A stretch of DNA of 64,000 nt from an uncultured Candidatus Saccharibacteria bacterium. GTDB lineage: Bacteria; Patescibacteriota; Minisyncoccia; Phycocordibacterales; Phycocordibacteraceae. A program made the translations under genes and the position numbers. How positions within the stretch are numbered: the stretch's first letter is position 1; each line of letters begins with the position of its first letter. Shown piece by piece: positions 1 to 64,000 of the stretch. The notes beneath the pieces were generated by a model. The model saw nothing but the letters and a program-made list of their open reading frames with translations, had not been told where the DNA came from and did no database searches. The stretch lies in assembly GCA_964638585.1 (NCBI GenBank), contig CAZXAN010000003.1, positions 30,047-94,046 on the forward strand, written 5' to 3'.

Positions 1-8
1 TGTGTTAA

Positions 9-569
9 TTATTGCCATGGTGTAAGGTGTTCTACGATTGTTACAGAATATTGTGATCCTTTGAAACTCCACGTCACTCTTGATGTTATTTGTTCGTCAC
101 TTGCAGTAACAGCAGTGGCTTGGATTGTGCGAGTAAACGGAGTTATCGTACCGCCAGAAGTCTGCGTATAAACTTTTTTAGCTGATAGGTATAGCGGTCT
201 GCACGCACCAGAACATGCCTGTACTGTGCCACTACCAGCAGGGTCAAATGTGCAGACGGCAGGAGCAACACACTTGCCTATTGAAGCCTGTGCTAAGAAT
301 CTGGTCCACGCGACAGTAGAAGCGCTCGGCTGATTGTATACGGCAAGATATTCGTTATCACGCATAGAACGCACATGTTCAATACCCTCTTGTGCGAGAT
401 ATGATGCGATTAGTTGGTCTCTTGAGACCTCTGCGGCGACAATCGCACGGTTTGCTGTGTACAAAGGTCCAGAGACAGCAAGAGTCATTATTACTACAGC
501 AATCAGAGTCTCTACCAATGTAAATCCTGTTGGCAGTTTGTAGTTTGTAGTTTGTAGTTTTATATTCAT
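9..569 (-). CDS. Pilin-like/pseudopilin protein with prepilin-type N-terminal cleavage/methylation motif
   Basis: The N-terminus reads ...LPTGFTLVETLIAVVIMTLAV, the classic G|FTL(V/I)E prepilin peptidase site followed by a hydrophobic helix. It lies in the pilus locus. Confidence 0.8.
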   Translation of the reverse strand: MNIKLQTTNYKLPTGFTLVETLIAVVIMTLAVSGPLYTANRAIVAAEVSRDQLIASYLAQEGIEHVRSMRDNEYLAVYNQPSASTVAWTRFLAQASIGKCVAPAVCTFDPAGSGTVQACSGACRPLYLSAKKVYTQTSGGTITPFTRTIQATAVTASDEQITSRVTWSFKGSQYSVTIVEHLTPWQ

Positions 570-1087
570 AGGTCAGATCCTCTCATGGTTGCACCGGTCT
601 CAACTGTGAAAGATTTTTTTTGTTCAGGCTTCGGACCGTATGATACGTCGCCAGAAACAATCATAGTGACACGTGGCTGTCTTAAATCTCCCGGAGGCTT
701 TGCAGTGCCAGAGACATAAAATACTAGTGAAGAGACATTAACAGACTGGTCTGTAAGCGCGATGCCATTCTGATTAATGACACCACCCGAGAGTGTGTAG
801 CTTATTTCATTTCCAGCGTTTACTACAGAAAAGCTAGTCCCACCAGAGCAGTCACCGCCTGTCACCGCAGGACATTTATAACTTGTGCCTGTGCGGATAG
901 TGCGTGTCATAGTCTCAAGAGCAAAGGAAAGACTGTTGATGCCAGTGGCTATTCCTTGAGCCTGCCGATTAATACTGATCATGATGAAGTAAGCGCCAGA
1001 AGTCATCAAAACCACAATAGAAAAGAGCCCTATAGAGACTATAAGTTCAATCAAAGTGAATCCTCTTTTTTTATTATTTATGGACAT
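566..1087 (-). CDS. Pilin-like protein (prepilin N-terminal domain)
   Basis: N-terminus MSINNKKRGFTLIELIVSIGLFSIVVL. It overlaps its neighbour by 4 nt. Confidence 0.8.
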   Translation of the reverse strand: MSINNKKRGFTLIELIVSIGLFSIVVLMTSGAYFIMISINRQAQGIATGINSLSFALETMTRTIRTGTSYKCPAVTGGDCSGGTSFSVVNAGNEISYTLSGGVINQNGIALTDQSVNVSSLVFYVSGTAKPPGDLRQPRVTMIVSGDVSYGPKPEQKKSFTVETGATMRGSDL

Positions 1088-1689
1088 GATAGTGAATTCG
1101 CAACTATCGCCCCTGAAGACAATACTGATATGTTCTTCGCGTTACTCACACCGCCTTGTGGAGAGATGATCTTGATACATGCCGAAGAATAAACCGCCCC
1201 GTTCCCGCGTATAGCCGGGGTCGGGTTTGGTCGCGCAAATACAATATCAAGACTGGTCAAGCTACCACTCGCACATGACGGCCCTGCACAGAAGTCACTT
1301 ATAGTTACACTGTTACCAAGCGTATATGTCCGGATGACCTGATCGCCAGCACCGTATTTATTATCACCAGGCTTGCAATCTGGCGTCATACCAGAGCAAG
1401 ATGCCCCGCCAGCCAAATCAGCAAACAAGATAAAAGAGTTTGGAGTCCCTTTTTGCACGTTGATGCCATAGCCGACGCCAACAGAACTGCCTATCGCTTT
1501 ACCACTGATACCAAACGTCTCTGCAGAACGCAGAGTTAGAGCGATGTCATAAGCAGTATTTGAGAGAAGCAAGCTCTTATTAAAAGAACTTTGACTGTTT
1601 AGCGTAATTGAAGTTATTACACCTATAATCGCGAGCACGACTATAAGCTCAATTAGAGTAAATCCCCTATATATAGAAATAGATTCCAT
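1078..1689 (-). CDS. Pilin-like protein (prepilin N-terminal domain)
   Basis: N-terminus MESISIYRGFTLIELIVVLAIIGVITS. Confidence 0.8.
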   Translation of the reverse strand: MESISIYRGFTLIELIVVLAIIGVITSITLNSQSSFNKSLLLSNTAYDIALTLRSAETFGISGKAIGSSVGVGYGINVQKGTPNSFILFADLAGGASCSGMTPDCKPGDNKYGAGDQVIRTYTLGNSVTISDFCAGPSCASGSLTSLDIVFARPNPTPAIRGNGAVYSSACIKIISPQGGVSNAKNISVLSSGAIVANSLSCP

Positions 1690-2417
1690 TGTGTGAAGTA
1701 TGCGAGGAGGAAGCCTGCCGCCAAATAAGGGGCGAATGGCACCTCTACTCCCATTCTAGTGCCAGGAGCTCTCTTCAACAACAGCGCTATACCTATAACT
1801 GCCCCAATCCAAAATGAGAAGACAAAACCAGTGAATGCGTATGATCCAACTAAGAGTGCCAACCCAAAAGCTAGCGGAGCATCGGCGAGACCCATCGCTC
1901 GTCCGCGCGACAAGAAATGTATAAGAGCGAGAAATACTGCGATAGCAAGAGCAACAAAGACTGTCGTTATAAAGTCTGGCAGTGATGGAGAGAGCGATAA
2001 GCCAGTTATTGCGCTCATAATCACAAAGATAGCAAGCATAACAGGCGGAAGTATTTGGTGTGCTAGGTCATACAAAACAAGTGCGAGTAGAGCCGATATT
2101 GCGAAGAGCATTGGCAATAAAGCGACTGTGAGCCCTATATGCAAGTACGCGAGAACGAATAGTGCTCCTAAAACTAGTTCAGAGACAGGCGCCAAGACAG
2201 AGATGCGCGCGCCACAACATCTGGCGCGCGCGTTTGACGCCAAGTACGATATCACAGGCACAAGGTCAAACGCTTTGAGATGTGCGTTGCACGCGTCACA
2301 CCTAGAGCGTCCTGTGATAAAACTCTGTCCTGTACCCACCCGCCCTGCAACAACTCCGGCAAAACTCGCAATGATAGCTCCAAGGATAAATAGTGTGACA
2401 GAAACTAGGATAATCAT
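1653..2417 (-). CDS. pilD: Prepilin peptidase (A24 family)
   Basis: Polytopic membrane protein with an N-terminal Cys box (RSRCDACNAHLKAFDLVPVISYL) typical of PilD/leader peptidases. It sits next to pilin genes. Confidence 0.85.
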   Translation of the reverse strand: MIILVSVTLFILGAIIASFAGVVAGRVGTGQSFITGRSRCDACNAHLKAFDLVPVISYLASNARARCCGARISVLAPVSELVLGALFVLAYLHIGLTVALLPMLFAISALLALVLYDLAHQILPPVMLAIFVIMSAITGLSLSPSLPDFITTVFVALAIAVFLALIHFLSRGRAMGLADAPLAFGLALLVGSYAFTGFVFSFWIGAVIGIALLLKRAPGTRMGVEVPFAPYLAAGFLLAYFTQWNLFLYIGDLL

Positions 2418-2436
2418 TAATGCATAATAACAGAAA

Positions 2437-2470
2437 CCGCCCGTTCTCTATGAACGGGCGGTTTCTGTTT
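2437..2470. terminator. Hairpin GAAACCGCCCGTTC/GAACGGGCGGTTTC between pilD and pilA, probably the terminator after the major pilin gene
   Basis: Perfect 14-bp inverted repeat 17 nt past the pilA stop, flanked by T/A-rich sequence on both sides. Confidence 0.55.
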
Positions 2471-2486
2471 TCAAATCAAATAGAGA

Positions 2487-2897
2487 CTACGGGCAGACTG
2501 TTATTGCAGATGCCGTTACACCCACTTCTCGTTTTGAGTTGCCGGTGCTATCAACACACCAAGAGTCAGCTGGAACCGCGACGAGCTGTGTTATGACTGC
2601 GTAAGCGGCAGCTGAATCAGTGCAGATAGAACCGCCAGATCCGTTTGCCGCGTCTGCAGCATCAACAGCGCGATCAACAATCGTATCCTCGCAGGTGTTA
2701 ATGTATGTATTACCTGTCATGTATGTTAACTCAGCCTGTGCTTGTATAGAAGCAAGGTCAGACTGGATTGCCGCATCACTGCCCTTAGAGCGGGCTGTTG
2801 TAAGAGATGCGAGCACGACAGCAGAGAGAATGCCGATGATTGCGATTACGACTAGTAATTCTATAAGTGTGAAACCTCGTGAACGAATTTTTTGCAT
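2487..2897 (-). CDS. pilA: Type IV major pilin
   Basis: MQKIRSRGFTLIELLVVIAIIGILSAVVLASL is a canonical type IVa pilin N-terminus. The protein is 136 aa, with C-terminal Cys residues and a hairpin downstream. Confidence 0.85.
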   Translation of the reverse strand: MQKIRSRGFTLIELLVVIAIIGILSAVVLASLTTARSKGSDAAIQSDLASIQAQAELTYMTGNTYINTCEDTIVDRAVDAADAANGSGGSICTDSAAAYAVITQLVAVPADSWCVDSTGNSKREVGVTASAITVCP

Positions 2898-2972
2898 ATT
2901 ATATTATATTTGATTAATGGGTTAATTGTACGCCTATACAGGCCTTAAGAGGGATAGGGGGTGTGGATAAGG

Positions 2973-4178
2973 TCAAATAGAGCCGGCGAGGTTATAGATA
3001 GGCATGAGCACAGCAGCGAGCAACACTCCTACCCCTAGGCCGAGCGCGACTATCATTATCGGCTCTATAAGCCCTACCAGGGTATCAACCGCGTTTGTCA
3101 CTTCACGGCCATAAAACTTTGCCAATGTGCTAAGTATCTTACCCAATTCTCCGGTCTCTTCGCCAACCTTTGTCATAGCGACCATAATCCCAGGTATCTC
3201 TGGGTGCTTGCCAAAAGCGTCTGATATAGACGATCCGCCCTTAACAGCCGTGCTGACGTCAGATAGCACGGCCTCGTATGCTGCGTTGCCAACGACAGAA
3301 GCGGTGATCTCTATTGCCGCAACAACCGACACACCAGAGAGAAGCATGGTTGAGAAGTTGTCTGAAATACGCGAGAGGTAAAGTTTTTTATATAGGTCAC
3401 CAACATAAGGGATTGAGAGTTTTAAGCTATCTAGGACAAGTTTCCCATTTTTAGTCTTTCTTAGTTGCCACACGTAAAAACCGACGGCGATCATAGCAAT
3501 GAGTACGAAAATGCCGTACTGAACAAGGAAGTTGGACAGCCCTATAACAATCTTCGTGTAGATCGGTACTTCTTGTCCTGAATCAACAAGAATCGCACTT
3601 ATCTTAGGTATCACAAGCGTCAACATAAGCGCCATAACGCTGAAAAAGACGGCAACGACGAAGATCGGATAGATGAGTGCGTTCTCGGCCTTACTCATAA
3701 TATCGTAGGTACGATCAAGGTAGTCGGCAAGATAGTTAAATATTTCAGACAGCTTGCCTGACTCCTCTCCTGCACGGACCATATTTACGTAGAAGTCACC
3801 GAAGACGTTCGGATGTCGTGCAAGAGCCGAGCTAATAGGACTACCACCCTGAATGTCGTCACCGACACTAGAGATAATCGCTGCTAGTTGTTTATTCTCA
3901 ATCTCGCTTGCGAGTAAGCGGAATATGCGCAGAGTAGACACCTGAGCCTCAAACAGTGTCGCTATCTGTCTAGATAGGATGACAACGTCTTTATTGGATA
4001 TTCTGTTGAAAAACGTGATGTCTATTTTAAAGATTGATTTCTTGTCGGCAGATTCTATAACAGAGACTATGAGACTTCGCCTCTGGAGCGCAGACACAGC
4101 AACTTCTTGAGATGGGGCTTCAATAGTCCCATCCCTCTCGTGTCCATCTTGGTCAATCGCGTGGTATTTAAAAAGCAT
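2973..4178 (-). CDS. pilC: Type IV pilus assembly platform protein (GspF/PilC family)
   Basis: 401 aa with three TM segments and two GspF-like cytoplasmic repeats. Confidence 0.85.
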   Translation of the reverse strand: MLFKYHAIDQDGHERDGTIEAPSQEVAVSALQRRSLIVSVIESADKKSIFKIDITFFNRISNKDVVILSRQIATLFEAQVSTLRIFRLLASEIENKQLAAIISSVGDDIQGGSPISSALARHPNVFGDFYVNMVRAGEESGKLSEIFNYLADYLDRTYDIMSKAENALIYPIFVVAVFFSVMALMLTLVIPKISAILVDSGQEVPIYTKIVIGLSNFLVQYGIFVLIAMIAVGFYVWQLRKTKNGKLVLDSLKLSIPYVGDLYKKLYLSRISDNFSTMLLSGVSVVAAIEITASVVGNAAYEAVLSDVSTAVKGGSSISDAFGKHPEIPGIMVAMTKVGEETGELGKILSTLAKFYGREVTNAVDTLVGLIEPIMIVALGLGVGVLLAAVLMPIYNLAGSI

Positions 4179-4205
4179 ATTAGGCGCTAGGCTCTAGGCA
4201 CTAGC
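4179..4205. repeat. CTAG-heptamer repeat (ATTAGGCGCTAGGCTCTAGGCACTAG), left arm of an inverted pair
   Basis: Contains TTAGGCGCTAGGCTCTAG. The identical 18-mer occurs reverse-complemented at 4571-4588. Confidence 0.8.
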
Positions 4206-4547
4206 TTTATTAATCATAACATTAAGCATACGCATAACTTCGTTTAATAACACCTCCACCTGGTGAAAATCCAATTTCTGAATTTTAGGTAATTGCTTCG
4301 CTATCTCTATCTGTGTCTCCAACTCTCCACCAGAACCAAATGCAACGCGTAGAAAGTAAACAAATTCTTTAGTTGATCCCCTCAGTTTGCCTTCTGCGAT
4401 ATTAGATGGGATGGAAACTGCCGCACGTTGCATTTGTGAAGCAAGTCCATAACGTTCCTCTGGTGGGAACTGACCGGTCAATGTATACGTATGACTCGCG
4501 AGTTGTATCGATTTCTGCCAGACGACAAGATCTCGAAATGTTTGCAT
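4194..4547 (-). CDS. Four-helix-bundle protein of the '23S rRNA intervening-sequence protein' type
   Basis: 117-aa protein with the YGLASQMQRAAVSIPSNIAEG...FL..A.GS..ELETQ pattern characteristic of this family. Confidence 0.75.
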   Translation of the reverse strand: MQTFRDLVVWQKSIQLASHTYTLTGQFPPEERYGLASQMQRAAVSIPSNIAEGKLRGSTKEFVYFLRVAFGSGGELETQIEIAKQLPKIQKLDFHQVEVLLNEVMRMLNVMINKASA

Positions 4548-4570
4548 GTTTATAAATTTGTATGTGTCAA

Positions 4571-4603
4571 CTAGAGCCTAGCGCCTAATGCCTAGTCGGC
4601 TAG
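4571..4603. repeat. CTAG-heptamer repeat, right arm (inverted)
   Basis: CTAGAGCCTAGCGCCTAATGCCTAGTCGGCTAG. Its reverse complement contains the same 18-mer as 4180-4197. Confidence 0.8.
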
Positions 4604-5692
4604 TTAAAGGTAGTGCTCAAACGTCTTCGGGTCCATCGCATATTCATAGGCATGTTCAACTGTCACTTCTCCCCTCTTAACAAGCTCTGATAGAGATCGG
4701 TCCATGTCAATCATGCCCTCTTGCGAAGATGTCTGGATGACAGCGTTAATCTCGTGCGTCCTCGCGTCGCGGATAAGAGTGCTGACGGCGTTGTTATTGA
4801 TTAGAAGTTCGTATGCTGGGATGAGACCGCCAGATATTCTTGGGATCAGTCTTTGCGAGAAGATGCCTGCAAGCGAGCCTGCGAGCTGTACACGCACCTG
4901 CGCTTGCTGTTCTGAAGGGAACATGTCAATAATACGGTCTATTGTTTGTGCTGCATTATTTGTGTGGAGCGTAGAAAAGACGAGGTGACCAGTCTCGGCG
5001 GCTGTCACAGCCGAAGAAATAGTCTCGTAGTCACGCATCTCGCCAACCATGATAACGTCAACGTCTTCTCTGAAAGCAGACTGAAGAGCGGTATGGAAGT
5101 CTGGCGCGTCTATGTGAATCTCGCGCTGGTGTATAAGAGATTTTTTAGAAGTGAATAAGTACTCAACAGGGTCTTCAATAGTCAAAATGTGCTCTGCACG
5201 CGACTCATTTATAGAATCAATCATAGTAGCAAGAGTTGTAGACTTGCCCTGCCCTACTGGCCCCACGACAAGGAAGAACCCCTGTTCGCGTTGAGTGAAC
5301 ACTTCAAGAATCGGTGGCAAGTTTAGCTCTGTTAATGTACGTATTGAATGCGGTATAAGCCGTAGTGCGAGCGCTGTAGTCCCTTGCACTCTATATCCAT
5401 TAACGCGGAAACGTGCATCAGCACCATGCGCAAGAGATACGTCAATTGTTTGATCCTTTTGAAAATGGTCCCATCTGTCTTCTGGGACAATGCTCTTAAG
5501 CATGCTCTCAGTCTCTTCTTCTGTAAACGCAGGGTATTTAGAAATTGGCAAAAGAGCTCCGGAGACACGAATCATAGGCGGACCACCCACAAATACGTGG
5601 ATGTCTGACCCTCCTTCTTTAATAACTATATCCAGAAGCTCGGCGAGATGTTTGTTGGTAGACATAGTTTTATGATTACTTAACTGCGCCAA
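4604..5692 (-). CDS. pilT: Twitching-motility ATPase
   Basis: 362 aa with Walker A GPVGQGKST and PilT-type motifs. Confidence 0.9.
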   Translation of the reverse strand: MAQLSNHKTMSTNKHLAELLDIVIKEGGSDIHVFVGGPPMIRVSGALLPISKYPAFTEEETESMLKSIVPEDRWDHFQKDQTIDVSLAHGADARFRVNGYRVQGTTALALRLIPHSIRTLTELNLPPILEVFTQREQGFFLVVGPVGQGKSTTLATMIDSINESRAEHILTIEDPVEYLFTSKKSLIHQREIHIDAPDFHTALQSAFREDVDVIMVGEMRDYETISSAVTAAETGHLVFSTLHTNNAAQTIDRIIDMFPSEQQAQVRVQLAGSLAGIFSQRLIPRISGGLIPAYELLINNNAVSTLIRDARTHEINAVIQTSSQEGMIDMDRSLSELVKRGEVTVEHAYEYAMDPKTFEHYL

Positions 5693-6119
5693 TTGTTTTG
5701 ACCTCTATAGTGCGCAATGTCTCTGCAAGCACTTCAGAAGGGATAGCGGACGCTTTTATAATGTACCCGTCTGCAGAAAGTTTCTTGGCCTTCTCAATAT
5801 CAGAATCTTGCCCTTGGTTTGAGAGTATTATAATCTTCGTTCCTTTAGCTAGATCATCTTTGCGTATCATTTCAAGAGTCTCAAAACCGCCCATGCCAGG
5901 CATAATTAGATCAAGCAAAATAGCGTCCGGTGATTTTGAACCTTCTTTCTTAAGCTCTGCAATAATCTCTTCGCCACCACCAAACACTTTAACGTCATGG
6001 CCGGCATTTCTGAACTTTACTGCGTATAAGTCTAGGAGAAACCTGTCATCATCAACCAAATATATTCTGTATGCCATTGCTTTCAGTATACTATGTCCAG
6101 AATCAAGCAGTTTCGTCAA
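5676..6119 (-). CDS. Stand-alone response-regulator receiver domain protein (CheY/PilH-like)
   Basis: REC-domain signature residues (DD...D...K) present; 147 aa. Confidence 0.8.
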   Translation of the reverse strand: MTKLLDSGHSILKAMAYRIYLVDDDRFLLDLYAVKFRNAGHDVKVFGGGEEIIAELKKEGSKSPDAILLDLIMPGMGGFETLEMIRKDDLAKGTKIIILSNQGQDSDIEKAKKLSADGYIIKASAIPSEVLAETLRTIEVKTIGAVK

Positions 6120-7890
6120 CGGGGAAAAGTTCTCCGCCTAGGGTGTTTATCTCTTCAAACGGGATTACGCCTGAGAGAGCCTTTACGATTGCGTCCTCAC
6201 GCATAGTGAGCATCCCGCTTGCGCGCGCAGCTGCGTAAACACTCTCTTCATTAGATGCGGTAAGAACTGCTTGTTCAATATTCTTATTCATGCGCAATAT
6301 CTCAAAAACACCTGTACGTCCTCGAGTGCCATTTGGACACTCTGTAGTCGGCTTCGCGTGATAAAACTCTTTGAGCGGTGGTAGAAGTTTTTTGTCTTTG
6401 TCTGGTAAGTCTGCAAATTGGCGTTCAAGAAGTGATTTTATGCTAGCTTCTACAGGGAAAGGGTCCCCTGCACCTTCACACAATTTACGCACTAGTCGTT
6501 GCCCTATAACTCCGACCAATGTTGGAGCGATAAGAAATGGGTCAACGCCCATGTCAATAAGGCGCGGTATAGCACCAGTCGCCGTGTTGGTGTGGATGGT
6601 AGAAAAAACGAGATGTCCTGTAAGCGCGGCTTGTACTGCGAGAACGGCGGTCTCTTTATCGCGGATTTCGCCTACCATAATAACGTCTGGGTCTTGACGC
6701 AAGATAGAACGGAGACCTGCAGCAAACGTGTAACCGATTTCTGGGCGCACCTGACTTTGCGCGACTCCCTGAATCTGATATTCAACAGGATCTTCAAGCG
6801 ATACAACGTTTGAAGTCTCTCTATCTGTCTCCGAGAGCATCGCAAAAAGGGTCGTAGATTTACCACTTCCGGTAGGTCCAGCAATAAGGATAATGCCGTA
6901 TGGCACTTTCATCATATCGCGTACAACAACAAGCTGGTCCTTTGAGAATCCTACCGATTCAAGAGTCGCTGTCGCGTCCGATTGGTCAAGAATTCTCATC
7001 ACGACCTTTTCACCGTATTCTGTAGGGAATGTTGACACGCGGAAGTCAATGCGTCTTTTGTCTATTGTTGCTGAGAAACGGCCGTCCTGCGGTTTGCGTT
7101 TCTCATCAAGACGCAATTTTGCGAGTATCTTTATACGTGCAACAACTGCTTCATGCACTTTTGCCGGTAGCTCAAGCGATGTATGCAGATCACCGTCCAT
7201 GCGGAAACGTACACGAGTCTTGGTAGGAGATGGCTCTATGTGTACATCTGAAGAATGTCCGTCAATAGCGTATCTTAAAATCGTAGAAACGATTTTGGTC
7301 ACTGGAGCATCCTCTTTCAAAGCTTCTTTTGTTCCAGTTAACGTAATTTGTTCTTCGCCAAAACTCTGAGCGTCAATAGACGTGACTGACGGCTCTTGCT
7401 GTTTATGTTCTGACGCAGGAGGTTCGGCGCTCATGTCGTATTCAGAAAGAGCTTTGCCTATCTCACCGGAGAGGTTTTGATATGCGCTAATGACGCGATC
7501 AAAATCTTGCTTTGTAATGAGAAAAACCTTATATGGCGTGCCGATTTTGCTTGAAATAAATTGCAACGCATCAAGTGCTTCTATGTTGTCTGGGTCAACA
7601 ACCCCAACTTCAAGCGCTCCGTCTACCATATCAAGCGGGACGAACCCGTAGTGAATTGCAGAATCAATCGGTATATAGCTGAATACCTCTTCATTGGCTG
7701 GAGGATCGCCGAGTATCCTAGAAGGCAGACCATAGGAGTCACCAACCTCCTTAAGTATCTCTTCAACAGAAATCCCACGCTCACTAAAGACATCTACAAG
7801 CGAACGGTTTTTTGCGAGTTCACGCTCAATACTCACCCTGTCATTAGGAGAGATATGTCCCTTTTCAATTAATAGTCCAAAAAAATTCAT
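6103..7890 (-). CDS. pilB: Type IV pilus assembly ATPase (GspE/PilB family)
   Basis: 595 aa with an N-terminal GSPII_E_N-like domain, Walker A GPTGSGKST and Asp/His boxes. Confidence 0.9.
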   Translation of the reverse strand: MNFFGLLIEKGHISPNDRVSIERELAKNRSLVDVFSERGISVEEILKEVGDSYGLPSRILGDPPANEEVFSYIPIDSAIHYGFVPLDMVDGALEVGVVDPDNIEALDALQFISSKIGTPYKVFLITKQDFDRVISAYQNLSGEIGKALSEYDMSAEPPASEHKQQEPSVTSIDAQSFGEEQITLTGTKEALKEDAPVTKIVSTILRYAIDGHSSDVHIEPSPTKTRVRFRMDGDLHTSLELPAKVHEAVVARIKILAKLRLDEKRKPQDGRFSATIDKRRIDFRVSTFPTEYGEKVVMRILDQSDATATLESVGFSKDQLVVVRDMMKVPYGIILIAGPTGSGKSTTLFAMLSETDRETSNVVSLEDPVEYQIQGVAQSQVRPEIGYTFAAGLRSILRQDPDVIMVGEIRDKETAVLAVQAALTGHLVFSTIHTNTATGAIPRLIDMGVDPFLIAPTLVGVIGQRLVRKLCEGAGDPFPVEASIKSLLERQFADLPDKDKKLLPPLKEFYHAKPTTECPNGTRGRTGVFEILRMNKNIEQAVLTASNEESVYAAARASGMLTMREDAIVKALSGVIPFEEINTLGGELFPVDETA

Positions 7891-7893
7891 CGC

Positions 7894-8220
7894 TCATTTT
7901 CGACTTACACTAGTTGTTGATGCGTTCGTAGCCGAGGATCCTGCTAGAGGAGCCAGTGGATCAAGTCTGCCTACAACCTCTGGTGTTATTGGCGTGGTTA
8001 GGTCTACAAGCGCCATAAAGTTTATATTATCAAAAATCTTTGTTGAAAATGAGACTGATTTTAGCTTACTCACTAGGTCTTGGAACTGCATCTGAGCCTG
8101 ACTGCTCTCAACACTTACCGTGAGCGATGGGTCATTCCCAGTATCAGTGAAGAAATACCAATATGCACCGCCTGCGACTACGATCGTGACGATGATTATG
8201 GCGATTGTGTTGGAGTTCAT
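7894..8220 (-). CDS. Hypothetical membrane-anchored protein in the pilus locus
   Basis: N-terminal TM helix, 108 aa, tightly packed between the pilO-like gene and pilB. No recognisable domain. Confidence 0.4.
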   Translation of the reverse strand: MNSNTIAIIIVTIVVAGGAYWYFFTDTGNDPSLTVSVESSQAQMQFQDLVSKLKSVSFSTKIFDNINFMALVDLTTPITPEVVGRLDPLAPLAGSSATNASTTSVSRK

Positions 8221-8241
8221 AATTTAAATATTATATCCGTA

Positions 8242-8805
8242 TCATGAGCGAAGCCAATAGAAACGAATGGTCATTTTGTAAGAGTAAACACCGTTATCAG
8301 AGCCCTTTATTATAAGCTCGCGCACGTCTAGAAGGCGTGCACTCTTCTCAACTCCTATCAAAAACGCTTGGAATGCTGTATACGTACCGACAGCAGAAAG
8401 CGATAGGTCAATAAAGTCAATCGGGCCCGCTTCTAATACAGGTATAGCACCAATAGCATCGGGACCTGAACTATTTTTACTTTTTGCGATCACGTCAATA
8501 TTTGATAGAGAGATGCCAGATCTTGCCGCAAGAGTGTTCAGATCAAGGATTAATCCAACATTATCAACCGAATCTGGGAGAAACGTCTCCAGACGCGCAA
8601 GATTTGTAGGGTCAATGTCGTTTTGTTGTCTGGTTAGCTCAACTTGTTGTTCAGCGTATGTATCTGCAGCTTTAAGAGCTTCATTGTCAGCACTGATTGC
8701 CTCGTTTGTCTTAGATATTGAGCCATTCCATGTTGGATTAATGTATATAAAAAATATTGCTATGGCCACAATGAGTGCTAATGCTGGAATTATACGTGTG
8801 TTCAT
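8242..8805 (-). CDS. PilO-like pilus biogenesis protein
   Basis: N-terminal TM helix, coiled-coil and a C-terminal domain of the pattern seen in PilO. Position in the locus supports the call. Confidence 0.55.
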   Translation of the reverse strand: MNTRIIPALALIVAIAIFFIYINPTWNGSISKTNEAISADNEALKAADTYAEQQVELTRQQNDIDPTNLARLETFLPDSVDNVGLILDLNTLAARSGISLSNIDVIAKSKNSSGPDAIGAIPVLEAGPIDFIDLSLSAVGTYTAFQAFLIGVEKSARLLDVRELIIKGSDNGVYSYKMTIRFYWLRS

Positions 8806-9377
8806 GGCAAAAAGGCTGTGAGCTTAGGGTCAAGCGTTGCAGACAAATCAAACGACACTGACCCGTCTTTGTTTATGCTTATATTGGAGAAGATTGCGTC
8901 TCTTATCCTGCCGTCTTGTGCAAACGCAGTTGAAACAGCGGCAAGGGCGTTGAAACTTTTTGCTATTCCAGAACCTTCAAGCTCAGGCGAGTCAGAATCA
9001 CTTAGCGAAAGCTTGATATCCAAGAAACGTACGCTCGTTGGGAGTATCTTCTCAAGAGAAGAAAAGAAACCAGAAAACGCAATATGTTCATTTATCAATT
9101 TGTCGCTTGAGACAAGACGGTCGCGCAGACGCACAAATCCCTCAACGGTTTCTGTATCAATCTTTTCAATTGCGCTTGAGAGCTTTGCTTCTGCTGTAGC
9201 TAGCGTCTTCAGACGAATTTGCCCATATAAGAAAACACCAATGGCAATAACAAATACGATGCCGAAAATTATATACGCGATAATGCCGAATAAACCTGTA
9301 AAGTCTGCGCTTAGTTTGCGCGCATTACCTGTCTGCGCATGTGGTACAAATGATGTTGGGATAGTAGGAGGGAGCAT
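8802..9377 (-). CDS. PilN-like pilus biogenesis protein
   Basis: Single TM helix and coiled-coil. It overlaps the pilO-like gene by 4 nt. Confidence 0.5.
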   Translation of the reverse strand: MLPPTIPTSFVPHAQTGNARKLSADFTGLFGIIAYIIFGIVFVIAIGVFLYGQIRLKTLATAEAKLSSAIEKIDTETVEGFVRLRDRLVSSDKLINEHIAFSGFFSSLEKILPTSVRFLDIKLSLSDSDSPELEGSGIAKSFNALAAVSTAFAQDGRIRDAIFSNISINKDGSVSFDLSATLDPKLTAFLP

Positions 9378-9437
9378 TCACTTCAGTATACGGTACTTGC
9401 GCAAGTGTGTGCACACACATCTGTGTACAGCGCTTCT

Positions 9438-12074
9438 CTAATACAAATCGTTCAACTTGGCGCGCGTAATAGCTCCGACGTAGCCGGTGGTTTCAATGCC
9501 GTACTTCTGCTGGAAGTCTTTCACTGCGTTGAAAGTTTGGCTGTAGAAACCGCCTGTGATTTCTCCAGTGAAGAGACCTTCCATCGTGAGCGCTGTCTGA
9601 AGCGCCTTTACGTCAGCGGTATAGGGAGAGCCTACCTGCAGGTCGTTAGACCAAGTGTACGTATACTTAGTGCTCGCGCCCAAGACCGAGAATACCGGCC
9701 ATATCTGCGTGCCGGCATAGGTACATGTGTATTTACCACCACTCTCTGCGTTATATGATGAGCACCACGACATACAAGCGTCTTGTCCACCCTCGATGTT
9801 TATCGTACTCGTATACGCTTCACTGTAGTAGGTACAGGCAACAGTGGCTGACGTAATCGTAAACGACCCAACGACCTGTGGGCCAACAGCAGAATATGAC
9901 GCAGTCGCAGGATAGTAGCCGTAGCCGTTATAGGTACCAGTTTGAGAAGCCGAGAAGGTCCCTGCAGGAGTATAGGTAATGACTTCTGTAGAGCCGTTAC
10001 CTCTGGTCCACTCATCACTCGTATAGTCGCGGTAATTAGTGGGCGCATTATTGCAACCTGTGTCACCACTCTTAGCAGCACATGCCTTCACTGAAATATT
10101 TCTATTAAGTCCGGTTACTTTGACAAATAGATTTTGATCTGTGCGTACAGAGCCATTAAGAGTCCATGGGCCACTCACTGAATCAGAAACATATGTTCTC
10201 ACATTGTCTAGAGACGGAGGAGTAGAGACACTGCCGGAAGTCACTGTGAATTGTCTCGCATTACTGGTGCCGTTCGCGTTACCAACTGTGATGTTGTACG
10301 TGCCCGGGGTAACAGGAGCTGGACCCACAAAACACTGTGCACCTGCCGGACAATTATTCAACTCAGACGGAACGATAAAATTCAATCTTGTTAAGAGTCC
10401 GCCAATTGGAGCGGAAAATGGAACAACAAAACCGTTAAAATAAACGGTGCCATTATACGTAAAATCTGTGCCGTAAATGGTGACCTGTGTCCCTATAGGT
10501 CCGGATGTCGGCGAGAGCGAAGTGATTGTAGGCGCTTGTGTAGCTGAACCACTGACGTTCACACTGACGCTTGTTTGTGCTGTTTGACCAGAGTTGTTGG
10601 TAACTGTGAATCTTGGAGCATAATTCCCTGCTTGGTTATAGGAGTGGGTAAATGTTGCCTGTTGGCTTGTCGGATATGCATAAGCTAATGAACCGGAGCC
10701 ACTGCCTGCAGATGCTTCATCTCCCCACACCACACTGTAGTTGAGATTGCCTCCATTTGGATTTGACGCATTCACCGTCCATGTTCCCTGCTGACTGACC
10801 TGAAGCGAGACCGGACCGGAAACACCTGAAATAACTGGCGCTTGTGTGGTTCCGCTCGTAATCGTGAAGTAACTATCGCTTGAGTCGCATGTGGAAGTGC
10901 CGGATTGGCAGACTTCAATTATGTATGAACCATCTGATGGTAAGGATTGTCCTCCAGTAGAACTGTTTGGCCCTCCTTCGTATGAAGCTACCAGCCAGCT
11001 GAATGAAGAACCAGTAACTCTTTTTGCAATCGTGTACGGTGCATTATATGGATACGATGGACATATGTTGCCGGTACAAGGTGCGTAATATGGAGATAAC
11101 TTGATGTCATATGGAAGCCCTAGACACGAGCTCCCAGAAGGACAGATGCGAGAAATAGCAGTCCAGTCAGACCAGGAAATAGTTTGTGTCGTTCCCTTGG
11201 TCCATGTTTCTCCGCCATTAGGAGATGTGACTGTTATTGGTCCTTGTGCTGTTCCACCAGAAGTTACCGTGATGATAACAGTACCGACTGTTTCTTGGCG
11301 AGAGTACCAATCCGCACAAGCAATTTCGCTTGTTCCACTACAGGTGTTATACACTGTCTTCATTAGTTTTGCCGTGTAAGTACCGACAGAGGTGTAGGTG
11401 TGGGGGTTGGTCATGTAACAGATGCCTGCATAAGTGCAATTGTTGTCCCTAATAGGTTCAGAGGTGAGCCCGTCACCGTAGTTTATTGAGTATGGGGTCG
11501 CATATTCCCCCGAATACGCAGATTGAATTGAAAACGTCACAGCAAGAGGAGCCGGTCCAGAAGTCGGGTAGGCAGAGAAAGTATTGCTCGGCTGCGGAGG
11601 AGGAGTGATTCTGCATCCATACAAGCTATTCAATTTCGCTCTCGTGAGCGGGCCGACATAGCCAGTCTGACGGATGCCGTACTTGGCTTGGAATTGGACA
11701 ACGGCAGAAGCAGTATTTTCAATAAATACTCCATCATCGGATACCAGAGTGGCTGGCTGACCCTCAAAAGAGACTGGATCGCCAACACCCTCTTTTTGAA
11801 GAACAGTATCAAGTGCTCGCACATCGCTCCCATTGCTTCCTATGGTGAGATTGGCGTTAAACGTATGACACCAAGGTTGAGAACTGCCACTTCCACCACT
11901 TGAACCCGTGAGAGCAGAGTTGACATTTGAAATAGTCGCGCTGTCTGCACCAAAGGACGAAAGGAGCGAGAGGATAGCCTGCACCTGCGCATTCGTCAGA
12001 CCGGCGGCCTGCGTAAGCGAAGGAGAGAGCACTACAGAAACCGCAAGAACAGCGCTAAATAAGTACTTTTTCAT
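9438..12074 (-). CDS. Large secreted protein with N- and C-terminal peptidoglycan-binding (PG_binding_1-like) domains and central Ig/PKD-like Cys-rich modules
   Basis: Signal peptide present. PG-binding-like segments are found near both termini (...QFQAKYGIRQTGYVGPLTRAKLNSLYG and ...DFQQKYGIETTGYVGAITRAKLNDLY). The central region is Thr/Ser/Gly-rich with paired Cys residues. Confidence 0.7.
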   Translation of the reverse strand: MKKYLFSAVLAVSVVLSPSLTQAAGLTNAQVQAILSLLSSFGADSATISNVNSALTGSSGGSGSSQPWCHTFNANLTIGSNGSDVRALDTVLQKEGVGDPVSFEGQPATLVSDDGVFIENTASAVVQFQAKYGIRQTGYVGPLTRAKLNSLYGCRITPPPQPSNTFSAYPTSGPAPLAVTFSIQSAYSGEYATPYSINYGDGLTSEPIRDNNCTYAGICYMTNPHTYTSVGTYTAKLMKTVYNTCSGTSEIACADWYSRQETVGTVIITVTSGGTAQGPITVTSPNGGETWTKGTTQTISWSDWTAISRICPSGSSCLGLPYDIKLSPYYAPCTGNICPSYPYNAPYTIAKRVTGSSFSWLVASYEGGPNSSTGGQSLPSDGSYIIEVCQSGTSTCDSSDSYFTITSGTTQAPVISGVSGPVSLQVSQQGTWTVNASNPNGGNLNYSVVWGDEASAGSGSGSLAYAYPTSQQATFTHSYNQAGNYAPRFTVTNNSGQTAQTSVSVNVSGSATQAPTITSLSPTSGPIGTQVTIYGTDFTYNGTVYFNGFVVPFSAPIGGLLTRLNFIVPSELNNCPAGAQCFVGPAPVTPGTYNITVGNANGTSNARQFTVTSGSVSTPPSLDNVRTYVSDSVSGPWTLNGSVRTDQNLFVKVTGLNRNISVKACAAKSGDTGCNNAPTNYRDYTSDEWTRGNGSTEVITYTPAGTFSASQTGTYNGYGYYPATASYSAVGPQVVGSFTITSATVACTYYSEAYTSTINIEGGQDACMSWCSSYNAESGGKYTCTYAGTQIWPVFSVLGASTKYTYTWSNDLQVGSPYTADVKALQTALTMEGLFTGEITGGFYSQTFNAVKDFQQKYGIETTGYVGAITRAKLNDLY

Positions 12075-12153
12075 AAGGTAAATATTGTTCTTAATAATGC
12101 AACAATAATATAGCTTTATTCTAATAAATCAACCCCCTATCGAACCCTATAGT

Positions 12154-12285
12154 CTAATACAACTCGTTTAGTTTAGCTCTAGTAACAGGACCAACAAAGC
12201 CTGTGTAATCAATGCCGTACCTGAGCTGGAAATCTTTCACGGCAGTGAATGTCTGATTGTAGAAACCTCCGATGATATCACCTGC
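12154..12285 (-). pseudogene. Orphan 43-codon remnant of a PG-binding domain (GDIIGGFYNQTFTAVKDFQLRYGIDYTGFVGPVTRAKLNELY*)
   Basis: Homologous to the C-terminus of the 878-aa protein. It is bounded upstream by an in-frame TAA and has no start codon. It lies between the pilM stop and the 878-aa gene. Confidence 0.7.
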
Positions 12286-12297
12286 TTAGTGGATAAA

Positions 12298-13398
12298 CTA
12301 TTCATCAAGCTTGCGGAGAGCGAGGCCAACAGCGACGGCAAATTCGGGACCGATATTTTCAAGAACCGAACGCATAAAGGCCGGTGCAGATGTCTTGGCA
12401 AATGGGTCGGCGACGCGCACGTCTATAGAGAAAATATTTTTTGCATACGCGCTGAGCTCTTTTGTCACACCACCACCACCTGTGAGGACAATAGAGGTTA
12501 TAGATTTTCTGTGCGCAGTCTCATACTGTATCAGGACACGACGCACCTCTGAGAAGATACGTGAGAAAACGAGTTCTGGAGAGCCGAGTGTACTCTCTCC
12601 GCCAATGCCCTCTTCTTTTTTCATAACCTCCGCTCGTGCAAGAGAGACGTTGCCAGATACTGAAATTGCGCGAGTGATATCTTGGCTCCCGATACTTATA
12701 GAATGAGAGAGAGCGACAACACCATGTTCTATAACATATGCCTTGGTTGAAGCCGCACCTACGTCAAGTATCATTACCGACTTAACAGGCTCGTCAATCG
12801 TCGCGCGAATAGTACTAAAGATCTCTATTTCGTAGAAACTCGCTAAGAGATTTGCGCCGGCGACAATGCTTTGAAGTTGAGAAAGTTCATCATTATGCAC
12901 AGCGACAAGAAGCACTTCAACTTTTTCTACAGAATCTGTCGTATCGCTGGCGGATTCTTTTGACTGTTTTGGTCCAGATTGAGGTACGATAAACCAGTCA
13001 AATTGCACTTCGCTCATAGGCACAGGGATATATTTGCGCGCTTCAAGCTCTATGACAGTCTTCTGTTCTTTTGGATCAGAACGATATGGCAATTCCACTA
13101 GAATAATCAAGGAGCGTGCGAACGGAATAGAAACACCGCAATTATTAGTTGTTACCTTAGATTCGCGCAAAAGATCCTTCAAAGTTTCGGTAATTTGTTC
13201 GGCAGACAGGTTGGTCGCCTGACCCACTTCACCGCCGCCGTATGGGCCAAGAGCTAGCTCGCCATAGGTCTCTAATACTGCCTGCCCCTTCTCCTTGCGC
13301 AATTGCACGACCTTAAGCGACGAAGAACCTATGTCTACGCCAAGAACGCTCTTTTCCTTTTTTGCGAATAAATTATTAAAGAAAGACATATTTACCAT
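12298..13398 (-). CDS. pilM: Type IV pilus assembly protein PilM (actin-like ATPase)
   Basis: VLGVDIGSSSLKVVQL... is an actin-fold N-terminus. The chosen start MVNMSFF avoids overlap with the divergent comFC gene. Confidence 0.85.
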   Translation of the reverse strand: MVNMSFFNNLFAKKEKSVLGVDIGSSSLKVVQLRKEKGQAVLETYGELALGPYGGGEVGQATNLSAEQITETLKDLLRESKVTTNNCGVSIPFARSLIILVELPYRSDPKEQKTVIELEARKYIPVPMSEVQFDWFIVPQSGPKQSKESASDTTDSVEKVEVLLVAVHNDELSQLQSIVAGANLLASFYEIEIFSTIRATIDEPVKSVMILDVGAASTKAYVIEHGVVALSHSISIGSQDITRAISVSGNVSLARAEVMKKEEGIGGESTLGSPELVFSRIFSEVRRVLIQYETAHRKSITSIVLTGGGGVTKELSAYAKNIFSIDVRVADPFAKTSAPAFMRSVLENIGPEFAVAVGLALRKLDE

Positions 13399-13406
13399 AT
13401 AATACC

Positions 13407-14042
13407 ATGATGAGGCTCTTTGATTTCTTATTCCCTCCTCGCGCAGATGAGATAGCTGTGCGCGACATTTCAATAGATGATTTTTTGGTAAAAGTCTCTC
13501 CAAGTCTAGTCACATGTACAAGACCTGCCACAATTACCTTGCTGCCATTCCACGATCCTGTTGTGCGTTCTGCTATACACGAAGCGAAGTACCACGGTAG
13601 CGCCCGAGCATTTGAACTGCTCGCTCTCGCTCTCGCCGACTATCTCCGCGATGCAGATGATGTTGGACGTACGACGTCCAACACATTCCTAATACCTGTG
13701 CCGTTGGGAAAAGAAAGAAGAAAAGAGCGTGGATATAATCAGATAGAAGAGGTGGCGAAGTTAGCTGGAAAAGAATTAGGGATGCAAGTAGAAACTGACT
13801 TACTCATCCGTACGCGCGAAACAATATCCCAGATTTCGCTTCCGCGCGAAGAACGGGAAAAGAATTTGCGTGGCGCATTCATTGTCTCGCCGAAGCTCGA
13901 AGAGCGGAGGCGGATCGATCCAACATGCACATACATATTAATAGATGACGTCATCACTACTGGCGCAACGCTCCAATCCGCCATTGATGCTCTTAAATCA
14001 GCCGGCGCGCTTCATATCATTCCGCTCGCCTTGGCTCACTAA
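13407..14042 (+). CDS. comFC: ComF family protein (phosphoribosyltransferase domain)
   Basis: C-terminal PRTase motif ILIDDVITTGATL. Divergent from pilM. Confidence 0.8.
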   Translation: MMRLFDFLFPPRADEIAVRDISIDDFLVKVSPSLVTCTRPATITLLPFHDPVVRSAIHEAKYHGSARAFELLALALADYLRDADDVGRTTSNTFLIPVPLGKERRKERGYNQIEEVAKLAGKELGMQVETDLLIRTRETISQISLPREEREKNLRGAFIVSPKLEERRRIDPTCTYILIDDVITTGATLQSAIDALKSAGALHIIPLALAH

Positions 14043-14063
14043 ATTTGATAAAGTACTTGCACA

Positions 14064-14153
14064 GGAGAGGTGGGTGAGTGGCTGAAACCAGCACGCTGCT
14101 AATGTGCCAGACCCGAAAGGGTCTCGAGGGTTCGAATCCCTCCCTCTCCGCCA
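14064..14153 (+). tRNA. tRNA-Ser (anticodon GCT)
   Basis: Acceptor GGAGAGG/CCTCTCC, anticodon stem GCACG/TGTGC with loop CTGCTAA, long variable arm, T-loop GGTTCGAATCC, discriminator G and encoded CCA. Confidence 0.9.
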
Positions 14154-14647
14154 TGACGAAACAAAAGAGCATATTGTTTGTATGTACTGGTAACGTGTTC
14201 AGAAGTGTTAGTGCCGAACAGTGCTTTAAAAAATACTTGTCTGATAACAATATTTCTGATTGGAAAGTCGGCTCTGCTGGCATTATTGCAGACGAAGCCT
14301 CTGTTGATCCAAAAATATTAGAAACTCTTAAGGAGCTTGGCATTGACAATGTTGTCTACCAGCAGAGAAAACTGACTCGCGAGATTCTTGAAGATTACGA
14401 CGTAATAGTCGGCATGGCAGAGAATCATATTGAATTTATGAAGTCAGAGTTTGGTTATAAATACGCGATCCTGTTCAACGAATTAGCATCAAACGAGAAA
14501 ACTTCAATTTGGGACATAGAGGACGAAATTCCTGATTATCTTACAAACCGATCTGCCGTAGAAGAAAAACTGGACCGTACCGTGAGAGAGATACACGATA
14601 AAATCCCATCACTGTTTAAAAATGTAAACGAACGTTTCTACAAATAG
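14153..14647 (+). CDS. Low-molecular-weight protein-tyrosine phosphatase / ArsC-like
   Basis: P-loop CTGNVFRS (CX5R) near the N-terminus (MTKQKSILFVCTGNVFRSVSAEQ). The upstream part of the raw ORF overlaps the tRNA and is discarded. Confidence 0.8.
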   Translation: MTKQKSILFVCTGNVFRSVSAEQCFKKYLSDNNISDWKVGSAGIIADEASVDPKILETLKELGIDNVVYQQRKLTREILEDYDVIVGMAENHIEFMKSEFGYKYAILFNELASNEKTSIWDIEDEIPDYLTNRSAVEEKLDRTVREIHDKIPSLFKNVNERFYK

Positions 14648-14668
14648 AACTGTTATAATCAGGAACAC

Positions 14669-15502
14669 ATGCGAGCTATTGCATTGCGCTCATTAAAGTA
14701 TCTGCTGATTTTTATCGGTGTTTTGGCGGTTGCATATGTCGTTCTAATTATCGCGATAAGACCGTCTCTTAGTCGCGACTGGACAAAAGATCAGATGATT
14801 CTTGCAAGAGCAGAGATAGCTGGAGATAAAGTAAGCATAACGAACATTCGTAATATTAATTACAGAACTACTAGCGACTATGACGTGCATTACTACGATA
14901 AAGAGTTTGATTTAAATAAATTGGAGTCTGTGTGGTATATGGTAGAACCATTTTCTGGACACGGAGCTGGCGCCGCACACACGCTACTATCATTTGGCTT
15001 TGAAGGTGGTGACTATGTAGCCGTATCAGTTGAGATACGTAAGGAGAAGGGAGAGTCCTTCTCCCCTATCAGTGGCATCTTGCGTCAATATGAGCTTGTC
15101 TACGTGATAGCAGATGAGAGAGACGTTATTAAACTACGCTCAAACTATCGTCACGATGACGTGTTTCTATATCCAGTGCAAACGACAAAAGAGAATATGC
15201 GTAAACTCTTTGTGTCTATGTTGCACCGCGCCAACAAACTAGCGACCGAGCCAGAGTTCTATAACACACTTACAAGCACATGTACTACAAATCTCGTGGC
15301 GCATGCCAACGAGATAGTGCCGGGCCGTATTCCATTTAGTTATAAAGTGTTAATGCCAGCATATTCAGACGAGTTGGCACACAAGATCGGGCTTATAGAC
15401 AACACTCTTTCTATAGAAGAAATGCGAGCGAAATATAAGATAAATGAACGTGCGCTTAAATATGCTGACGATCCGTTATTCTCTAAAATGATCAGAGAAT
15501 AG
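14669..15502 (+). CDS. DUF4105-family membrane-anchored protein
   Basis: N-terminal TM helix. Length and motifs (NTLTSTCTTNL) resemble the DUF4105/Lnb N-terminal domain. Confidence 0.55.
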   Translation: MRAIALRSLKYLLIFIGVLAVAYVVLIIAIRPSLSRDWTKDQMILARAEIAGDKVSITNIRNINYRTTSDYDVHYYDKEFDLNKLESVWYMVEPFSGHGAGAAHTLLSFGFEGGDYVAVSVEIRKEKGESFSPISGILRQYELVYVIADERDVIKLRSNYRHDDVFLYPVQTTKENMRKLFVSMLHRANKLATEPEFYNTLTSTCTTNLVAHANEIVPGRIPFSYKVLMPAYSDELAHKIGLIDNTLSIEEMRAKYKINERALKYADDPLFSKMIRE

Positions 15503-15508
15503 ATTCGC

Positions 15509-15554
15509 GCAGAAAAAGAAAACTGGCACCAAAGTGCCAGTTTTCTTTTTCTGC
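15509..15554. terminator. Bidirectional intrinsic terminator with a perfect 21-bp stem (GCAGAAAAAGAAAACTGGCAC/GTGCCAGTTTTCTTTTTCTGC)
   Basis: Sits between the convergent DUF4105 (+) and DUF378 (-) genes. Confidence 0.7.
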
Positions 15555-15575
15555 GTAAATTCGGGTTTGCCGAAT

Positions 15576-15809
15576 TTACATTCCAGAGCCAGAACCGCAG
15601 GCTTTGCAGTCACCCTTGTGTCCTACGGCAAGCACGACTGCTGATAGACCTACTAGCAAGTAGACAAGATTCTCAACTCCAGACCATGAGCCTAAGAGAA
15701 GATTGACTACGTTCCAATTGCTTCCCATCCAGTTACCTAGAGCATAGAGACCCCAGTTGAGGCCGCCGATAATAACTAGAACAAACGTGATTCCATGAAG
15801 TGATTTCAT
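15576..15809 (-). CDS. DUF378-family small membrane protein
   Basis: GGLNWGLYALGNW motif and two TM helices. Confidence 0.6.
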   Translation of the reverse strand: MKSLHGITFVLVIIGGLNWGLYALGNWMGSNWNVVNLLLGSWSGVENLVYLLVGLSAVVLAVGHKGDCKACGSGSGM

Positions 15810-15906
15810 GCAGATGAATAAGGTGGTTAAAGCGGGGATGTGTATCCGCTACCCTAAGTATGACGCATTTTGGCGCTGTCAAAAGACCCCCTGTGCAAAA
15901 CTCCTG

Positions 15907-16299
15907 TTACTGAAACTTGACCTGAAAGCTGTACATTCCCATAGAGCAAAGGCCCTGCAAAGTACCAGTCGCCTGTTCTGCAGATATATTGATATCTTCT
16001 GTACCAGACGATTTGAGGAATTTTTGATATGAGAGCTTAGGGATTACAAGACTCGCCGAGCAATCAAATGTGCCACTTGTGTTCACGCGAAGCACTGTTG
16101 GCACTCCTGCCTTTGCGAGCACGACACGCGGAGAATATCCGCCTTTTGCAGTTATATCTATAAACTGTTTGCCGTCTACGACCTGCGCAACAGGCTGACT
16201 GCCTGCAGTATCGTCATTTTTTGGGCCAGAAGATGCCCAAAATGCCCAGCCCACAAGCACTGTGGTGATTGCGATAGCTATGGCAACTTTTGTATCCAT
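15907..16299 (-). CDS. Cupredoxin-like domain protein (Cupredoxin_1 type)
   Basis: KGGYSP..V.AKAGVPTVLRV...SGTFDCS..LVIP...........GTLQGLCSMGMY matches the cupredoxin-like fold found next to copper ATPases. Confidence 0.6.
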   Translation of the reverse strand: MDTKVAIAIAITTVLVGWAFWASSGPKNDDTAGSQPVAQVVDGKQFIDITAKGGYSPRVVLAKAGVPTVLRVNTSGTFDCSASLVIPKLSYQKFLKSSGTEDINISAEQATGTLQGLCSMGMYSFQVKFQ

Positions 16300-16303
16300 A
16301 TTG

Positions 16304-17347
16304 TTAAAAATTAAATAACGGATTAATAATGCCGGCTGTGGCGAGAGCGTTTGTGAGATTCAAAAGCGCGAGAGCGATAACGATTATACCAGCAGTCTTG
16401 AAGAAGATACCCTTCCATGGCTTGTGTGCAATATTGAGGGAACCAAACGATAGAAGTGCGAGAACAGGCAGGGTGCCGAGCGCAAATACAAACATTGTCA
16501 TCGCTCCCTGCATAAAGTCGCCAGTAGATAGAGCGTAGATCTGCATAGACTGCGTGAATCCGCATGGTAAAAAGAATGTGCCTACGCCAACAAGAACTGG
16601 AGCAAGATAATGATCATGTTTACTGCCCTTTACCACGTGCTTGCCAAAGAAAGCTGGCAAAGTGAATTGCAATTTCTTCGTGAAGTGGAACACGTCAAGC
16701 AGGTTGACACCGAGAATTAGCATTACGAGAGCCACGATTACACCCAAGACGATATTTGCTGTAAGCCCTAGATGCATAGAGTTGCCCAAGAGGCCTACAG
16801 CCCCGCCGAGAACAAAGAACCCGACGATACGGCTTATGTGAAAGAGCGCGAGAGTGCGCCACGTGCCACCCTCTCTCGCAGAGCTCGCCGATAGCGAGAG
16901 CACAAGCCCACCGACTATTGCGAGACATGAGGAAACCGAGGCAATGAGGCCGATAATAAATGCTGTGCTGTAACTCACAGAACCGCCACCAATAAGATTG
17001 GTGAGGCCTGCCTTCTGTAACAGAATAAAACCTAAGATAATCACAACTGCGATTGGTAACGCATATGCAAAGTCGCCCCACCCGGCGTTATGCGCAACTT
17101 TTTCAACAGAAATAGTGTAGCCCTTATCGTGCACAAGCTTGGTCAACTCACTCGCAATTTGTTCAGGTGTTCCACCAAAGTCGCCTGTGACGGTGACTTG
17201 GTGAGTATCTAAAGACACCTTCACGCTCTTTATATGAGATTGTTCTGTGAGTATCTGCTCAATAAGCACCACGCAAGCGGCACAATGTGTGCCACTAACG
17301 TGAAATGTATATGTCTTTTGATTTGATTCAGGAGTCAGAACCGCCAT
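16304..17347 (-). CDS. HMA (heavy-metal-associated) domain fused to a polytopic DsbD_2/TauE-like membrane domain
   Basis: N-terminal HVSGTHCAACVVLIE metal-binding MxCxxC fold followed by 6-8 TM helices. Confidence 0.65.
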   Translation of the reverse strand: MAVLTPESNQKTYTFHVSGTHCAACVVLIEQILTEQSHIKSVKVSLDTHQVTVTGDFGGTPEQIASELTKLVHDKGYTISVEKVAHNAGWGDFAYALPIAVVIILGFILLQKAGLTNLIGGGSVSYSTAFIIGLIASVSSCLAIVGGLVLSLSASSAREGGTWRTLALFHISRIVGFFVLGGAVGLLGNSMHLGLTANIVLGVIVALVMLILGVNLLDVFHFTKKLQFTLPAFFGKHVVKGSKHDHYLAPVLVGVGTFFLPCGFTQSMQIYALSTGDFMQGAMTMFVFALGTLPVLALLSFGSLNIAHKPWKGIFFKTAGIIVIALALLNLTNALATAGIINPLFNF

Positions 17348-17366
17348 TCTACCATCTTTTTTTTAT

Positions 17367-17621
17367 TTACGCTTTGATTCTGTTAAATAGATACGCGAAC
17401 AGGCTGACGGCCAAGAGAGCAATCACGTTCCATATCACGAGACCGGAGACGAAAGTTGTGAGTGTCATGACATTTCCGCCCAAGTTCGTCGTCGTGTGCA
17501 GTGCATACAACATGAAAGTTGACCGAATGTTCGGAAACAGCAGTACGCCTACATAACAAACCGTCCACACAATGCTAATCCACGCGACCGTTACTTTCTG
17601 AATATGTTTTGTGTTAATCAT
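17367..17621 (-). CDS. Small hypothetical membrane protein
   Basis: 84 aa with 2-3 TM helices, inside the copper cluster. Confidence 0.4.
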   Translation of the reverse strand: MINTKHIQKVTVAWISIVWTVCYVGVLLFPNIRSTFMLYALHTTTNLGGNVMTLTTFVSGLVIWNVIALLAVSLFAYLFNRIKA

Positions 17622-17653
17622 ATAGATATTATATTACTTTTTAATAATTCTGT

Positions 17654-18571
17654 TTAGGCTGAACAGCCGCCACCACCCTGTACCTGTTCCGGTAGAGTGA
17701 CTTGAGAAGAAATGTTCTGGTAGCCGGATGAGCTGGAGTAAGGCGCGCTCAACATTTCTTGTGGGGACACATCTTTCCATGCTATCCCTTTATTTTTCAT
17801 ATACGTAGCGAGAGTAATGTATGTTTCTGGAAACCAATATGAATTTACAGCGAGAGCGACATTATACATCTCTTGTTCTCCAATACCCTGTGATGCCATG
17901 AGTTCCAAGAGGCCGAGCATCGCCATACCGTGATTGCAGTCCGGGAAGTGCGTGGAATTGCCGCAACACGGACGGAATATCCCACGAGATACGCGGTCTA
18001 CAAGCGTCTGTTGGTCGGCCGTAAGCGACACAAGCGCGTGTTTGTTGTAATGATTCATTGCATCGCCCTTCGCTAATGTCCACCCGCCTGTTGACGCGAA
18101 GTTCTCTGCTCCGCCGTATGACGGATTCATCATTTCTGATTTATCTTCGAGAATAGAGTTTTTGTTCGCGAGACCGAGCGCCCACAGGAGATTCAGAAAG
18201 TAGCCTGAATTTGAACTTGTGATAACTATTTTTTCACTGTTATTTTTTTCCAGCATTGTCTTATACGCTGGTGGGAATCCTCCGCGATCTTTATACAGGG
18301 CTTCAAGCTTTACTTTGTCAATTGCGCCAACTTCTACTAATTTTGCGCCAAGATCGCCCCATGATACTGGTAGTGTAACGCCATCACTCGGCAGAACTGA
18401 CTCCTGAAGTTGCGTTTGAGCTTTTGCATCTGCTGTGGTGTCTTTAGTTCTCTCTGTTGGACTATAATACAAAGCCATGGCGATAAATACACCAGCCGCG
18501 AGAATACTTATTGGCGTTGAGTACCCTTTTACGATACCTTCTATTGTTCTTTTTTTTGTTTCTGTTTCCAT
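17654..18571 (-). CDS. Membrane-anchored extracytoplasmic Cys/His-rich protein of unknown function
   Basis: N-terminal TM helix and a cluster RPCCGNSTHFPDCNHGMAML. It is co-directional with and tightly spaced among the copper/thiol-redox genes. Confidence 0.45.
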   Translation of the reverse strand: METETKKRTIEGIVKGYSTPISILAAGVFIAMALYYSPTERTKDTTADAKAQTQLQESVLPSDGVTLPVSWGDLGAKLVEVGAIDKVKLEALYKDRGGFPPAYKTMLEKNNSEKIVITSSNSGYFLNLLWALGLANKNSILEDKSEMMNPSYGGAENFASTGGWTLAKGDAMNHYNKHALVSLTADQQTLVDRVSRGIFRPCCGNSTHFPDCNHGMAMLGLLELMASQGIGEQEMYNVALAVNSYWFPETYITLATYMKNKGIAWKDVSPQEMLSAPYSSSSGYQNISSQVTLPEQVQGGGGCSA

Positions 18572-18584
18572 AATTTAATTTTAA

Positions 18585-19040
18585 TTAACAACAGCTCTCT
18601 TCCATTTTCTTTTCCAACTCGCTCTTTACTCCATTACCATTTTCGGTCTTTCGTAGCTGTGTCAATGTTATCAGAAGAAGGAATGCTATAGCGACAAGAA
18701 ACATTGTCCATAATTGTTCAAGAATCCCGTACATGGCCACAAATCCGACAGGAATGAACAACACTTTCCAGAATAGAATTCTGTTTGGAAATAGATTTTT
18801 GAATTTTTTCTCCAGTTGATATGCAACGCCGACTACTGTTCCACCCATAAGAAGTGCCGGGATTGTGAGGTCAACTTGGTAGCCGAAATTATATGCACCA
18901 AGAAGTCCGACCCACGTCAGAAACACTCCGGCGCATATAGGACAGATTGTGAACATCAGAAATTTATTCGCGAGCCACACCACTACCGAGACAGCTAGGA
19001 TTGAGATAATTGTGATAGTTATAAGCATATCTTTATACAA
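18585..19040 (-). CDS. Hypothetical polytopic membrane protein with a CPIC motif (possible DsbB-like thiol oxidoreductase partner)
   Basis: Four TM helices with CPICAGVF in TM2. It overlaps ccdA by 8 nt. Confidence 0.35.
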   Translation of the reverse strand: MYKDMLITITIISILAVSVVVWLANKFLMFTICPICAGVFLTWVGLLGAYNFGYQVDLTIPALLMGGTVVGVAYQLEKKFKNLFPNRILFWKVLFIPVGFVAMYGILEQLWTMFLVAIAFLLLITLTQLRKTENGNGVKSELEKKMEESCC

Positions 19041-19812
19041 CTAATATAAGCACGCCAATAAGAATCATCACGACGCCTGCGATTAAGCGCACGCGAGAGA
19101 GATTATTCAGTTTCCATCCCTGCATCTTATCCACGACTGCCTTATCGGCAGAAAACCACAAGACGAGCGCGAGTGGAATGATTAGAATGAAGTTGTAAAG
19201 GAATAGATACCAGAATCCTGTTACATAAGTCACCTGATCGCGGAGAAGTCCTATTACCATCAGATACGGACCGCCCATGCACGGGAACTGACAGATGCCG
19301 ACGAGCGCACCGAGTAGAAATGCAGCTATTATTGACGTCCTCTCCATAAGACGTGCCATCGGCGCGTGGACAAAGGACGGCAGAGCGAGCTTAATCGGGA
19401 CGTTCGGGAAGAATCGGTTTATAAGATTCACGATGCCAAAGATGACAAGAAGCGTCGCGCCGAGCTTCCCCATGAAGTGGGGCGTGTTGAAGATGTGCAA
19501 GACTTTTAGAATACCGAGGCCAATAAGAAGATACGATGCGAAAATGCCCGCAATGTAAACACCTCCGATTTGTAGTATCTTCTTTCGTGTCATTTGTAGA
19601 CCGAAGAGGAACGCGATTGTGATTAGAAGGATAGAGAACGAACACGGATGCACACTGTCTAGAAGCGATGAGATCAGCACGAGAGGTAAGAGCCACGCTC
19701 CACCCTGACTGATATTCCAGATAATGGAGGAAGTTACTGGAGAGAATTTAAGAATAATAATCCCCAGAATAAACACGCCAATAACGCTCGCAATAATAGT
19801 GAGACGCTTCAT
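19033..19812 (-). CDS. ccdA: Cytochrome c-type biogenesis/thiol-disulfide transporter CcdA (DsbD TM domain family)
   Basis: Polytopic protein with conserved Cys in TM1 (HPCSF) and TM4 (CQFPCMGGP). Confidence 0.7.
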   Translation of the reverse strand: MKRLTIIASVIGVFILGIIILKFSPVTSSIIWNISQGGAWLLPLVLISSLLDSVHPCSFSILLITIAFLFGLQMTRKKILQIGGVYIAGIFASYLLIGLGILKVLHIFNTPHFMGKLGATLLVIFGIVNLINRFFPNVPIKLALPSFVHAPMARLMERTSIIAAFLLGALVGICQFPCMGGPYLMVIGLLRDQVTYVTGFWYLFLYNFILIIPLALVLWFSADKAVVDKMQGWKLNNLSRVRLIAGVVMILIGVLILVV

Positions 19813-19814
19813 GG

Positions 19815-20333
19815 TTAAGGCGTTACGAGCGCCTTTATTTCAAGTTGAAGCGTACCACCCAACGTATCAGTGAGAGTTATGAACCTATCAATCCGACCGA
19901 CTCCTGCTGGACCGTGTGCATTCGGGTCATACACAACACGAACTGTGCGACTTTCGCCCGCCTTGATTAGTTCGTTGGCGGGCGGGACATAGCCCATGCC
20001 TGGCATTTTGAACGGTCCCTTGATATTTCCGTCTGGCAGAACAATAAAGGCAGATGTGCACATACAGGATGTAAGAACGGTGCTTACTTTTATATCTTCG
20101 CTCGTTGAATTATTCACAACAAACTCTTTAATCACGTTACCGTCTCTCATTGAGATTGTGCCGAAGTCGTAGAAGATTTCCGGCGCGGTGAGGACGCTTT
20201 TTGAAGTGCTTCTCGCTCCTGGAGCTCCTTGAACAGAGGCCGTTGTACTTCCCTTTCCTACATATCCCCAGACAAATAAGCCTACGAACACCAATAGAAC
20301 GACGCCGATACTTATACTAGTTTTTGATTCCAT
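19815..20333 (-). CDS. DUF1573 domain protein
   Basis: Membrane anchor plus a beta-rich domain carrying an SCMCT motif analogous to the DUF1573 SCGC signature. Confidence 0.6.
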   Translation of the reverse strand: MESKTSISIGVVLLVFVGLFVWGYVGKGSTTASVQGAPGARSTSKSVLTAPEIFYDFGTISMRDGNVIKEFVVNNSTSEDIKVSTVLTSCMCTSAFIVLPDGNIKGPFKMPGMGYVPPANELIKAGESRTVRVVYDPNAHGPAGVGRIDRFITLTDTLGGTLQLEIKALVTP

Positions 20334-20391
20334 AATAGTTAGAATTTAATAGAAATAAACTCATAGACAACGAATACGCTGTTCTTAACTA

Positions 20392-20778
20392 TTAGGATGG
20401 AGAATTTTCAAAAAGAGAAAGCCAGCGTTTTATTTTTCTATCTTGTGAAGTAAAAGGCGGAGAATTATATGAGATTGGAACGAATTGTTTGTATAAAAGT
20501 AGATGAAATGAAAATATTAAAATGATTACACTAACAAAAAGTAATGAGCTTACGAATAAACTCAACGGCACGTTGATAAACGACTGATATGCAGAAATAT
20601 GGTGAATGACTCCAGGCAAAACGTTCTGCGGGCACAGCGATACTCCAAACGAAAACGGACAGTCGCCCTGCATGCGTCCGTCAGCTCCATATGACATAGC
20701 GACGGAGCCAAAAAATGCCACCAGCAAAAACGACAATACCAGAGATGTCGTAGTGATTTTCTTAAACATAGGTTGCAT
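20392..20778 (-). CDS. Hypothetical secreted/membrane protein
   Basis: Signal peptide, then DCPFSFGVSLCP and HHISAY motifs and a C-terminal TM helix. Lies immediately downstream of copA. Confidence 0.4.
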   Translation of the reverse strand: MQPMFKKITTTSLVLSFLLVAFFGSVAMSYGADGRMQGDCPFSFGVSLCPQNVLPGVIHHISAYQSFINVPLSLFVSSLLFVSVIILIFSFHLLLYKQFVPISYNSPPFTSQDRKIKRWLSLFENSPS

Positions 20779-20787
20779 ATTTGTATG

Positions 20788-23124
20788 TTATAACTCTTTT
20801 GCCTTAAGACGAAGCGAGTTAGAGACCACAGAGACGCTTGAGAGAGCCATCGCGAGACCAGCGAAGACTGGCGAGAGTAGCCAGCCGAATACTGGATAGA
20901 ATACCCCGCCGGCGAGCGGTATGCCAACAATGTTATAGAAGAACGCCCAGAAAAGATTCTGTTTAATTCCTCTCATGGTTAATTTAGAAAGTCTCACGGC
21001 TTTCACGAGTTTAGATATGTCGCCATGGAGGAGTGTGATGCCGGCGCTCTCTATCGCGACGTCCGTTCCTGTTGCCATGGCGATGCCGACGTCCGCCTGT
21101 GCGAGCGCAGGAGCATCGTTAACGCCATCTCCTGCCATCGCAACAATCATTCCCTGCTTTTGCAACTCTTTAATTTTATTTAGTTTGTCCTCTGGCATCA
21201 CCTCTGCGACAACGTCATCAATGCCGACTTGGTCTGCGATATATCGCGCCGTGTTCTTATTATCTCCGGTGAGCATCACTATCTTTATTCCTAACGCATG
21301 CAAGTCTCTCACAGCATGCACAGCTTCTGGCTTTATCGCATCAGCAACCATTGCCACCGCGAGAACATTATCATCTTCTACGAGAATAACTGGCGTCTTA
21401 CCTTCTATCGTATCTTTTTCAAGAGACTCCGGTAACTTGGGGGTTGAACCCCCAAGTTGCTCACCAGCGAGTTTGACGCTCCCAACATGATACTGAACGC
21501 CGTCTATCTTGCCAGTAATCCCCTTCCCTTTCAGCATTTCAAAATTTTCTACAGGTACGAACTCTATGTTTTTTTCTTTTGCATACGCAATCACTGCATG
21601 AGCAATTGGGTGTTCTGACTTATTCTCAAGAGATGCAAGAATCGCAATTATTTCAGCATCACTTTTATCTGAATAATTTTTAAGGGAGACGAGCTCCGGC
21701 TTCCCTCTCGTCAGAGTTCCAGTTTTATCTACGACGACCACGTCCACCTTGTGCAACTTCTCAAGCGTCGCCGCATCTTTGACCAGAATCCCCTCCTTCG
21801 CTCCCTTGCCGACGCCGACGATTATCGCAGTTGGCGTCGCGAGACCGAGCGCACATGGGCAAGCGATAACCAAGATGCTAACAAAAGATACAAGACCATA
21901 AGATAGAGCCTGGGCGAATCCTAGATACTGCGAGCCTACGATAAGCCATGCACCAAGCGCAACAAAAGCTATAACTAAAACAATGGGCACAAAGACGCCC
22001 GAGATTTTATCTGCTAAAGCTTGTATGGGCGCTCTGCTCCCCTGCGCCTCTTCTACCATCTTCACAATATGCGCGAGCATCGTCTCCGAGCCTACTTTTG
22101 TTGCTTTAAAAGTAAACGAGCCCGACGTGTTAATTGTGCCTGCGATCACAGAATCGCCAACCTCTTTCTTCACAGGCATCGGCTCGCCAGATATCATAGA
22201 CTCGTCCACGTGTGACGAACCATCTACTAAGACACCGTCGACTGGGATCTTCCCTGCTGGCTTCACGATAATCAGGTCGCCATGCACTACCTTATCAATT
22301 GGAATTTCTAATTCTTTGCCATCGCGTATCACGAGTGCCGTCTTCGCCTGCATATTCAAGAGCTTCTCTATCGCATCCCCTGTCTTTACCTTCGCTCGCG
22401 CCTCCAGATATTTACCAAGCGCGATAAAAGTTATGACGATAATAGTCACGTCATAATATGTGGCATCTACGTTAATAAACGGTCGTAAACTATCTTCAAA
22501 GGCTGTGACAGCAAAGCTATAGACATAGGCAGCCAACGTCCCAAGCCCAATAAGCGTGTCCATATTCGCCTTGCCATACCGCAAGAATCTATAAAAGCCA
22601 AGCAGATACGGCTTGCCAACTACGAACAGCACGTAAGTCGCCATCAAGGGCAGCAAGTGGTGGAAAAATTCTTTCCAAAAAGTAGACATTTCTGGAGCGG
22701 TCCCAAATTGTGCGAGAATCTCCCACGTCAGAATAAACGCGCTGATAACAGATAGAGGGATTGCAGACATAACCATCGTGCGCATGTCCGCGATCTCTGC
22801 TAATTTATCTGCCTTAGACTGATTAAGACCTAGGTGTCCTGCGTGTTCGCTCTCTGACATCCCCATCTCACTTGCGCTGAGCGAGGCCGAAGTGGACGAA
22901 GTCGGCATTGGGTCAGCAATAATTAAAGAATATCCAAGCGGTTCTATTTTTTTAGAAAGCTCTTTCGGATTCGTCTTCGCAGAGTCGTATGAAATCTTCG
23001 CGGCTTCAGTTCCAGGATTCACTTCTATCGAGTGCACGCCGTCAACCTTTTTAAAAGTCTTTTCTATAATGCTCGCACAACTCGCACAGTGCATTCCTTT
23101 AATCTTGTATGTTTCTGTTTTCAT
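20788..23124 (-). CDS. copA: Copper-translocating P1B-type ATPase
   Basis: N-terminal HMA (GMHCASCASIIEKT), CPC motif in TM6 (ACPCALGLATP), DKTGTLT phosphorylation site and GDGVNDAPAL. Confidence 0.95.
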   Translation of the reverse strand: MKTETYKIKGMHCASCASIIEKTFKKVDGVHSIEVNPGTEAAKISYDSAKTNPKELSKKIEPLGYSLIIADPMPTSSTSASLSASEMGMSESEHAGHLGLNQSKADKLAEIADMRTMVMSAIPLSVISAFILTWEILAQFGTAPEMSTFWKEFFHHLLPLMATYVLFVVGKPYLLGFYRFLRYGKANMDTLIGLGTLAAYVYSFAVTAFEDSLRPFINVDATYYDVTIIVITFIALGKYLEARAKVKTGDAIEKLLNMQAKTALVIRDGKELEIPIDKVVHGDLIIVKPAGKIPVDGVLVDGSSHVDESMISGEPMPVKKEVGDSVIAGTINTSGSFTFKATKVGSETMLAHIVKMVEEAQGSRAPIQALADKISGVFVPIVLVIAFVALGAWLIVGSQYLGFAQALSYGLVSFVSILVIACPCALGLATPTAIIVGVGKGAKEGILVKDAATLEKLHKVDVVVVDKTGTLTRGKPELVSLKNYSDKSDAEIIAILASLENKSEHPIAHAVIAYAKEKNIEFVPVENFEMLKGKGITGKIDGVQYHVGSVKLAGEQLGGSTPKLPESLEKDTIEGKTPVILVEDDNVLAVAMVADAIKPEAVHAVRDLHALGIKIVMLTGDNKNTARYIADQVGIDDVVAEVMPEDKLNKIKELQKQGMIVAMAGDGVNDAPALAQADVGIAMATGTDVAIESAGITLLHGDISKLVKAVRLSKLTMRGIKQNLFWAFFYNIVGIPLAGGVFYPVFGWLLSPVFAGLAMALSSVSVVSNSLRLKAKEL

Positions 23125-23139
23125 AGAATTTTTGTATTT

Positions 23140-23165
23140 CCTAGTGCCTAGAGCCTAACGCCTAT
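23140..23165. repeat. CTAG-heptamer repeat (CCTAGTGCCTAGAGCCTAACGCCTAT)
   Basis: Shares the 17-mer TAGGCTCTAGGCACTAG (as reverse complement) with 4187-4203. Overlaps the csoR stop codon. Confidence 0.75.
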
Positions 23166-23437
23166 TTCCGCTTCAGCTTATAGACCTTCAGCACTTCATT
23201 TACTGCCTTACTACTCTGCCCCGATGTCATCTGCTCGTGTACGCAACCCTTCAGGTGATTCTCCATCAAGAGATCTTCAACAGTTGAGAGTGCCGCCTTC
23301 ACTGCTGACGTCTGCGCGATAACGTCAATACAATATGTATCCTTCTCTATCATCATGGCGAGACCGCGCACCTGTCCCTCAATAATCTTCAACCTTTTGG
23401 CTATTTTCGCGTCCTCTGTTTTATCTCCGTGTTTCAT
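23162..23437 (-). CDS. csoR: CsoR/RcnR-family metal-sensing transcriptional repressor
   Basis: 91-aa DUF156 protein with the conserved C...H...C metal site (YCIDV...HLKGC). First gene of the copA cluster. Confidence 0.85.
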   Translation of the reverse strand: MKHGDKTEDAKIAKRLKIIEGQVRGLAMMIEKDTYCIDVIAQTSAVKAALSTVEDLLMENHLKGCVHEQMTSGQSSKAVNEVLKVYKLKRK

Positions 23438-23448
23438 CCCCCTATCCT

Positions 23449-23465
23449 ATACCCCCTAGGGGTAT
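23449..23465. promoter_or_regulatory. Putative CsoR operator: GC-tract palindrome ATACCCCCTAGGGGTAT between a -35-like TTGACG and -10-like TAGGAT
   Basis: Near-perfect inverted repeat 12 nt upstream of the csoR ATG. CsoR operators are typically AT-flanked G/C-tract palindromes. Confidence 0.65.
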
Positions 23466-23493
23466 CCGTCAAGTGTAGTTGTGGATATGTGAA

Positions 23494-23527
23494 AGGGCGG
23501 GACATCATGTCCCGCCCTGTGTTTTCC
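23494..23527. terminator. Hairpin GGGCGGGACAT/ATGTCCCGCCC followed by GTGTTTTCC
   Basis: Perfect 11-bp stem. The T-run is on the + strand and only a weak U-run exists on the minus strand, so the strand assignment is uncertain. Confidence 0.5.
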
Positions 23528-23734
23528 GATTATCTTGGTTTTAGGATTAATCGGCAACCCCTAGTGCTTTGATTCCGAGTGAGTTTCGCCTCTCACTATC
23601 CCTCATTTAATTTATAACGCGCAGAGAGAGCTGCGCTATCGTTCAATCATCGCTACTAGGCTCCATTTTGTGGTTTACGCGGCTCTGGTCGAGGGTTTTT
23701 ATTTTCGTGAGAACCTAATAACTCACGTTGCGGT

Positions 23735-24076
23735 TCAGACGAACCGCGTCCTGACCGGCGCTTTCGCGTGCTGGCAGGAGTTGCCGTGGATGGTGGCCAA
23801 ATACGCTGCCATAATCCCACGCGGCACCATGCCCAACGGCATGTTACGCATCGTCTTGACCAAATTCCCACGTTGACTGACGCGGGTGAACTCAACGTCA
23901 GCGAACTCTTTTTTTGCAACCGGGCGCTCGGCTCTGCCGAGAAACGCGGCAAGAATGAGCTCACGGTTGGCCGCATCGTCCCCGTCGTTCTTCTTCACGA
24001 CGCGGATGACTCGTGGCGTAAACCCAGCCGCGACCAACTCTGCGATTGTCATGTCAAACACGTTTTTTCCGTTCAT
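23735..24076 (-). CDS. Hypothetical 113-aa protein, compositionally foreign (GC-rich, SD-preceded)
   Basis: An AAAGGAGAA SD lies 6 nt upstream, a TTGACA-N16-TATACT promoter lies upstream, and third codon positions are G/C-skewed, unlike neighbouring genes. Confidence 0.5.
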   Translation of the reverse strand: MNGKNVFDMTIAELVAAGFTPRVIRVVKKNDGDDAANRELILAAFLGRAERPVAKKEFADVEFTRVSQRGNLVKTMRNMPLGMVPRGIMAAYLATIHGNSCQHAKAPVRTRFV

Positions 24077-24140
24077 TGTGTTCTCCTTTTCGAGTGAACT
24101 TCGAACATGCGCATTTCTGCGCGCTTTATTACCTTCTGTA

Positions 24141-24168
24141 AGTATACACGAATAGCTGTATTTGTCAA
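24141..24168 (-). promoter_or_regulatory. Sigma70-like promoter TTGACAaata-N16-TATACT for the 113-aa ORF
   Basis: On the minus strand: TTGACAAATACAGCTATTCGTGTATACT. Confidence 0.55.
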
Positions 24169-24217
24169 TAGCTTTGGGACACCCGCCCAGAAACGCAATA
24201 AATACGACCTATTTTGG

Positions 24218-24236
24218 AACAAGGTTAAACCTTGTT
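24218..24236. repeat. Perfect 19-bp palindrome AACAAGGTTAAACCTTGTT overlapping the AbiEii stop codon
   Basis: 9-bp arms. No U-run follows on the minus strand, so it may be a protein-binding site rather than a terminator. Confidence 0.5.
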
Positions 24237-24912
24237 ATTCTAATATGATTTTGTTGACTACTTGAGGCACTTCTTTTATAAAATAGTCCTTTGCTTCTTT
24301 CCAGCTTGCTTCAAAGAAAATCTCTGGGGCAGGATCACTCTCGGCATCTTCAAAATAGACCAGACTTTTTAAGATATGGTGATAGTCATGGGCCACAAAA
24401 GGATACTGCTCTTTCACTCTTTTCATTAAATTCTCCAATGACTCTATATTCTTTGCGCACCAGTACAGGTCAAAGAAATCGCGCTTCCGCCCGCGTTGCG
24501 AAATGGCGATTATTTTCATAACGGCGATATCCAGCGGCTGTAGAATTTTTATTGAACCGTATTGAATAAAACTTTGATTGGGGACAAAGAACGGATAGGC
24601 AATAAAACTTATTTTGGCCTTAAAGAGTTCGCCATATACTGTATTTTTAGTATTTATGGTCGTCTCCCATTCGTTATTTCCTAAAAAATTTGTGAGTAGT
24701 TCAGATGTATCAAAGTCTGTTGCTGTTGTGAAAAAGTCCAAGTCTACTGACTTGCGATTCCCTACTTGCAGAGCTAGAGCTGTGCCACCAGCAAGATACC
24801 AATCACCTTCTGCGAGCCACGGTTGTTCAGATAAAAAACCAAACGCCTTTTTTGTTGCTACCGGTATTATACTAAAATTTGACTCTATTTGTTCTCTAGA
24901 AGCAGTGTCCAT
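24235..24912 (-). CDS. Nucleotidyltransferase AbiEii/AbiGii-like toxin (DUF1814 family)
   Basis: GGTALALQVGNRKSVDLDFF motif and 225-aa length are typical of type IV TA / abortive-infection NTases. Confidence 0.7.
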   Translation of the reverse strand: MDTASREQIESNFSIIPVATKKAFGFLSEQPWLAEGDWYLAGGTALALQVGNRKSVDLDFFTTATDFDTSELLTNFLGNNEWETTINTKNTVYGELFKAKISFIAYPFFVPNQSFIQYGSIKILQPLDIAVMKIIAISQRGRKRDFFDLYWCAKNIESLENLMKRVKEQYPFVAHDYHHILKSLVYFEDAESDPAPEIFFEASWKEAKDYFIKEVPQVVNKIILE

Positions 24913-25124
24913 AAATTTTTTGTTTGTGGCATTATCGAGCGCGATTTAGCGACCGTGCTTTTTAGTAGCGACTTGTCATAAAAATGATAGAGCCACTTCA
25001 CTTCGCTGTCATTGCCAAAGTCTAAAACTCTCTCAATAATGTATTGAGCATTTTTATCTGTGTCTATCTTCTCTGGATTCGTATCCCAGAATAAAGATTG
25101 TCTGAGCTTCATTACATTCTGCAT
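24885..25124 (-). CDS. Small upstream partner of the AbiEii-like NTase (putative antitoxin, family not recognised)
   Basis: 80 aa from MQNVMKLRQ. Its 3' end overlaps the NTase start by 28 nt, and the raw ORF's longer N-terminus would overlap the ABC ATPase gene. Confidence 0.45.
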   Translation of the reverse strand: MQNVMKLRQSLFWDTNPEKIDTDKNAQYIIERVLDFGNDSEVKWLYHFYDKSLLKSTVAKSRSIMPQTKNLWTLLLENK

Positions 25125-25131
25125 GCTCCAA

Positions 25132-25821
25132 TTATACCATACTTGCGCTCGTTGTTTTGATGATTTTGCCGTCGTCCAGAGTAAGGATGCGGTCAGCGAA
25201 TGAGGCATATTCGTCTTCGTGAGTCACCATAATAATAGTCTGACCTGATTTATGGAGTTCTTTAAAAAGATTCATGACGCGTGATGATGACTCGCGGTCC
25301 AGATTCGCTGTCGGCTCGTCTGCGAAGAGGATGCTTGGCTTATGCGCGATAGCACGTGACACAGACACGCGCTGTTGTTCACCTCCCGAGAGCTGACTCG
25401 GCAAGTTTTTAAGACGATTGCCGAGACCCACTTTCTCAAGCGCAGTACTAGCCTTTTCTTCTGCTACCAAACGCGAAGCCCCCTGCATAATGAGTGGGAG
25501 CGATACATTCTCTATCGCCGTTAGCTCCGGCAGAAGTGCATAATCTTGGAAGACGTAGCCAAATTCTTCTAGCCTAAACACCATCTTTTCTCTTTCGCTC
25601 ATCGCGTGCGCCTCTTTACCATTAATTAAGATCTCGCCTGATGTCGCTTCATCCAGAAGCGACATCTGATAAAGAAGAGTACTCTTCCCCGCTCCCGAGC
25701 GTCCCATAATTGCTACAAACTCGCCCTGCTTAGCGGTAAAGCTAATTCCCTTAAGCACGGTCGTAACATTTGGGCCGTCCTTAAAACTTTTTATTAGATT
25801 TTTAACTTCTATTGTATTCAT
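25132..25821 (-). CDS. ABC transporter ATP-binding protein (MacB/LolD/FtsE-like)
   Basis: Walker A GRSGAGKST, signature LSGGEQQRVSVSRA, Walker B ILFADEPT. Confidence 0.9.
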   Translation of the reverse strand: MNTIEVKNLIKSFKDGPNVTTVLKGISFTAKQGEFVAIMGRSGAGKSTLLYQMSLLDEATSGEILINGKEAHAMSEREKMVFRLEEFGYVFQDYALLPELTAIENVSLPLIMQGASRLVAEEKASTALEKVGLGNRLKNLPSQLSGGEQQRVSVSRAIAHKPSILFADEPTANLDRESSSRVMNLFKELHKSGQTIIMVTHEDEYASFADRILTLDDGKIIKTTSASMV

Positions 25822-25849
25822 GGTTCAATGTTATTCACCACAGGTATAT

Positions 25850-27109
25850 TTAATTGCGACCGAGGATAGAATCCAGCGTGTTCCGGCGAACTATCATCCG
25901 CGAAGGTAGATAGCCGGCGATGACAGTCGTGAGAATTATCAGTCCTATGCGAACCATAGTCTCGCCTATTGGTGCGACTATGATAGCCTCGCTAATCGGT
26001 AGCGATATCGGATTTGCCGATACGTAAGGCACTAGAAAACCGTAGAGAATAGCTAGACCGATGCCAGAACCGATAGCTGCATAAAATAATGATTGAAAAA
26101 CGTATGACAGCTCAATAGCAGAACCAGAAATGCCAATGCCTTTTAATATGCCAATAAATTTACGCCGAGTAATCGCATTTATAAAGATAACAATAAATAT
26201 GGTGATTGCTGCAACAACAAGACCGATAGAACCAATTGCGTTACCTATCATCGCAAACGTGTTCTGCACTTCGGCGACTCCGTTCGGTATCCCCTCTTCA
26301 AATGTCTGTACTTTTGCTTTATCTCCAACACCGCTCCGTTTCAATAGGTCCCGGAATGCCACACCGTCGGTACCGGGCTTAAGCAGGATAGCTATCTCAC
26401 TTACTGCGTAATCGTTTCTGCCCATCAATTGGCGGACTTCGGCCGCTGGCATAAAAACTCTAGCAGCCAAGGGAGAATTCGCCGGCACATCCAATATTCC
26501 CTTCACTATCACCTCGCGCGTATGGCCGTTTATTGTGAGGCGGATCTTGGTACCGGGATAAACATTTTTGAGAGGAGTGAGTCCGGGTTGTTCACCAAAC
26601 GAATATCTATCAACAAACTGCGGCCCGAGAAGAACGGTGTCGTAGTCTTTTTCAGACAGATAGTGCCCTTCGCCTACATACTTAGAAAGATTGGAAAAAT
26701 CATTTTCAACAGATGGGTCAATCCCCACTACGGACGCGCCCGTCTTATTAGCTTTTTCGTTTAAGTCTACTCGCGAATAATAATTCGCTTCAACAGTGCC
26801 AGAAGTGCTGTACCGCGCGCTAATAACCTGCGGTTGCGGGAGTGTTTTGAGAAAGGAAAGAATTTGCGGACTGTTCTCTATATAATCTTTTGTATCCAGT
26901 GGAGTAATCATCACGTCGCCAGTTTGTTGGATACGAAATTGGTTTGAAATGCCAGCTACAATGCCCACGAGTAAGCCTGTCACCACTACAAGATTAAGGA
27001 AAGTCAGAAGCATTACAAATACGATAAGAGTCGTAGTCCAACGGCTCGCACGTCGCAACTGTCGCAATGCGAGATAAAAGCCAACGCGGATATTTACAAT
27101 AGAAAACAT
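25850..27109 (-). CDS. ABC transporter permease, FtsX/MacB-type
   Basis: N-terminal TM helix, large extracytoplasmic domain and three C-terminal TM helices; 419 aa. Confidence 0.8.
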   Translation of the reverse strand: MFSIVNIRVGFYLALRQLRRASRWTTTLIVFVMLLTFLNLVVVTGLLVGIVAGISNQFRIQQTGDVMITPLDTKDYIENSPQILSFLKTLPQPQVISARYSTSGTVEANYYSRVDLNEKANKTGASVVGIDPSVENDFSNLSKYVGEGHYLSEKDYDTVLLGPQFVDRYSFGEQPGLTPLKNVYPGTKIRLTINGHTREVIVKGILDVPANSPLAARVFMPAAEVRQLMGRNDYAVSEIAILLKPGTDGVAFRDLLKRSGVGDKAKVQTFEEGIPNGVAEVQNTFAMIGNAIGSIGLVVAAITIFIVIFINAITRRKFIGILKGIGISGSAIELSYVFQSLFYAAIGSGIGLAILYGFLVPYVSANPISLPISEAIIVAPIGETMVRIGLIILTTVIAGYLPSRMIVRRNTLDSILGRN

Positions 27110-27111
27110 GC

Positions 27112-28623
27112 TTAGGGCTCCGGAGTTAGAAGAATAACGTCTCCGTTCACGAGACCGGAAAGGACGTGCGTTTGCCCAAGTGCCGGCGATATCCCTAGAG
27201 TAACAGTGCGACTATTCGTCTTATCACCGATGACGACAGACACATACGAGGTTCCGTTTTTATTACCAATAGCACCGCTCGGGATAACGACTGAATCTAA
27301 GAGCGTCCCCGTCGTGATAACAACATTCGCAGTCATACCGCTTCTTATTCGCGTGTCAGCGTTAAAAAAAGAAAGTGTAGTCTTGTACGCCGGAACGCCG
27401 TCTTTCATCGTCTCCGCCGGGTCAATAGCTATAACTTTTGATGAAAATTCTTCTGAAGATCCGTAGGCGTCAAGAGTTGTTGTAGCGCCATCCCCCACTT
27501 CAACTCCTGCGATCGCCACTTCCGGCACAAAGGTCTCAATCTGGAAGATTCCATCGCTCTGCATAGAGATTAACGATGCTGTCGGAGATACAATCTCGCC
27601 AACTTTTGCGTCCATGCGAGTTACGATTCCAGAAAACGGCGCCGTTACGTAGGTTTTAGCCAAAGCCGCTTTGGCATTATCTACATCTGCGCTGGCAGAT
27701 GCGACTGTTGCGGTTTGTGCAGATATAGCCTCTGGAGTGGATCCGGCCTTTTTCAGAGAAAGATTTTTTTTGGCTGATTCAAGTGCAGTCGTGGCATTAG
27801 TAAGAGTCGTAATCGCCGAATTAACGTTTGTACGCGCAGTCGCAAGAGTAGTCTGATGCGAGGAAATTGTTGAAGCAGAAGTATTATTGTCTGGGACGCC
27901 TTGATTCAAGGCTGCGTTGGAGTCGGACATAAGCTTCACGACCTGAGCCAGATATTTCTGCGCCTGAGTAGCCGAATCCGCCGACCCGTCATTTGTTAAT
28001 TTAGAAATAAGCAATGCAAATGAAACAAGCGCTGATTCAGAATCAACTCTGTCTTGTTCTGCCGCTGACTTCAATGCAGTATTGGAAACTATAAATGTAA
28101 GCTTTGGTTCGGTGCGAGGGTTGGTAAAAAACGCATCCACCTTATTATGAACAGCATCGTCGGAAGTCGTGTAAGCCGACTTAATAGCGTCAACGAGAGT
28201 CGATTCGGCGCTCGCGACAGAAGCGGCTGCAACTGCGATCTCTTCAGGTCGCGTTCCAACTTGTAACGAAGCCAGGTCTGCTTGTGCAGAGGCGAGTACT
28301 GCCCGCTTCTGCGCGAGCACCGCCACCAAATCTCCGTTTTCCGTTTGAGTGACAACCGTTCCAGCGACCATGCGTTGCCCAACACGTGCATAAACGCCTG
28401 ATATACGACCAGAAGCCGCGAAACCAAGATCAACATCTTTCGCGGCAATCACAGTACCAGAGACACTCACCTTTTGTGTGAAGTCGCCGGCCTGCACAAG
28501 TAGGGTCGCATTACTGCTAGCTCCGCCACTGAAGAAGAAATACCAGCCTAGAGCAAGGACAACAAGCACGGCGAGCGCATAGCGCCACCAAGTAAATACT
28601 AGGTTTTTTACGTTTGACATCAT
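27112..28623 (-). CDS. HlyD/MacA-family periplasmic adaptor (membrane-fusion protein) with a long coiled-coil
   Basis: N-terminal TM helix, biotinyl/lipoyl-like half domains and an extended Ala/Thr-rich coiled coil. Confidence 0.75.
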   Translation of the reverse strand: MMSNVKNLVFTWWRYALAVLVVLALGWYFFFSGGASSNATLLVQAGDFTQKVSVSGTVIAAKDVDLGFAASGRISGVYARVGQRMVAGTVVTQTENGDLVAVLAQKRAVLASAQADLASLQVGTRPEEIAVAAASVASAESTLVDAIKSAYTTSDDAVHNKVDAFFTNPRTEPKLTFIVSNTALKSAAEQDRVDSESALVSFALLISKLTNDGSADSATQAQKYLAQVVKLMSDSNAALNQGVPDNNTSASTISSHQTTLATARTNVNSAITTLTNATTALESAKKNLSLKKAGSTPEAISAQTATVASASADVDNAKAALAKTYVTAPFSGIVTRMDAKVGEIVSPTASLISMQSDGIFQIETFVPEVAIAGVEVGDGATTTLDAYGSSEEFSSKVIAIDPAETMKDGVPAYKTTLSFFNADTRIRSGMTANVVITTGTLLDSVVIPSGAIGNKNGTSYVSVVIGDKTNSRTVTLGISPALGQTHVLSGLVNGDVILLTPEP

Positions 28624-28650
28624 TAATTTTCACTCTACCACTCAGGTATA

Positions 28651-29301
28651 ATGAATGCCACTATGCGACGCTTTTATTTTATCCGCCACGGCGAAACACT
28701 TCTAAACGCCGAACACATCCGCCAAGGCGAAGACGGTGCACTTTCTGAAAAAGGACGCGAACAGGCAGAAAAGGTCGGTAACTATTTGAAGCTCTTCCCC
28801 ATTAGACGCATAATTACTAGCACATATCCACGTGCGCGTGAGACAGCAGAAATACTAAATAAAAATTTGAAAGCACATGTCTTGTCTTCTGCACTTCTCG
28901 CAGAGCGTAAGAACCCTAGTGAAATTATTGGTAAGCACACAGACGATCCTGAAGTTGTAAAAATTGTTGACCAGATGGACCTAGGCTATCACGAAGACGA
29001 GTTTCGGTTTTCAGACGAAGAAAACTTCGTGGATCTGAAAAAGCGCGCGAGAAAATGCCTTAATCTACTTGCGAGCCAGGGTGCGAGAGAAACAGTCGTT
29101 GTGACTCATCATGTTTTCTTAAAAATGCTTATCGCATATATGCTACACCGCGAACACCTTCACGCCTCCGACTTCGTGAAGCTTTCGTTCTTTAACTATT
29201 CAGACAATGCAGGCATCACCATCTGCGAATATAATCCGTGGCGCATGTTCTCCCACACCCGTGGCTGGCGCGTGATCTCCTATAACGAACAACCATCATG
29301 A
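28651..29301 (+). CDS. Histidine phosphatase family protein (phosphoglycerate-mutase-like)
   Basis: RHGET catalytic motif at the N-terminus. Confidence 0.8.
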   Translation: MNATMRRFYFIRHGETLLNAEHIRQGEDGALSEKGREQAEKVGNYLKLFPIRRIITSTYPRARETAEILNKNLKAHVLSSALLAERKNPSEIIGKHTDDPEVVKIVDQMDLGYHEDEFRFSDEENFVDLKKRARKCLNLLASQGARETVVVTHHVFLKMLIAYMLHREHLHASDFVKLSFFNYSDNAGITICEYNPWRMFSHTRGWRVISYNEQPS

Positions 29302-29468
29302 TGGATTTCGTAAATCCATCACATTCCTAGGTTTACCTTATTGTTCACTATAGACGATTCTAAGGTAAAGTGAAAAAATTGACATTCTAGTGAGAAAGAG
29401 GAATATGACGAATGGAAGTGAGCGCGCCTGCATCTGGATTTTTCCATTAACGAATGAAAGGTTCTGTC

Positions 29469-29612
29469 ATGAAAACAAATGCTCGCAATCTGAAAGAGGA
29501 CGACCTTCGCACAACACTCCAAGCAGGAGTGAGGAAACTGAAAAAGCACGGTAAGAAAGTTATCGCAGTCTTGGTTGGCAAAAAGCATTCTTCTGCCAGG
29601 AAGAAGAACTAA
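29469..29612 (+). CDS. Small basic protein (47 aa; MKTNARNLKEDDLRTTLQAGVRKLKKHGKKVIAVLVGKKHSSARKKN)
   Basis: Below the ORF-track size cutoff. A GAAAGG lies 8 nt upstream of the ATG, a TTGACA-like box lies upstream, and a strong terminator follows immediately. Confidence 0.45.
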   Translation: MKTNARNLKEDDLRTTLQAGVRKLKKHGKKVIAVLVGKKHSSARKKN

Positions 29613-29633
29613 TCAGTAGTACCGAAAGCAAAA

Positions 29634-29662
29634 AGCCGGGCAATGCCCGGCTTTTTTATTTT
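29634..29662. terminator. Intrinsic terminator AGCCGGGCA-ATG-CCCGGCT plus a T-run (bidirectional, also follows groEL)
   Basis: Perfect 8-bp GC stem followed by TTTTTTATTTT. Confidence 0.8.
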
Positions 29663-29666
29663 ACTA

Positions 29667-29688
29667 AAGCCTAACGCCTAGAGCCTAG
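29667..29688. repeat. CTAG-heptamer repeat (AAAGCCTAACGCCTAGAGCCTAG) abutting the groEL stop
   Basis: Same heptamer family, in inverted orientation relative to the copy at 31330-31363. Confidence 0.7.
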
Positions 29689-29689
29689 T

Positions 29690-31363
<1,674 letters not shown>

Positions 31364-31669
31364 TTATTTAATAATGCCGAGAATGTTTGATTCTGAAAGA
31401 ATGTAGTACTCCTGGCTGTCTATTTTTACTTCGTCGTAGCCGTATTTACTGAATAAAACAGTATCTCCGACTTTGACCTGCATCGGGACGCGTTTACCGT
31501 CTTCATATTTACCTGGACCAACAGCGATAACTTCGCCCTTCGCTGGCTTCTCCTTATCTACCGTCTCTGGAATAATAATGCCAGACGCGAGCTTCTTCTC
31601 GCCCTCTTTTTCGGAAGGTAATACAACTATCCTGTCGCCCAAAGGCACTAGTGAAAGTTTCTTTGCCAT
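31364..31669 (-). CDS. groES: Co-chaperonin GroES (Cpn10)
   Basis: LVPLGDRIVV... ; 101 aa. Confidence 0.95.
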   Translation of the reverse strand: MAKKLSLVPLGDRIVVLPSEKEGEKKLASGIIIPETVDKEKPAKGEVIAVGPGKYEDGKRVPMQVKVGDTVLFSKYGYDEVKIDSQEYYILSESNILGIIK

Positions 31670-31758
31670 ATCTATTTATATAAATGAATAATCGCCCCTT
31701 CTCCCACGTTGGAGGAGTATAAGGAAAATATCTTTGATATGCAACTTTTTTACAACAA

Positions 31759-33729
31759 TTAGAACTCTTGGAAGATTTGCGATACGTTCACTGTCGCCGA
31801 TCTTGTAATAGTATTGTCACCAACAGTCGTACAGGTAATGGTGTAGGTTGATCGTGCAGAGATGGCAGGAGCGATTGGAGAGCCGGTTGAAAAGGTGTTG
31901 CTAGCACTTGCGTTCCCGCTCGCGAGGATACCAGAGGGGCCAGAGACCGTACAAGACTTAACTCCTGTGGCGCTCCAAGTGATGGTGGAGGGGGTGCCTG
32001 TGCGTACGCGAGATGGGTTAGCGCTTATGGTTGCATCTGGAGCTAGGACCTGTACAGAGGCAGACGCTACTTGAGATCTACCTCCTGGCCCATCGCACCA
32101 AAATACATAGGTCTTTGTACCTGCTGTACTTAGTACACCAGTAGAGGTGTTGCCAGTGCTGTTTGTGCCGGTGAATCCGGTCGCCGTACAGCTAGTAACG
32201 CTACCTGAGACTGTCCATCTTATTGTTGTTGACTGTCCTGTCTCAATTTGAGATTTGTCGACTGATAGCGTGGCGGTGGGGGCGCAGGCTTGAATGCTGC
32301 AGGCTTGGCTTGTCGCCCCTGAACAAGCGGATCCGCCATTGAGAGGTGCCGGGTTTGTACAGGTCCTTGTCTGTGTACCGCCACCACAACTTACAGAACA
32401 AGCTGACCACGCTGACCAGCCGCCATTTATGCTGCATGTAGGTGGGTTGGTGGCGCCGTTCGTGCATGGATTGAAAGTAGTGCAGGTCGGTGGATTGTTG
32501 GCGCCGTTTGAACATGTCGCGTTTGAAACCACAATATTGGTCCACGCGCCACAGTTGTTATTCTCGTTTGATTCTACGATAACACCGTTTGGTTGTGGCG
32601 GGAGATCGGCACAAACGCGGACAGAATAGGAACCATTTGATGGGAATGTGTATGACTTGCTAAATGTGCCACTACTGCCAGCGGCTAGAGTCGTCATGTT
32701 AACTGAAGATGTGTCTGTGATGTTTCCTGTAGGATTACCGTTCGGTTTATCATTCACTTGCATGAAATTGTTGAAAGACGCACCTGTACTGCCTGTACCG
32801 ATATTGCTTATAGTCGCGCTAAGAGTGGTAGCGACACCTGCTGTTGCAGTTGTTGGAGTAACTGCGCCTGCTGTGAGGTCTGGTGGTCCGAGGACGGAGA
32901 AGTAGACTCTCGCCGGACTAGCAGGAGCCATCATCTGGAAGTTCCAACACTCGGCTTCTGCGTAATACCCTGACCTGGGCGTCATACCACCAGCTGGAAA
33001 TCCGTTATTTGCCTGATTCACGACTGTTATGTTAGCACCGCCCGTAATATCCCGTACCCACCGAGGACTGCTCTGGTCGTATGTGCCGGGAGGCAGAGCG
33101 CCGCCCGTCCGACTCATGACGCCCGGAGTGTTATATGGGCCGTAATAGAATGTTCCAAAACGTATCGGCTGCATCCAGCTTCCGGTATTTTCATACGTAA
33201 ACCAGCCGGGGCCTTGTAGGAGTTTGGTCGTTCCTATAGTAGTGGGAACTGTCCAGGTCAGAGGAGGATTGTACGGTGCACAGGTCCGTACACCTGTATA
33301 CATATCGTAAGTACAATTGTTATAGTCGTAGTACCGAGTATAGGTGACAGTAGTGGGGGTTGGGTCGTATACAGTAACCTGACAGCCGTGGACCGAATTT
33401 GTTGAAGCAAGATAGAAGGTAGCATTTTCTCCATACGGCACAGGATTTTTCTCCATACTCAGTATTATTGTCCCAGAACCGTTGTATTGAAATCCTCCAC
33501 AGCCTTCCGCTGTGACCTCTTCACAATAACCATAGGGCGGAGCGCCATGACACTGTAAATATGTGCATGCAGAAACTGCATAATTGCAAACTCCCGATCC
33601 GTCATTTTCGCAACATACACTGCCATCTGGGTTACATGTTTGAGATGCGTTCGCCACATCTGCATATCCAATAAATGAAAAACCAGCTATGACAATAGCT
33701 ATCGAGAAATATGACAGTGCGGTTTTCAT
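31759..33729 (-). CDS. Secreted Cys-rich protein with a thrombospondin type-1 (TSP1)-like repeat and two C-terminal Ig-like repeats
   Basis: Signal peptide present. The segment [35 protein letters not shown] matches the TSP1 WSxWSxCSxxCGxGxxxRxRxC pattern. It is followed by two ~80-aa repeats containing TI(R/T)W(T/S)..G..SCT. Confidence 0.65.
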
Positions 33730-34544
33730 ATACGAGTATTAGTAATAATGATCGCCTGTGCCAGAGGTTTTTGTTCTATTAACGATTTGACGGATATCAT
33801 GATGAACACTGGCATATCGGCTTTTACGTCAGACAGTGTGGCAGGTGTTCTGGCGTGAAGTATCTTCGCTCTCTGTGTCGAGTCAACGCTATATACGGGG
33901 ATATTATCTATTAAAGATACGCTTTTTGTCGTAGTGCTCACACCACCAGTCGGTATGTATGTTTTATATTCAAGCACCTTGTTCGTCACGTCTAGTCTAA
34001 CAACTTGAACACTAATATATATATTTTCTGCATTTAACGATAATTGGATTTGTTCTTTATTATATTCAGAAAACTTCTGTGTCGCATTGAAATCAATAGC
34101 CACTACCCCGCTCGACACACCGTCTATAATCGGAGCGAATGTCGCCATGAGATTAGTACCAGCTTTCACATCCGCAATATTCACTTCTCTGGACTTCATA
34201 TCTTTTTCCACCCCTTTGTCATCGGTAAGCGAGAGAGTCTCGGTAATGACAGTATCGGGTTTTATCTTGAGAGTGGTTTGTTTGGATGATGTGGCAATAG
34301 TTATCTCCAATTTATCTTGGTCCACACTCACAACCGTACCTTCAAGTGTCGGCAGATCAACAATGGTATTGGTCGCAGGAGACGTAGTGACAGATGATTT
34401 TTTCATCTGCGGTATATATACCAATGCAAAAGCAATAACGAGAATTAAGACCCCTACCCCAAATGCTATTTTCATTTCGTCGGTAACTGTCACAATGGTT
34501 CTAGTATACGTCATGAGTCTCCAGTCAACGCGCCCTATCCACAC
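33726..34544 (-). CDS. Hypothetical membrane-anchored protein
   Basis: TM helix near the N-terminus and no recognised domain. The true start is probably internal (MTYT.. or MKIAF..). Confidence 0.4.
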
Positions 34545-34556
34545 GAGTGTTAATAA

Positions 34557-34826
34557 CTATTCAAATAGATCTGCGTGTGTGCCAGTGCGAACAAGTAGGA
34601 CTTCTTCGTCGGTAATATCGTAAATCAGAAGCCAGTCAGATTCTATATGGCACTCCCAGAGCCCTACGTATTCGCCAGAGAGTTTGTGCGGACGCGCGTT
34701 TTCGAGAAGCTGTTCCTCTTTTTCGAATAATCTTAAAAGTGTTACTAGCTTCTGAAGACTCCAGTTACGTTTCTGGATTCGTTTCAAATCTCTTTTATAC
34801 CGTGCTGTCGGGAGAAGAATTTTCAT
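34557..34826 (-). CDS. yafQ: Type II toxin YafQ (RelE/ParE superfamily mRNA interferase)
   Basis: 89 aa ending ...DEEVLLVRTGTHADLFE, as in YafQ. Paired with an upstream DinJ-like gene. Confidence 0.75.
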   Translation of the reverse strand: MKILLPTARYKRDLKRIQKRNWSLQKLVTLLRLFEKEEQLLENARPHKLSGEYVGLWECHIESDWLLIYDITDEEVLLVRTGTHADLFE

Positions 34827-34832
34827 TTCCTA

Positions 34833-35141
34833 CTATTTTGCACGCCAATTCTTTCCGAGGATAGCGGTAAACATTCCCTCTGTCGTCGCGTAACTTTTTA
34901 ACTTGTCTCGCTTAGCTGGGTTCCTGAGTTCCTCTATTGCTTTTCGGGTTTCTGCGTTTGGGGTATGACTTGGATAGGGACAGTCTGCTTCGAGAACGAG
35001 TCTCCGGTCACGCACGAATTGTTTTAACATCGAATTCATCACTGTCGTCAGAGGCACTCCAATTTCTTGAGCTGTCTGTTTCGCATCGTCGCGAAGCTTT
35101 TTGGGCGTTTTTACCGTAAGAGTCGTATTCATACTCATCAT
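34833..35141 (-). CDS. dinJ: Antitoxin DinJ (RelB/DinJ family)
   Basis: A ribbon-helix-helix-like N-terminus (TLTVKTPKKLRDDAKQTAQEIGVPLTTVMNSMLKQ), located 6 nt upstream of yafQ. The exact start is uncertain (M at 35141 or 35132). Confidence 0.65.
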   Translation of the reverse strand: MMSMNTTLTVKTPKKLRDDAKQTAQEIGVPLTTVMNSMLKQFVRDRRLVLEADCPYPSHTPNAETRKAIEELRNPAKRDKLKSYATTEGMFTAILGKNWRAK

Positions 35142-35230
35142 ACTACTTTTAGTACGATTTATTGTCAAACGGTAAAGTTATTCCCATGTCTCCGGTGCCC
35201 TAACTCTTGAAATGTTACAATTGTAGTTAT

Positions 35231-38200
35231 ATGAACAAATATCTTATTGGCACCGCCTTTCTGCTCGCCGCTCTTTCTCCATCTCTTGCTGTAGCACAAG
35301 CGGTCACCCCAACCGTAATAACTGACATTACCTATAACGGGAACCTAAAACTTGACCTGTATCGTCCAGGAATCGCGAATGCTCCAGTCGTGGTCTATAT
35401 ACACGGAGGGACGTGGGCTGGTGGTGATAAGGGTCCAGCGAGTAGCGTTATAAACGATGCCAGTGTCATTCCAAGAGCCCTGTCCAACAAAGGACTTAAT
35501 GCAATTTCAATAAATTACACGTACGTTCCACAGGGTTCTTACCCGAAACAGCTACAAGATGTAGATTGTGCCCTCCGATGGATTGCGTCCAACGCTGTAA
35601 GCTATGGATTTAATTTAAACAAAATATATCTCGGCGGTGCCTCTGCGGGCGGGCACATGGCACTGCTATATAGTCTAAATCAGGCGGCTTATCGTGACCC
35701 AACATGCCCATATAACGTAGTGTCTCCATCTGTAAAAAAAGTTTTCTCATTTGCAGGACCAACTGATCTCACTAACATCCCTCAGACGGTAACCATTCCC
35801 GATGGCACTGTTATACAAATTAAGCAGGGCGTAGATCGCTTCTTAAATGGTACGTCTGCTTCAGTAGCAAGCCCCATCACATACGCAAATAGATCAAACG
35901 GCGTTCAATATTTGTTGATAAACACTAGGGACGATGATGCAGTAATCTTCGCTGACCAAGCCACTCCTTTTTACAATAAACTTCTCCAATGGAATCCTGG
36001 CAACGTGCAAAATAAATGGTACGACACACTCGGTGGCGGACATGGCACGCTTGGCCCGGTCAGATACGTGTGGGACAGTACTGCGCCAGAATATCCTGAT
36101 TATTTTAACACTATCTCATCTTTCGTATTGATGAGTAGTGTAGCACCGCCACCCTCTAGATCTTTCTCAAACGTGAGAGTGTATGTAGCCAGCACAAAAG
36201 ATGAAAACGCAAATTGGGTGCAGAATGGTTCGGTGCGATTTGATCAACATCTATACGTCAAGGCGACGGGTCTTGACTCTTCACGGCCACCAAAAATCTG
36301 CTCTGATAAAGTAACCGCCAGTGGCTGTAACAAATACTCAGGCTTACACTACCGAGACTACATAGACAGCGAGTGGGTTGACTCAACAACCGCAATAACT
36401 CACGTCGCCCCATATCAATTCCCTGCTGGTACCTACAATGCCTTTGGATATTACCCAGAAACTGGGGTGAAAAAGGTTGGAACGTTTACTATAACTCGTG
36501 TGCCATCTGCAACAGTGGCTCCCACACAAGTAAAATCAACCACTCCGTCTAGCCCCAGCCAATCTCCACAAACAATGCCGTCATATCAGACTGTATCTAC
36601 TGGTCCCGCTCCTAAAATCACACTTTCTTATCCTTCTGTAGTAACTCAAGGAGAGTCAACAACGATAACAGGATACGGTTCTAACCTCCTGCAGGGTCTA
36701 ATGATATTCTTCACAGGCTCTGCAACAGGCTCGCTTTCTCCTTCTTTTGTATCTTCAACAAAATACCAATTTAATTCTGGCACCTTCACTCCTGGTAGCT
36801 ACTCTTTCTACGTGCAAAATCCTAATGGTAAGAAGTCTGGCAGTCTGTCACTCACAGTCAATGCTCCTCTTGTTGTGACTGGAGGTGGCGGTGGTGGTGG
36901 AGGGAGTGGTGGCGCCATCCCTCCCGGACCTTCATGTGGCGGAGCGATAGTGACTACTGGGAGTGGTACTGGCGGAACCACTAATACATGTATTTGGAGC
37001 TACAGCGGTTTCAGTCCCGCACCTCCTGCGCCATCTGCTTCTTCGTGTACACAGAGTAATATTGGGGCAACGACGGGAGACTCGCGTGGCACATATACCT
37101 GCGCCTGCGCGTCGCAGAGTACAACTTCTGTGAACGGCACCTGTGGCACTTCTGCTTGCCAGTCATTCTCTTCTGCTCCAACTGCAGGGCTATGCAGTAC
37201 CGGCACAGCTTCAACCGCCACTGGTTCTGGTCCATTCACATGGACGTGCTCTGGCAGTAACGGAGGCAGTACTGTGAGATGCTCTGCCGGTCTCGGTTCT
37301 GGAGGAGGTGGCGGCGGAGGTGGTGGTGGAGGTGGGTCTCCTGCGACTTGCAACACTGCTGCGGGAGAAGTCTTCGGACCAAACGACTACATCAATCCAA
37401 TGGGATCCGGCACTCTCTACCCGAGAGAGGGACAATTGCAGGCGACTGGTAATCTCGGCATTGCCATTATGTTTACTGCTGACTCACGCGCCATATCAGA
37501 TGTTATGAGAATGGGTATACACGACGAAGGAAGTCATGGGGCCAAAGAGGTAGTCATTAGCAAGTGCCCGCACAACTTCGAACCCGCTGGAGGCAATGCT
37601 GCGTGTCGTATAGATAAATCGTATGATTATGATGCTCGCTTTGATCTAAGGTTCGGTCAGCAAATAAATAGATACGAATGTGCTATACCAGCGGGCGAGA
37701 CGTATTACATGAATTTCCGAGATGCCACTACACCGCGCGGTACGGTAGCAGCATATGTTCTTAATTACTCTGGAGTGTCTAACGGCCAGACTGTTAACGG
37801 CTCGTGCGGCTCCTCAAACGGCAAATCATTCAGCGTTGCGCCGACAAACGGCCTTTGTACAAATGGAACGCCGTCCAGGATATCAACAGGCTCTAACTTC
37901 ACTTGGACATGCGCTAGCTTAAACGGTGGTACTACTGCGAGCTGTTCGGCGAACAAAGGAACTGCAGGTGGTGGAGGCGGAGCTGTTAGTTGCAACGTTT
38001 CTGCAGGAGAGACATTTGGACCGAATGACATTACTAATCCGATGACTATCGGGTATCTTTGGCCGACTAGTTTGGCGAACATTAGTGGTCCACTCGGAAC
38101 TGCTGTCAAATTTGTAGCAGATGCCACAACATTCCCGAGCGGTCTTGAAATGCAAGTGTTTGACGAGGGTGGACATCCTACAAAAGAAGCTGTGATTAGC

Positions 38201-38407
38201 GCCTGCCCTCACAACTTCACTCCAATCAACAATAGTATTTATTGTCGCAATGCGCATATATCGCTTCACTCTAGTTTTAGACTCAGCTTCGGACAGCCTA
38301 AGACAGCGTACGATTGCAACTTGCAACCAAATCAAACATATTATTTGAACGTCCGCGCCTCTGATCTCGGTTCAACAGCAACGCAGTTCTATAACTTTAC
38401 TCGCTGA
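35231..38407 (+). CDS. Large secreted protein: N-terminal alpha/beta-hydrolase (esterase/lipase, GXSXG=GASAGG) fused to Gly-linkers and repeated Cys-rich C-terminal domains
   Basis: Signal peptide present. Esterase motifs VVVYIHGGTWAGGD and LGGASAGGHMAL. Two Cys-rich C-terminal repeats, G10-13 linkers, and a domain shared with the 878-aa protein. Confidence 0.7.
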   Translation: MNKYLIGTAFLLAALSPSLAVAQAVTPTVITDITYNGNLKLDLYRPGIANAPVVVYIHGGTWAGGDKGPASSVINDASVIPRALSNKGLNAISINYTYVPQGSYPKQLQDVDCALRWIASNAVSYGFNLNKIYLGGASAGGHMALLYSLNQAAYRDPTCPYNVVSPSVKKVFSFAGPTDLTNIPQTVTIPDGTVIQIKQGVDRFLNGTSASVASPITYANRSNGVQYLLINTRDDDAVIFADQATPFYNKLLQWNPGNVQNKWYDTLGGGHGTLGPVRYVWDSTAPEYPDYFNTISSFVLMSSVAPPPSRSFSNVRVYVASTKDENANWVQNGSVRFDQHLYVKATGLDSSRPPKICSDKVTASGCNKYSGLHYRDYIDSEWVDSTTAITHVAPYQFPAGTYNAFGYYPETGVKKVGTFTITRVPSATVAPTQVKSTTPSSPSQSPQTMPSYQTVSTGPAPKITLSYPSVVTQGESTTITGYGSNLLQGLMIFFTGSATGSLSPSFVSSTKYQFNSGTFTPGSYSFYVQNPNGKKSGSLSLTVNAPLVVTGGGGGGGGSGGAIPPGPSCGGAIVTTGSGTGGTTNTCIWSYSGFSPAPPAPSASSCTQSNIGATTGDSRGTYTCACASQSTTSVNGTCGTSACQSFSSAPTAGLCSTGTASTATGSGPFTWTCSGSNGGSTVRCSAGLGSGGGGGGGGGGGGSPATCNTAAGEVFGPNDYINPMGSGTLYPREGQLQATGNLGIAIMFTADSRAISDVMRMGIHDEGSHGAKEVVISKCPHNFEPAGGNAACRIDKSYDYDARFDLRFGQQINRYECAIPAGETYYMNFRDATTPRGTVAAYVLNYSGVSNGQTVNGSCGSSNGKSFSVAPTNGLCTNGTPSRISTGSNFTWTCASLNGGTTASCSANKGTAGGGGGAVSCNVSAGETFGPNDITNPMTIGYLWPTSLANISGPLGTAVKFVADATTFPSGLEMQVFDEGGHPTKEAVISACPHNFTPINNSIYCRNAHISLHSSFRLSFGQPKTAYDCNLQPNQTYYLNVRASDLGSTATQFYNFTR

Positions 38408-38477
38408 AGCCTCGGTGCTAAAAATTCTGGCGATGCGACCATTGTTTTTAAAATAAATTCTAACTCTTTGTCAAGAC

Positions 38478-38505
38478 TTGACGGAATATGGCACAAGAGT
38501 AGGGT
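38478..38505 (+). promoter_or_regulatory. Promoter-like TTGACG-N16-TAGGGTGC upstream of small secreted protein 1
   Basis: The TAGGGTGC box recurs at 39189-39196 upstream of secreted protein 2. Confidence 0.4.
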
Positions 38506-38585
38506 GCTGTCAGGAAGAAGTTGTAAAAGTTGCTAAGTGGATTCCCCACTTGGCGCCCTGTTTGACAAACCAAAGGAGCAGTAAA

Positions 38586-39098
38586 ATGAATAGGATCGCT
38601 CGCTTCACCGCATCACTGCTGTTCGTCGCCGCGCTGTTCCCCGTCCAGGCAATGGCTCAGAAAATGGGTATCCTCGGGGAGTGGGGGTTCAACTTTTCCA
38701 ACGGTCGTTTCCTCAGCCAATCGGTGGAACACAGCTTCGCCGACCTTGGAATGGGTACGGTAACTGTTGAGTTCTCAGCGGTGCCGAGAATCTCCGCGAC
38801 CAAGGAGCTCTATACCGGAAACGTCAAGTCAATCGAGGGTTGGAGCCCCGGATTACAGCCCTACCCCTTCTCTTTTGTTGAGATGTCGTGCACACCGACG
38901 TTTTGGGCGTGCGACATCAGGGTCGTGATCAACTGGAAGGGTCACCTGATCTACGATCTGAACTGGGAGATGGAGGGCAACGTCTCGGTGTCGGGTAAGA
39001 AAATGCTCGGCTCTGAAATGGGGCTTTATTACGAGCAGGGACTAAAGGATCCGTCCTTGCGGTTCTACACAGACATTCACGCCACGAAAGTGAAGTGA
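38586..39098 (+). CDS. Small secreted protein 1 (170 aa, unknown function)
   Basis: Signal peptide (MNRIARFTASLLFVAALFPVQAMAQ), SD AAAGGAG 8 nt upstream, own terminator, GC-enriched. Confidence 0.6.
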   Translation: MNRIARFTASLLFVAALFPVQAMAQKMGILGEWGFNFSNGRFLSQSVEHSFADLGMGTVTVEFSAVPRISATKELYTGNVKSIEGWSPGLQPYPFSFVEMSCTPTFWACDIRVVINWKGHLIYDLNWEMEGNVSVSGKKMLGSEMGLYYEQGLKDPSLRFYTDIHATKVK

Positions 39099-39120
39099 CG
39101 AAAAGGGCAGGACATCACGA

Positions 39121-39152
39121 CGCCGGGGACTTTTGTCCTCGGCGTTTTTTTA
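39121..39152 (+). terminator. Intrinsic terminator CGCCGGGGA-CTTTTG-TCCTCGGCG plus TTTTTTTA
   Basis: 9-bp stem with one mismatch, followed by a T8 run. Confidence 0.75.
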
Positions 39153-39164
39153 TTTAAAAAGAAT

Positions 39165-39194
39165 TTGACAAAATAACGCTATATACTGTAGGGT
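39165..39194 (+). promoter_or_regulatory. Promoter-like TTGACAAAATAA...TATATACTGTAGGGTG upstream of secreted protein 2
   Basis: Shares the TTGACAAA(A)TAA / TATATACT boxes with 39864-39892 and 24141-24168 (minus strand). Confidence 0.45.
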
Positions 39195-39263
39195 GCGACC
39201 AGATGTCCCCGTATAGGCGAAGAGATTCGTCTGCGGTTTCTGCAACTAATATTAGAGGTGATC

Positions 39264-39803
39264 ATGAAAAAGCTCGTGTTTGGTATTTTCGGCGCCATAG
39301 TGGCACTTGCAACAGCCGCAATACCTATGACAGCATCAGCCGCCATGCAGATTGACTCACAGCTGTTGGGTCGCAAGAGTCTTGAAGTCTGTAATGGCGG
39401 GTGGATGACTCCCGATGGAAGTCGCGGGAGCTTCACCTGTCGGACCTGGGAGTTGAATATGCAGTTCGGCCAGATATACCCAGCCTACCAGGGCTACCCT
39501 GAATTGGCGTTATACTTCGGAAATGTCGTAAACTCATGTGGGTCTGGATCGGCAGTTGAACTGTACATAGAGGCTACCAGGCCTGAAGTCGCCGAGATAC
39601 GAGTGCGCCTGGACGTGTGCGATGTACCGCCGATAAACGGCATCCCGCAGGTGTACCTTATCTTGAGCGGTAATCTCTACGCCACGCATCGCCAACATCT
39701 GTACGGGGTGACAACGTCGATAATGTACGATAACCGGAAGCTGGACGGCCACCCGAAAAATATCGGCATGTACGTCGGGTTCGTCGACATAACGCCGAAA
39801 TAG
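39264..39803 (+). CDS. Small secreted protein 2 (179 aa, unknown function, 6 Cys)
   Basis: Signal peptide MKKLVFGIFGAIVALATAAIPMTASA, SD AGAGGTG, own promoter and terminator. Confidence 0.6.
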   Translation: MKKLVFGIFGAIVALATAAIPMTASAAMQIDSQLLGRKSLEVCNGGWMTPDGSRGSFTCRTWELNMQFGQIYPAYQGYPELALYFGNVVNSCGSGSAVELYIEATRPEVAEIRVRLDVCDVPPINGIPQVYLILSGNLYATHRQHLYGVTTSIMYDNRKLDGHPKNIGMYVGFVDITPK

Positions 39804-39821
39804 TTTTCACTCACTCACTTA

Positions 39822-39849
39822 TCGCCAGCCACGTGCTGGCGATTTTTTT
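39822..39849 (+). terminator. Intrinsic terminator TCGCCAGCCACGTGCTGGCGA plus TTTTTTTA
   Basis: Perfect 8-bp stem followed by a T7 run. Confidence 0.8.
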
Positions 39850-39863
39850 ATACCATGACACCT

Positions 39864-39892
39864 TGACAAATAATCACTTTAGGTATATACTA
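39864..39892 (+). promoter_or_regulatory. Sigma70-like promoter TTGACA-N17-TATACT upstream of secreted protein 3
   Basis: TTGACAAATAATCACTTTAGGTATATACT. Confidence 0.55.
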
Positions 39893-39960
39893 TACGTAGT
39901 AGTTCCCCGCTAGGCATCCTGCCTATCGGGCTTTCACAACCAAAGAAAGGAAGTAAAATC

Positions 39961-40632
39961 ATGATGAAATGGCTTGCAGCTGTATTGTTAGTCCTCGGGA
40001 TTTCTGCGAATCTGCCCCAGGCCTCGGCTCAAATGGGGCCACCGACTGTAGGACCGACGCTAGTCGCCTCGTTTGCAGTCCCTTGCGAGATCTACGCCGG
40101 GTACTTCGGTATCCCGGCAGGGTACACAATGGGAATGGGGTACTTCGATGTGTATGACGGAGGCGACCCGTGGATTATCAAATACAACGGCGGCTGTATG
40201 CGGCCGGCGACGCGCTTAGCCGGCAGCATGTCAACCAACCTCGTCGTGAAGATGCTTAAGAAGGGCGCCTTGAGTGGTGGGACCACTCAATACACCTTCG
40301 GGCTCGATATAAAGACCGGACAGATGAATGACGACGGGAGTGAGTACTACTCTTCTGTCGTTCTCAATGGTTGGACGACCAATGGTGCATCCGCGACCGT
40401 CAGCTTCGACCCGAGACAAGGCGCAGGAGAGATTTATTTCTACTTACCACTTCAGACACCTGTTGGACAGGATCAGGCGTTTCTCCAATTCGGTTGCAGA
40501 TTCTTCTCTACAACAGCAAACGAAAGAGAGTGGAAAGGGTTCCTGAATAATTACGCCGATTATCAAGACGGAGGTCGTACGGTCGTCACGATCGGAGGCG
40601 GCGAGTGCTCCGCGAGCCCCAGTAAGGGCTAA
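39961..40632 (+). CDS. Small secreted protein 3 (223 aa, unknown function)
   Basis: Signal peptide MMKWLAAVLLVLGISANLPQASAQ, SD AAGGAAG 7 nt upstream, own terminator. Confidence 0.6.
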   Translation: MMKWLAAVLLVLGISANLPQASAQMGPPTVGPTLVASFAVPCEIYAGYFGIPAGYTMGMGYFDVYDGGDPWIIKYNGGCMRPATRLAGSMSTNLVVKMLKKGALSGGTTQYTFGLDIKTGQMNDDGSEYYSSVVLNGWTTNGASATVSFDPRQGAGEIYFYLPLQTPVGQDQAFLQFGCRFFSTTANEREWKGFLNNYADYQDGGRTVVTIGGGECSASPSKG

Positions 40633-40650
40633 ATCGGCATCGCAGGACGA

Positions 40651-40686
40651 ATCGCCGGGCTCCGTAAGGAGACCGGCGATTTTTTA
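40651..40686 (+). terminator. Intrinsic terminator ATCGCCGG...CCGGCGAT plus TTTTTAT
   Basis: 8-bp perfect stem with a 14-nt loop, then a T-run. Confidence 0.7.
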
Positions 40687-40697
40687 TACACGAGTTT

Positions 40698-40725
40698 ACC
40701 CAGCACCTATTCACATAGGTGCTGG
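40698..40725. promoter_or_regulatory. Perfect 12-bp inverted repeat CCCAGCACCTAT-TCAC-ATAGGTGCTGGG upstream of secG
   Basis: Lies between the preceding terminator and the secG -10 (TATATT), so it could be an operator or an RNA hairpin. Confidence 0.4.
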
Positions 40726-40766
40726 GTTGCGCGCGTTTGATGCTCCGTGCTATATTAGGAGCACAG

Positions 40767-41006
40767 ATGGAGGCACTCGTATCGGCACTACCGTACGCGG
40801 AAATAATCCTCTCAATACTCCTCATCGTCGGCATCGTGCTACAACAGCGCGGAGCCACCCTCGGGGGAGCCTTTGGAGGAGACAACTTCGCGTCGACGTT
40901 TTATAAGCGCAGAGGCGCCGAGAAATTTCTATTTAACGCGACAATCGTAATCGCGATTCTTCTCGTACTCGCAGCCGTAGCGAACTTCCTTCTGGCAGGG
41001 TTATGA
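40767..41006 (+). CDS. secG: Preprotein translocase subunit SecG
   Basis: About 80 aa with two TM helices and a Gly-rich loop (LQQRGATLGGAFGG). SD AGGAG 6 nt upstream. The raw ORF's N-terminal extension is discarded. Confidence 0.7.
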   Translation: MEALVSALPYAEIILSILLIVGIVLQQRGATLGGAFGGDNFASTFYKRRGAEKFLFNATIVIAILLVLAAVANFLLAGL

Positions 41007-42748
41007 ACGAAGAAGTGTGGGAGAAGTTAAAGCGCGTTAGAAGTGTGGTTGCGCTTGATCGTTTACAAGAGCGTGTCAGCTCTTTATCGTCTGGCGATAG
41101 GGTCATATTCTATGCACTCGCGATTCTTGTATCAATTGCATCTATATTAAGTCTGTACGAACTAGAGAAGTCGCTTCTTGTCACAGTACCAGCATATGGA
41201 GGCACGCTCGTTGAAGGAGAGCTAGGCAATCCTCGTTTCATTAATCCTCTACTTGCGATGAGTGACGCCGATCGCGACCTATCAACACTTGTATATGCCG
41301 GTCTTATGGGCTTGTCAGGCGACGGCTCTCTTGTGCCCGTACTCGCAAGCGAGTACAAGATCTCTCCTGATGGCAAAACGTATACATTTACATTGAGGGA
41401 GAATATTAATTTCTCAGATGGGACCCCCGTGACTGCATCTGATATCGTCTTCACTGTAGAAAAAGCTCAGGACCCGGCGCTCAAGAGCCCAGAATATGCA
41501 AACTGGTCTGGCGTCGGTGTTGAGGCTGTAGACGCTCGCACTATTGTATTTAAGCTCTCAAAGTCTTATGCCCCATTCTTAGGTTTGACTACTCTAGGCA
41601 TTTTACCTGCGAGATTATGGCAAAAAATTTCAAACGAAGAGTTTCCATTCTCAACACTTGAGACAAATCCTATCGGAGCTGGACCGTTTGTGATTAACGA
41701 CGTCTCTCGTAACTCTTCAGGTCTTATAGAGAGAGTGTCTCTCAAGGCGAATTCGCGCTATGCGCTAGGGCGACCGTACCTAGACGGTATTAAATTCAAC
41801 TTCTATCCACGAATTGAGGATTTAGAGGGAGCCTTCAAGAGCGGGTCTATAAAAAGCGCATACGACTTGCCTATTGATAGTAATGGAGACAAACAGGAGT
41901 TTCGGACCATGACAGCGCCATATACCAGAGTCTTTGGAGTATTCTGGAATCCGAGTGAGAAGCAGGTTTATGCACGCGTTGAAGTGCGCAAAGCTCTGTC
42001 GCTCGCACTCAATAGAGAAAAGATTGTGAGCGAAACCCTTGGCGGATATGCCACTAGTATTATGGGGCCAGTCCCTCCTGGCGGTAGTGTTAAACAGGTC
42101 GCAATACCAAAGTCTGAAAATCCGACAGCTAGCGCAAGAACAATTCTTGAAGCAAATGGGTGGACCTACGACGGACAAGCGCGTATCTGGAAAAATTCTT
42201 CGGCTAAACAACAGCTTGATCGGATCGTTCTGCGAACTTCAAACGTTCCAGAATTGAAGAACGTAGCTGGTGCGATAAAAACAGACTGGGAAAATCTTGG
42301 AGTATCCGTTGATATAGAGCTCTACGAGCCAGGCGATCTGTCACAAAACGTTATTCATCCGCGCAAATATGAAGCTCTTCTCTACGGCATGGTGATAGGC
42401 AGAGACCAAGACCTTTACGCGTTCTGGGATTCTCAAGAGAGAAATGACCCAGGGCTAAATATTTCACTCTATGTGAACAAGACAGTAGACACTTTGCTTG
42501 AGAGCGTGCGTTCAAGCATAGATCCTGTCGTGAGAGCTGACAGTTTGCAAAAGATTGAGGACACTATCGCTTCAGACTACCCGGCTGCGTTTCTGTATTC
42601 GCCAAACTTCATTTATTTAACACCAAGAACTCTAAATGGGGTGGAGCTACCACAGATCATAAACCCAGCAGATAGATTCGCTACCGTCACTTCATGGTAT
42701 GTAGAGACAGACTCTGTTTGGCCATTTTTTGCAAAGACAAGTAAGTAA
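41003..42748 (+). CDS. ABC transporter substrate-binding protein, family 5 (oligopeptide/nickel type), membrane-anchored
   Basis: N-terminal TM anchor followed by an SBP_bac_5-like domain. ATGA overlap with secG. Confidence 0.75.
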   Translation: MNEEVWEKLKRVRSVVALDRLQERVSSLSSGDRVIFYALAILVSIASILSLYELEKSLLVTVPAYGGTLVEGELGNPRFINPLLAMSDADRDLSTLVYAGLMGLSGDGSLVPVLASEYKISPDGKTYTFTLRENINFSDGTPVTASDIVFTVEKAQDPALKSPEYANWSGVGVEAVDARTIVFKLSKSYAPFLGLTTLGILPARLWQKISNEEFPFSTLETNPIGAGPFVINDVSRNSSGLIERVSLKANSRYALGRPYLDGIKFNFYPRIEDLEGAFKSGSIKSAYDLPIDSNGDKQEFRTMTAPYTRVFGVFWNPSEKQVYARVEVRKALSLALNREKIVSETLGGYATSIMGPVPPGGSVKQVAIPKSENPTASARTILEANGWTYDGQARIWKNSSAKQQLDRIVLRTSNVPELKNVAGAIKTDWENLGVSVDIELYEPGDLSQNVIHPRKYEALLYGMVIGRDQDLYAFWDSQERNDPGLNISLYVNKTVDTLLESVRSSIDPVVRADSLQKIEDTIASDYPAAFLYSPNFIYLTPRTLNGVELPQIINPADRFATVTSWYVETDSVWPFFAKTSK

Positions 42749-42802
42749 TTTCCGTACGGGTTATCACATTATTAATTTTGAAAGCCCATTAATTGAACAT
42801 CT

Positions 42803-44728
42803 ATGAACACCGCACCAGCACCTGCTCCGGCCCCGGCCGGCGCACAGTCAGGAGCAAACAGACCTCAAGCGACGCATCATGTCGGTCCTAAACGATATGA
42901 AGGGAGTGGCAGACCACCTAGCCGTTCTTCTTCGCGAGGAGCACCGCGCCCAGGTGGAGCATCAAGACGTATCCAGAGGATACTGCGCCGTCCTGCGTCT
43001 AACCCAATGCGCATTAACAATGCAATAGACTACTATCCAGAGCCGGTAGGGCCGACATCTGTCCGCATTATCCCGCTCGGCGGAGTAGAAGAAGTCGGTC
43101 GTAATATGACTGCAGTAGAGGTAGGAGCAACAGGCGATATCCTAGTATTTGACGCTGGGTTCCAATTCGTCTCTGAGGACACTTCTCCAGGCGTTGACTA
43201 TATTCTCCCAAATACAAAGTACCTAGAGAAAAATGCGAGTCGAGTAAAAGGGGTGATAATCACTCACGGGCACCTAGACCACATAGGGGGTATCCCATTT
43301 ACTCTTCCACGATTCGGTAATCCACCTATCTACACGCAAAACTTTACAGCAATTATGATCCAGCGTCGTCAAGAAGAGTATCCTGACGTACCAACATCTG
43401 TAGTTAACATTGTTGAGGTTGGACAATCTGTCGTGATCGGCTCTACGCGTGTAAAGTTCTTCCCTGTTACGCACTCTATCCCTGACTCTATGGGCGTCTC
43501 AATAGAGACACCTCAAGGCAACGTGGTTATTACAGGCGATCTTAAACTTGACCACGACGACGGTACACCGAGCGAGCGCGAAGTGAAAACTTGGGGCGAG
43601 CTCGGTAAAGATAAAAATATATTCTTCATAGCAGACTCAACAAACGCCGAGAGAGACGGGTTCTCTATACCAGAGAAGCGCGTTATACAGACGCTTGAAG
43701 ATATCATCAAGACAGTTTCGGGCCGTCTTATTATCGGCACTTTTGCATCTCAAGTTGAGAGAATGCTTCACATCATCTTAACCGCAGAAAAACTTGGTAA
43801 GAAGGTGGTCACAGAAGGTCGCTCTATACGCAACTATCTAGAATGTGCTGAAAAGGCAGGGATTGTAAAAATTGATAAAGGTACGATTATCCCAGCGCAA
43901 GATATTGGCAACTATCCGCCTGACAAAATAGTCATCTTATCTACTGGTGCGCAGGGCGAGGAGTTTGCCGCTTTGATGCGCATAGCGACTAAACAGCACA
44001 AATACATCACGCTTACCGAGCGCGACACTATCGTGCTATCGTCTTCAGTCATCCCTGGTAATGAGATCTCTGTGCAGAAACTGAAAGACAATCTGTATCG
44101 GCACAATGTCTCTCTGATCCATTATCGCTCAAGCGACGTCCACTCTACCGGTCACGGCAATACAGGTGAGCTTGTATGGATCAATAAGCAGATCCATCCA
44201 AAGTTCTTTATGCCTGCCTACGGCTATCGCTCAATGACTGCGTGCCACGCCAAGGCGGTTGAGCAATCTGGCTTCCCTCGCGAGAACATCATTATCGCCG
44301 ATAACGGAACGGTCATTGACATTGAAGACGGGGAGAGAATGAACGTGCACAAACAGAGAGTTCCAAATTCGCAAATGGTCGTTGACGGCTTCAACATCGG
44401 CGATATACAAGAAGTTGTTATCCGTGATCGTCAGTCGCTCGCCAAAGACGGCATGTTCGTGATTATCGCGAGCGTTAACCTCAAGACCGGCAAGTTGCGC
44501 AAATCGCCCGACATCATCAGCCGAGGCTTCGTCTACCTGCGCGAGTCGCAGAATTTGCTAAATGAAGGACGTATTCTAATTAAGAAAACAGTTGAAGATT
44601 CTACGCGCAACATGAACCCGATTGACCTAGACTACGTGAAGAATAATCTCACAGACGTTATGGCCGGATTCCTCTTTGCGCGCACCAACAAAGCCCCGAT
44701 GGTGATCCCAGTTCTCATCGGAATGTGA
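42803..44728 (+). CDS. rnj: Ribonuclease J (beta-CASP metallo-beta-lactamase family)
   Basis: HGHLDHIGG metal motif, beta-CASP and C-terminal domains. An Ala/Pro/Arg-rich basic N-terminal extension precedes them. Confidence 0.85.
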   Translation: MNTAPAPAPAPAGAQSGANRPQATHHVGPKRYEGSGRPPSRSSSRGAPRPGGASRRIQRILRRPASNPMRINNAIDYYPEPVGPTSVRIIPLGGVEEVGRNMTAVEVGATGDILVFDAGFQFVSEDTSPGVDYILPNTKYLEKNASRVKGVIITHGHLDHIGGIPFTLPRFGNPPIYTQNFTAIMIQRRQEEYPDVPTSVVNIVEVGQSVVIGSTRVKFFPVTHSIPDSMGVSIETPQGNVVITGDLKLDHDDGTPSEREVKTWGELGKDKNIFFIADSTNAERDGFSIPEKRVIQTLEDIIKTVSGRLIIGTFASQVERMLHIILTAEKLGKKVVTEGRSIRNYLECAEKAGIVKIDKGTIIPAQDIGNYPPDKIVILSTGAQGEEFAALMRIATKQHKYITLTERDTIVLSSSVIPGNEISVQKLKDNLYRHNVSLIHYRSSDVHSTGHGNTGELVWINKQIHPKFFMPAYGYRSMTACHAKAVEQSGFPRENIIIADNGTVIDIEDGERMNVHKQRVPNSQMVVDGFNIGDIQEVVIRDRQSLAKDGMFVIIASVNLKTGKLRKSPDIISRGFVYLRESQNLLNEGRILIKKTVEDSTRNMNPIDLDYVKNNLTDVMAGFLFARTNKAPMVIPVLIGM

Positions 44729-44755
44729 ATTTAGCCTACCTAAATTCATGTCGAT

Positions 44756-44790
44756 AAAAACAAGCAGTCCGTTCGGGCTGCTTGTTTTTA
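44756..44790 (+). terminator. Intrinsic terminator AACAAGCAG-N10-CTGCTTGTT plus TTTTAT
   Basis: Perfect 9-bp stem downstream of rnj. A second hairpin (AAACTGCGCG-TA-CGCGCAGTTT) lies at 44828-44858. Confidence 0.7.
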
Positions 44791-44890
44791 TCGACTAGGT
44801 CCAGTATTCCTGGAATCATGTCAGTAAAAGAAAACTGCGCGTACGCGCAGTTTTCTTTTACCGACGAACGCATGTGATATTCTAAGCAGA

Positions 44891-46045
44891 ATGCATCCGC
44901 GGATTATTTTGTCAGTTGGGAATTTTTTCTTCTCACTATTCTCTGCTCTCGTTACTTTTATTTTACTCCCATACCTCTCCACCTTTATGCCGGTGGCATA
45001 CACCGGCTTCGTGGTCGCAGGCAGTGCAGTCGTAGCTGTTATTTTATTCCCATTCATACCTCAAATCGTAGAGCGTTATGGGGTGCAGTATGTAGCGCTC
45101 ATTCTCGCATTTGTAGAGATGATAGTTCTCTTAGCGCTCGCTATCTCTCCCGGAGTTATTGCTGGAGTTCTTCTAATGGCAATCACGATAGCTATGCAAC
45201 CATTCCTCTCTTACAGCCTTGACCTTCTACTGGAAGCAACTATCGCAGACACAAATACGACAGGTCGCGTGCGGGCTCTATTTCGCACAGCGTGGAGCAC
45301 TGCTGCCTTAACTGCCCCACTTCTTCTTGGGGCGCTCCTTGCCGATTCTGACTCATACGGCAGGGTCTTTATTGCTGCCTCTGCAATGCTGATACCGATG
45401 GTTGTGCTCTTCTCAACAAAGAAACTACCCCAAGGCCCGCCTCCGCACATAGGACATATGCGCGATACTCTTGTCCACATTTTGCACAATCGCGACCTAG
45501 CTGCTGTTACATTCGCGAATCTTCTTCTTTATTTATTTTATATTTGGATGCCTCTATATACTCCATTTTATCTCCACAATATTTTGGGTATTTCGTGGAC
45601 AAGTCTTGGCTGGATGTTCTCAATTATGCTCGTCCCTTACGTATTAATTGAGTACCCAGCAGGATGGATCGCAGATAAGTTCATAGGAGACAAGGAACTG
45701 ATGCTAGCCGGATTCTTAATAGCTGGCGGGTCTACTGCCGCTTTAAGCCTACTAACGCCAGAAACATCACTCGCAATTATTCTAGTAATACTTGTCTGCT
45801 CGCGCGTTGGTTCTGCCTTAATAGAGGCGATGGTTGAGGCGCATTTCTTCCGTCGTGTATCAAAAAGAGATATAAATTCTGTCGGCGTGTTCCGTGGGGT
45901 GTGGCCTCTGTCTTTTATCATCGGTCCTGTTGTCGGCAGTGTTATCCTCATGTACGGTGATTATGCAGACTTCTTTATGCTCACAGGCGGATTTATCGTA
46001 CTCGCTGGGATTACCGCGACCCTTCTAATCAAAGACTTTAAATAG
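44891..46045 (+). CDS. MFS transporter
   Basis: 12 predicted TM helices; 384 aa. Confidence 0.8.
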   Translation: MHPRIILSVGNFFFSLFSALVTFILLPYLSTFMPVAYTGFVVAGSAVVAVILFPFIPQIVERYGVQYVALILAFVEMIVLLALAISPGVIAGVLLMAITIAMQPFLSYSLDLLLEATIADTNTTGRVRALFRTAWSTAALTAPLLLGALLADSDSYGRVFIAASAMLIPMVVLFSTKKLPQGPPPHIGHMRDTLVHILHNRDLAAVTFANLLLYLFYIWMPLYTPFYLHNILGISWTSLGWMFSIMLVPYVLIEYPAGWIADKFIGDKELMLAGFLIAGGSTAALSLLTPETSLAIILVILVCSRVGSALIEAMVEAHFFRRVSKRDINSVGVFRGVWPLSFIIGPVVGSVILMYGDYADFFMLTGGFIVLAGITATLLIKDFK

Positions 46046-46083
46046 GTTTAGCCGTTACGATTCTTGTGCTATGCTCGTAGACA

Positions 46084-47238
46084 ATGCGTCCGCGTACGGT
46101 TATTTTCATCGGGAACTTCTTTTTCTCGATGTTTATCGCTCTCATCACCTATATTCTGCTCCCGTATCTGTCGTCTTTTATGCAATCGGCATACACGGGG
46201 CTGGTTATATCGGGAGGAGCGCTTGTCGCCGTCATCCTCTTCCCTTTTATGCCGAAGCTGGTAGAACGTTATGGGGCACAGCGCCTCATTCTTGTGTTCG
46301 CAACTCTAGAAATGTTCGTTCTCTTGGCACTCTCTGCTTCTCCAGGCCCGATTACGGGGATACTACTCGTCGCAGTCGCTATCGCGCTCCAGCCGTTTAT
46401 GGCTTACCAACTGGATATTCTTTTAGAAACAACGGTTCTAGAAGAGAGCACGACTGGAAGAGTTCGCGCCATATTCCTTACGATGTGGAACATTGCCGCT
46501 CTCGCGGCTCCACTTCTCGTCGGAGCGCTTCTGGCTAGTGCTGATGCATACGGACATGTCTTTTTGTCAGCGGCAGTCGCTATACTACCTTTTATCGCCG
46601 TATTTTCATTCAAACAACTACCTAAGGGAGTTCCGCCAAAGCTTTCTAACTTGAAAAATACACTGACCTGTATTATGCGCGACAGAGATCTGTTCGCAGT
46701 AACTTTCGGACATCTTCTTTTGTACATGTTCTTCGTGTGGGCTCCATTTTATACACCGATATATCTGCACACTGAACTTGGTATTCCGTGGAGCGACCTC
46801 GGCTGGGTATTCTCCATAATGCTATTACCTTATGTATTAATCCAATACCCGGCAGGATTCTTAGCAGATCGAGTTTTCGGCGACAAAGAACTGATGGTGG
46901 CAGGATTTGTTCTCGCTGGAGTATCATTCGCGGCTGTCGGACTCTTCACCGCTTCAACTCCTATAATAATTATTATCTGCGTCCTGTTCGCATCAAGAAT
47001 AGGTGCGGCTCTTGTAGAAGGTATGACAGAGGGTCACTTCTTCAGACGCATGTCGGAGAAAGATGTTAACGCAATTAGTATCTTCCGCGGTATCTGGCCA
47101 CTAACAGAATTTGTAGCGCCAATCATAGGCAGTGCGATACTCATATTCGGCAGTTTTGAGCTATTCTTCTTTCTCACCGGAGGGTTAGTCGCTGTGTTCG
47201 GCTCTATATCAGCCTTGATGATACGAGACTTCCGTTAA
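46084..47238 (+). CDS. MFS transporter (tandem paralog of 44891-46045)
   Basis: Same length and co-linear similarity (MRPRTVIFIGNFFFSMFIALITYILLPYLSSFM vs MHPRIILSVGNFFFSLFSALVTFILLPYLSTFM). Confidence 0.8.
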   Translation: MRPRTVIFIGNFFFSMFIALITYILLPYLSSFMQSAYTGLVISGGALVAVILFPFMPKLVERYGAQRLILVFATLEMFVLLALSASPGPITGILLVAVAIALQPFMAYQLDILLETTVLEESTTGRVRAIFLTMWNIAALAAPLLVGALLASADAYGHVFLSAAVAILPFIAVFSFKQLPKGVPPKLSNLKNTLTCIMRDRDLFAVTFGHLLLYMFFVWAPFYTPIYLHTELGIPWSDLGWVFSIMLLPYVLIQYPAGFLADRVFGDKELMVAGFVLAGVSFAAVGLFTASTPIIIIICVLFASRIGAALVEGMTEGHFFRRMSEKDVNAISIFRGIWPLTEFVAPIIGSAILIFGSFELFFFLTGGLVAVFGSISALMIRDFR

Positions 47239-47243
47239 CTATA

Positions 47244-47903
47244 TTATTTTGCTTTGGGCCATTTGTTGGCTGCGAGTGGATAAAGTTTTGTTAAGGGGTG
47301 ACTAGTGCAGTCGTGGGGGCGGGCTGGGCAGACATAACGTCCGTAAAGCACAAAACCGTTATTAACATACTTCCAATCTTTTTTTGGAATGAGTGTTTCC
47401 AAGTCTTTTGAGATTTTTGTTAGGTCGTCATTATTTGTTAAATCAAAACGTTTCGCAAATCTTTTTACATGCGTATCTGTCGCGATGCCCTCCCACATGG
47501 AATAAAGCTCGCCAAGAATAACGTGCGCTGTCTTGTAGCCAACTCCTGGTAACGCAACAAGCTCTGTCTCTGTTTTAGGGATTTTACCTCCAAACTTTTC
47601 TTGAATGATTTTCGCAGAACCTATAATCGCTTTTGTTTTGTTGTTGAAAAATGGAATGGATGAGATCTCTTTTGCAAATACTACAGGATTAGCATCTGCA
47701 AAATCTTTAGCGCTTTTATATTTTTTAAAAAGAGTTGTTGTGAGTTTGTTTACTGCCTTATCAGTGCATTGTGCAGAGAGAATAACTGCTGTGACAAACT
47801 GAAATGGTGTTTTGTGAGCAAGCTCGCTTTTAGGCTCTCTATACGCCTTTTTCAGATATGAAATTATTTTATTCGCCCTGATTTTCCTTTCACTATTCTT
47901 CAT
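47244..47903 (-). CDS. nth: Endonuclease III-like HhH-GPD DNA glycosylase
   Basis: Helix-hairpin-helix LVALPGVGYKTAHVIL and a catalytic Lys/Asp region. The C-terminal FeS cluster appears incomplete (only two Cys). Confidence 0.7.
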   Translation of the reverse strand: MKNSERKIRANKIISYLKKAYREPKSELAHKTPFQFVTAVILSAQCTDKAVNKLTTTLFKKYKSAKDFADANPVVFAKEISSIPFFNNKTKAIIGSAKIIQEKFGGKIPKTETELVALPGVGYKTAHVILGELYSMWEGIATDTHVKRFAKRFDLTNNDDLTKISKDLETLIPKKDWKYVNNGFVLYGRYVCPARPHDCTSHPLTKLYPLAANKWPKAK

Positions 47904-49047
47904 GTTCGCGCGGGAATGCAAAATGAAAGAAGATTATCAACAAAGTTCCGGCAGAGAACGTGGTTAGTAAGATAACTATAAAAAAGCCGATATACGGTAT
48001 TAGAGAAATGAGAGACAGAACGAGCATCCCTACGACGCCATCGTGCCAAAGAACTGTATCGCGACCTGCGTAACGGCGCGCAAACAAGTTGCCAACTAAA
48101 ATCCCTGCATAAATAAGGGACAAGAGAACTATTGTCGCGTATGAGATAAGTAACAATATAGCGATACCTAGACCAACAAACGTTAATGCCAACAATAATA
48201 AGAGTACTGGAGTCACTACAAACACAGCAAAACCGAGCAGTATCGTCAACAAAATTCTGGTTGGACGCAATGTCATTGCCCTATCTACTAACATTTCTGC
48301 AGGTCTAGGAAATAGGCCCGCAAGCAACCCTGCCAAGATCAAAGCGCCCAAGATTCGTACCAAAAGAAATAGTCCGATACTTATTATTGATAAGATTCTT
48401 GACGTGCCAGCGTCTGGTAGATATGAAGCGTTTGTATATTCAACTCCGCCAAGGATAGATGCAGACGAGGGGATAGTAGCCTCTTCTGGCGCCTCGTAAG
48501 AAAGCTTGCCTGCGATTGTCGTACTCGCCACTAGAGTAACACTGCCACTGGAGACAATATTTACATCATCAGCAAAGTCACCGGCAAGTGAAATGTTGTT
48601 GCCATAAATAATAACTGGACCAGTAGCTCCATTTGTCATAGAGACATTAGCCGCGATTATAAAAACGTTCCCGCGTGCGCGACCAGAGTCTCGTACTGAA
48701 AGTCCAAAAGCGATAATGTCCCCTGAAACAGCCTCTTCAATATTCACACTCCCGCCAACCGCTCTAAAATCTCCTAACACTGGGGCACGCGAGCTCACAG
48801 AACCCGCAAAAAGCAGTTCATCTCCAGCGACAGTGGCGGCAGTGACTATTGAACCGCCAACTGCAGACAAGTCGCCTGCTACTGGTGCGGTGATAACAAC
48901 TGAAGCCCCTGCGGCATACGAATTTCCGAGAGAAGAACTTGCTGACAAGAGCGAATTTCCAGCTGAAAAAGATGATGGTGGGCGAGCGGCAAATACTCCC
49001 GTCGGCAAGAGGAGTGCGACGATTAGGATTATAATGGCTCGTTGCAT
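47893..49047 (-). CDS. Bactofilin-like (polymer-forming, beta-helical repeat) domain fused to a C-terminal polytopic membrane domain
   Basis: Signal/TM helix, then repeated AGDLSAVGGSIV / LGDFRAVGGSVN / SGDIIAFGLSV / AGDFADDVNIV units, then about five TM helices. Start taken at MQRAII. Confidence 0.5.
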   Translation of the reverse strand: MQRAIIILIVALLLPTGVFAARPPSSFSAGNSLLSASSSLGNSYAAGASVVITAPVAGDLSAVGGSIVTAATVAGDELLFAGSVSSRAPVLGDFRAVGGSVNIEEAVSGDIIAFGLSVRDSGRARGNVFIIAANVSMTNGATGPVIIYGNNISLAGDFADDVNIVSSGSVTLVASTTIAGKLSYEAPEEATIPSSASILGGVEYTNASYLPDAGTSRILSIISIGLFLLVRILGALILAGLLAGLFPRPAEMLVDRAMTLRPTRILLTILLGFAVFVVTPVLLLLLALTFVGLGIAILLLISYATIVLLSLIYAGILVGNLFARRYAGRDTVLWHDGVVGMLVLSLISLIPYIGFFIVILLTTFSAGTLLIIFFHFAFPREHEE

Positions 49048-49069
49048 AAAGGCTACGGTGCCGGCTTCC

Positions 49070-49573
49070 CTACGGAAGTCCCGATGCGGGAGGCATCGTA
49101 AGGTGCGGTTTTGATGGAGGGATGGGCGGTATTGAAACTGGCACAACTTTCTTCAGTGGTTCAATAAGTGTCGCCAGTACAAAAATGATAACCGTGATTA
49201 CTGCTGACGCCAGACAATAGACACACAAGGCGTTTATTAAGAAAATTTGAACTGCTGTTGTTATAACTGAGACTATGAGGCCTACAAGCGCGAACGCTTG
49301 AAGCACTCTGCGCAGAAGCTTGTCAAAGATTGCGAGCTCCAGAGCTGCAAGTACAAAGAGAATGCTGTAAAAAAGCACTCCAAAATCTGCTGTAGGGATC
49401 CCGAAGATACGCGAATATTGGCTGTTCGCCACGATGTTACAGCCCGAGAGGTTCTCAATGTTGCAGATAAGCGGAGTACCGCTAGACTCGTGTTGAGCGA
49501 GATAGATAGAGTCGGCAAGCCCAGCAAAGGCGAAAATCAGTATTAGAACAACACCTAATCTCTTCATTCCCAT
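49070..49573 (-). CDS. Vitamin K epoxide reductase (VKOR) family protein
   Basis: Loop Cys pair CNIENLSGC and active-site CVYC within a TM helix. Four to five TM helices. Confidence 0.7.
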   Translation of the reverse strand: MGMKRLGVVLILIFAFAGLADSIYLAQHESSGTPLICNIENLSGCNIVANSQYSRIFGIPTADFGVLFYSILFVLAALELAIFDKLLRRVLQAFALVGLIVSVITTAVQIFLINALCVYCLASAVITVIIFVLATLIEPLKKVVPVSIPPIPPSKPHLTMPPASGLP

Positions 49574-49722
49574 AGGATACGCGCTCTATAGCCTATGTGC
49601 AACCATTCACGCAAAGGCCCTGTTATAGGAGATGGAGCCGTTCTTTGTCGGAACAAGGAGCATCGAGGGGCACGATATTGCCTCGATTACCAAAATCCTG
49701 ATTCCGATAGCGAACAAGAAAC

Positions 49723-49762
49723 CCATCCACCCTACTCTTCTGTGGATGGTTTTTTATTTTTT
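49723..49762 (+). terminator. Intrinsic terminator CCATCCAC-N11-GTGGATGG plus TTTTTTATTTTTT on the + strand, inside the VKOR-dedA intergenic region
   Basis: Perfect 8-bp stem with a T-run, and no + strand CDS upstream. Confidence 0.6.
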
Positions 49763-49782
49763 AAAATCGTAAATCTGATAGA

Positions 49783-49816
49783 CCACCACACCAATACAAA
49801 AATATTGGTGTGGTGG
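49783..49816. repeat. Perfect 14-bp inverted repeat CCACCACACCAATA-CAAAAA-TATTGGTGTGGTGG upstream of dedA
   Basis: Candidate operator or RNA hairpin 20 nt before the dedA start. Confidence 0.5.
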
Positions 49817-49834
49817 TAGACTGAAACGATTCGC

Positions 49835-50446
49835 ATGATATTAAACTTTTTGACTAATCTAACTGGAGGCACAATTAGTAGCGAGATTCTATTGTCGCTT
49901 GCGATAGTGCTGTGCGCGATATTTATAGAAGATGTAACTACTGTAGTCGTGGGACTGCTAGCCGCAGACGGCCTTGTCCCTGTGCCAATCGCCTTTATCT
50001 CGTTGTATATCGGCATAGCTATTGGCGATACTGCTTTATATTCTCTTGGTGCTTTTGCGCGGAGCCACCCGCGACTTGCACACTATATTGACCACAACTT
50101 CACTGCACCATTTCGTTCATGGCTGGGACATAAATATGCTCTTAAGGTTTTTACAGGACACTTCGTGCCGGGATTCCGATTTACTACATATGTTGCTAGT
50201 GGATTCTTCCGTTTCCCTCTTAAGACTTACGTACCGATGGCTATCGCTGGAGGACTGGTTCTTGAGACAACGCTTTTTACACTTTCATACTGGTTCGGCA
50301 GTTTCTCTTCTCAGTGGGTCGGCGAGGTACGCTGGGGCATCGCAGTCGTATTCTTGTTAGCCATATTCTTTGTTGCCAGACACAACATACGTGCGTACAT
50401 AAAGAACAAAAATGCAATGGAAATAGTTCAAAATGACAAACTTTGA
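49835..50446 (+). CDS. dedA: DedA/VTT-family membrane protein
   Basis: Polytopic protein with DedA-type re-entrant motifs (G...GD...Y..G). Confidence 0.7.
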   Translation: MILNFLTNLTGGTISSEILLSLAIVLCAIFIEDVTTVVVGLLAADGLVPVPIAFISLYIGIAIGDTALYSLGAFARSHPRLAHYIDHNFTAPFRSWLGHKYALKVFTGHFVPGFRFTTYVASGFFRFPLKTYVPMAIAGGLVLETTLFTLSYWFGSFSSQWVGEVRWGIAVVFLLAIFFVARHNIRAYIKNKNAMEIVQNDKL

Positions 50447-51383
50447 TGTGATAGAGAAATATACTAGGAATGTGAGTCCACGGCTGATTCGTGCTGTCGT
50501 TGCATTGGCACTTGTTCTCGCATCTGGGGTCGTGGGATATTCTGCTGGCGATAATTCAGCTCCAGAGAGCGTGAGTATCCCCGTTCAAACGGTAACGGCA
50601 CTAGAGAAAGATTCTGTACGGGTGATCTACAGCCTAGATCAGAAACAAAATGACCAAGAGATAATTGCGCTCATTAAATCTGCAAAAACACATATCTATT
50701 TTGCAATTTATACTTTCACTCTCCAGAACATCGCCGAGGCTCTTGTTGAAGCTAAAGAACGCGGTGTAGATGTGCGTGGGATAGTTGACTCGGGGCAAGC
50801 GAGAGACAGTTATGGTGCACCGATTATTAAAACACTCCTGGACGGCGGTGTTTCGGTAGTGACAGAGAAACATGCGACTGGTAACGGCATTATGCATATT
50901 AAACTTCTGGTGACAGAACAGGCGTATGCATTTGGCAGTTATAACTGGACGAAATCTGCTACAACAATAAATGACGAGATACTTGAGATTGGCACAGACG
51001 AGACACTCCGCAGGGCGTATGAAAATATTTTGAAAAAGTTACTGAACGCCTATCGAGGCAACAGCGCGGCCGCGGGAGCGGCCGCGCCAGTTTCTATCGG
51101 AACGATTGAGTATACAGAAGCAAAGAAGCACATAGGCGAATACGCCTCTGTGCGCGGTACCCTAGTTGAAGCATACACTTCTAAAACCGGCACTGTATTT
51201 TTAGACTTCTGCGAAAATTACAAAACCTGCCCGTTCACTGCCGTCATCTTCGCTGACGATGCCAAACAATTTGGCGACCTCTCCCGCTACAACGGCACTG
51301 TCATCACCCTCACCGGCAAAATCGTTTCCTACGAAGGCCGAGCCGAAATCGTCCTCTCCTCTCCGTCCCAGATTTCTGATTGA
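50433..51383 (+). CDS. Membrane-anchored phospholipase-D-family (single HKD, Nuc-like) nuclease fused to a C-terminal OB-fold domain
   Basis: HKD motif HIKLLVTEQAYAFGSYNWTKSA. The C-terminus resembles an OB-fold nucleic-acid-binding domain. ATGA overlap with dedA. Confidence 0.65.
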   Translation: MTNFDVIEKYTRNVSPRLIRAVVALALVLASGVVGYSAGDNSAPESVSIPVQTVTALEKDSVRVIYSLDQKQNDQEIIALIKSAKTHIYFAIYTFTLQNIAEALVEAKERGVDVRGIVDSGQARDSYGAPIIKTLLDGGVSVVTEKHATGNGIMHIKLLVTEQAYAFGSYNWTKSATTINDEILEIGTDETLRRAYENILKKLLNAYRGNSAAAGAAAPVSIGTIEYTEAKKHIGEYASVRGTLVEAYTSKTGTVFLDFCENYKTCPFTAVIFADDAKQFGDLSRYNGTVITLTGKIVSYEGRAEIVLSSPSQISD

Positions 51384-51433
51384 AACCATTTGCGTCCCTA
51401 CCCTTTTTCATGCTATAGTGCCCTTAACTTCCA

Positions 51434-51985
51434 GTGGCTACCGACCGACTTAGGATTAATAACGAGATTCGCGCAGCAGAGCTGCGCGTTATTAGCGCTG
51501 ACGGGTCTAATCTCGGCGTCTTGAAGCTCGCGGATGCCCAAGCGGCCGCCCTCTCTGCCGGCTTGGATCTTATTGAGATATCGCCCTCGGCCGTGCCTCC
51601 AATTGCGAAAATCATGGATTATGGTAAATTTGAATACGAGCGAAGCAAGAAGGAAAAGGTAGCCAAAGCCAAGGTCAAAGTCTCTGAGACCAAGGAGGTC
51701 CAGATTAAGGTCGGCACAGGCGACCACGATATGGATCTAAAGGCTAGAAAGGCCGCCGAATGGCTCGCCGAAGGCCACCGCGTACGTGCTGAGCTGTTCC
51801 TCAAGGGTCGCTATAAGGGTATGGAGGAGAAGTTTCTCAAGGAACGCCTAGAGAAGTTTCTCGTGCGTATCCCCTATGCCTATAAAATCGCCGAACCTGT
51901 GACGAGAAGTCCAAAGGGCTTCGCAGGGGTGATAGAGAGAGATCTGATAGCTCAAGCTAAACGCGACAAAGAATCAAAAACATGA
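51434..51985 (+). CDS. infC: Translation initiation factor IF-3
   Basis: RINNEIRAAELRVI..., 183 aa, GTG start as is common for infC. Followed by rpmI and rplT. Confidence 0.9.
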   Translation: MATDRLRINNEIRAAELRVISADGSNLGVLKLADAQAAALSAGLDLIEISPSAVPPIAKIMDYGKFEYERSKKEKVAKAKVKVSETKEVQIKVGTGDHDMDLKARKAAEWLAEGHRVRAELFLKGRYKGMEEKFLKERLEKFLVRIPYAYKIAEPVTRSPKGFAGVIERDLIAQAKRDKESKT

Positions 51986-52176
51986 AAACAAATAAATCTT
52001 ATACAAAGAGAATCCGCGTCACCAGAAATGGGAAGATGATGGTGCGCGTCAAGGGTCAGAACCATTTCAACGCGAAGTCTAGTGGCTCAGAGAGAGCTGC
52101 AAAACGTCGTTCAGTATCTATAAATCTATCAGCAAAAGTCCGCGCACGCTTCCTTCCCGGCTCTGGTGCAAAGTAA
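51982..52176 (+). CDS. rpmI: 50S ribosomal protein L35
   Basis: MKTNKSYTKRIRVTRNGK... Confidence 0.9.
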   Translation: MKTNKSYTKRIRVTRNGKMMVRVKGQNHFNAKSSGSERAAKRRSVSINLSAKVRARFLPGSGAK

Positions 52177-52182
52177 TTTATT

Positions 52183-52206
52183 AAAGCCTAGTGTCTAAAG
52201 CCTAAT
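52183..52206. repeat. CTAG-heptamer repeat (AAAGCCTAGTGTCTAAAGCCTAAT)
   Basis: Same family, a degenerate copy between rpmI and rplT. Confidence 0.6.
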
Positions 52207-52218
52207 AACTAATTTAAT

Positions 52219-52566
52219 ATGACAAGAATCAAAGGAGGCATAATGGCGCAGAAACGCCGCAAGAATATCCTAGAGAGAGCCAAGGGCTACCGTGGCATCC
52301 GCTCTAAGAAAGAGCGCTACGCACACGAAGCGCTTATGCGCGCCGGTCGCTACGCCTTCGCCCATCGCCGCGACAAAAAAACAGACTTCCGCCAGCTCTG
52401 GATAGTGCGCTTGAACGCGGCTCTCCGCGATAATGGCCATAAATCGTACTCCACTTTCATAAACAAGCTGAAAAAGTCAGGATTCAAACTCGATCGTAAA
52501 GTCCTCGCCCAATTCGCCTCCGAGCACCCAGAGATTTTTGCCCGCATCGCCAAGCAAGTCGTCTAA
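52219..52566 (+). CDS. rplT: 50S ribosomal protein L20
   Basis: MTRIKGGIMAQKRRKNILERAKGYRG aligns with the L20 N-terminus. Confidence 0.9.
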   Translation: MTRIKGGIMAQKRRKNILERAKGYRGIRSKKERYAHEALMRAGRYAFAHRRDKKTDFRQLWIVRLNAALRDNGHKSYSTFINKLKKSGFKLDRKVLAQFASEHPEIFARIAKQVV

Positions 52567-52594
52567 CAAAAACCGCTCGCAAGGGCGGTTTTTT
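52567..52594 (+). terminator. Intrinsic terminator CCGC-TCGCAAGG-GCGG plus TTTTTTG
   Basis: Follows the rplT stop. Confidence 0.65.
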
Positions 52595-52608
52595 GTTACA
52601 ATCAATCT

Positions 52609-52929
52609 ATGGTAGAAACTCCGAGAGTGCCACAAAAAGGTTTTTATTATCACTACAAGCATGACCCGAGTGGCGCGTTTAATAATTATGCATACGAAGT
52701 CGTTGGACTCGCCCGACATACCGAAGAACAGACTCGGCTTGTCATATACCGACCCTTGTATGAAAACACCTATTTGGACGCTGAAGACTTCTCCGTCCGA
52801 CCGTTAGACATGTTTAACGAGAACGTTATAAAAAACGAAGTTCCTGTTCCACGTTTTTCGCTCATCACAGACCTAGAAATAATTTCTAAGCTCGAAGAAA
52901 TCAAAGCCCGAATGTATCCTGTTAACTAA
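52609..52929 (+). CDS. DUF1653 domain protein
   Basis: GFYYHYKHDPSG...YEVVGLARHTEEQTRLVIYRPLY matches the DUF1653 pattern. Confidence 0.6.
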   Translation: MVETPRVPQKGFYYHYKHDPSGAFNNYAYEVVGLARHTEEQTRLVIYRPLYENTYLDAEDFSVRPLDMFNENVIKNEVPVPRFSLITDLEIISKLEEIKARMYPVN

Positions 52930-53015
52930 ACGAATTTCTTTACAGAATCTTTTGTAATCTCCCAAGATTGGCTGAAGTCGGGAACGACGGTGCGCACCGA
53001 ACTCTTCCGCCAAGC
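52926..53015 (-). pseudogene. Orphan 29-codon remnant of a beta-CASP RNase C-terminus (AWRKSSVRTVVPDFSQSWEITKDSVKKFV*)
   Basis: Homologous to the C-terminus of the intact gene at 53712-55115 (AIVPDFGQSWEITKEAIKRVSVL*). It has an upstream in-frame TAA and no start. Confidence 0.65.
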
Positions 53016-53030
53016 TTATCCCCTATTTAT

Positions 53031-53054
53031 AACGGTCGTATATAATAGCGGATA
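53031..53054. repeat. 23-nt direct repeat ACGGTCGTATATAATAGCGGATA (copy 1, abutting the stop of the 193-aa gene)
   Basis: An identical copy lies at 53651-53673. Confidence 0.8.
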
Positions 53055-53636
53055 TCATTTCAAGCCGAAATGCTCGCGCAAATGCTTGTCGTTCTCTATT
53101 TCCTCAACGACCATATACAACACCGCCGCTCCAATTTTCAGTTCTGCCTTAAGTAAGGCAACGAACTCCTCGCAGTCATATGGAAATACCCACACACTGT
53201 CCTGCAAGCGCATGAAGCCAAGCTCCCGCATCAAAACGCGTAGTCGATCTCGCACCTTGCGTCTCCGTTCTGGTATATCAAAAATAACTACGCGCCATCG
53301 CCCATTCCACCGCCGCTTTTTGGAAAGATCCAATTTATTTTTCTCTAACTCAAATGCTAATTTCTCACGTCCTACGTCGGTGATGCGTGCGTATGCCTTC
53401 CCTTCTCGTTTCTCGAACGTGATGTAGCCGAGTGCTGCGAGCCGCCCGATGGCTGTCCGGTATCGAGCGCGCAGTTGTGCGTGCTTCATGCTCGGGAGTT
53501 TCGAAAGCGCCATAGGGAGAGCTGGCGCCACGGCGGCAACTAATATCACGCCAGAAAGAGCAACTGTCGCGAGGATTGCCTGTTGTATATATCCTTTTTT
53601 CCGCTTCTTTTGTGCTCCTGATTCAACGATTCCCAT
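53055..53636 (-). CDS. Membrane-anchored winged-helix protein with a PaaX-C/Cas2-like domain (putative transcriptional regulator)
   Basis: A basic N-terminus and TM helix, a wHTH (RLAALGYITFEKREGKAYARITDVGREKL), then WRVVIFDIPERRRKVRDRLRVLMRELGFMRLQDSVWVF, which is typical of the PaaX C-terminal fold. Confidence 0.5.
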   Translation of the reverse strand: MGIVESGAQKKRKKGYIQQAILATVALSGVILVAAVAPALPMALSKLPSMKHAQLRARYRTAIGRLAALGYITFEKREGKAYARITDVGREKLAFELEKNKLDLSKKRRWNGRWRVVIFDIPERRRKVRDRLRVLMRELGFMRLQDSVWVFPYDCEEFVALLKAELKIGAAVLYMVVEEIENDKHLREHFGLK

Positions 53637-53650
53637 ATCCTCAATATACC

Positions 53651-53673
53651 ACGGTCGTATATAATAGCGGATA
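53651..53673. repeat. 23-nt direct repeat (copy 2), 14 nt upstream of the start of the 193-aa gene
   Basis: Identical to 53031-53053. Contains TATTATATA on the sense strand, which is -10-like. Confidence 0.8.
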
Positions 53674-53711
53674 GAGCTGAAGGATGAATAGTGTGCATTC
53701 TATAAAACGTA

Positions 53712-55115
53712 CTAAAGTACAGACACTCGCTTTATTGCTTCTTTCGTTATCTCCCAAGATTGGCCGAAGTCGGGGACGATGGCGGTAGCGCCGAGATAGT
53801 CGTGGATGCGCTGGGCGAGGAATCGTTCGGTTGCTGGCTCGCCCATGGCTGTAAAAATGGTTTTTGTACGCCCGCCTGCGCTTGTAAGCGAGGCTTCGGC
53901 AAATTTGAGAAGCTCGTCGCGGTCGGCGTGGGCCGACCAGCCTTCTAGATTCTCCACAGTGGCCCGTATTTCTATATCCCGCCCATTGAGGCGTACACTC
54001 CTCGCGCCCTCTCTCATGCGCCTCCCAGGGCTACCCGGGGCCTGGTAGCCCACTATTATGAGCGTAGAGGCGCTATCAGGCAGATATTTGGACTCCCAGC
54101 CCCCTATCCTGCCACCGTGGCTCATACCGGCGCCAGCGATGATTATCTTAGGCCCAGCAACCTTCTCTATTTCTGCCGAATGGTCGCGAGATAAGGTTTG
54201 TTTAAGAAATGGAAACTTGAATATACTCCCTTCTCTCTTTATCTCATCTTCTACATCTTTTTTAAAATAAGTGGCTCCCCACTTCTCATACACGTCAGTG
54301 ACGTGAATCGCGAGCGGCGAATCTAGATAAACTGGAATTTCTGGAAGTTCTTTTGCAGAAAAAAAGTTAGAGAGCTCGTAGAGCATCAGCTGGGTGCGTT
54401 CTAGCGAGAATGCCGGTATTAGAATAGTGCCGCCTCTTTCTATGGCTCGCCGTAGTGTCTCGCGAAGGCGACTAACGCGTTCAGAATGTTGCGGGTGTAA
54501 TCTGTCGCCGTACACGCTTTCCATGACAATCGCATCTGCATCGGTGATTGGTTCCCAGTCGGGAAGGAGTGGCGACGGGCAGTTGCCGATATCACCTGTT
54601 AATGCGATAGATGTGCCATCAGAAAGGTCCTTAATCCGCACGCTCGCCGAGCCAAGGATGTGACCAGTGTTGCGTAAGTAGACCGATAGTCCCGGCGCGA
54701 CCTCTTTTTCAGTATGATATTCAAGAGTTTCCATTTGCGTAAATGTTTTCTCAACATCTTGCACTTCGTATAATGGCGCGACGCCTCGGCGTCGCGCCTC
54801 CTCGCCCAAGATCCCGACCGAGTCTAGCATAATAAGCTCCGCCAAGTCTTTTGTCGCCGATGTCATATATATTTTCCCGCCAAAACCGTCGCGCACTAAT
54901 TTAGGGAGTCTGCCAACGTGATCCAGATGCGCATGAGTTAGCACGACTGCATCAACACTTTTCACATCATAGTGAAAAGCGCCGTAGATATGCTCTTCAA
55001 CAAAGTCGGCGCCCTGCTCTATTCCGCAGTCCACAACAATTTTCCCGCGTGTGCCTTCTATTAAAAAATTAGAGCCTGTCACCTTCCCTGCTCCGCCATA
55101 AAATGTGAGTTTCAT
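53712..55115 (-). CDS. MBL-fold beta-CASP ribonuclease (RNase J/CPSF-like)
   Basis: Start MKLTFYGGAGKVTGSN, then the HAHLDHVG motif and beta-CASP motifs. The raw ORF's 45-aa N-terminal extension is discarded. Confidence 0.8.
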   Translation of the reverse strand: MKLTFYGGAGKVTGSNFLIEGTRGKIVVDCGIEQGADFVEEHIYGAFHYDVKSVDAVVLTHAHLDHVGRLPKLVRDGFGGKIYMTSATKDLAELIMLDSVGILGEEARRRGVAPLYEVQDVEKTFTQMETLEYHTEKEVAPGLSVYLRNTGHILGSASVRIKDLSDGTSIALTGDIGNCPSPLLPDWEPITDADAIVMESVYGDRLHPQHSERVSRLRETLRRAIERGGTILIPAFSLERTQLMLYELSNFFSAKELPEIPVYLDSPLAIHVTDVYEKWGATYFKKDVEDEIKREGSIFKFPFLKQTLSRDHSAEIEKVAGPKIIIAGAGMSHGGRIGGWESKYLPDSASTLIIVGYQAPGSPGRRMREGARSVRLNGRDIEIRATVENLEGWSAHADRDELLKFAEASLTSAGGRTKTIFTAMGEPATERFLAQRIHDYLGATAIVPDFGQSWEITKEAIKRVSVL

Positions 55116-55132
55116 TTCTCTTACTATACCGC

Positions 55133-55164
55133 AAAAATCCACTCCTTTAGGAGTGGATTTTTGT
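55133..55164. terminator. Bidirectional terminator AAAAATCCACTCC-TTT-AGGAGTGGATTTTT
   Basis: Perfect 13-bp stem flanked by A5/T5 on both sides. Confidence 0.75.
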
Positions 55165-55349
55165 GGAACTGTTCTCTCCGGCAACTTTTTTATGCCAGGT
55201 GGGATAAACAACGACGGCTTTCGGATTCCTTCACAGGCTTCACCAAGCACGTCTTAATGCTATTCTCCCGAGTTAGTATCAAGTTGCGTTTTCAAGAACA
55301 GCTCCACTTATAACTATACACCCTGTGTCAAATTGTCCTGTGGAAAACC

Positions 55350-55934
55350 TCACTCGCCGTTGCGCTTGTAGTTATAGATTTCTTTCTTCCCAAACCAGTG
55401 TTCTATCTCGTGAACAGCCTCTTCTGGTGTCTCTGATGCATGCAATATATTCGCGACAGCGCGTTTTTCTGCGTTGGCAAGCGCTGGCGAATCATTTGAA
55501 TAATCCCCTCTTATAGTTCCCATATCAGCTATATACGGCATTGTTGGTCCACTTATCTTGCGTACCATATCCACCGAGTGAGTCCCTTCAACGACCATTT
55601 TTACTAGAGGAGCCGAAAGCATGTAGTCTACGAGCCATTTGCGAATCTCCGGACCGATTTTTTCTGGCTCTCTCGTGCCGAAGTCAGCTATCGCATCATA
55701 TGAATATTTGTCGTATGTAGCGATTGTTTTCTCACCCAAGCGTGTAATCCATTTATCATCCTTGGGATAATGCTCATCAATCTCTTTGTGCGTAGGCTGG
55801 AACATCTCTAACGCTACAATTTTCAAATTTCTCTGTTCAAAACGTCTTATGACTTCACCTATCAGCCCTTTTTTTACACCATCCGGCTTGATCATTACGT
55901 ATGTCCTCTCTAGTTTTGGATTTTTATTAGCCAT
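55350..55934 (-). CDS. ndk: Nucleoside diphosphate kinase (long form with insertions)
   Basis: ERTYVMIKPDGVKKGLIGEVIRRFE... ; 194 aa. Confidence 0.8.
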   Translation of the reverse strand: MANKNPKLERTYVMIKPDGVKKGLIGEVIRRFEQRNLKIVALEMFQPTHKEIDEHYPKDDKWITRLGEKTIATYDKYSYDAIADFGTREPEKIGPEIRKWLVDYMLSAPLVKMVVEGTHSVDMVRKISGPTMPYIADMGTIRGDYSNDSPALANAEKRAVANILHASETPEEAVHEIEHWFGKKEIYNYKRNGE

Positions 55935-55963
55935 ATTTTAAAAATAAAATGCGCAGAGCGCTG

Positions 55964-56728
55964 TTATTTGGTTATAATACGCGCTTTATCCTTTTCTATC
56001 AAGATGGTGTGTTCAAAGTGGGCGGAACGGGAGCCGTCGCGAGTGCGATAGGTGTAACCATCGGAGTCTAGTTTTACTGATGCTTTCCCGATATTTGCGA
56101 TCGGTTCAAGAGCGAGCACCATGCCCTCTTCCAATTCTGGACCCGTCCCAGGATAGCCGAAGTTGGGGATGAATGGCTCTTCGTGCACATGATCTCCCAC
56201 GCCGTGTCCTCCAAGATCTTTCACGACGCTGAAGCCAGCATCTTCAATCTCTTTTTGAATCGCATTTGAAATATCACCGATATGATTCCCCGGCATCGCT
56301 ACCGCGATGCCGGCCTCGAGCGCGCGCTCTGTCGCGACGAGCAACTTCTTCGTTATTTCATCTACTTCACCGACAGCCACCGTGATAGCCGCGTCAACAA
56401 TCACACCGTTATGCGAGAGGCCTAAATCCAGTCCCACAATATCACCTGCTTTTAAAATTTTTACTGACTCATTTGGTATGCCATGCACCACTTCATCATT
56501 AATAGAGACACAGAGCGTCGCTGGATACGGCCGCTTCGCGCCCTCTGGCGTGTAACCGAGAAAGCACGGTTCATCACCGCCATCTCTAATCATCTTTTCT
56601 GCCAAGTCATCAAGCTCTTCAGCCGTCACTCCAGGAGCGACTTTTACCCGCAATGCTTCAAGCACTGTGGCGAGGCGCTTGCCACCCTCTATGAGGTTCT
56701 CACGTTCTGTATCGTTCTTGATTGTCAT
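55964..56728 (-). CDS. map: Methionine aminopeptidase type I
   Basis: MetAP fold with metal ligands D, D, H, E, E. Lies in the canonical position after adk. Confidence 0.9.
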   Translation of the reverse strand: MTIKNDTERENLIEGGKRLATVLEALRVKVAPGVTAEELDDLAEKMIRDGGDEPCFLGYTPEGAKRPYPATLCVSINDEVVHGIPNESVKILKAGDIVGLDLGLSHNGVIVDAAITVAVGEVDEITKKLLVATERALEAGIAVAMPGNHIGDISNAIQKEIEDAGFSVVKDLGGHGVGDHVHEEPFIPNFGYPGTGPELEEGMVLALEPIANIGKASVKLDSDGYTYRTRDGSRSAHFEHTILIEKDKARIITK

Positions 56729-57291
56729 TAGATTTTGAGTTTTTTCTTTATATCTTCTGCTATTTTTTTTGGTGATGGTTCGCCATCTATATCAATCAAC
56801 ACTCCCTTTTTATGAAATAGTTTTATTACTGATTCAGTATGCTCATTATATTCCTTTATCCTCTCATCTACAGCTGAATCATCGGCACGATCTTCAATAT
56901 TCTTACGAAGTGCGATCCTATGACGAACACTTTCATCAGATATCTGTATGTTTAGAACAACGAACGGTCTCCCTAGCCAATCGAGAGAATCTGCAATAAG
57001 CTCAGCTTCTTGAAGCTTGCGACCAGAGCCGTCAAAAATAATTCCTTCGTCTTCGCGAATAATGAACAACGCTTTTAGATACAAATATGTGGCTAGCCAA
57101 TATGGCTGAAGAAACCCTGCGTCGTTCTCGGCCTTTATCTTTCTTCCGACAGGGGTATCCTCCTCCGCCATAGCCCTGAACTGCTGGCCTGAAGATATGA
57201 CTCTCCAGCCTGTTAATTCTGACAGAAATTTCGCCTGCGTCCCCTTACCGCTCCCCGGCTTCCCTATAAAAAATATTGTTCGTGTTTCCAT
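56728..57291 (-). CDS. adk: Adenylate kinase-like nucleoside monophosphate kinase (divergent, short)
   Basis: P-loop FIGKPGSGKGTQ, positioned between secY and map. Confidence 0.7.
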   Translation of the reverse strand: METRTIFFIGKPGSGKGTQAKFLSELTGWRVISSGQQFRAMAEEDTPVGRKIKAENDAGFLQPYWLATYLYLKALFIIREDEGIIFDGSGRKLQEAELIADSLDWLGRPFVVLNIQISDESVRHRIALRKNIEDRADDSAVDERIKEYNEHTESVIKLFHKKGVLIDIDGEPSPKKIAEDIKKKLKI

Positions 57292-57310
57292 CCAACTACT
57301 TTAACACTTT

Positions 57311-58585
57311 TTAATATTCTCGCAGAGAGACTTGGGCGTCGATTTTGCGAGCGAGGTCGAGAGCGACCTGTACGGCGATGAGGAGGGCTGTGCCACCGAG
57401 GACAATCGTGGTGATTCCTGTTAAACCTTGGATTATAGACGGAGAAATAGCAATAAGACCGAGGAATATTGCTCCGGGGAATGTAACGCGATTTACAACA
57501 TTGCTGATAAAATCTTCTGTCTCTCGGCCTGGGCGCACTCCTGGGACAAAGGCTCCGGACTTCTGAAGGTTCTCTGCAACTCTGTGCGGTTCAAACGTTA
57601 CAGAAGTATAAAAATAGGTAAAAAGAACAACAAGAATAAAATAGACCGTTCCATAATTCCACGGGTTGGTGAGGAATGCCGAATACCAGAGCGCAGCGCT
57701 AGATGCAAACGAAACATTCACAGCTCCAAGCATTGAGAGCGCCATCTGTGGCACAAGCAAGAGGGATAGAGCGAAGATGATTGGGATAACGCCAGCTTGT
57801 AAGAGGCGTATGGGTAGGTATGTAGCAGCGTTCTGTGCAAGCGCCGCGCCACGGACTGCGCGCGCATATGCGATAGGTATAGACCTCTCTGCATCAGACA
57901 CTACGACTACCGCATAAATCATTGCAAGTGACAGAATAGTGAAGCCTAAGTATGCAGGAATATCTGATGCGCCCGCAACAAAAAGAGCGTTTGAGATGCT
58001 TGATGGCACGCTCGCTAGAATGCCTGCAAGAATGACCAACGAGACGCCGTTACCAATACCAAACTCTGTCACCAGCTCTCCGATCCACATAAGTAGTAGG
58101 GAACCGGCGGTTACGATCGCGATGTTCGCGATAAGCGTTACCGAATTCAAGTGCGATATAACGCCCTGACTCTGGAGCAAGAACAAGAACCCAACGGCTT
58201 GCAAAACTGCCATAGGTATAGTGAGTAAACGGCTCCAATTGATAAACTTTGCGCGCCCAGCCTCTCCCTCTTCATGATACGCCTGCTTAATTTGTGGAAA
58301 AATAATCGTGCCTAATTGCATAATGATAGACGCCGTGATGTACGGTCCAACACCGAGCATAACTATTGAGAGGCTTGATAGCCCACCGCCAGAGAAAATA
58401 TTTAAGATGCCGAGGAATTGATTGTTTGAGAAAAATGCTGCAAGCGCTGTTTTATCAACGCCAGGGATTGGAATTGAAGCGAGAATGCGGAAAAGTGCCA
58501 GCGCACCAACTAAAAAGAGTATACGGAAGCGGATTTCAGGATCTCCGAAAGCGAGTTTGAGTTTGTGTATAAAGGTTTTAAGCAT
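57311..58585 (-). CDS. secY: Preprotein translocase subunit SecY
   Basis: 10 TM helices in the operon-conserved position. Start taken at MLKTFIHKL. Confidence 0.9.
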   Translation of the reverse strand: MLKTFIHKLKLAFGDPEIRFRILFLVGALALFRILASIPIPGVDKTALAAFFSNNQFLGILNIFSGGGLSSLSIVMLGVGPYITASIIMQLGTIIFPQIKQAYHEEGEAGRAKFINWSRLLTIPMAVLQAVGFLFLLQSQGVISHLNSVTLIANIAIVTAGSLLLMWIGELVTEFGIGNGVSLVILAGILASVPSSISNALFVAGASDIPAYLGFTILSLAMIYAVVVVSDAERSIPIAYARAVRGAALAQNAATYLPIRLLQAGVIPIIFALSLLLVPQMALSMLGAVNVSFASSAALWYSAFLTNPWNYGTVYFILVVLFTYFYTSVTFEPHRVAENLQKSGAFVPGVRPGRETEDFISNVVNRVTFPGAIFLGLIAISPSIIQGLTGITTIVLGGTALLIAVQVALDLARKIDAQVSLREY

Positions 58586-59033
58586 GGGTTTGTGTGCCGC
58601 CCACCGCAATTACTGCAGCGAGAGCAGATGCAGACAGTGTACAACCCTTTATAACGAGAGCCTTTGTGAGAGATCCTGTACCCAAGATCTTAACAACCGG
58701 CGCGCGACCCTTCTTTCTACGGACCAAGCCTTTAGCAACCAGAGAAGACGGTGTGACTGTCTCTCCTGCCTTATACATAGACTCAAGAGCAGATAGACTG
58801 ATAACTGTCGTAGCGATACGATTAGTCTTAACAGTGCGAGCACGATTCTTGCCAAAGCCACGGCGCTTTGGGAGCTTCTTTATAAGGTCACGCACCTCTG
58901 GGCGTATGTGGTGTCCTGCGCGTGCTGTTTGCCCCTTACCACCACGGCCGCTTGTTTTGCCACGCTTGCCTCCTCGGCCTACGGGTGCATTCTTCTTATT
59001 TTTAGTGCGTGCTTTAAATGTGTGGAGTTGCAT
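58578..59033 (-). CDS. rplO: 50S ribosomal protein L15
   Basis: Gly/Arg-rich N-terminus GRGGKRGKTSGRGGKG. Confidence 0.9.
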   Translation of the reverse strand: MQLHTFKARTKNKKNAPVGRGGKRGKTSGRGGKGQTARAGHHIRPEVRDLIKKLPKRRGFGKNRARTVKTNRIATTVISLSALESMYKAGETVTPSSLVAKGLVRRKKGRAPVVKILGTGSLTKALVIKGCTLSASALAAVIAVGGTQTHA

Positions 59034-59043
59034 ACAAAATTTA

Positions 59044-59661
59044 TTACGCCTTGCGAAGTTTCTTAAGAGCAGCGACCGTCGCACGAGCGATAGTGAGCTT
59101 GTTCTTAGAACGACTGTGAATCTTTGTCACGACATCTGTCACACCAGCAAGATCAAGCACAGTGCGGACAGCCGAGCCGGCGACGAGACCACGACCCTGT
59201 GATGGGATTATTTCTACAGTGGACGAAGCATATTTGGTTACAACTTGGTGCGGGATAGAACCAGAAGCTGTGCGAGGAATAGTGAAGAGGTGTTTCTTTG
59301 CATCACGCACAGCCTTATCTATAGCGAGAGCCGTATCAATACCTTTGCCTAAGCCGACACCAACACGCCCCTTCTTGTCGCCAATGACGACCACGAGACT
59401 GAAGTTGAATCGACGACCACCTGCCATAACACGAGCCACGCGTCGCGCATCAATCGTTACTTGCTCAAACTCTCCGCGCTCACGTGGTGCTCGACTGCGA
59501 CTGCCACCTCTCTGTGCACGACCTCTTATAGATCCACGACCTCCGCGAGCCGGCACGGTAGCTACAGGAGAAACCTCTTCTGGAGTTATTTCAACTGGTA
59601 CTGGAACACCGGTAACGATGTCTTCTTCTTTTATTATTTCTGGCTCCATTGGTGTAGTCAT
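59044..59661 (-). CDS. rpsE: 30S ribosomal protein S5 (with an acidic N-terminal extension)
   Basis: S5 dsRBD and C-terminal domain motifs. Directly precedes rplO, so no L30 gene is present. Confidence 0.9.
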   Translation of the reverse strand: MTTPMEPEIIKEEDIVTGVPVPVEITPEEVSPVATVPARGGRGSIRGRAQRGGSRSRAPRERGEFEQVTIDARRVARVMAGGRRFNFSLVVVIGDKKGRVGVGLGKGIDTALAIDKAVRDAKKHLFTIPRTASGSIPHQVVTKYASSTVEIIPSQGRGLVAGSAVRTVLDLAGVTDVVTKIHSRSKNKLTIARATVAALKKLRKA

Positions 59662-59667
59662 AAGTAT

Positions 59668-60018
59668 TTAAAATTTGAGTCCGCCTTCGCGAGCCGCATC
59701 GGCGAGCGACTTAACCTGTCCGCCGTAGCGATAACCGCCACGGTCAAAGACTGCTGCCGTGACTCCGAGCGCGACCGCCTTCTTGGCGATCGCCGAGCCG
59801 ACCGACTTCGCCTGAAGCGACTGTGCGCCCTTGAACTCTCGTCCGTGTGCGGCCGCAACCGTCTTTCCTGCTGTATCGTCAATCAGCTGTGCCGAGACGA
59901 AGCGGTTACTACGGAAGACAGCGAGACGCGGACGCTCAGCAGTGCCCTTCACTGTCGCCCTTACTCTCGCATGTCTGCGCTTGCGTAGTTCGCTATTTGT
60001 TTTAGGTTTGTGATTCAT
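59668..60018 (-). CDS. rplR: 50S ribosomal protein L18
   Basis: 116 aa, RPRLAVFRSNR... Confidence 0.9.
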   Translation of the reverse strand: MNHKPKTNSELRKRRHARVRATVKGTAERPRLAVFRSNRFVSAQLIDDTAGKTVAAAHGREFKGAQSLQAKSVGSAIAKKAVALGVTAAVFDRGGYRYGGQVKSLADAAREGGLKF

Positions 60019-60048
60019 GTTTTTGTATTTCCTGCTTACTGCTTTCTG

Positions 60049-60579
60049 CTACACGGCCTTCTTACCTTGCTTCCTGCGGATCACCTCTCCTTCATAGTGA
60101 ATGCCTTTGCCAAGATACGGCTCCGGTGGCTTTACACGGCGAACGTTTGCGGCAAATTGTCCGACTGCCTCCTTGTCAGAACTCTCAATCGTCATAACAT
60201 TCTTTTCTGCCTTTGCTGTAATTCCTTCTGGAATCGGGAGTGACACTGTGTGAGAGAATCCGACAGTTAGAATTACATCCTTACCCTTCACTTCCATACG
60301 GTACCCAACGCCGTCCAAAATAAGCTTTTTTATGTATGGTGTCTCAACACCTTGTACCATATTCTTCACATGCGAGGCGAATGTGCCGGTGAGTGCCTTA
60401 GCGAGACGCGAAGTATTCTTCGGCGTAATCATCACTCCATCAGCGCCTACCTCGATATCAATAGACGGATGTACGCGCTTGATGAGCGTACCCTTCGCTC
60501 CTTTCACGACGAGATCCCCACCTGTCACCGAGACAGTCGTCTTTCCTATTGATATTGGCTTCTTAGCGAGTCGTGACAT
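60049..60579 (-). CDS. rplF: 50S ribosomal protein L6
   Basis: MSRLAKKPISIGK... ; 176 aa. Confidence 0.9.
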   Translation of the reverse strand: MSRLAKKPISIGKTTVSVTGGDLVVKGAKGTLIKRVHPSIDIEVGADGVMITPKNTSRLAKALTGTFASHVKNMVQGVETPYIKKLILDGVGYRMEVKGKDVILTVGFSHTVSLPIPEGITAKAEKNVMTIESSDKEAVGQFAANVRRVKPPEPYLGKGIHYEGEVIRRKQGKKAV

Positions 60580-60583
60580 AAGT

Positions 60584-60616
60584 AATTATTTATAGTGAGC
60601 GTAGTCGAACTACCAG
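60584..60616. repeat. 32-nt repeated intergenic/3'-end sequence AATTATTTATAGTGAGCGTAGTCGAACTACCA (copy 1, rpsH-rplF junction)
   Basis: Near-identical to 61016-61047 (one substitution). Confidence 0.7.
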
Positions 60617-61014
60617 ATCTGGAACAACTCTTCGCCACCAGAGCGAGTCTTGCGCGCCTCTGAGTCAGTGATAATCCCAGACGGCGAAGAAATAACCATC
60701 GCTCCTGTGCCACCCTTCACCTTGTGCGCCGTCGTGAACGGCGTGTAGAGCCGTCGACCCGGCTTGCTTATTCTCTTCACGCCACGGAGCTTCGCGACAC
60801 CATGCTCGTTGTACGCGAGCGTTACTGCAAAACTTCTCTGCACTTTTTCATCTTCTGCTTTTTCTATTTTTACAGAATCTATAAATCCAAGCTCTTTCAG
60901 TTTCTTCGCGATCGCGACAAGGTGGAGCGAGTAGGGTACAGAAACGTCCTTCTTGCCGACGATAGCGGCATTCTGCAAACGGATTATAAAATCTCCAACT
61001 TTATCCGTAATCAT
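60610..61014 (-). CDS. rpsH: 30S ribosomal protein S8
   Basis: 134 aa, operon position. Confidence 0.9.
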   Translation of the reverse strand: MITDKVGDFIIRLQNAAIVGKKDVSVPYSLHLVAIAKKLKELGFIDSVKIEKAEDEKVQRSFAVTLAYNEHGVAKLRGVKRISKPGRRLYTPFTTAHKVKGGTGAMVISSPSGIITDSEARKTRSGGEELFQIW

Positions 61015-61015
61015 A

Positions 61016-61047
61016 AATTATTTATAGTGAGCATAGTCGAACTACCA
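61016..61047. repeat. 32-nt repeat copy 2 (rpsN-rpsH junction)
   Basis: AATTATTTATAGTGAGCATAGTCGAACTACCA. Confidence 0.7.
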
Positions 61048-61311
61048 AGAGGCCTTCTTAACGCCCGGTATCTTCCCTTCTCGCGCGAGCTCGCGGAACT
61101 TGATGCGTGAGAGTCCGAATGTGCGCATATAGCCTCGAGAACGGCCGGTTATACCACAGCGGTTCTTCAGCCTTACTGGCGAAGAGTTTCTCGGGAGCTT
61201 CTGGAGGCCTTCAGAATCACCAGCCAACTTCAAAGCCGCACGCTTAACGGCGTACTTCTTTACGAGTTTCTGCTTCTTAGCAAGTCTCGCCAATTGGGAT
61301 GCTTTTGCCAT
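61042..61311 (-). CDS. rpsN: 30S ribosomal protein S14
   Basis: 89 aa, ...[26 protein letters not shown]... Confidence 0.9.
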
Positions 61312-61444
61312 AGGGATAATTAAGGGCTCTCTGGGACTCTACCTACCTCCCGCACTCATTTTGAAGTAAAAATAAAGCCCCCGAGGAGCGTGAATATAAT
61401 GTATCACCTAGTTCCTGCGCCGTCAAACTTCCTTTTGCATGAAA

Positions 61445-61472
61445 GGGAAACCCCACTGAAGTGGGGTCTTTC
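61445..61472. terminator. Hairpin GGGAAACCCCACT-GA-AGTGGGGTCTTTC downstream (sense) of the HTH gene
   Basis: Stem of about 11 bp with one mismatch, 13 nt after the HTH stop. Confidence 0.45.
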
Positions 61473-61484
61473 TGAGTGGCTTAA

Positions 61485-61703
61485 CTAGTCCACTATTGTT
61501 CCTTTTCGGGCGACGATGATGTTAAAAAGAGCTAGACGTGAGGCAGAAATAAGTGGGCTCTTGCGCTGCTCCCAGTTTCTGACTGTCCCGAGCGGTACAT
61601 CGAACGTATCGGCAAACTGCTCCTGCGTCAGCTTCAAGGAGTTTCTAAAGCCAATTAACTCTTCTGAGGTAACCGCCGCCTTCGATACACTCCTCTTACT
61701 CAT
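61485..61703 (-). CDS. XRE-family helix-turn-helix protein (72 aa; antitoxin/Cro-like) inserted in the r-protein operon
   Basis: HTH LTQEQFADTFDVPLGTVRNWEQRKS. A GGGGGTG SD lies 5 nt upstream and a TTGACA box further upstream. The raw ORF's N-terminal extension is discarded. Confidence 0.7.
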   Translation of the reverse strand: MSKRSVSKAAVTSEELIGFRNSLKLTQEQFADTFDVPLGTVRNWEQRKSPLISASRLALFNIIVARKGTIVD

Positions 61704-61778
61704 GAGACACCCCCTATTTGTCGATTTAAAAATGCACATTAAGAAACATACATTGCCGTTCGATGCCATGTCAAATGC

Positions 61779-61811
61779 AAAGGGTCATGGCCGAACAGCC
61801 ATGACCCTTTT
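61779..61811. terminator. Perfect 13-bp hairpin AAAGGGTCATGGC-CGAACA-GCCATGACCCTTT between rplE and the HTH gene
   Basis: Immediately after the rplE stop on the sense strand. Confidence 0.5.
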
Positions 61812-61824
61812 AAAAATTACGAAA

Positions 61825-62373
61825 TTACTTCTTAGTTGCCTCTACGATAAGCGGCATGCCAATGTGGCGGAAGAATGCCTCGGCTTCGGCTTTTGACTTG
61901 GCCGTGGTGACTATCGTTATGGCGAGACCGAACACGTCCTTCAGATCTTCATCTGAGGTCTCAGGAAATATTGTATGCTCTTTTATACCAATCGTAATGT
62001 TACCCATATCGTCTATGGTTGACGCTTTAAGACCGCGGAAGTCGCGTGTACGCGGGAGGGCGATATGGATGAGCTTATCGATAAAGTCGTACATGCGAGC
62101 GCCGCGGAGCGTCACTTGGAGGCCTACAGTGTCGCCCTCGCGCACCTTAAAAGCGGCGATAGAGATCTTCGCGCCGCGTAGAGCAGACTTCTGCCCTGTA
62201 ATCTTGGCGAGGCGATCTTGAATCACTTCTATTTGTTTTTTATCTCGTTTCTTCCCTACTCCACTAGAGACGATGACTTTTGAAATGCGAGGGCCCTGCA
62301 TAGGACTGGTATAGCCGAACGCTTCTTTGAGTGCGATGTAGGCTTCTTGCTGACGTTGTTTAGTAATAGACAT
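61825..62373 (-). CDS. rplE: 50S ribosomal protein L5
   Basis: 182 aa. Confidence 0.9.
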   Translation of the reverse strand: MSITKQRQQEAYIALKEAFGYTSPMQGPRISKVIVSSGVGKKRDKKQIEVIQDRLAKITGQKSALRGAKISIAAFKVREGDTVGLQVTLRGARMYDFIDKLIHIALPRTRDFRGLKASTIDDMGNITIGIKEHTIFPETSDEDLKDVFGLAITIVTTAKSKAEAEAFFRHIGMPLIVEATKK

Positions 62374-62376
62374 AAT

Positions 62377-62652
62377 TTATTTCTTATTAGCCTTGACTGG
62401 CTTATCTGACACTTCGAGAGCCGACTTAGTCTTCGTCGTTGAAACGAGCGCGACGTTGGACACATGAACAGCGCGAGGTCTCTCTACGATACGACCAGTC
62501 TGTCCCTGACGGCCTCTCGTGTGGCGCTTATAGAGCGCTACGCCTTCAATCACTACTTTATTCTCCTTTGGCAGGGCGCGTGCGACCACACCGGTCTTCC
62601 CTTTATCCTTTCCCGATATGACTCTCACTTTGTCTCCTTTTTTAATTTTCAT
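62377..62652 (-). CDS. rplX: 50S ribosomal protein L24
   Basis: [21 protein letters not shown] is a KOW-motif N-terminus. Confidence 0.9.
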
Positions 62653-62660
62653 ACAAATAT

Positions 62661-63038
62661 TTATACGACTTCGGGCGCGAGCGCGACGATAGAGTGCCAT
62701 CCCATCAAGGAGAGCTCGCGAGGCACAGGGCCGAAGATGCGGTTCCCTTTCGGCGCCATCTCCTTACCTTGCTTTTCTATAAGCACGACGGCGTTCTCAT
62801 CAAAGCGGATGTACGAGCCGTCCTTGCGACCGAAAGGCTTTACCTGGCGAACGACCACTGCGCGAAAGATGTCCTTCTTCTTCACCGCTTTACGTGGCAT
62901 TGCCGTCTGAATAGAAACAACGACAACGTCGCCGATCTCTGCGTAACGACGTTTACTGCCACCGAGCACCTTAAAGACGCGTGCGACAGTGCCGCCTGAG
63001 TTATCTGCAACTGCAACTATGGATTGTGGTTGTAACAT
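62661..63038 (-). CDS. rplN: 50S ribosomal protein L14
   Basis: [16 protein letters not shown]... Confidence 0.9.
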
Positions 63039-63045
63039 AAGAATA

Positions 63046-63074
63046 ATTAGGCACTAGGCTCTAGGTCTTTAGCC
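63046..63074. repeat. CTAG-heptamer repeat (ATTAGGCACTAGGCTCTAGGTCTTTAGCC) between rpsQ and rplN
   Basis: Overlaps the rpsQ stop codon. Confidence 0.7.
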
Positions 63075-63322
63075 TTCACGACATTCAAAATCGCGAAGCG
63101 CTTCAGTTTAGAGATGGGTCGCGTCGCGACGATAGTGACCGTGTCGCCAACTTTCACAGTATTACCTGGGTCGTGCGCGAGATACTTCTTAGAGCGCACA
63201 AAATACTTCTTGTACTTCGCATTCTTGACGTAGCGATCTACACGGACCGTAGCCGTGTCCTTCATCGCCGTCTTTACGACAGTACCAACGAATGTTTGCT
63301 TGAGTGAAGTTTTTGTTTCCAT
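63047..63322 (-). CDS. rpsQ: 30S ribosomal protein S17
   Basis: 91 aa. Confidence 0.9.
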   Translation of the reverse strand: METKTSLKQTFVGTVVKTAMKDTATVRVDRYVKNAKYKKYFVRSKKYLAHDPGNTVKVGDTVTIVATRPISKLKRFAILNVVKAKDLEPSA

Positions 63323-63324
63323 AA

Positions 63325-63540
63325 TTATGCGATTGCGACTTGCCGTGTACCTGTCGAACGGGCGCGTTGTTCGGTCAATACTCGAGCGATGGTCACACGG
63401 TGCTTCCTCGGCGCATTGGACTCCTTGGCACGTGCGCCTGCTGCAGAGAAACGTTCGGTGCGTAGCACTTCTCGTGTATCGGTGAGGAGCTTCACGAGCT
63501 CTGTGTCAGTCTTGGTCTTCATGTTGTCTCTTTTTGTCAT
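63325..63540 (-). CDS. rpmC: 50S ribosomal protein L29
   Basis: 71 aa. Confidence 0.85.
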   Translation of the reverse strand: MTKRDNMKTKTDTELVKLLTDTREVLRTERFSAAGARAKESNAPRKHRVTIARVLTEQRARSTGTRQVAIA

Positions 63541-63562
63541 AAAAATTGGAATAGCGCAAGGT

Positions 63563-63985
63563 TTATCGGCGAGCGATGATAGACGTAGTCAAAGGAAGCT
63601 TCGTCCCAGCCTGCTTCAGGTGTGCACGAGCAACACCCTCTTCAACGCCATCGAGCTCGAAGAGAATTCGACCTGGACGCACCTGAAATACATAGTGCTT
63701 AGGGTCGCCCTTACCGCTACCCATGCCCACCTCCGCCGGCTTCATCGTCACTGGTCGGTCGGGGAAGATTCGGATCCAGAGCTTGCCGGTCTTCGCTGTC
63801 GCGCGAGTGAGAACTTTTCTTGCAGACTCAATCTGGTTGCTCGTCACACGCGCGCTCGTGAGAGCCTTCAGCCCGAACGAACCAAACGCAACGGTAATAC
63901 CGCGCGTCTCCGGACGATTCAACCTCTTCGGACTCATCCTCTGAGTCTGCCACTTGCGGTGCTTCACTTTTTTAGGGAATAACAT
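63563..63985 (-). CDS. rplP: 50S ribosomal protein L16
   Basis: MLFPKKVKHRKWQT... ; 140 aa. Confidence 0.9.
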   Translation of the reverse strand: MLFPKKVKHRKWQTQRMSPKRLNRPETRGITVAFGSFGLKALTSARVTSNQIESARKVLTRATAKTGKLWIRIFPDRPVTMKPAEVGMGSGKGDPKHYVFQVRPGRILFELDGVEEGVARAHLKQAGTKLPLTTSIIARR

Positions 63986-64000
63986 AGCAGTTAATTTACA

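Follow-up and report, generated by a model that had tools for sequence, protein, structure and literature searches.

Why a single small gene should lie between two identical short repeats, and these in turn between two copies of the 3' end of a nuclease gene, is the question raised by this locus. The initial annotation read it as an A-B-gene-B-A arrangement (A, nuclease 3' end; B, repeat), for which it offered an insertion plus recombination between paralogous RNase genes, or a mobile cassette that carries a promoter. From our analysis of the window (the whole stretch of DNA studied, 64 kb), the arrangement is probably the outcome of two nested, separate phenomena: a B-gene-B unit, which would be the normal unit of this gene family, and the outer pair of A copies, which would mark its insertion. 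The features of the locus, in positions of the window, are as follows.

52219-52600, plus strand: rplT with its terminator hairpin (GC-rich, 52567-52600)
52609-52929, plus strand: gene of 106 aa (Pfam DUF1653), occupying the slot between A1 and rplT
52926-52998, minus strand: A1, right copy of the duplicated target, a pseudogene fragment, the displaced native nuclease 3' end, ending in VVPDFSQSWEITKDSVKKFV and a stop codon
53017-53054, minus strand: B1, the downstream 38-bp dyad, beginning directly after the stop codon of the PaaX-like gene
53055-53636, minus strand: PaaX_M/Cas2-like gene of 193 aa (Pfam PaaX_M, 1.2e-20)
53636-53673, minus strand: B2, the upstream 38-bp dyad, putative leaderless promoter and operator (50-element alignment, arm covariation)
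53674-53711, minus strand: spacer of 38 nt from the nuclease stop codon to B2, conserved with the closest relative, L015, only
53712-53794, minus strand: A2, the functional nuclease 3' end and left copy of the duplicated target (repeat and gapped alignment to A1)
53712-55115, minus strand: beta-CASP metallo-beta-lactamase nuclease gene, 467 aa, ATG at 55115 (Pfam Beta-Casp, Lactamase_B and RMMBL)

The DUF1653 gene is convergent with A1 and the stop codons of both overlap; in relatives the slot between A1 and rplT holds different cargo or is empty. The 23-mer of B (ACGGTCGTATATAATAGCGGATA, plus strand) is found at 53032-53054 and 53651-53673 and nowhere else in the window; none would be expected in shuffled window sequence even with three mismatches allowed. 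It can be extended to 38 nt at 87% identity (53017-53054 versus 53636-53673). The A copies are 83% identical over 53 nt (52938-52990 versus 53730-53782; 52948-52995 versus 53740-53791 in a gapped alignment), a degenerate 30-nt A pattern was matched only at the places of A1 and A2 and not at all in shuffled sequence, and the orphan fragment A1 was recovered by tblastn (52935-52991, E=2e-4). The exact direct repeats around the regulator gene and the duplicated nuclease end that had been described are thereby confirmed, with two corrections to the B copies: the first had been placed one base off, at 53031-53053 (the second was correct), and the distance of 14 nt given between the other copy and the gene start holds for the identical 23-mer, whereas the full 38-nt element reaches the ATG. 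That one copy (B1) abuts the stop codon of the gene is true.

The protein of 193 aa consists of an N-terminal membrane helix, a PaaX-type winged helix and a Cas2-like (PaaX_M) domain, the last matching Pfam PF20803 (PaaX_M) at 1.2e-20 (73.8 bits versus a cutoff of 24). In its AF2 model the winged helix (H48-58, H62-68 and the wing, E72-85) is followed by a beta-alpha-beta-beta-alpha-beta domain, and the top Foldseek match was E. coli PaaX (8A39, E=2.4e-4, 132 aligned columns), the next fold matches in the PDB being 3KFW and then Cas2 proteins. There was no PaaX_C match, i.e., no C-terminal ligand-binding domain of PaaX, the protein ending at residue 193 after the Cas2-like domain, and the TIGR02277 score was 46 (cutoff 264.55). 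With Cas2 models the protein scored 20.6 (Pfam Cas2, below the cutoff of 23.8) and 27.9 (TIGR01573, marginally above the cutoff of 24.5, over 37 residues), and the defence-system models returned weak Cas2 matches only. By its winged helix and Cas2-like domain the protein is a member of the PaaX family, and the identities proposed initially for the two genes (a PaaX/Cas2-like protein of 193 aa with a hydrophobic N-terminal helix, and a beta-CASP nuclease) are upheld.

Cas2 proper is a separate protein of about 90 aa whose gene lies beside cas1 and a CRISPR array. The domain found here shares with it a ferredoxin-like fold with a conserved Asp in an FDI motif, and the layout resembles a CRISPR locus in its flanking, partly palindromic direct repeats of CRISPR-repeat length. 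Unlike in such a locus, neither cas1 nor a CRISPR array was found among the genes nearby or across the 885 kb of related loci, there is no leader, the “spacer” would be a gene of 580 nt, and B is tied to a winged-helix protein, the putative promoter of which it overlaps. The family is widespread (803 homologs were found, nearly all of 193 aa among the best 120) and mostly mis-annotated as Cas2 or hypothetical proteins; the database name “Cas2” is likely an over-annotation, and such labels are probably wrong. Literature searches found no published description of the family or of its architecture. No paa catabolic genes were found among the neighbours of the gene and its relatives and no conserved partner gene near family members (the downstream neighbour was convergent in 40 of 61 loci), nor did we find a regulated target besides the PaaX-like gene itself.

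At each of the 25 orthologous loci two B elements are present, and the 50 elements align without gaps as a 38-bp dyad with the consensus TATC-N12-CGRYCG-N12-GATA and a likewise conserved central palindrome, ACGRYCGT. Its three parts lie at 53673-53670 (TATC), 53657-53652 (core, CGACCG) and 53639-53636 (GATA) in B2, and at 53054-53051, 53038-53033 and 53020-53017 in B1, the outer arms of which are nearer to a perfect palindrome than those of B2. The bracket extends far beyond the orthologs: in 53 of the 69 family members compared (35-94% identity) the upstream flank of a gene matched its own downstream flank at at least 17 of 20 positions, which cross-locus controls reached in 2 of 69, and 41 of 46 distant members scored above the 95th percentile of the control over 400-nt flanks. 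The palindrome pairs are lineage-specific, each lineage having its own arms. In 885 kb of related sequence the B pattern was found almost only as pairs flanking family genes, and its sole match outside the orthologs lies just past the stop codon of another family member (L046). Neither a mobile promoter nor a common genome-wide promoter motif, as which B had initially been considered, fits a pair of dyads that brackets every ortholog and most family members with arms of the lineage's own and that is confined to the flanks of family genes. A target-site duplication was rejected for B as well, since B accompanies the gene at every locus and is not derived from the target.

The outer arms of B covary (score 0.207 versus 0.103 in shuffles, reached in none of 500 shuffles), and slid registers gave a lower score. 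At residues 57-59, in the predicted recognition helix, the protein varies with the type of arm (ARY with CCGC, YQY with CAAA, YRY with CACAA), a correlation that is confounded by phylogeny and amounts to two or three clades; arms that covary with three predicted helix residues may represent a protein-site code readable from sequence. Furthermore, B2 carries an extended -10 (TG at 53651-53650, TATATT at 53648-53643) whose end lies 7 nt ahead of the ATG, the A of which is at 53636; B1 has no TG-extended -10, and TG-n-TA is kept in 24 of the 25 upstream B copies. A scan for sigma-70 consensus promoters found no match at the locus because there is no -35 element, and the promoter was accordingly called on the conserved TG-n-TAnnnT motif. 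The -10-like sequence noticed earlier in the copy upstream of the gene is thus likely to mark a promoter.

E. coli PaaX, which binds TGATTC(N27)GAATCA, is a repressor of its own promoter, Px (PMC9493321). The PaaX proteins of E. coli and Pseudomonas have, as here, a winged helix followed by a Cas2-like central domain, B matches their operator in geometry (short half-sites separated by about 27-30 bp, 38-39 bp altogether), and in both systems one site, here a candidate, overlaps the promoter of the regulator. Judged by this analogy, by its geometry and by the covariation of its arms, B would be a dyad-symmetric, operator-like element cognate to the PaaX-like protein. The system here differs from PaaX in the absence of the C-terminal phenylacetyl-CoA-binding domain and of paa genes, in the N-terminal membrane helix, in the second candidate operator right after the stop codon, in the extra central palindrome ACGRYCGT, and in that no target is evident beyond the gene itself. 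The product may be a membrane-anchored, truncated PaaX-type repressor that would use its Cas2-like domain for dimerisation. The upstream B2 would overlap the extended -10 of a leaderless mRNA starting at the ATG, so that a dimer bound there would silence its own gene in the manner of E. coli PaaX at Px, and the downstream B1, which has no good -10, could offer the protein another site to bind at the 3' boundary, as a roadblock or loop partner.

The outer A copies concern the nuclease gene. The nuclease of the window ends in a variant C-terminal tail (WEITKEAIKRVSVL); most of its homologs have 461-463 aa, and in about 93 of 120 the C-terminus is a WEITKDSVKKI-like tail of canonical length. The tail of A1 is of the native type and matches the tails of cassette-free homologs, lineages hardly differ in the codon at which A1 starts, and A1 is retained in 14 of the 21 cassette-bearing relatives; on these comparisons A1 is the displaced native 3' end of the same nuclease gene. 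In the cassette-free L090 and L095/96 the nuclease stop overlaps the stop of the convergent rplT, which is the original neighbour in cassette-free relatives. In L105 and L087 the order is nuclease, rplT remnant and cassette; beyond the cassette, L105 has a remnant of the nuclease gene and after it rplT (the L087 contig breaks off just past B1). Equivalent gene-end remnants were found at other family members, 97 nt of recG in L066 and 51-56 nt of the gene for ribosomal protein L5 in L032 and L036. The presumed target remnants of L079 and L058 were rejected, as they are the palindromes themselves. Across loci the duplicated target varies from 51 to about 120 nt and the spacers from A to B are 0-40 nt and 38-70 nt; no target-site duplication of fixed length abuts the tips of the element. 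Between A2 and A1 the window contains the PaaX-like gene only, with no integrase or recombinase, and the extra cargo in the brackets of relatives (NUDIX, GrpB or uncharacterised) includes no recombinase either. Comparison across relatives, which revealed the same architecture in other species as well as cassette-free loci, and the duplication of A thus bear out the proposal that the beta-CASP gene received an insertion at its 3' end (a cassette-free allele of the same population is absent from the protein database, where the nearest nuclease homolog is 86% identical).

When e14 (or phage 21) integrates into icd of E. coli, the insert comes to lie in the 3' end of a conserved gene, with a C-terminal pseudogene fragment, icdC, at the far junction; a functional though chimeric gene would be regained if the two copies recombined (PMC13626634). 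The locus studied here is of the same type in that the working gene keeps a 3' end that differs slightly, with a displaced homologous C-terminal fragment. It differs in the size of the insert, about 0.7 kb with one regulator gene versus a 15-kb prophage with its own site-specific integrase, in the variable duplication (51 to about 120 nt), and in the convergent neighbour, the 3' end of which is sometimes duplicated too. We favour, as rather probable, an autoregulated regulator cassette that was inserted with a long target duplication, like icd/e14/icdC without the integrase. In this reading, the unit would have entered the convergent nuclease/rplT junction, with about 60-85 nt at the 3' end of the nuclease gene becoming duplicated (the rplT 3' end too in some relatives); A2 would have stayed the working gene end and gained the variant tail, with A1 as the displaced native end.

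The cassette also seems to have a history of its own. In map, the nuclease gene, infC and the PLD gene, the window genome groups with L087/88/91/24/100, and in the PaaX-like gene with L007/17/18/21; in distance-method trees, the bootstrap value of the PaaX-based clade was 0.96 for PaaX and 0.00 for the nuclease. In a sliding-window comparison the ancestry switches at the end of A2 and at A1, both of which group with the housekeeping flanks and not with the cassette. The ancestry of the stretch from A2 to A1 thus differs from that of its flanks, and therefore the cassette has been exchanged horizontally; that the inner unit is a cassette, as had been suggested, agrees with this exchange between lineages. 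The A2-to-A1 segment of this lineage would later have been replaced by a cassette from another Kaiserbacteria lineage. Candidate-phyla-radiation bacteria have, to our knowledge, few recognisable regulators, and little is known to us of their gene control or DNA exchange; recurrent duplication of host-gene 3' ends with horizontal replacement may represent gene movement without a visible integrase in these genomes.

An unlikely alternative is that the unit mobilises itself, the B palindromes being terminal or recombination sites for the encoded protein, possibly together with a host recombinase; the CGRYCG or CTATAG centre would then be the point of cleavage or crossover and the A duplications the footprint of integration in conserved gene 3' ends. 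Two copies of the site bracket the gene and none lies elsewhere nearby, the centre is conserved while the arms vary, some loci have inverted up- and downstream copies, and in L019 the downstream element is chimeric, its two arms being of different types. Paralogs in one genome differ in their arms and sit in unrelated contexts without a partner gene, target-end duplications occur at three unrelated housekeeping loci, and the cassette is present or absent among close relatives with an ancestry incongruent with its flanks. However, we know of no recombinase or transposase chemistry for PaaX and Cas2 folds, and neither Cas1 nor an integrase is encoded nearby. The duplications of 51 to about 120 nt, with variable spacers from B, leave no fixed-length duplication at the tips, synteny of the orthologs at the nuclease site persists over wide divergence, as fits a mainly vertical descent with homologous exchange, nearly identical copies were not observed in differing contexts, and no family relatives were found on IMG/VR viral contigs.

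REPtrons are RAYT transposase genes flanked by REP palindromes, and there are also cis-mobilisable elements with att sites. The unit here resembles these in that a single gene is bracketed by palindromes that its product presumably recognises, and in that repeats bound a cassette lacking its own integrase. It differs in that the protein is not an HUH/Y1 transposase, the palindrome is not dispersed through the genome and no att-type recombinase partner was found. It would be a long shot to see in these units previously unrecognised, integrase-less mobile or selfish cassettes of Patescibacteria: a single gene for a membrane-anchored winged-helix/Cas2-like protein would recognise its own bracketing palindromes, insert at the 3' ends of nuclease/rplT, recG and rplE with duplications of 50-120 nt, and pass from one lineage to another through recombination. 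In a related reading, the membrane anchor and the locus-specific sites may tether defined chromosomal points to the membrane.

We give little credence to the idea that the B palindromes work as nucleic-acid hairpins and not as protein-binding sites, be it as terminators, as insulators or as stem-loops for RNA stability, and so set a monocistronic gene apart from its neighbours. Distant paralogs have perfect arms of 15-18 bp and fold strongly (z=-11 in L044, z=-6.3 in L071); these arms exceed the usual need of an operator and hint at a hairpin or cruciform role there. The compensatory changes in the arms are those expected of a stem, the downstream copy comes directly after the stop codon, and some copies are followed by T runs. 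In the clade of the window, however, the middle of the arms (columns 14-18) is unpaired (37.5% of cells), and in DNA folds compared with shuffles B2 folds no better than shuffled sequence (z=+0.64; B1, z=-2.1); there is no T run, and a terminator scan found none at the B elements, so that they do not have the makings of an intrinsic terminator or RNA hairpin. Ordinary GC-rich terminators occur elsewhere in the genome (e.g., after rplT), the upstream copy would be untranscribed if transcription begins at the ATG, and independent stems need not keep the same arm sequence up- and downstream in each genome. Rfam gave only weak sub-threshold matches, none of which overlaps a B element, an A copy or the PaaX-like gene.

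It is very improbable that A1 is what remains of a second nuclease gene, left by recombination between paralogous beta-CASP RNase genes and driven by a promoter in B1, as the initial annotation had envisaged. A1 does keep an open frame with a stop codon and lies directly downstream of a promoter-like B copy, but the window has no second beta-CASP gene, the extra nuclease sequence of the relatives examined consists only of short 3'-end fragments adjoining the cassette, and cassette-free relatives have a single nuclease gene abutting rplT; moreover, A1 starts at a similar codon everywhere, with the native tail of a single-copy gene, and comparable remnants of recG and L5 flank other family members. 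The chance that the repeats are an assembly artefact or a coincidental match is negligible, as six contigs, each assembled independently from a different sample, agree at 100% identity over 1.5 kb of the locus (five are from Logan runs, ERR3094292-ERR3094302, and one is from ENA, ERZ27247830), the architecture is common to other species and shuffled sequence gave no matches. Short C-terminal pseudogene fragments beside these cassettes should be annotated as insertion scars and not be mistaken for assembly errors.

An independent small ORF was rejected for A1, since in-frame start codons are not conserved; A1 is out of frame or without a start codon in L015, L024, L030 and L088. Its tails are more conserved than expected of a dead fragment, and the differences among L022, L023 and L024 fall on third codon positions. 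We propose that recombination with functional alleles may explain this conservation; short tracts of gene conversion, together with recombination involving related genomes, would keep A1 recognisable. The window genome and L015 have common copy-specific flanking states, and their central codons match within each genome (QSW/QSW versus QTW/QTW).

The gene content assigned to the locus in the initial annotation (PaaX_M/Cas2-like and beta-CASP nuclease genes) was confirmed, and the features, with a DUF1653 gene included, are as follows.

52609-52929, + strand: DUF1653 gene
52926-52998, - strand: A1, fragment of the nuclease 3' end
53017-53054: B1, 38-bp dyad 3' of the PaaX-like gene
53055-53636, - strand: gene of a PaaX_M/Cas2-like protein (193 aa, hydrophobic N-terminal helix)
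53636-53673: B2, 38-bp dyad 5' of the PaaX-like gene
53712-53794, - strand: A2, working nuclease 3' end
53712-55115, - strand: beta-CASP metallo-beta-lactamase nuclease gene

Our reading of the locus, which we regard as reasonably probable, consists of two linked statements: the gene product would be a membrane-anchored, autoregulated repressor of the PaaX type with one operator on either side of its gene, and this unit (the cassette, B2-gene-B1) would have been inserted at the nuclease/rplT junction with duplication of the target and later exchanged horizontally. The sequence comparisons show the layout, its conservation, the arm covariation, the duplicated target and the incongruent ancestry; DNA binding, autorepression, the leaderless start, the role of B1 and the chemistry of insertion are our inferences. 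The 23-mer ACGGTCGTATATAATAGCGGATA occurs on the + strand at 53032-53054 and 53651-53673, its only two copies in the 64-kb window at up to 3 mismatches (chance expectation: none), and the similarity of the B elements reaches 38 nt (53017-53054 vs 53636-53673, 87% identity). The A repeat pair (52938-52990 vs 53730-53782, 83% identity; 52948-52995 vs 53740-53791 with gapped alignment) has no further match in the window besides A1 and A2.

The B element was found on both sides of the gene in every relative with a 70-94% identical ortholog, and 50 elements from 25 loci could be aligned without gaps over 38 bp as TATC-N12-CGRYCG-N12-GATA. The TATC/GATA ends never vary, nor does the central ACG/CGT, and in each case the two parts are complementary to one another; the 3-6 positions beside TATC/GATA vary by lineage (CCGC, CCCC, CAAA, CACAA, CAAC), with both sides changing together (arm covariation score 0.207 vs 0.103 in shuffles; 0 of 500 shuffles reached 0.207, and every slid register scored lower). 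The stretch between arms and centre lacks self-complementarity (37.5% of cells paired), and compared with shuffled sequence B2 folds no better (z=+0.64) and B1 modestly better (z=-2.1). The shape points to a candidate protein-binding dyad rather than a hairpin. In 885 kb of related-loci sequence, nearly all matches to the B pattern of the orthologs were pairs flanking PaaX-like genes; singletons were located at a broken contig or broken arm, and the sole match outside the orthologs belongs to another family member (L046), where it lies directly 3' of the stop codon. B2 carries TG-n-TATATT, whose end precedes the A of the start codon by a constant 7 nt, and TG-n-TA is kept in 24 of the 25 upstream copies; we infer a leaderless transcript from a promoter within the putative operator. 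This -10 is consistently absent from the downstream copies, whose arms are also more symmetrical than those of the upstream copies; B1 and B2 are therefore distinct, separately conserved versions.

In the predicted structure of the PaaX-like protein (mean pLDDT 74), a long helix at the N terminus precedes a winged helix and a domain with a ferredoxin-like fold. Among solved structures E. coli PaaX ranks first (8A39, E=2.4e-4) and Rv0674 next, ahead of Cas2 proteins. The protein has no counterpart of the ligand-binding C-terminal domain of PaaX. According to a review (PMC9493321), E. coli PaaX binds TGATTC(N27)GAATCA and is an autorepressor; B has the same geometry, and the PaaX-like protein may likewise bind B and repress its own gene. 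Residues 57-59, in the predicted recognition helix, track the arm type (ARY with CCGC, YQY with CAAA, YRY with CACAA), a correlation that is suggestive only, because it rests on few clades. AspA of the archaeal plasmid pNOB8, a winged-helix protein that binds the centromere and also a palindrome 5' of its own operon, weakly resembles residues 58-100 (53337-53465, - strand) in sequence (E about 0.2-0.3).

The family was surveyed in 69 members (35-94% identity) for which sequence was available on either side of the gene, drawn from many genera of Paceibacteria. The upstream and downstream flanks of the same locus shared a best 20-nt match of at least 17 in 53 of the 69 loci, compared with 2 of 69 in cross-locus controls. 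Distant members possess perfect 30-40 bp palindromes with a conserved centre (CGRYCG or CTATAG), the arms being unrelated between paralogs even inside one genome. No conserved neighbour gene of the family members was found. In 40 of 61 loci the gene on the downstream side is convergent, and the downstream copy is therefore not generally the promoter of the next gene; it may be a second operator. A search of the literature available to us found no description of this cassette family or its architecture. An ortholog away from the nuclease gene (L019, 4964-5620) is apparently chimeric: it joins a CAAA-type N-terminal part and recognition helix to a CCGC-type C-terminal part, and in its downstream element the left arm is CAAA-type and the right one CCGC-like. 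L083 (5001-5225) holds a truncated PaaX-like pseudogene (final 59 codons only, 90% identical), which keeps the downstream element with a mutated core and is separated from the nuclease gene by about 2.5 kb of other genes.

Related loci were sampled via the nuclease gene, and hence without bias toward the cassette. In L090 and L095/96 the PaaX-like gene is absent and the nuclease stop overlaps the convergent rplT stop; in L103 DUF1653 alone lies between nuclease and rplT. A1 was detected in 14 of 21 cassette-bearing relatives, its beginning lying near the same codon in each. The order in L105 is nuclease, 57-nt rplT remnant, cassette, nuclease remnant and rplT, the entire convergent junction having been duplicated around the insert; the left half of L087 is the same, its contig stopping just past B1. 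The 57-nt remnant of the rplT 3' end is located just 5' of the cassette (L105 1439-1501; L087 5297-5359) and is separated from the nuclease gene by a 1.2-kb insert with a GrpB gene; in L105 the full rplT lies further downstream. L088 contains three nuclease 3'-end copies (1790-1830, 3125-3196 and 4012-4083) with a common central sequence: the gene's own end, one after the cassette and one after an opposite-strand gene of a 255-aa membrane protein.

Comparable scars were found elsewhere. In L066, a family member with 40% identity follows recG, whose terminal 97 nt with the stop codon are repeated past the downstream palindrome (490-590 and 1345-1441). The cassette and the ribosomal protein L5 gene face each other convergently in L032 and L036, and 51-56 nt of the 3' end of the L5 gene recur upstream of the cassette. 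Because of these remnants, A-B-gene-B-A is a recurrent insertion signature of the family rather than a one-off rearrangement. The main rival, a self-mobilising element made up of the PaaX-like protein and its palindromes, would be far more novel if true; we consider it unlikely, since the duplications vary in length and position and no recombinase chemistry is known in these folds. A target-duplicating insertion is the reading that we prefer. The A2-cassette-A1 arrangement is parallel to icd/e14/icdC of E. coli (PMC13626634) but, unlike that system, contains nothing integrase-like in the bracket, and extra cargo in relatives consists of NUDIX, GrpB or unknown genes only.

The nuclease tail is of canonical length in about 93 of 120 homologs, typically WEITKDSVKKI or close variants. 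A1 in the window encodes a native-type tail (WEITKDSVKKFV, then stop) and A2, the working copy, a variant one (WEITKEAIKRVSVL, then stop), because of which A1 is the displaced original end of the single nuclease gene; the paralogous RNase gene proposed initially as its source is not borne out. The assembly artefact considered in the initial annotation is ruled out, because 1.5 kb of the locus is 100% identical in six contigs assembled independently from six samples. The centres of A1 and A2 are closer within than between genomes (51 identical nt in L023; QSW in both copies of the window, QTW in both of L015), and the edges show copy-specific states common to the window and L015, which indicates that the duplication is old and has been homogenised by conversion over short tracts.

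The flanking housekeeping genes group the window with L087, L088, L091, L024 and L100 (nuclease 79-84%, map 84-86%, PLD 80-82% identity), but its PaaX-like protein is only 69-73% identical to theirs and 83-86% identical to those of L007, L017, L018 and L021. Bootstrap support for the PaaX-based clade was 0.96 in the PaaX tree, against 0.00 in that of the nuclease. In sliding windows the L087 group gives way to the L007 group as the most similar one near 53720 and takes over again near 53000, so that the changes fall at the end of A2 and at A1. The cassette between the A copies, including the putative operators, was replaced from another lineage.

Some gene callers let the nuclease ORF begin further 5', with a GTG at 55250 (512 aa). 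Since homologs have 461-463 aa, translation likely begins with the ATG at 55115, and the 135 nt 5' of it (55116-55250, - strand) are probably non-coding. The top NCBIfam matches of the nuclease, type VII CRISPR protein Cas14 (370 bits, cutoff 800) and archaeal aCPSF1 (292 bits, cutoff 580), are far under the cutoffs and therefore indicate family resemblance only. The DUF1653 gene of the window (106 aa) is on the strand opposite to the PaaX-like gene, its stop overlapping that of A1; in relatives DUF1653 is shorter (71-91 aa), only 36-44% identical, and 3' of the PaaX-like gene, with which it shares the strand. Between A1 and rplT, other relatives have different cargo (a Ser_hydrolase gene in L015) or nothing, and this slot looks like a gene-insertion hot spot. 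The ndk gene beside the nuclease gene (55350-55934, - strand) shows identities among relatives of either 76-85% or only 31-48%, unlike the uniformly similar map, infC and nuclease genes of the same relatives; two types of ndk seem to exist, perhaps through another local replacement.

Follow-up and report, generated by a model that had tools for sequence, protein, structure and literature searches.

Internal promoters and terminators subdivide the str-S10-spc-alpha ribosomal protein (r-protein) clusters of E. coli and B. subtilis, and a sigma-70-type promoter within such a cluster can restart transcription of the distal genes. Two further kinds of described system are related to the locus reported here. 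Integration hotspots or islets, such as defence and toxin–antitoxin (TA) islands, have conserved flanks enclosing variable, TA/RM/IS-rich cargo that is present or absent between near-identical genomes, and usually lie beside tRNA or other core genes. Among small DNA-binding proteins, HigA2 of Vibrio cholerae, BrnA, the C-terminal domain of MqsA and Atu1735 (PDB 2ppx) share a four- or five-helix XRE fold with the motif '...TQxxFA...PLxTxRNWEQG...'; the antitoxins HigA2, BrnA and MqsA are 95–130 aa long and carry, in addition, an N-terminal neutralising segment (HigA2 and BrnA) or a zinc domain (MqsA).

The junction between rplE and rpsN studied here has points of likeness to each. As in E. coli and B. 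subtilis, a sigma-70-type promoter inside the cluster would restart transcription of the distal genes, but here it overlaps the last rplE codons and the stop codon, and in a second allele it is separated from them, which makes room for cargo. The junction has the conserved flanks, variable cargo and patchy presence of known islets, but unlike them it lies inside the S10-spc r-protein cluster. It has no integrase or att sites, and it is bounded by a putative terminator on one side and by the relocated internal promoter of the operon on the other. The cargo that drew attention to it encodes a 72-aa protein with the fold and motif of the antitoxin group, but with neither the N-terminal segment nor the zinc domain, and with no upstream toxin gene. 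No publication on insertions in r-protein operons of CPR bacteria, or on a TA hotspot between rplE and rpsN, was found in a literature search of incomplete coverage.

The locus lies in a 64,000-nt stretch of DNA from a Kaiserbacteria (CPR) genome, referred to below as the window, whose coordinates are used throughout. The S10-spc cluster runs along its minus strand in the order L16, L29, S17, L14, L24, L5, a 513-nt spacer, S14, S8, L6, L18, S5, L15 and SecY. The gene for L30 is absent between those for S5 and L15, as is expected for CPR bacteria. The initial annotation had described a helix-turn-helix (HTH) gene between rplE and rpsN on the operon strand, and the gene coordinates confirmed this (Table 1). 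Around the HTH gene the spacer has only 121 nt on the upstream and 173 nt on the downstream side, which are taken up by the putative terminator and promoter elements. A search of positions 61250–61900 with Rfam 15 gave no covariance-model match at the gathering score, even when run permissively (best, Chlorobi-1, 17 vs 50 bits). Taken as a whole, the 513 nt are best explained as the split allele of a recurrent islet, with an autonomous HTH cassette as its cargo, an orphan antitoxin-like autoregulator as the product of the cassette, and an rpsN gene served by a relocated promoter; the probability of this account in full is put at about 65%.

Table 1 Features of the rplE–rpsN region (window coordinates; L008 is the second species with the HTH gene)
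Feature	Position	Strand	Details
rplE (uL5, 182 aa)	61825..62373	-	Pfam Ribosomal_L5 + L5_C; split-type 3' end ...PLIVEATKK-TAA
rplE–rpsN spacer	61312..61824	-	exactly 513 nt
Hairpin 1, intrinsic-terminator-type	61779..61810	-	13–14 bp stem, loop 4–6 nt, then UUUGCAUUU
Putative HTH-cassette promoter TTGACA-18-TATGTT	61745..61774	-	hexamers kept in L008
Shine–Dalgarno GGGGGTG	61708..61714	-	ends 4 nt before ATG; GGGGG core 6 nt before
72-aa XRE-type HTH gene, ATG at 61703	61485..61703	-	ortholog P0002 (L008); fold and profile matches
Hairpin 2, 3' of HTH stop	61448..61469	-	9-bp RNA stem, UUCA loop, then UUUCCCUUUC
Putative relocated rpsN promoter TTGACG-14 nt-TGA-TACATT, extended -10	61398..61426	-	motif in 24/24 split alleles
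Ancestral rpsN leader, 5-bp hairpin GCUCC-UCG-GGGGC + U-run (UUUAUUUUUA)	61367..61389	-	terminator-like in scan; kept in all 77 loci
Degenerate remnant of 73–77-nt structured leader element	61312..61366	-	55 nt up to rpsN ATG
rpsN (uS14, 89 aa)	61042..61311	-	Pfam Ribosomal_S14, 99 bits
Spurious antisense ORF, 31/32 aa	61390..61488	+	reverse translation of promoter DNA; no family match

The junction was compared across relatives, as the initial annotation had proposed. With L5 as a probe, the region was fetched from 80 species-level genomes with 75–90% L5 identity, all Candidatus Kaiserbacteria or other Paceibacteria/Patescibacteria, although some of the records bear a generic Saccharibacteria label. 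This gave 77 usable loci, each from a different species, of two types: a compact junction in 53 and a split junction, as in the window, in the remaining 24. The spacer of compact loci is 34–45 nt long, or 109–113 nt in three loci that bear only a small leader element. These results support the view that, set against the usual adjacency of rplE and rpsN, the segment is an insertion. The insertion is real but is not a one-off event: the HTH gene is one of the various cargoes of an islet that recurs in about 30% of Kaiserbacteria species.

In compact alleles L5 ends in ...PLIVDSGVKR followed by TGA, vs the end listed for the window in Table 1, and all 53 read ...CCGCTTATC-GTTGAC-tcgggcgtaaaacgc-TGA/TAtTCT-nnnnnn-ACGCTCyTCGGrGC-TTTATTTTTT-ATG(rpsN), where the slash marks the end of rplE. 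A candidate promoter of the form TTGAC[T/G], 14 nt, TGA, TAnnn[T/G] thus spans the last eight rplE codons. Its -35 box lies within GTTGAC, the codons for Val and Asp, the TG of an extended -10 element comes from the TGA stop, and the -10 box TAtTCT follows the stop. The sequence TTGAC[T/G], the TGA stop and the Asp codon GAC are each found in 53 of 53 compact alleles. The Val codon is GTT in 51 of the 53, whereas GTT makes up 15% of the Val codons in the remainder of these genes, and this constraint at synonymous sites of the rplE 3' end points to selection acting at the DNA level.

Split alleles have a different rplE end, ...VEAxKK, and 23 of the 24 use TAA or TAG as the stop codon. In at least ten split alleles (the window and at least nine others) rplE is followed by a strong hairpin flanked by an A-run and a U-run, with a stem sequence that differs from locus to locus. 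Then come 0.1–2.7 kb of variable DNA and, in 24 of 24 alleles, the motif T[T/A]GAC-N14/15-TGn-TAnnnT, 4–9 nt before the same hairpin/U-run leader and rpsN. Read in frame, this non-coding motif gives F-D-G-V-G-A-R-stop, similar to the compact L5 C-termini, V-D-G/S-G-V-K-R-stop. The likeness argues that the relocated promoter and the one embedded in rplE are homologous rather than convergent. In the window the motif is the sole match, and it is kept in all 77 related loci, whether the context is coding or non-coding. It has -35 and -10 hexamers at a 17-nt spacing and the extended -10 TG, as in a sigma-70-type promoter, and is predicted to be active.

How readily the two allele types replace each other is illustrated by loci L041 (compact) and L047 (split, 701 nt). 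Their flanks are 99.6–99.9% identical, over 4.4 kb on the upstream and 1.1 kb on the downstream side; the two sequences diverge 16 nt short of the rplE stop of L047 and come together again 5 nt ahead of the rpsN start codon. Flanks so nearly identical indicate that conversion of one allele type into the other, or exchange between them, takes very little evolutionary time. In a neighbour-joining tree of L5, S14 and S8 the split alleles are scattered, in a topology too poorly resolved for gains and losses to be counted. The compact state is probably ancestral, being both the majority state and the more compact one; fusion of the promoter to rplE by deletion would reverse this polarity. In the pairs tested, the identity of the cargo was about equal to that of the r-protein flanks.

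The leader hairpin lies about 6 nt after the -10 box and abuts the rpsN ATG in most relatives. Five loci (L047, L012, L060, L085 and L029) have an intact element of 73–77 extra nt between the U-run and the ATG, and it occurs with compact as well as with split alleles. The five copies share a three-tier hairpin of 22 pairs, 10 of them with compensatory double changes, and conserved internal loops; the element had no match in Rfam. The copy in the window keeps only the 5' part and has a weak fold (-7 kcal/mol). A short ORF on the opposite strand had been noted as dubious in the initial annotation. The ORF exists, but it is not a gene: it overlaps the conserved promoter, and the string 'MYHLxPAPSN' conserved in it is what the -10 to -35 promoter DNA gives when translated in reverse. 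Solely on this account the same or a similar string recurs in islets L022, L074 and L008, while the length of the ORF and the rest of its sequence are not conserved. A 37-aa minus-strand ORF in the spacer was likewise set aside, as it has no family match and its apparent conservation, too, is accounted for by promoter DNA.

The cargo of the islets is diverse. L078 carries MazE with PemK as well as NTP_transf_2 (MNT) with HepT, and L058 carries PemK together with DUF5678 and a retropepsin-like protease, the last two of which also form the cargo of L009. A UPF0150/HicB-like gene is found in L015 (by scanning) and in L048 (by sequence similarity), an N6-methylase of Eco57I type in L022 and an rve-type IS in L012. 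In L008, L016, L017, L018 and L083 a PaaX_M/Cas2-like gene for 193–197 aa lies on the opposite strand; L008 and L016 match PaaX_M, and the others were assigned by similarity. Several other split loci contain ORFans, and one split allele of 102 nt (L024) has no cargo. In L008 and L017 the rplE 3' end is duplicated around the PaaX-like cassettes.

The 17 consecutive junctions of the S10-spc cluster from L23 to SecY were then scanned for inserts. Inserts of more than 200 nt were found at L5-S14 in 23 of 77 cases and at L2-S19 in 11 of 28, with essentially none at the other 15 junctions. At L2-S19 a terminator-type hairpin is followed by a conserved ATTTGTCAAGGTTCTGGAA motif, so that both variable sites coincide with apparent boundaries of transcription units. 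The L5-S14 junction is thus a fixed site, with differing cargo, that is filled or empty among close relatives, as expected of an islet or hotspot.

Within this architecture the HTH gene itself is rare. When 5.8 billion proteins were searched by means of a word index, the identical protein turned up on 9 contigs, every one of them with the order rplE-HTH-rpsN, and there was a single other match. This was P0002 in L008, a different Kaiserbacteria species whose L5 and S14 are 84% and 93% identical to those of the window; P0002 is 70% identical to the HTH protein and is also encoded between rplE and rpsN. The gene was found in one of the 77 related species (2 of 78 when that of the window is counted), and so it is not a feature of the whole lineage. 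A family HMM found no copy in the other 23 junction islets and no paralog in the window. Between the window and L008 the HTH gene has a dN of 0.19 and a dS of 0.96 (Nei-Gojobori), the dS of rpsN being 0.97. With the resulting dN/dS of 0.20, the substitution pattern is that of a gene under purifying selection and not in decay. The low dN/dS, a dS equal to that of rpsN and the shared junction together indicate that the gene is functional and has been resident since the lineages of the window and L008 split.

The cassette appears to have expression signals of its own. The leaders of secY and of the 12 neighbouring r-protein genes are rich in A/T and lack a Shine–Dalgarno sequence, so the strong one before the HTH ORF is locally atypical, as the initial annotation had remarked; its counterpart in L008, at the same position, is GAGGGAGG. 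A longer 94-aa reading of the ORF was rejected: the start codon it would need, at 61769, overlaps with the -35 box and is not kept in L008. The start codon and Shine–Dalgarno sequence that the two species have in common are those of the 72-aa form alone. The TTGACA box that had been noted is present and is paired with a -10 hexamer. By itself this promoter pattern is not above chance (2 sites found vs 1.6 expected), but both hexamers are kept at the L008 locus, as TTGACA...TATATT. No convincing shared operator palindrome was seen on inspection of the aligned HTH promoters from the window and L008.

Of the two hairpins described at the outset, the one after rplE was confirmed. It has a perfect 13-bp stem and a 6-nt loop, begins 14 nt after the rplE stop and has a calculated energy of -27.9 kcal/mol. 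The U-tract that follows is interrupted, and the terminator scan gave no call for it, while at least nine other split alleles have canonical terminators with A-run, stem and U-run at the corresponding position. Nor did hairpin 1 arise by chance: it is one of 11 long perfect hairpins in the window that are flanked by an A-run and a T-run, vs 0.1 expected in shuffled sequence. The hairpin after the HTH gene had been given as 11 bp, and this did not hold up: it has 8 bp as a perfect stem, or 9 bp in the RNA fold, and is a weak terminator-like structure only partly kept in L008. The cassette is therefore bracketed by hairpins and has a Shine–Dalgarno sequence and a putative promoter of its own, and the activity of promoter and terminators is predicted from sequence and conservation.

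The position of the gene, immediately upstream of the rpsN promoter and on the same strand, together with its co-divergence with rpsN, might suggest a dedicated regulator of rpsN-rpsH-rplF and the genes beyond, acting on the rpsN promoter, a role also raised in the initial annotation. This is very unlikely. The same promoter and leader are kept in 24 of 24 split alleles, whose cargo is unrelated or, in L024, missing, and in the 53 compact alleles, whereas the HTH gene occurs in only 2 of 78 species. Since neither the kind of cargo nor its absence makes a difference to the promoter, it would work without the HTH protein. Furthermore, no motif is common to the HTH and rpsN promoters in both the window and L008.

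The identity of the protein was examined by profile and structure searches. Its match to Pfam HTH_3 (PF01381) scored 20 bits vs a cut-off of 23, and the precomputed PF01381 match on record for the ortholog P0002 is marked weak. It falls below every NCBIfam and Pfam family cut-off, with sub-threshold NCBIfam matches to VC1465/XafT, the MqsA family, NadS and Y4mF-type antitoxins. PADLOC gave a single marginal match (mad1, E 0.002). A protein-cluster look-up gave no name for it in any source. An AF2 model built from two sequences (pLDDT 68, moderate) has four helices at residues 13–22, 27–33, 38–46 and 54–71, forming a compact helical bundle in which helices 2 and 3 make the helix-turn-helix. The best Foldseek matches of the model were the C-terminal domain of HigA2 (TM 0.64–0.68) and Atu1735, and the top matches were all XRE-type domains (HigA2, 2ppx, CapH, Aca2, HipB, P2 C and C.Kpn2I). 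A profile search of the PDB agreed, giving 2ppx (3.5e-8) and HigA-2 (3.5e-4), and the RNWEQG-type signature is present in the domain. The XRE (Cro/C1-type) identity proposed initially is thus borne out by fold and profile matches, although HTH_3 is below its cut-off.

A representative library of 1.8 billion proteins gave 1162 matches below 1e-3. Among these are proteins of 66–86 aa with the same layout, a short N-terminus, the motif and a C-terminal helix, whose consensus is '...TxE(E/D)hhxYRxSLGLTQEEFAxxFxhPLxThRNWEQ...'. In the contexts that could be retrieved these short forms are solo, one among housekeeping genes of a CPR-like contig and one in the cargo of a Tn7-like element. Longer relatives, of 100–133 aa, have N-terminal extensions, and their genes come immediately after those for HigB2/RelE-like or BrnT-like toxins.

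These longer relatives raise the question of whether the gene is what is left of a mobile type II TA module, as had been suggested, in which an antitoxin of the HigA2, BrnA or MqsA kind lost its toxin and lives on as an orphan that may or may not have kept some anti-addiction role. Context and HTH-domain homology make this plausible: the domain is closest to HigA2 and 2ppx, there are the weak MqsA and Y4mF-type matches, and the same junction in relatives houses complete TA pairs, MazE/PemK and MNT/HepT, as well as the PemK and HicB-like genes listed above. However, the spacer leaves no room for a toxin relic. Upstream there are only rplE and the putative terminator, downstream there is rpsN, and no other conserved ORF was found in the 513 nt. 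The absence of a toxin partner, noted at the start, thus holds for the window, and the ortholog in L008 is equally solo. In the alignment to HigA-2 the first residues to be paired are 34 of HigA-2 and 6 of the query, which indicates that the protein is without the neutralising segment; by this alignment and by comparison with the toxin-linked homologs, neither an N-terminal IDP segment nor a zinc domain is present, and the extension of roughly 30–45 aa found in HigA2 and BrnA is missing. The existence of a solo 66–86-aa family in other contexts and the dN/dS of 0.20, which points to maintenance rather than decay, also argue against a remnant, and this origin is regarded as doubtful, though it is the leading alternative. 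As it stands, the protein resembles a bare, partnerless DNA-binding domain of the HigA2/BrnA/MqsA-C antitoxin type, a comparison that draws on sequence profiles and the modelled fold. Its most probable role is that of a small dimeric repressor, of the orphan-antitoxin type, acting at the very least on its own promoter.

A further candidate is a repressor left by a phage or by an integrative mobile element that targeted the rplE-rpsN junction. The protein does match generic transcriptional repressors and regulators among the PHROGs (E about 2e-6), one homolog is found in the Tn7-like cargo, and one split allele, L012, contains the IS with an rve transposase. Against this, the islet in the window contains neither an integrase or other site-specific recombinase nor any phage genes, and att-like direct repeats are absent as well. 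A divergent repressor pair, as in a CI/Cro module, was not found either; only r-protein genes surround the cassette, which is only about 400 nt long. The ortholog has occupied the same site over a dS of about 1, and the boundaries of the allele are common to islets with unrelated cargo. A phage or mobile-element origin is therefore highly improbable.

The following sequence of events is consistent with these results. In the compact state, a sigma-70-type operon-internal promoter overlapping the end of rplE, with a short hairpin and U-run, would provide an rpsN leader without a Shine–Dalgarno sequence. In the split allele rplE would have gained a new 3' end, usually followed by an intrinsic terminator that would halt transcription from upstream. 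The old promoter would survive as non-coding DNA just upstream of the rpsN leader and drive the downstream r-protein genes. The space between the terminator and the relocated promoter would then be transcriptionally insulated and could hold variable cargo, which in this genome is a single autonomous cassette of putative promoter, Shine–Dalgarno sequence, 72-aa HTH protein and weak terminator. The protein would act as a dimeric repressor of its own promoter, and possibly of targets in trans, as an orphan antitoxin-like regulator. An insert in the middle of spc could be tolerated because the cluster would already be broken between rplE and rpsN by the internal promoter.

A broader proposal, that the junction is a purpose-like 'safe harbour' within the best-conserved gene cluster of the Kaiserbacteria genome, is put forward tentatively. 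The promoter overlapping the rplE stop, once split off by a terminator-bearing insert, would insulate a slot for the turnover of TA, defence and regulatory genes. The nearly universal sequences of rplE and rpsN would act as homology arms by which whole islets, the HTH cassette included, are exchanged between strains and species, and rplB-rpsS would be a second such slot.

The HTH gene itself is ordinary, and its product, a solo and minimal addition to the HigA2/BrnA-type HTH group, is of modest significance; the interest lies in the architecture of the hotspot. R-protein clusters are treated as invariant, and serve as phylogenetic markers and as scaffolds for the binning of CPR genomes. The overlap of promoter and coding sequence, in which a stop codon doubles as the TG of an extended -10 element, offers a natural experiment in the two alleles. 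A polymorphic islet within spc suggests that the r-protein clusters of CPR bacteria are subdivided by internal promoters, that accessory genes, largely of TA and defence type, can reside in such a cluster without disturbing ribosome synthesis, and that the marker genes flanking them may mediate the exchange of accessory genes.

The rplE-rpsN islet (the variable spacer that holds the HTH gene) is not the only variable slot in the r-protein cluster. At the rplB (L2)-rpsS (S19) junction, inserts of 0.37-0.85 kb were found in 11 of 28 relatives (loci L018, L024, L028, L031, L032, L039, L043, L059, L073, L075 and L088). The insert in the window's own genome (855 nt) carries two unannotated ORFs of 125 and 98 aa, and no Pfam family was found for either. 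A terminator-type hairpin is present at this junction, together with a conserved ATTTGTCAAGGTTCTGGAA motif upstream of rpsS. No L30 gene is present at the rpsE-rplO (S5/L15) boundary (window 59044-59084 region). Absence of L30 is a known hallmark of the CPR, and its absence here fits the Kaiserbacteria assignment drawn from the L5 relatives.

The islet has a recurrent cargo on the opposite strand, seen in five loci: proteins of 193-197 aa with a PaaX_M / Cas2-like domain and a hydrophobic N-terminus. In L008 imperfect palindromes of about 40 bp, TATCCCAATAATGACCCTATAGGGTCCAAATGGGGATA-like, lie on either side of the gene; the same palindrome also adjoins it in L017 and L018, and in L008 and L017 the 3' end of rplE is duplicated beyond the cassette. 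This arrangement is possibly a small mobile cassette. As for the islet HTH protein itself, its unit is repeated 3-15 times in tandem, with acidic linkers between the units, in many large proteins (239-1295 aa) of the representative library, among them P0003-P0009, P0011 and P0012; P0003 has seven repeats. This poly-HTH architecture is unusual.

Long, perfect hairpins with an A-run, a GC stem of 11-22 bp and a T-run occur in the window, with 11 distinct examples against 0.1 in shuffled sequences. They appear to be the bidirectional intrinsic terminators of this genome.

Upstream of secY and of the 12 r-protein genes around the islet (window 58578-63985, minus strand), the DNA is A/T-rich and contains no Shine-Dalgarno sequence; the islet HTH gene, by contrast, is preceded by GGGGG. 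The rpsN-rpsH and rpsH-rplF spacers in the window are nearly identical (TTCGACTAYGCTCACTATAAATAATT...ATG), the gene before each ends in Trp-TAG, and GACTAYGCTC occurs in both spacers as well as in the rplE-rpsN leader. The near-identical spacers could serve for processing or as a signal for translation initiation, among other possibilities.

Upstream of rpsN, a hairpin and U-run take the place of a Shine-Dalgarno sequence. In five related loci the rpsN 5' leader holds a structured element of 73-77 nt. Across the five sequences it folds into a hairpin with three tiers and 22 pairs; compensatory double changes are seen at 10 of these pairs, and the internal loops AGYGAG / CGARCGAGCGC are conserved. 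The element has no Rfam match. It is a candidate for a new r-protein leader, perhaps one for uS8/uS14 autoregulation, or for a small mobile hairpin.

Positions of the features in the window and in the fetched loci (L-numbers; L001 is the window's own genome)
Feature	Sequence	Positions	Strand	Remark
rpsN-rpsH spacer	window	61015-61041	-	
rpsH-rplF spacer	window	60580-60609	-	
A-run/GC-stem/T-run hairpin	window	2429-2469		
A-run/GC-stem/T-run hairpin	window	15508-15555		
A-run/GC-stem/T-run hairpin	window	29630-29656		
A-run/GC-stem/T-run hairpin	window	44824-44861		
A-run/GC-stem/T-run hairpin	window	55132-55163		
rpsN leader element	L047	5168-5244		
rpsN leader element	L012	7208-7281		
rpsN leader element	L060	3561-3633		
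rpsN leader element	L085	4589-4664		
rpsN leader element	L029	3239-3313		
rpsN leader element	window	61312-61366	-	degenerate copy
rplB-rpsS insert	L001	1369-2223		just past window position 64000
PaaX_M / Cas2-like gene	L008	1105-1686	-	
PaaX_M / Cas2-like gene	L016	4635-5222	-	
PaaX_M / Cas2-like gene	L017	4615-5205	-	
PaaX_M / Cas2-like gene	L018	4615-5196	-	
PaaX_M / Cas2-like gene	L083	5029-5622	-
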